This document shows positions 1 through 10,537 of a DNA stretch of 10,537 bases, piece after piece; positions within the stretch are counted from its first letter, which is position 1, and each line of letters begins with the position of its first letter. Origin of the DNA: Promethearchaeota archaeon (lineage in GTDB: Archaea > Asgardarchaeota > Lokiarchaeia > Sigyniarchaeales > SOKP01). A program made the translations under genes and the position numbers. The DNA lies in contig JBHLMQ010000080.1 of the NCBI GenBank assembly GCA_048938005.1, forward strand, positions 1-10,537. Direction: 5' to 3'. The notes under the pieces were generated by a model that had not been told where the DNA came from, ran no database searches, and saw only the letters and a program-made list of their open reading frames with translations.

Positions 1-1197
1 ATTTCACAGTTTACAATTATTTGGTGGATAACTGACACGACTGGAAGTACAATGTTGCTTTCATTAGCAGCCTTTTTTTACATGTTGCCAATGACAATTG
101 TGGTTGCACTGGCTGGTGTTGTTATTGATAGATGGAATCGAAAAGCAATAATAGTAGTGGTAGATTCGCTTCAGGCTTTTGCTATGCTTATTGTTATCAT
201 TTTATTCAACTTTGGGGTGGTAACCCCGATATTGATTGTTATATTAATGAGTATATTGGGGTTGTTTCAAGGTTTTCATATTCCCACGGTAGCTGCAATC
301 GTTCCTACAATGGTGCCAAAGGATAAGTTAAGTAGAATGAATGGTGTTAATTTCTTCTTTACAAGTTTTATTCAATTTATAGGACCAATAATTGCTGCCA
401 TGCTATTAGTGATAATTCCAATTAAATCTATACTTTGGATTGATCCAGTTACTTTTATTATGGCTCTCATTCCTTTATTATTCATTAAAATACCTAGAAT
501 ACAGAAAATAGAAATTTCAAAAAAAAAGAATTCATTTATCGAGGATTTTAAAATTGGGTTTCGCATGTTAAAACTAATCCCGATAGTTCTTTTAATGCTT
601 ATAATATCGACGTTTGTGAACTTTCTAATAAGGCCCTATGGTATCTTTTTACCCTATTTTGTAGAATATAATCACGGGGGAGATTCTTCGAATTTAGCTT
701 TTGTTTTAGCTTTTATGAATGGAGGGATGATTTTGGGAGCATTAATTGCATCAGTCAAGAAAGAATGGAAACATATTATACTCATCTATTTTGGTGGAGA
801 ATTAACTCTAATGCTAATGTATGGAGTTATAGCACTCACACCTCACGGATTCTTTTTATTAATGAGCATCGCAGCTGGAATTTTCGGTATAGTCATTCCA
901 ATTATTAATACCATATCTTTAACAATGATGCAGAAAAAAATACCCGTAGATAAGATGGGAAGAATTTCTTCTATAGATTGGGCAATATCTTCAGCGATTT
1001 CTCCAATTGGAACTCTTATTTCTTGGCCATTGTCTGAAATTTTTGGAGTGCCTAATTTATTCCTAATTTGTTCTATTATAGGGATAATAATAACTCTTAT
1101 TTTCTGGTGGATTGCTCACGTACGAATAAATAATTATGAAAAGAGTGAACAGGAAAAAGTCGGCGTTAGTACTGATAAAGCAACACTAGAGTTATAA
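1..1197 (+). CDS. MFS transporter, DHA3/MefA-like (macrolide-efflux-like) family; 5' end lies outside the window
   Basis: Frame 1 is open from base 1 (ISQFTIIWWITDTTGST, then the ORF-track Met at 52). This matches the TM1 'QF.IIWWIT..TGS' segment typical of MefA-like MFS proteins, so ATG 52 is internal. It has the MFS motif A-like 'GVVIDRWNRK', 'P..VP.MVPKDKL.R.NG', the second-half echo 'QKKIPVDKMGR', and many hydrophobic TM segments. Stop TAA at 1195-1197. Confidence 0.88.
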   Translation: MSQFTIIWWITDTTGSTMLLSLAAFFYMLPMTIVVALAGVVIDRWNRKAIIVVVDSLQAFAMLIVIILFNFGVVTPILIVILMSILGLFQGFHIPTVAAIVPTMVPKDKLSRMNGVNFFFTSFIQFIGPIIAAMLLVIIPIKSILWIDPVTFIMALIPLLFIKIPRIQKIEISKKKNSFIEDFKIGFRMLKLIPIVLLMLIISTFVNFLIRPYGIFLPYFVEYNHGGDSSNLAFVLAFMNGGMILGALIASVKKEWKHIILIYFGGELTLMLMYGVIALTPHGFFLLMSIAAGIFGIVIPIINTISLTMMQKKIPVDKMGRISSIDWAISSAISPIGTLISWPLSEIFGVPNLFLICSIIGIIITLIFWWIAHVRINNYEKSEQEKVGVSTDKATLEL

Positions 1198-1218
1198 AAA
1201 GGAAGAGATCCAATTGCT

Positions 1219-1737
1219 TTATTCTCTTGTTTTCATATTTTTATCATGTGTACTAATCCATCTTAATAAGGTCTCACTTTTTTTTGGAAAATTTTGAGCA
1301 ATTACTTTTGCTGCGGTATTTTTTACATCAGGATCCTCGTCTGAAAGTAGACAACTTTCAAGAACATGATAAGCATTATCGCTCCTAAGTTCCAATACTT
1401 CAAATGCAAGGATACTAACCTTTCTAATTTCACAGTTATCACTATTTTCTATGAAGTAATTTAGTAATTCGATAGCTTCTGATTTAGTCATTGATTTAGT
1501 AGTAACATAATCATAAATTTTTGCTACTGTTAATTCGTTGCTCATATATTCAAGGGCGTCTTGGTAAAGTAAATGAGATTTATCCGAAGAATTAAGATAT
1601 TTTGTTTTTTTCCTTAAATCAAAAGGACAATTATGATTTTCAGGTAATCTATGCTTATTACAGAAAATCATACCACAAAATTTACATCGGTATGGGATAT
1701 CGACTAATTTAATTTTGCAATAATAACAATATGGCAA
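1219..1737 (-). CDS. AN1-type zinc finger protein fused to a HEAT-like helical repeat domain (172 aa)
   Basis: N-terminal C4-x2-C7-x10-C18-x2-C21-x4-C26-x2-H29-x5-H35-x-C37 (CYYC...CKFCGMIFCNKHRLPENHNC) fits the AN1 zinc finger pattern, including the 'HRLPE.H.C' signature. The C-terminal half has two HEAT-like units ('IENSDNCEIRKVSILAF', 'LLSDEDPDVKNTAAKVI'). The start codon is TTG. Confidence 0.85.
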   Translation of the reverse strand: MPYCYYCKIKLVDIPYRCKFCGMIFCNKHRLPENHNCPFDLRKKTKYLNSSDKSHLLYQDALEYMSNELTVAKIYDYVTTKSMTKSEAIELLNYFIENSDNCEIRKVSILAFEVLELRSDNAYHVLESCLLSDEDPDVKNTAAKVIAQNFPKKSETLLRWISTHDKNMKTRE

Positions 1738-1810
1738 ATTTTTCCATTTAAAATAATAAAAACTGGTCTATATTACTCATATAAATATAATAAACTCAAA
1801 TATAAATAAT

Positions 1811-1829
1811 CAACAAAAAAATTTTGATG
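1811..1829 (-). terminator. Possible archaeal oligo(T) terminator downstream of the GRE gene
   Basis: The A7 run at 1815-1821 on + reads as T7 on the minus strand, about 35 nt after the GRE stop, inside a weak inverted repeat (catcaaaa-ttt-ttttgttg). The AT-rich background makes this weak evidence. Confidence 0.3.
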
Positions 1830-1856
1830 CTAAAAATTGCCAATTAAAATAAAATT

Positions 1857-4262
1857 TTATAGACTATGTTCCAACCTGTTGATAATATCATTTTGTATCG
1901 GAGTACCAAGATCGATAAAAGTAGCATTATATCCCCCAACTTTTACAATTAAGTCCGTATATTTTTCAGGATGTTTTTGTGCATCCTTAAGGATATCAGT
2001 AGAAACAACAGTAGGTTGTATTTGCATCCCACCTGATTCAAAATAACTCTTTAAGAAATAATATAATTTATCTAAACTCTCATCTCCTTCAAGGTTTTGA
2101 GGGTGTAATCTTATATTTACAGCAACTCCATTTATCGCTAAATCATAGTTTAATTTTGCAATTGAATTTAATGTAGCAGTAAGACCATTTTTTTCCATAT
2201 TATTTACAGGAGAAAGGCTGTTTGATAAAGCGTGCATTGCTTTTCTTCCATCAGCAGAAGCTCTCGTAAAAAATCCTTCTATAACATGTACTCCCATAGA
2301 GTAGGCTCCTGGATTATAACGCCCATTTCTTATACATCTATGTTTAACTACTTCAGAGCAGAATAAATACCATAACTCGTTTGCGAGTTGATCAATATCC
2401 TCTTTATCATTGCCCCATTTATTGTATTTATTTATTAATTTCTGTCTTAGTTCTTCTTGCCTTTTGAAATTAGAATTCAAAATTTGAATTAGTTCTGGGA
2501 GTGACATCAATTTCTCTTCATAAACTACTTTTTTTATATTATACAATGAATCTACTAAAGTAGCAAAGCCATAAGCAGTAATAGAAGAGAAGTTATAAAT
2601 TGCTCCACCAGCAGTATAATCTTTACCTTTTTCTATACACCCATCAATGAGAGCAGAAACAAATGGTTGCGGGAAAAATTTATTTGTTTCATCATCTCCA
2701 ATTTCGGCAACTTTTACGGATTTTTCAATATTAAAGCGCAATTGATGAATAAAAGCCTTGTACAAATCATCATAAGTTAGAAAGTTGGTAGGATCTCCTA
2801 TTTTTAATCCACTCACTTGTTTTGTTAAATTGCAATATCCATTATTTAATGTAAGTTCAAGAACACCAGGTAAATTAATATACATTCTACCTGTTGCTGC
2901 AAACGTATTTCCTTGACTCGTAGGTTCCACACACCCTATTATTGCATAGTCATGAGCATCCTCTTTAGTATAACCCGCTTTTTTCATGGCGGGAATAATG
3001 ATGTCATCATTATAGAAGGCGATTCCAGAAGTAAATTGAAAGACCTTTAAGGTTTCTTTTAAGAATTTATCTGGGGTGTTCTTATGAATTCTTATGGAGA
3101 GATCAGTAGTTAATGCTTTGATATTCTTATAAGCTTCAAGAAATAAGTATGAAATTTCATTTGTAGCATCTTTTCCTTCTTTATCTACACCTGAAATGGT
3201 TATTGTTTGTGTATTTAGTCCAAGTGCATTTGAGATTGTAGTATAATCTGTTGGTAATAATGTAACATTCCAAGTTAACTTCAAATTTAATTCTTCAATC
3301 AATCCTAAAGCGAACTCTCTTGTGATTTTGTTTTTTTCTAAATCACTCTTATAATATGGCCATAGAATTTGATCTAACCTACCTAAAGCAACGACACTTC
3401 TATGATAAATAATATTTATGATATTTTGAGTGAAGTGTATGAGTTGAATTGCTTCATAGAACGAATTAGCAGTTTCTTTAGTAAATTTTTCCATCATTGC
3501 TCCAATAATTTCAAGTTCTTGCTTTCTTTGCTCACTTTTTTCATTTAATGCCATTCTATAAGCAAGATCAGAATATCTCTTTGAAAATTGGATAGCCGCA
3601 TTATAACAAATTTTTACAGCTTCATAGAAATTATATTTATCTTTATATTCGACATCGGTTGTTTTTATTCTTGATTGAAATGATTCAGCTTCTCTAATAA
3701 TTCCTGTATACCCTAATTTTAGGAGTTTTTGATATCCAACGCATATATGACCTTCATTAGTCCCATTTCCTATAGCAATATTAGGCGCTGCTGAGGCAAT
3801 TCTATCCATTCCTGTAATTAATCTTTTATCATAAATTCTTTGCGATATAATATCACTATATAAAGCTTTGCCTTTCCAAAAAGGAAATATATTTAATAAC
3901 TCCTTAATTTCATTTTCTTCCATAAAAAAAGGTTGTAATTTCCTATTTTCATACTTTTTAATATTACTATAATTATCCAAAGTTCCATCATATGAGTACA
4001 AATCAAGATTAATTTTTTCTCCCAAATTTTTGCTTGTCTCGTTCCCTACCAACAATTCATCATTCCTGATGAATATCGTCATGTTTTCCAGAGTGTGTGC
4101 TACTGCTTTAGCTCTCTTTATAATTTCAGGATCAGTAGGAAATTTTTTATAAATCTCTGTGAGAAATCTCATACGTTCAATACATAATTTATATTTACTG
4201 GAAAGAAGATTTTGTTTTAGTCTTAAAGTTCTTCCTGGTGTGCCATTAGCTATTGTAATCAT
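1857..4262 (-). CDS. Glycyl radical enzyme (pyruvate formate-lyase superfamily, PFL2/eliminase-type), substrate unknown, 801 aa
   Basis: N-terminal 'IKRAKA..H.LENM.I.I...ELLVGN', 'GH' at His172, 'LGRLDQILWPYY', 'TITISG....G.DATNE.SYL.LEA'. Cys loop IIGCVEP (Cys444/Glu446, single Cys), 'KWGND...D', 'ASADGR......SNSLSP', and C-terminal glycyl loop DLIVKVGGY (Gly777, codon 1932-1934). Confidence 0.93.
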   Translation of the reverse strand: MITIANGTPGRTLRLKQNLLSSKYKLCIERMRFLTEIYKKFPTDPEIIKRAKAVAHTLENMTIFIRNDELLVGNETSKNLGEKINLDLYSYDGTLDNYSNIKKYENRKLQPFFMEENEIKELLNIFPFWKGKALYSDIISQRIYDKRLITGMDRIASAAPNIAIGNGTNEGHICVGYQKLLKLGYTGIIREAESFQSRIKTTDVEYKDKYNFYEAVKICYNAAIQFSKRYSDLAYRMALNEKSEQRKQELEIIGAMMEKFTKETANSFYEAIQLIHFTQNIINIIYHRSVVALGRLDQILWPYYKSDLEKNKITREFALGLIEELNLKLTWNVTLLPTDYTTISNALGLNTQTITISGVDKEGKDATNEISYLFLEAYKNIKALTTDLSIRIHKNTPDKFLKETLKVFQFTSGIAFYNDDIIIPAMKKAGYTKEDAHDYAIIGCVEPTSQGNTFAATGRMYINLPGVLELTLNNGYCNLTKQVSGLKIGDPTNFLTYDDLYKAFIHQLRFNIEKSVKVAEIGDDETNKFFPQPFVSALIDGCIEKGKDYTAGGAIYNFSSITAYGFATLVDSLYNIKKVVYEEKLMSLPELIQILNSNFKRQEELRQKLINKYNKWGNDKEDIDQLANELWYLFCSEVVKHRCIRNGRYNPGAYSMGVHVIEGFFTRASADGRKAMHALSNSLSPVNNMEKNGLTATLNSIAKLNYDLAINGVAVNIRLHPQNLEGDESLDKLYYFLKSYFESGGMQIQPTVVSTDILKDAQKHPEKYTDLIVKVGGYNATFIDLGTPIQNDIINRLEHSL

Positions 4263-4408
4263 TTTTGAATTTTTAGGATTGAGTATAAAATTTAAAGTAT
4301 TTAATTAAATCATTAAATATAAAATTAGTTTTTATGGATTTTTAAGTTAATTAATCTTATCTTTAGATATCTAAAAATGATTATTATTATAATTTCGAGG
4401 TTTAAAAT
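4263..4408. promoter_or_regulatory. Divergent promoter region between the GRE gene and the crotonase cluster, with palindromic candidate operator(s)
   Basis: 146-bp very AT-rich gap between head-to-head genes. It contains a perfect 14-bp palindrome TTTAGATATCTAAA (4362-4375), a 12-bp palindrome ATTTAATTAAAT (4299-4310), and SD-like GAGGT (4397-4401) 7 nt before the TTG at 4409. Confidence 0.55.
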
Positions 4409-5260
4409 TTGGATTTTGAGACAATTAAATTTGAATTGAGGGAAGATGGTATTGGATTCCTAACGTTAAATAGACCAGATAAATTAAATGCTATGTCATT
4501 TCAAATGTTTGAGGATTTACATTCAATATTTGATAATTTAATGGTAAACTTGAATTGTAGGGTCCTTATTTTGAAAGGCGAAGGAAGGGCATTCTGTGCT
4601 GGTTTAGATTTAAAAGAGGTAAATCTTCTAAATATGAGGAAAAAACCTGAAAATTATAAGAAATTTTATTATCTGAATATTTCTGAGACAATTAAAAATA
4701 GATTGTATTTCCAATGGCGTCTTAGCCAAGTCATTATTAAGATGAGAAAAATTAGTCAGCCAATTATAGCCATAATACATGGAGCCGCCACAGGAGGGGG
4801 TTTTGCTCTTACATTAGCATCAGATATTCGAATAGCTGGTGAAAAAGCACAATTTAATAACGCATTTATTAAATTAGGACTTTCTGGATCTGATGTAGGA
4901 ACGAGTTATTTCCTTCCTCGACTTATTGGTATATCTAGAGCTGCTGAATTATTATACACTGGTCGCTTTATAAATGCTGAAGAAGCTAAGAAAATTGGTC
5001 TCGTTTTTAAAGTAGTAAACGGTAATGAAAATAAAATATTAGAAGTAGCAATGGATATTGCAAAAGATCTACTAACAAAAAGCCCACTTGGACTTCGAAT
5101 GACTAAGGAAGCAATTAATTTATCTCTTGATTCACCGAGTTTAGAAACAATTATTCAATTAGAAAATCGAGCGCAGATGTTATGCGGGGCATCTAAAGAT
5201 ATAAGAGAGGGAGTATCAGCGTTCTTTGAGAAAAGAAAACCGAAATATCCACTTCTATAG
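4409..5260 (+). CDS. Crotonase-superfamily (enoyl-CoA hydratase/isomerase) protein, paralog 1, 283 aa
   Basis: Motifs LTLNRPDKLNA, oxyanion-hole AFCAGLDL, 'QPIIAIIHGAATGGGFALTLASDIRIA', 'LGLSGSDVGTSYFLPRLIG', 'TGRFINAEEA' and C-terminal 'AFFEKRKPKY'. TTG start preceded by GAGGT; the N-terminus MDFETIKFEL is identical to paralog 2, supporting the start. Confidence 0.93.
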   Translation: MDFETIKFELREDGIGFLTLNRPDKLNAMSFQMFEDLHSIFDNLMVNLNCRVLILKGEGRAFCAGLDLKEVNLLNMRKKPENYKKFYYLNISETIKNRLYFQWRLSQVIIKMRKISQPIIAIIHGAATGGGFALTLASDIRIAGEKAQFNNAFIKLGLSGSDVGTSYFLPRLIGISRAAELLYTGRFINAEEAKKIGLVFKVVNGNENKILEVAMDIAKDLLTKSPLGLRMTKEAINLSLDSPSLETIIQLENRAQMLCGASKDIREGVSAFFEKRKPKYPLL

Positions 5261-5344
5261 GACTTTATAATCTAATATTATAATTATATTAATCAGTAAA
5301 TTTAAATCTAAAAATAATAAAAAATGTATAAAAAATGATGAAAG

Positions 5345-6205
5345 ATGGATTTTGAAACTATTAAATTTGAGTTGCAAGATAATGGAATAGGAATTTTGAC
5401 CCTTAATCGTCCAGATAAATTGAATGCTATGAACTTTCAGATGATTGAAGATTTACATACTATATTAGATCATTTAATGAACAATTTAGATTGTCGTGTT
5501 CTTATTTTAAAAGCTGCTGGAAGGGCTTTTTGCGCAGGATTGGATCTAAGAGAATCTATGGTCCTTCAATCCAAGAAAAAGCCAATGGAGTTAAAAAAGA
5601 AGTTTTTCTTTATAAGAGCCCCAGATAAAGATTTAATCAAAGCAAAAATGTATGGACAGTGGAGAACTAGTCATTTAATCGTTAAAATGAGGAAAATCAG
5701 TCAACCAATAATCGCTATTATTCAAGGCCCTGCTACGGGAGCAGGATTTACTTTTGTTTTGGCAGCAGATATAAGAATCGCGGGAGAAAATGCTAAATTA
5801 GCAAACTCTTTTATAAATTTAGGATTCTCAGGTTCTGATTTATCAAGTAGTTATCATTTACCTCGGCTAATTGGCATGTCTCGAGCTGCAGAAATCCTCT
5901 ATACCGGGCGCTTTATAGACGCTCAAGAAGCTGAGAGAATTGGTCTTATCACTAAAGTAATAAAAGGGGATGAGCATAACTTAATAATGTCAGCATTAGA
6001 AATAGCGAAAGATTTGCTTACAAAAAGTCCACTTGGGCTTCGAATGACAAAAGAAGCAATTAATTTATCACTTGATTCTCCAAGTTTAGAAACAATCATG
6101 CAATTAGAAAATCGTTCGCAAATGTTATGTTCAACATCTGCGGATCTTTTGGAAGGAGTTAATGCTTTTTTTGAAAAAAGGAAACCAAAATATCCAAAAT
6201 TATAA
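5345..6205 (+). CDS. Crotonase-superfamily (enoyl-CoA hydratase/isomerase) protein, paralog 2, 286 aa
   Basis: Same motif set: LTLNRPDKLNA, AFCAGLDL, GPATGAGFTFVLAADIRIA, LGFSGSDLSSSYHLPRLIG, AFFEKRKPKY. ATG start. Confidence 0.93.
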   Translation: MDFETIKFELQDNGIGILTLNRPDKLNAMNFQMIEDLHTILDHLMNNLDCRVLILKAAGRAFCAGLDLRESMVLQSKKKPMELKKKFFFIRAPDKDLIKAKMYGQWRTSHLIVKMRKISQPIIAIIQGPATGAGFTFVLAADIRIAGENAKLANSFINLGFSGSDLSSSYHLPRLIGMSRAAEILYTGRFIDAQEAERIGLITKVIKGDEHNLIMSALEIAKDLLTKSPLGLRMTKEAINLSLDSPSLETIMQLENRSQMLCSTSADLLEGVNAFFEKRKPKYPKL

Positions 6206-6230
6206 AAAAATAGAGAAAATGTGAAAATAT

Positions 6231-7076
6231 ATGAGATATAAAACAATCAAATTTGAATTACAAGAGAATGGTATAGGAATTTTAACTTTAAACAGACCTG
6301 AAAAATTAAATGCAATATCATTTCAAATGGAAGAAGAGCTTCATCATGTATTAGATCAATTAATGGTGAATTTAGAATGTCGAGTATTAATTTTCCGAGG
6401 AGAAGGAAAAGCTTTTTCAGCAGGAACAGATTTACAGGAGGGGATGATATTAAACTCGAAGAAAAATCCAGAAGGATATGAAAAATTTTATTTCTTGAAC
6501 GTATCAGAACCAATTAAAAGAAAAATGTATCATCAATGGCGTATAACCCAAATTATCATGAAAATGAGGAAAATTTCTCAACCAATTATCGCAGCAGTAC
6601 ACGGTCCAGTAGCTGGGGGTGGGTTTGGATTTGCAATGGCGTCTGACATTAGAATTGGTAGCGAAGATGTTAATTTTATTAATGCTTCCATTAATATTGG
6701 ATTAACTGGTGCGGATATGGGAAGTAGTTACTTCCTTCCTCGACTTATTAATCTTTCAAGGGCTGCTGAAATCATTTATAGCGGGAGGGGAGTTTCTGGA
6801 AAAGAAGCTGAGAAGATTGGATTTATCCTAAAAGTTGTAGAGAACGAAAAATTGTTAGATGAAGCAATAGAATTAGCAGAAGAATTGTTAACTAAAAGTC
6901 CATTAGGTTTACGTATGACAAAAGAAGCTCTTAATTTATCTTTAGATTCTCCCAGTTTAAATAATATTTTACAATTTGAAAATAGTTCTATTGTTTTGAC
7001 TTTCTCTACTAAAGATGTAAATGAGGCTTCTAGCGCTTTCTTCGAGAAAAGAAAACCGAAATATGGATTAAAATAA
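6231..7076 (+). CDS. Crotonase-superfamily (enoyl-CoA hydratase/isomerase) protein, paralog 3, 281 aa
   Basis: Motifs LTLNRPEKLNA, AFSAGTDL, HGPVAGGGFGFAMASDIRIG, IGLTGADMGSSYFLPRLI, AFFEKRKPKY. Starts 25 bp after paralog 2, so likely co-transcribed. Confidence 0.93.
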   Translation: MRYKTIKFELQENGIGILTLNRPEKLNAISFQMEEELHHVLDQLMVNLECRVLIFRGEGKAFSAGTDLQEGMILNSKKNPEGYEKFYFLNVSEPIKRKMYHQWRITQIIMKMRKISQPIIAAVHGPVAGGGFGFAMASDIRIGSEDVNFINASINIGLTGADMGSSYFLPRLINLSRAAEIIYSGRGVSGKEAEKIGFILKVVENEKLLDEAIELAEELLTKSPLGLRMTKEALNLSLDSPSLNNILQFENSSIVLTFSTKDVNEASSAFFEKRKPKYGLK

Positions 7077-7159
7077 AAAAATTCATTTTAAATATTAAAC
7101 AATTCTAATTTATTAATTCTTATTAACTTGTCAATTAACTCTACTTTAATAACTATTTA

Positions 7160-7167
7160 TTTATAAA
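7160..7167 (+). promoter_or_regulatory. Candidate archaeal TATA box for the amino acid permease
   Basis: TTTATAAA at 7160-7167, about 45-50 nt upstream of ATG 7211, fits the archaeal TTTAWAWA consensus. The low-complexity AT context lowers confidence. Confidence 0.3.
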
Positions 7168-7210
7168 GTTGAAACCACAAATATTATACATAATTAAAAA
7201 GGGTCTAATC

Positions 7211-8557
7211 ATGGAAGAAGTTAAAAAGAAACCTAAATTAAAACGTAGAGTTTCCTTATTTGCACTTACAATATATGGAGTTGGAAATATATTAGGTGCG
7301 GGTATCTATGGGTTAATAGGTACGGTCGTAGGTAAAACAGGAAATCTCTCGTGGCTTGCTTTCGTTCTAGCCTCTATAACTGGGGCTTTTACAGGATTAT
7401 CATATGCCGAACTGTCTGCTATGTATCCTAAAAGTGCTGCTGAGTTCGTTTATACAGAAGAAGCATTTAAGAAACGGAATTTATCGTTTATTTTAGGATG
7501 GATAATTATTTTTTCGGGAATTTTATCTGCGGCTACTGTTGCTCTAACTTTTGGAGGTTATCTGGCTGATTTACTTAATGTACCTTCAATATTTGTAATC
7601 ATAAGCTATGCCATTATACTTGTTATAGCCCTCAGTATTATAAATTCAATTGGTATCAAGACATCCACTAGAACTAATATCATATTTACATTAATTGAAG
7701 CATCAGGTTTAATCATAATTATAATAATTGGTTTCTTTGGAAAACAAGCACCAAATTATTTCATACTTCCATCAGATCCTGATCTCCTCTCATCATTTGC
7801 GATAATATTTTCTGCTGTTTCATTAGTATTTTTCGCTTATATAGGATTTGAAGATATAGCCAATATTGCTGAAGAAGTCAAAGAACCTCATAAAAACTTA
7901 CCTAGAGCGATAATTTATTCTATCATTATTACGACTATTCTCTACTGCTTTACTGCCATTGCAGTAGTAAATGTACTACATTATAGTCAAATTGGAGCCT
8001 CTGATGCTCCTTTAAATGCAGTCGCTACTGAAATCTTAGGACCAATTGGTGGTATAATTATGTCGTTCATAGCATTATTTGCTACAGCAAATACAGTACT
8101 TATAATGTTAATCGTAACTTCTCGTATGATGTATGGTATGGCAAGAGATAAAGCACTACCAGAAAAATTAGGCGAAATCTCACCACAATTTAGAACCCCA
8201 ACAACTTCGGTAGTTCTAACCATGTGCTTTACAATTGTTCCAATCTTTTTTGGAGACATCTCAATAGTTGCACATGCTACTGTATTTGGAGTGCTTATAA
8301 ACTTTTTCTTAGTAAATATAAGTTTGATTGCTTTAAGGAAAACTAAACCGAATTTAGCAAGGCCCTTTAAAATAAAACCAAGTTTTAAGGGAATTCCTAT
8401 AATTGCGTTATTAGGATCAATCATTTGTATCGGCTTATTATTTACATTTGATTGGCTAACTATAGTTATCCAAGCAATTATAATAATCTGTGGAATTGGC
8501 GTTTTCTACGGGATGAAATCAAAAATAGAAACAAAAACACTCAAAAAAGAAACTTAA
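7211..8557 (+). CDS. APC-superfamily amino acid permease (probable start ATG 7211, 448 aa; the ORF track extends to TTG 7169)
   Basis: 'LKRRVSLF..TIYGVGNILGAGIY' (TM1 GAG motif), 'SYAELSAMYPKSA', 'FFAYIGFE.IA..AEEVKEP.KNLPRAI', 'SRM.YGMARD..LP', 'TP', 'LR...P...RPFK'. About 12 TM segments. Confidence 0.93.
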   Translation: MEEVKKKPKLKRRVSLFALTIYGVGNILGAGIYGLIGTVVGKTGNLSWLAFVLASITGAFTGLSYAELSAMYPKSAAEFVYTEEAFKKRNLSFILGWIIIFSGILSAATVALTFGGYLADLLNVPSIFVIISYAIILVIALSIINSIGIKTSTRTNIIFTLIEASGLIIIIIIGFFGKQAPNYFILPSDPDLLSSFAIIFSAVSLVFFAYIGFEDIANIAEEVKEPHKNLPRAIIYSIIITTILYCFTAIAVVNVLHYSQIGASDAPLNAVATEILGPIGGIIMSFIALFATANTVLIMLIVTSRMMYGMARDKALPEKLGEISPQFRTPTTSVVLTMCFTIVPIFFGDISIVAHATVFGVLINFFLVNISLIALRKTKPNLARPFKIKPSFKGIPIIALLGSIICIGLLFTFDWLTIVIQAIIIICGIGVFYGMKSKIETKTLKKET

Positions 8558-8564
8558 ACTATAT

Positions 8565-9305
8565 TTATAACTCTTCAATACTACTATATCCTACAACGTC
8601 ATCTCTTAAAAAAAGTTTAAATGGAAGTTCAATTTCATTGTAGGGTTTTAAAAGTGTAAGCAAAACGTCATGTTCAGGTTTTGAAAATATTTTTTTAAAC
8701 TCTTCACCAATCCCTTCAAAATATTGGTATTGCTGAAGCACGAAATTTCCGTTAAATCTTACACTTCTGAGAAATTTTATAATTTCATCAATATCATTTG
8801 AATTTAATAATTTTCCTACATATGTAGTACGTATCTCAAAATCTATTTCTTTTTGACTGTTTAAAAAATCTACAGTTTCTACTATTTTAGTAAAATCTCC
8901 TTTAACACCTGTAATTCTCTTGAGTTTTTCTGGGTTAGGTGGGCTTTTTAAATCTAAAGCTACTCTATGAATAAATGGTGCGATTGCTTTTATCACTTCT
9001 GGATTTGAACCATTGGTATCTATACTTAAATATTTATCAGTTTTTTGAATTTCTTTACATAATTCTAGTAAATCGCTTTGGAGTGTGGGCTCACCCCCCG
9101 TAATGCTTACACCACTCACTAATAAATTAGTTTTTATGTTATCAATTAATTCTGTAATTTCATATTCTCTTCCAACATTAGGTTGTAAAAGATATTTATT
9201 ATGACAAAATTCACATTTGAAATTACAACCTACAGTAAAGATGACCATGCATGACTTATATGGGATATCCTTCGTCGAAATGTCAACTATTCCACCAACT
9301 CTCAT
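8565..9305 (-). CDS. nrdG: Radical SAM glycyl-radical activating enzyme, NrdG2-like (anaerobic ribonucleoside-triphosphate reductase activase family), 246 aa
   Basis: N-terminal 'GG..D.S..D.P.....VIFT.GCNFKCEFCHN' (Cys27/31/34, CxxxCxxC), SITGGEPTLQ, IDTNGS, ALDLK, FEIRTT, VLQQY, which is the NrdG2 pattern. No ferredoxin-like 2x[4Fe-4S] insert. The symbol reflects family resemblance only; no nrdD is present in the window. Confidence 0.85.
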   Translation of the reverse strand: MRVGGIVDISTKDIPYKSCMVIFTVGCNFKCEFCHNKYLLQPNVGREYEITELIDNIKTNLLVSGVSITGGEPTLQSDLLELCKEIQKTDKYLSIDTNGSNPEVIKAIAPFIHRVALDLKSPPNPEKLKRITGVKGDFTKIVETVDFLNSQKEIDFEIRTTYVGKLLNSNDIDEIIKFLRSVRFNGNFVLQQYQYFEGIGEEFKKIFSKPEHDVLLTLLKPYNEIELPFKLFLRDDVVGYSSIEEL

Positions 9306-9306
9306 T

Positions 9307-10212
9307 TTAGAATGAATATTCTCTTTTAATTAAACTTTCAACTTGATCTAATGGTAAATTAAATGGTTCTGGAGATTCCATTTTAAGAGATGTAAGAGCC
9401 GCTGCAAATTTTAATGATTCTTCTGGATTTTTTGAAATTCGAGCGCCTAAATAACTAATAAAAGCAGTATCACCCCTACCAGTTCTCCCAATTGAATTTT
9501 TGTTTTTCCAAGGAAAATGAAATGAATTGTTCGAATTATAAACAGAAATTCCTTTTTCATGAGTAATAAGGATTTCATTTGGTCCAAATTCAATTAATTC
9601 TTCAGCAGCACGATCCACAGTCTGATGATCTGTCAAAATCTTAGCTTCAATCTGATCTAATTTCAAGACATCTATATTTGAAAGAATTTTTCCTTTTTCA
9701 TTAAAAGATAATGAAGAATAAAAGACTTTCTGATTATCTCTGAATCTCGTAAATCCTTGGATATCAAGACATACGTTATTAAACCTCTTTTTTATGAACT
9801 TAAGTAATTCTAAATCAATTTCTCCCGCAACTATAGGACCAAGAACAAAAAATTTCGGGGGTGGTTTAAAATCTGGAATTTCATCTTTCCTAAATAATCC
9901 CGCAAATCCAAGAAGCTCATAATCTCTAAACTCCATGTTTTTGGAAGAATAAATATTTCTTAAGCCTGATGTTTCCTCAGAAGTATGAGCATAATAAGTT
10001 ATTCCATTTTTTTTGAATATGCTCAGTAGAGGGAAATCCTCTTCTTTTAATCTTGTTATTACTGTAATTTTTAATCCCATATGACTTCCAGCAATTGCAC
10101 CATAAAATACTGCACCACCTAAAGAAGTGTAACGTTTGCCATCTACTTCAATTATATCTTTAGCTAAGTGACCAAGAATTACAATGTCTGAACCGTTTGA
10201 TTCAATATCCAT
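9307..10212 (-). CDS. PfkB/ribokinase-family kinase, TM0415-like (predicted pyrophosphate-dependent, probably myo-inositol/cyclitol kinase), 301 aa
   Basis: 'ILGH.AKD', 'LGGAV.YGA', 'LDIQGF.R', 'LKLD..EA..LT', 'EILITH..G', anion-hole GRTGRGDT in place of the usual DTTGAGD, and 'FAAALTSLKM'. Its stop is 1 bp from the activase ATG (TAA-A-ATG). Confidence 0.88.
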   Translation of the reverse strand: MDIESNGSDIVILGHLAKDIIEVDGKRYTSLGGAVFYGAIAGSHMGLKITVITRLKEEDFPLLSIFKKNGITYYAHTSEETSGLRNIYSSKNMEFRDYELLGFAGLFRKDEIPDFKPPPKFFVLGPIVAGEIDLELLKFIKKRFNNVCLDIQGFTRFRDNQKVFYSSLSFNEKGKILSNIDVLKLDQIEAKILTDHQTVDRAAEELIEFGPNEILITHEKGISVYNSNNSFHFPWKNKNSIGRTGRGDTAFISYLGARISKNPEESLKFAAALTSLKMESPEPFNLPLDQVESLIKREYSF

Positions 10213-10262
10213 AGATATAATTGTAATAAGAATAAAGAATTAAGAAATTATCGGTTTGAATT

Positions 10263-10283
10263 GTCAAAAAAAATAAAAAATAA
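10263..10283 (-). terminator. Possible oligo(T) terminator downstream of the small ORF
   Basis: The minus strand reads CTTATTTTTTATTTTTTTTGA (T6 and T8 tracts) about 35-55 nt after the stop of the 10317-10490 ORF. Confidence 0.3.
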
Positions 10284-10316
10284 GATAATTATGAACAAGC
10301 TCAGGTAAGTTTAGAT

Positions 10317-10490
10317 TTATGATATATTATCAATTTTCCCATTTTTTTTTATACCATCAATAAAGGTTTCTATTATTCTCTCTTTTATTTTGGAATATTC
10401 TAGATTTGGGATTTTATTGACTTTCCTATCACTTTTTTCAATACTTTTTATTATATCTAAACTTATGTTTGCATTACGTTTTTGTAACAT
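10317..10490 (-). CDS. Putative small Lys/Ile-rich hypothetical protein, 57 aa (not in the ORF track)
   Basis: Manual translation ATG(10490)..TAA(10317) gives MLQKRNANISLDIIKSIEKSDRKVNKIPNLEYSKIKERIIETFIDGIKKNGKIDNIS. It fills most of an otherwise empty, very AT-rich stretch and has the A-rich coding-strand bias. No recognisable motif. Confidence 0.4.
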   Translation of the reverse strand: MLQKRNANISLDIIKSIEKSDRKVNKIPNLEYSKIKERIIETFIDGIKKNGKIDNIS

Positions 10491-10537
10491 TTTTTACTCT
10501 TTTTATGTTTCCTCCAAATTTTTTTTAATTTTAATTT

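Follow-up and report, generated by a model that had tools for sequence, protein, structure and literature searches.

A probable inherited juxtaposition of a glycyl-radical enzyme gene and a kinase–activase gene pair in two related genera of Asgard archaea

Gene content of the locus

The window considered here, that is, the whole stretch of 10,537 nucleotides that was analysed, is one complete contig of an Asgard (Promethearchaeota) metagenome-assembled genome (MAG) that is 95% complete. The ORF map and profile matches recovered, each in its place, all the genes listed by a sequence-only reading of this DNA. At one end, a gene for an MFS transporter (52–1197, plus strand; PF07690, 97.4 bits) belongs to the flanking backbone. 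It is followed on the minus strand by a gene for an AN1 zinc-finger protein (1219–1737; PF01428, 43.6 bits) with a weak HEAT-repeat C-terminus (HEAT_2, 19.9 bits, under the cut-off), which lies directly downstream of, and on the same strand as, the gene for a PFL-like glycyl-radical enzyme (GRE; 1857–4262; PF02901, 587.7 bits; PF01228, 91.3 bits). The GRE–AN1 order is retained in most loci of the window's genus. MFS genes, often in several tandem copies, lie beyond the GRE in congeners, and homologs are found downstream of GRE/AN1 in most of 23 related loci (L037–L059).

On the ORF map, a divergent intergenic region of 146 bp (4263–4408), for which an Rfam search returned no family match, separates the GRE from three crotonase-fold genes on the plus strand: ECH1 (4409–5260; PF00378, 180.1 bits), ECH2 (5345–6205; 166.3 bits), and ECH3 (6231–7076; 172.5 bits). 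These tandem paralogs have a mutual identity of 59–70% (69% for ECH1–ECH2, 63% for ECH1–ECH3), and ECH1 is absent from many related loci that have ECH2 and ECH3. The next gene on this strand encodes an APC-family amino-acid permease (7169–8557; PF13520, 175.4 bits), which scores under the cut-offs of TIGR00909 (262.5 bits) and BcaP (224.2 bits) and is present in some congener loci and missing from others. The crotonase triplet and permease described earlier are thus confirmed.

Convergent with the permease, on the minus strand, is the gene for an NrdG2-type radical-SAM activase (ACT; 8565–9305; TIGR02495, 150.6 bits, cut-off 131.15). It is preceded by the gene for a TM0415-like ribokinase-family kinase with a PPi-donor signature (KIN; 9307–10212, minus strand; E 4e-38 to TM0415), and a single base (9306) lies between the KIN stop codon and the ACT ATG. 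The GRE and ACT genes, both on the minus strand, are 4302 bp apart. Neither nrdD nor a TIGR02494-type activase was found on the contig, and a domain search of the window found no CoA ligase or CoA transferase. Contigs from four metagenome runs, each belonging to a different study, span the GRE/ECH1 and APC/ACT/KIN junctions, and the gene order of the window is found again in relatives, so an assembly artefact does not account for the arrangement.

The glycyl-radical enzyme and its relatives

The GRE carries the Cys loop GCVEP (Cys444, Glu446) and the glycine loop KVGGY (Gly777), and the Cys, the Glu, the Gly, and the KVGGY motif are invariant in all 112 full-length orthologs. It is a strongly conserved, Asgard-specific, and probably functional enzyme. 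PF02901 and PF01228 are matched, the score against every NCBIfam equivalog model is under its cut-off, and the earlier description as an orphan-substrate GRE holds.

Among solved structures, the closest to the GRE is glycerol dehydratase (1r8w, 479.5 bits). Together with the eliminases (propanediol dehydratase 5i2a, HypD, CutC), it belongs to the same PFL2-type fold family and has the radical Gly, the catalytic Cys, and the Glu of the Cys-x-Glu loop in common with the GRE. Equivalents of N156, H164, and Y640 of 1r8w are also retained. However, H281, S282, Y339, H446, and D447, which we take to be the residues in contact with glycerol, are replaced in the substrate pocket by S, V, T, T, and G; none of the first four replacements varies across the 112 orthologs, and the fifth residue is G in 96 of them and A in 16. 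In addition, the score against the glycerol dehydratase model TIGR01774 (638.4) is under the cut-off (678.2), the glycine loop is KVGGY instead of the RVxGY of glycerol dehydratase and the eliminases, and, unlike the B12-independent glycerol dehydratase and the eliminases, the GRE of the window has no adjoining TIGR02494 activase. Since the Cys-x-Glu loop is typical of GRE eliminases and isomerases, the enzyme would probably abstract a hydrogen next to a hydroxyl group of its substrate.

The same loop is found in PflD and YbiW, which are presented as GRE isomerases of 1,5-anhydro-hexitol 6-phosphates, with phosphorylation first and radical C–O cleavage after (PMC13450708), the logic on which the sequence-only reading drew. 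These are weaker relatives of the GRE (PDB 8id0 and 8id7; 422.5 and 370.5 bits), which is far under the PflD model (NF007437, 477.5 bits against a cut-off of 1109). Aldolase or PTS genes are not found near the GRE, and the linkage of KIN to it is confined to two genera. Like the enzyme of the window, the "alkyl/benzyl-succinate synthases" proposed for Hermodarchaeota (PMC8163825) are PFL-like GREs from Asgard archaea and have a single loop Cys. One close GRE ortholog does come from a MAG labelled Hermodarchaeota. The GRE of the window is nevertheless nearer to the dehydratases (479.5 bits) than to the solved X-succinate synthases (BSS-alpha 8iof, 309 bits; MasD, 255.7; TutD, 219.9).

The activase, the kinase, and class III ribonucleotide reductase

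Several properties of ACT are those of an NrdG of the NrdG2 type: a score above the TIGR02495 equivalog cut-off, a small size (246 aa), an N-terminal CxxxCxxC motif (C27/C31/C34), and the lack of a ferredoxin-like insert. ACT is the sole TIGR02495 match above cut-off in the window's genome, in which no PflA-type or NrdG-type (TIGR02491) gene reaches its cut-off. Class I/II ribonucleotide reductase (RNR; PF02867) was not found in this 95%-complete genome; the only RNR detected is the class III enzyme NrdD, with one canonical copy (Zn-ribbon, RITGY glycine loop) on another contig (C57).

The distribution of ACT also tracks that of NrdD. Among the first 40 relatives, which share kinship and are not independent samples, an ACT homolog (E<=1e-20) is always accompanied by an NRDD match (27 of 27 genomes), and ACT is missing from each of the nine genomes that lack an NRDD match. 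Across the 10 genomes of the sister genus g21, presence or absence of ACT follows that of canonical NrdD in 8 and that of the GRE ortholog in 4. In genome G203, nrdD (83% identical to that of the window's genome) is directly followed by the ACT ortholog (58%) and then by a PLP-decarboxylase; the ortholog of this decarboxylase (72%) comes right after nrdD in the window's genome, with no ACT in between. ACT thus most likely activates the class III RNR of this genome, and its co-occurrence with NrdD, which the sequence-only reading had named as speaking against its proposal, does speak against it. ACT would install the glycyl radical on the NrdD encoded elsewhere, and nrdG would have left the side of nrdD in the lineage leading to these genera.

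The co-occurrence is imperfect, an observation that runs counter to this assignment. Canonical NrdD is found without ACT in G175 and G241, an NRDD match is accompanied by no ACT at E<=1e-20 in four of the first 40 relatives (G030, G031, G034, G037), and two genomes that are only 71–72% complete have NrdD without ACT (G199) or ACT without canonical NrdD (G204).

Unlike a typical NrdG, the ACT of the window's genus is located away from nrdD, with a PPi-type kinase gene ending 1 nt ahead of it and a PFL-like GRE gene further downstream. The best structurally solved match of KIN, TM0415, is a PPi-dependent myo-inositol kinase of the ribokinase family (PMC5931981). KIN keeps the RxGRGD motif and four of the five donor-determinant residues named in that paper; RxGRGD, K171, R229, R232, and M266 of TM0415 (PDB 1vk4, 5ysp) are identical and F221 is replaced by W. 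Across 32 of 32 KIN homologs the K, R, and R equivalents are unchanged, as is GxGD; position F221 is occupied by W or F and position M266 by M, L, or I. At the level of sequence, "PPi-dependent" was therefore a fair description. Equivalents of D11, D139/Q141/R145, and D234 are retained as well, whereas the acceptor pocket differs (I76 to L, S89 to Y, L116 to I) and KIN is not surrounded by an inositol-catabolic cluster. KIN is also of archaeal source, whereas the candidates named in that paper's discussion are from bacterial phyla and three eukaryotes (PMC5931981).

The tight coupling of kinase and activase also holds: the two genes are adjacent, from overlapping to about 65 bp apart, in most genomes of four genera (g1, g22, g13, g20), and are parted by an insert of about 1.4 kb in some ten g22 genomes (4.4 kb in one). 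The pair is probably co-transcribed. It could be proposed that the two genes, alone or together with one for an HdrD/TfrB-like CCG Fe–S protein, form a functional operon that serves nucleotide metabolism or the class III RNR, for example as a PPi-driven phosphorylation step or an electron-delivery module, and to which the GRE is irrelevant. A CCG/Fer4_8 protein follows ACT in L077, L084, and L086, a homolog adjoins the APC gene at the start of L057 (ACT itself being outside that locus), and deletion of the GRE leaves both KIN and ACT in place. However, ACT occurs without KIN in g21, g23, g15, and most of g12 (ACT in 4/5 genomes, KIN in 1/5, on different contigs where both are present), and also outside the family, with a PCMT gene ahead of ACT in two g4 genomes. 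Outside the family, moreover, kinase homologs have heterogeneous neighbours, and the acceptor-site residues of KIN resemble those of the myo-inositol kinase TM0415, not those of a nucleoside kinase. Such an operon is thus rather improbable.

Synteny, activation of the GRE, and the origin of the block

In 34 of the 39 congeners with a GRE match, and in at least 12 of 36 g22 genomes, a tally of gene positions places ACT upstream of the GRE, with both genes on one contig and one strand. The two genes are directly adjacent in only 2 of the 39, G024 (gap of 354 bp) and G225 (about 200 bp), where the filler is absent and the gap is short enough to allow co-transcription. This linkage, with its two short gaps, weighs against a juxtaposition without function, as does the lack of a canonical activase adjoining the GRE ortholog in any of the loci examined.

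The same facts would be expected if the relocated NrdG had two clients, NrdD and, in the two block-sharing genera, the neighbouring GRE, with the same-strand linkage retained since it couples GRE activation to ACT expression. The window's genome has eight PFL-like GRE loci against two canonical (TIGR02494) activases and one divergent activase-like gene; sharing of activases among several clients is therefore unavoidable, and ACT could be among the shared ones. Other data are unfavourable to this hypothesis. Orthologs of 64–72% identity are found in near-complete genomes without ACT (G196, 99% complete; G202, 98%; G175, 100%); these genomes, like G197 and G241, lack NrdG2 above the cut-off and have two to four TIGR02494 activases apiece. 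ACT is conversely retained without the GRE in G023, G178, and G194. The K-for-R variant in the glycine loop is no mark of a special activase, because paralogs C65 and C70 have it too, and canonical activases lie near C65 and, in relatives, near the orthologs of this paralog group; the closest paralogs of the GRE (39–41% identity) adjoin TIGR02494 activases in relatives (G023:C26, G002:C3, G004:C100, G008:C59, G024:C32). Finally, the neighbourhood is collinear in both genera, including the unrelated MBL-hydrolase, AN1, and MFS genes, so that linkage by descent suffices to explain the gene order. A second client for ACT is therefore possible but unlikely, and the GRE would most likely be served in trans by a canonical GRE activase of the two-ferredoxin-cluster type from the same genome. 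Contrary to the pairing of GRE with ACT in the sequence-only reading, such activases are available elsewhere, two in the window's genome and others in 22 of 24 congeners, and none adjoins the GRE.

That reading had also proposed a single catabolic pathway, with import by the permease, PPi-dependent phosphorylation by KIN, elimination by the ACT-activated GRE, and processing of CoA esters by the crotonases. Every part is indeed contiguous in the window, a KIN–ACT / APC–thioesterase–ECH / GRE block recurs in two genera, and PflD and YbiW offer a precedent for GREs that act on phosphorylated substrates. However, these parts are lost and gained independently. In G023 (100% complete), the order is KIN–ACT–AN1–MFS, with the GRE and filler deleted and AN1 directly after ACT, and G178 and G194 have KIN–ACT and no GRE ortholog. 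Conversely, the GRE occurs without KIN in g21 (KIN in 0/10 genomes, GRE in 8) and mostly in g12 (KIN in 1/5, GRE in 4). In at least six genera beyond the two that share the block (g12, g21, g23, g19, and members of f5 and f7) it is found without ECH or APC, among unrelated neighbours (DNA polymerase DP2, a Ras-like GTPase, an EFR1 ferredoxin, an HTH_10 regulator, POR, LipA). The filler varies by genome, with zero to three ECH copies and, in some, APC, a 4HBT thioesterase, an alpha/beta-hydrolase, TIR proteins, or an aminotransferase. The ECH and APC genes are on the strand opposite to the GRE, no CoA ligase or transferase in the window connects its product to CoA chemistry, and its score is far under the PflD model. 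One pathway is thus highly improbable.

Two scenarios for the block had been suggested. The first, an ancestral kinase–activase–GRE unit later split, is not the parsimonious reading, because the filler is present in both block-sharing genera and direct ACT–GRE adjacency is limited to 2 of 39 congeners. The second, a single catabolic module, conflicts with the way in which each part has been gained and lost on its own. The closed genome G022, in which the GRE is split, ACT is 5′-truncated, and KIN was not found, shows a pattern that would also fit a shared fate of the three genes and that would then speak against a juxtaposition without function.

The best fit is the alternative that had been set beside these scenarios: with a probability of about 0.65, two related Asgard genera have inherited the block as a juxtaposition, not as one pathway, and ACT is the organism's NrdG. 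The crotonase paralogs and the permease, with the thioesterase in relatives, would form a variable acyl-CoA/amino-acid cassette that was independently gained and lost. The sequence-only reading therefore stands for its identification of the parts and not for its functional inference: of the three observations that it had named as adverse, the activase–nrdD co-occurrence and a separate activase were both found, and absence of synteny was found in the other genera with GRE orthologs, while synteny (KIN–ACT–filler–GRE) is strong in two.

Two elements of the locus are still of interest for the biology of these archaea: a kinase–nrdG gene pair that is conserved across four genera, and an abundant, strictly conserved Asgard clade of GREs, with a Cys-x-Glu loop, a KVGGY glycine loop, and an orphan substrate.

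The activase and class III ribonucleotide reductase

The window is the whole of contig C39, from a parent genome (G000) of 3.72 Mb in 101 contigs that is 95% complete and whose close relatives are metagenome-assembled genomes labelled Promethearchaeota, or Hermod-, Hod- or Thorarchaeota, all Asgard archaea. ORF calling together with Pfam and NCBIfam scans placed on the plus strand genes for an MFS transporter (52-1197), three crotonase-fold proteins (ECH1, 4409-5260; ECH2, 5345-6205; ECH3, 6231-7076) and an APC amino-acid permease (7169-8557). The minus strand carries genes for an AN1 zinc-finger protein (AN1, 1219-1737), a PFL-like glycyl-radical enzyme (GRE, 1857-4262; 587.7 bits on PF02901 and 91.3 bits on PF01228), an NrdG2-type radical-SAM activase (ACT, 8565-9305) and a ribokinase-family kinase (KIN, 9307-10212), the stop codon of KIN being spaced from the ACT start codon by a single base. 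The gene content and arrangement described in the sequence-only reading were correct in every particular, and the key junctions are bridged by metagenome contigs (four runs, from four different studies). The population occurs in mangrove or sediment habitats. Searches of the whole window detected no Rfam family and no tRNA, and promoter-like sites were at background (50 versus 49.3 expected from shuffles) with a model that is bacterial, the host being archaeal.

ACT is a protein of 246 aa that scores 150.6 bits on TIGR02495, the NrdG2 equivalog (cut-off 131.15); its CxxxCxxC cluster motif is C27-x3-C31-x2-C34, and it has no auxiliary-cluster insert. Membership of the PFL2-type GRE activases, which have a ferredoxin-like insert with two auxiliary clusters, was rejected: ACT reaches 45 bits on TIGR02494 (cut-off 174.35), with an alignment that begins only at profile position 100. 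Judging from family membership and from association with nrdD, the putative role of ACT is most likely the generation of the glycyl radical on NrdD, the class III ribonucleotide reductase (RNR).

The reading that we favour, with a probability of about 0.65, has three parts: ACT would install the glycyl radical on an NrdD encoded away from the window contig, the GRE would be activated in trans by a canonical TIGR02494 activase, and the crotonase, thioesterase and permease genes would form a separate, variable cassette. We infer every pairing of an activase with its client from gene content, distribution and synteny, and the counts of co-occurrence and synteny are drawn from related genomes, which are not independent.

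G000 encodes one canonical NrdD, on contig C57, with a Zn-ribbon and a RITGY loop; a search with PF02867 found no class I or II RNR in the 95%-complete assembly, and the class III enzyme appears to be its sole RNR. ACT is the only TIGR02495 gene above cut-off in G000, and neither PflA nor a TIGR02491 NrdG reaches its cut-off there. Because the inventory contains this single NrdG2-type gene, ACT is the sole NrdG candidate for the only RNR detected. Other radical-SAM genes of G000 with weak NrdG or PflA scores were set aside as AmmeMemoRadiSam (two), MoaA and SPASM-type proteins. Two further NrdD-like proteins of G000 (617 and 660 aa, one with an N-terminal DUF7347) have no glycine loop; they lie at G000:C9:42444-43901 and G000:C87:18742-19374 (loci L069 6424-8277 and L070 5405-7387). 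Similar forms of 600-640 aa occur in relatives, including genomes that lack canonical NrdD (G196, G197, G200 and G202).

The distribution of ACT follows that of NrdD. Of the 27 ACT-positive genomes among the first 40 relatives, every one has an NRDD match, and ACT occurs in none of the nine genomes that lack such a match; four others (G030, G031, G034 and G037) match NRDD but show no ACT at E<=1e-20. The cleanest test is offered by g21, a genus of ten genomes, since ACT, NrdD and GRE all vary there. ACT (present in G198, G201, G203 and G204) agrees with canonical NrdD (G198, G199, G201 and G203) in 8/10 genomes and with the GRE (G195, G196, G197, G198, G199, G201, G202 and G203) in 4/10, and the two genomes in which ACT and NrdD disagree, G199 and G204, are only 71-72% complete. 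The profile is imperfect outside this test, where G175 and G241 have NrdD and no detected ACT. This imperfection lends something to an alternative that we consider unlikely, namely that ACT serves two clients and activates both NrdD and the neighbouring GRE.

Gene order around nrdD points the same way as the favoured assignment of ACT to NrdD. In G203 of g21, nrdD (83% identical to the G000 gene product) is followed after 41 bp by the ACT ortholog (58%) and then by a PLP-decarboxylase gene (L082, G203:C70, 5403-10047). G000 has nrdD followed by the orthologous PLP-decarboxylase gene (72%), with no ACT between them (L068, G000:C57, 8040-11849), and tblastn found no nrdG remnant in this 0.5-kb gap. 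Since G203 retains the nrdD-ACT-PLP-decarboxylase order and G000 has the same neighbours without ACT, the layout suggests that nrdG was relocated from beside nrdD in the lineage of the window and left this footprint. In another genus, g4, the gene immediately upstream of the ACT homolog (30-34% identity) encodes a protein-L-isoaspartate O-methyltransferase (L066 3731-5217; L067 8696-10195), another lineage-specific neighbour of nrdG.

The glycyl-radical enzyme and its candidate activases

The GRE has a PFL-like barrel domain and a C-terminal glycine-radical domain, both with Pfam scores far above their cut-offs. Its best solved match is the B12-independent glycerol dehydratase 1r8w (479.5 bits); PflD (422.5 bits) and YbiW (370.5 bits) score lower, and the X-succinate synthases lower still (220-309 bits). 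The radical glycine of such enzymes typically sits in an RVxG[FWY]-type loop. In the window GRE the loop is KVGGY, with Gly777 and Tyr778 aligned to the Gly and Tyr of 1r8w, and the cysteine loop is GCVEP, in which Cys444 aligns with Cys433, and Glu446 of the Cys-x-Glu motif with Glu435, of that structure. A 2026 review describes the Cys-x-Glu loop as common to GRE 1,2-eliminases and isomerases, the Glu being the general base toward the substrate hydroxyl (PMC13450708).

Conservation was assessed on the 112 full-length sequences of the best 120 database clusters, eight having been dropped for length. C444, E446, G777, Tyr778, the KVGGY loop, S289, V290, T351 and Y654 are invariant in 112/112; all 120 clusters are at least 68% identical to the GRE, and every named one comes from Asgard genomes. 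The clade is large and abundant in Asgard archaea, and its predicted catalytic residues and pocket are strictly conserved. Because the radical glycine, the cysteine and the Cys-x-Glu motif are kept in so conserved a clade, the GRE is taken to be a functional enzyme, one that probably acts next to a hydroxyl group of its substrate. By its scores against solved structures it is more eliminase-like than X-succinate-synthase-like; Asgard GREs were interpreted earlier, in one study, as alkyl- or benzyl-succinate synthases (PMC8163825).

A narrower assignment, as a B12-independent glycerol or propanediol dehydratase, was rejected. Residues H281 and S282 (GHS motif), Y339, H446 and D447 of 1r8w, which we take to be glycerol-contact or substrate-pocket residues, correspond to S, V, T, T and G in the GRE, whose predicted pocket includes S289, V290, T351, G458 and Y654, and the TIGR01774 score (638.4) is below cut-off (678.2). 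None of the NCBIfam equivalogs for PflD/YbiW, HypD, CutC, HpfG/HpsG, IAD, HPAD and PFL reaches its cut-off either, the best being HpfG (542 against 1000); PflD reaches 477.5 against 1109 and HypD 466 against 1100. The Lys in place of Arg in the glycine loop was also considered as the mark of a special activase and discarded, since the G000 paralogs on C65 and C70 share it, and since the C65 gene and the relatives' members of that paralog group lie near canonical activases.

The sequence-only reading had drawn attention to a GRE with no activase beside it. This is true of the window GRE but not special to it: because G000 has eight PFL-like GRE loci, one of them (C2b) interrupted, and two TIGR02494 activases, one beside a GRE (C97:31415) and one 4 kb from a GRE (C65:26182), six loci rather than one are without a nearby activase. 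At one of the eight loci, G000:C2:9806-12154, the 744-aa open frame ends without the C-terminal glycine loop and a TAA stop falls inside the match; this copy is probably a pseudogene, with an intact paralog 3 kb from it. An activase-like radical-SAM gene at C26:34206-35255 (349 aa, with no GRE on its contig) could encode a third GRE activase of G000, a divergent one; among NCBIfam models it matches the YjjW-type GRE activase best, with 81.8 bits against a cut-off of 250.

The scarcity of canonical activases (two for eight GRE loci), and their absence beside every GRE ortholog examined, count in favour of a second client for ACT. Activation of the GRE in trans is supported by five GRE-positive genomes with no NrdG2 above cut-off (G196, G202, G197, G175 and G241), which have 2-4 canonical activases each, four of them being at least 95% complete. 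The nearest GRE paralogs (39-41%) stand beside canonical activases in several relatives. At G023:C26:200278-212334, G002:C3:228050-234119 and G004:C100:5034-11183, between two and four GRE paralogs (38-41% identical to the window GRE) are arrayed in tandem beside a single TIGR02494 activase; in these archaea one activase apparently has several GREs as clients.

Gene order within and beyond the genus

Within the genus of the window, 23 related loci and whole-genome searches gave a recurring order: KIN-ACT, a variable filler on the opposite strand, and GRE-AN1. By a tally of listed places, 34 of the 39 GRE-positive congeners have ACT and the GRE in the same orientation on a single contig, with ACT upstream and gaps of roughly 0.2 to 12 kb. 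Of the other five, G012, G224 and G228 have the two genes on different contigs, G006 is rearranged, and for G226 no place of ACT is listed. Two congeners, G024 and G225 (the latter the same record as L051), have ACT and GRE directly adjacent. In G023, which is 100% complete, GRE and filler are cleanly gone, and the order is KIN-ACT-AN1-MFS.

Two closed genomes, G006 and G022, carry the GRE as widely separated fragments, at G006:C1 (L063 14271-14624; also 229040-230062) and at G022:C1 (L064 8130-14692; also 461212-462303). ACT of G022 is truncated at its 5' end, the first ~50 codons, including the cluster motif, being missing, and neither KIN nor a TIGR02494 activase was found in this closed genome, where NrdD and two intact PFL-like GREs are present. 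These broken genes reflect either real decay or an assembly problem.

The filler varies from genome to genome. APC is present or absent, ECH genes number from zero to three, and a 4HBT thioesterase, a 590-aa alpha/beta-hydrolase, TIR-domain proteins, OsmC, a PNP_UDP phosphorylase and, in G022, an aminotransferase also occur; the interval behaves as an insertion hot spot. The TIR-domain proteins are found in two congeners (L042 5532-7052; L053 1461-6956), and one of them is an 1831-aa fusion of solute-binding, beta-helix and TIR domains. All three crotonases of the window have the fold (PF00378, 166-180 bits), are 59-70% identical to one another and match no NCBIfam equivalog above cut-off. The catalytic glutamates of rat enoyl-CoA hydratase are Glu144 and Glu164, in the contexts GGGxE and PE. 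At the presumed counterparts of these sites, ECH1, ECH2 and ECH3 read GGGFA, GAGFT and GGGFG for the first and NAFIKLG, NSFINLG and NASINIG for the second; instead of hydratases, the three may be crotonases of the isomerase or another type.

A second genus, g22, shares the block. Four loci examined there have an MBL-hydrolase gene, then KIN-ACT, in some cases with a CCG protein, then APC-thioesterase-ECH and then GRE; at least 12 of 36 GRE-positive genomes have ACT and GRE in the same orientation on a single contig, separated by 5.6-21 kb. Because filler is present in both block-sharing genera, parsimony favours a filler that already belonged to the ancestral block, and the direct adjacencies of G024 and G225 look like secondary deletions. 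Dual service by ACT draws on these same observations: the ACT-GRE order long kept on one strand in two genera, the two adjacencies, and the joint decay of GRE, ACT and KIN in G022.

Elsewhere the parts are separate. In g13 (G178) and g20 (G194) the KIN-ACT pair is present but a GRE ortholog is not, and the GRE orthologs (59-72% identity) of g12, g21, g23, g19 and two other families have no KIN, ACT, ECH or APC nearby; a whole-genome search found KIN in 0/10 g21 genomes. The neighbours of these orthologs are unrelated to the block (DNA polymerase DP2, a Ras-like GTPase, an EFR1 ferredoxin, an HTH_10 regulator, POR subunits and lipoyl synthase). The lipoyl synthase is the radical-SAM gene directly upstream of the G163 ortholog, which was rejected as a candidate activase.

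The pairing of KIN with nrdG is conserved across four genera. That the pair, sometimes with an HdrD/TfrB-like CCG protein, is an operon in its own right is a rather improbable account of the block. In g20 and in some of the g22 genomes, the gene immediately after ACT encodes a CCG/Fer4_8 iron-sulfur protein, whose best NCBIfam match, TfrB, stays below cut-off at 169 bits; KIN-ACT-CCG may be the older operon. Copies lie at L077 13612-14760, L084 7813-8949, L086 6444-7574 and L057 85-1233; in the congener locus L057 the homolog adjoins APC at the start of the locus, with ACT off the locus, and the gene is absent from the window.

The kinase and the proposed pathway

The best solved relative of KIN is TM0415 of Thermotoga maritima (E 4e-38), described by Nagata et al. 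(2018; PMC5931981) as a PPi-dependent myo-inositol kinase; K171, F221, R229, R232 and M266 are named there as donor determinants, and an RxGRGD motif is proposed for PPi-dependent members. By alignment to TM0415, KIN has RTGRGD and K, W, R, R and M, and differs only by F221 to W. Among 32 KIN homologs taken from the examined loci, the K, R, R and GxGD residues are kept in all. The two 'occluding' positions change but stay large and hydrophobic: at F221, 28 homologs have W and 4 have F, and at M266, 10 have M, 21 have L and 1 has I. The acceptor pocket is partly altered (I76 to L, S89 to Y, L116 to I). The most that can be said is that KIN is a predicted PPi-type kinase for a cyclitol, a polyol or another acceptor. 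Neighbours of KIN homologs from outside the family were heterogeneous and were rejected as a clue. In one of them, from another family of the order (L088, G026:C86, 4837-6498), the KIN homolog (40% identity) immediately follows a gene for a glycerophosphodiester phosphodiesterase (GDPD); this single instance would fit recycling of inositol- or polyol-phosphate head groups.

The sequence-only reading had proposed one pathway of permease import, PPi-driven phosphorylation, radical elimination and CoA-ester processing. If true, this would be a new anaerobic route, but the evidence makes it highly improbable: the parts are separate in other genera, the filler varies, and ACT tracks NrdD. A more limited version, in which a relocated NrdG gained the GRE as second client and KIN, co-transcribed with it, supplies a phosphorylated cyclitol or polyol for cleavage or dehydration by the GRE in the two block-sharing genera, is very doubtful. 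It would be a PPi-driven equivalent, in archaea, of the logic of bacterial PflD/YbiW, in which phosphorylation is followed by radical C-O cleavage, and would give the archaea their first PFL-like GRE with an assigned function. According to the 2026 review, all functionally characterised PFL-like GREs are bacterial and the archaeal clades are without experimental validation (PMC13450708). A literature search of limited range found no description of an Asgard GRE-activase-kinase block.

Because it belongs to an abundant Asgard clade with strictly conserved catalytic residues and pocket, the window GRE is a good target for substrate discovery, with the practical warning that proximity to an NrdG-type activase is no ground for taking that activase as its partner. 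More generally, the KIN-nrdG pairing and the apparent move of nrdG are small, concrete observations on the change of gene order in Asgard archaea.
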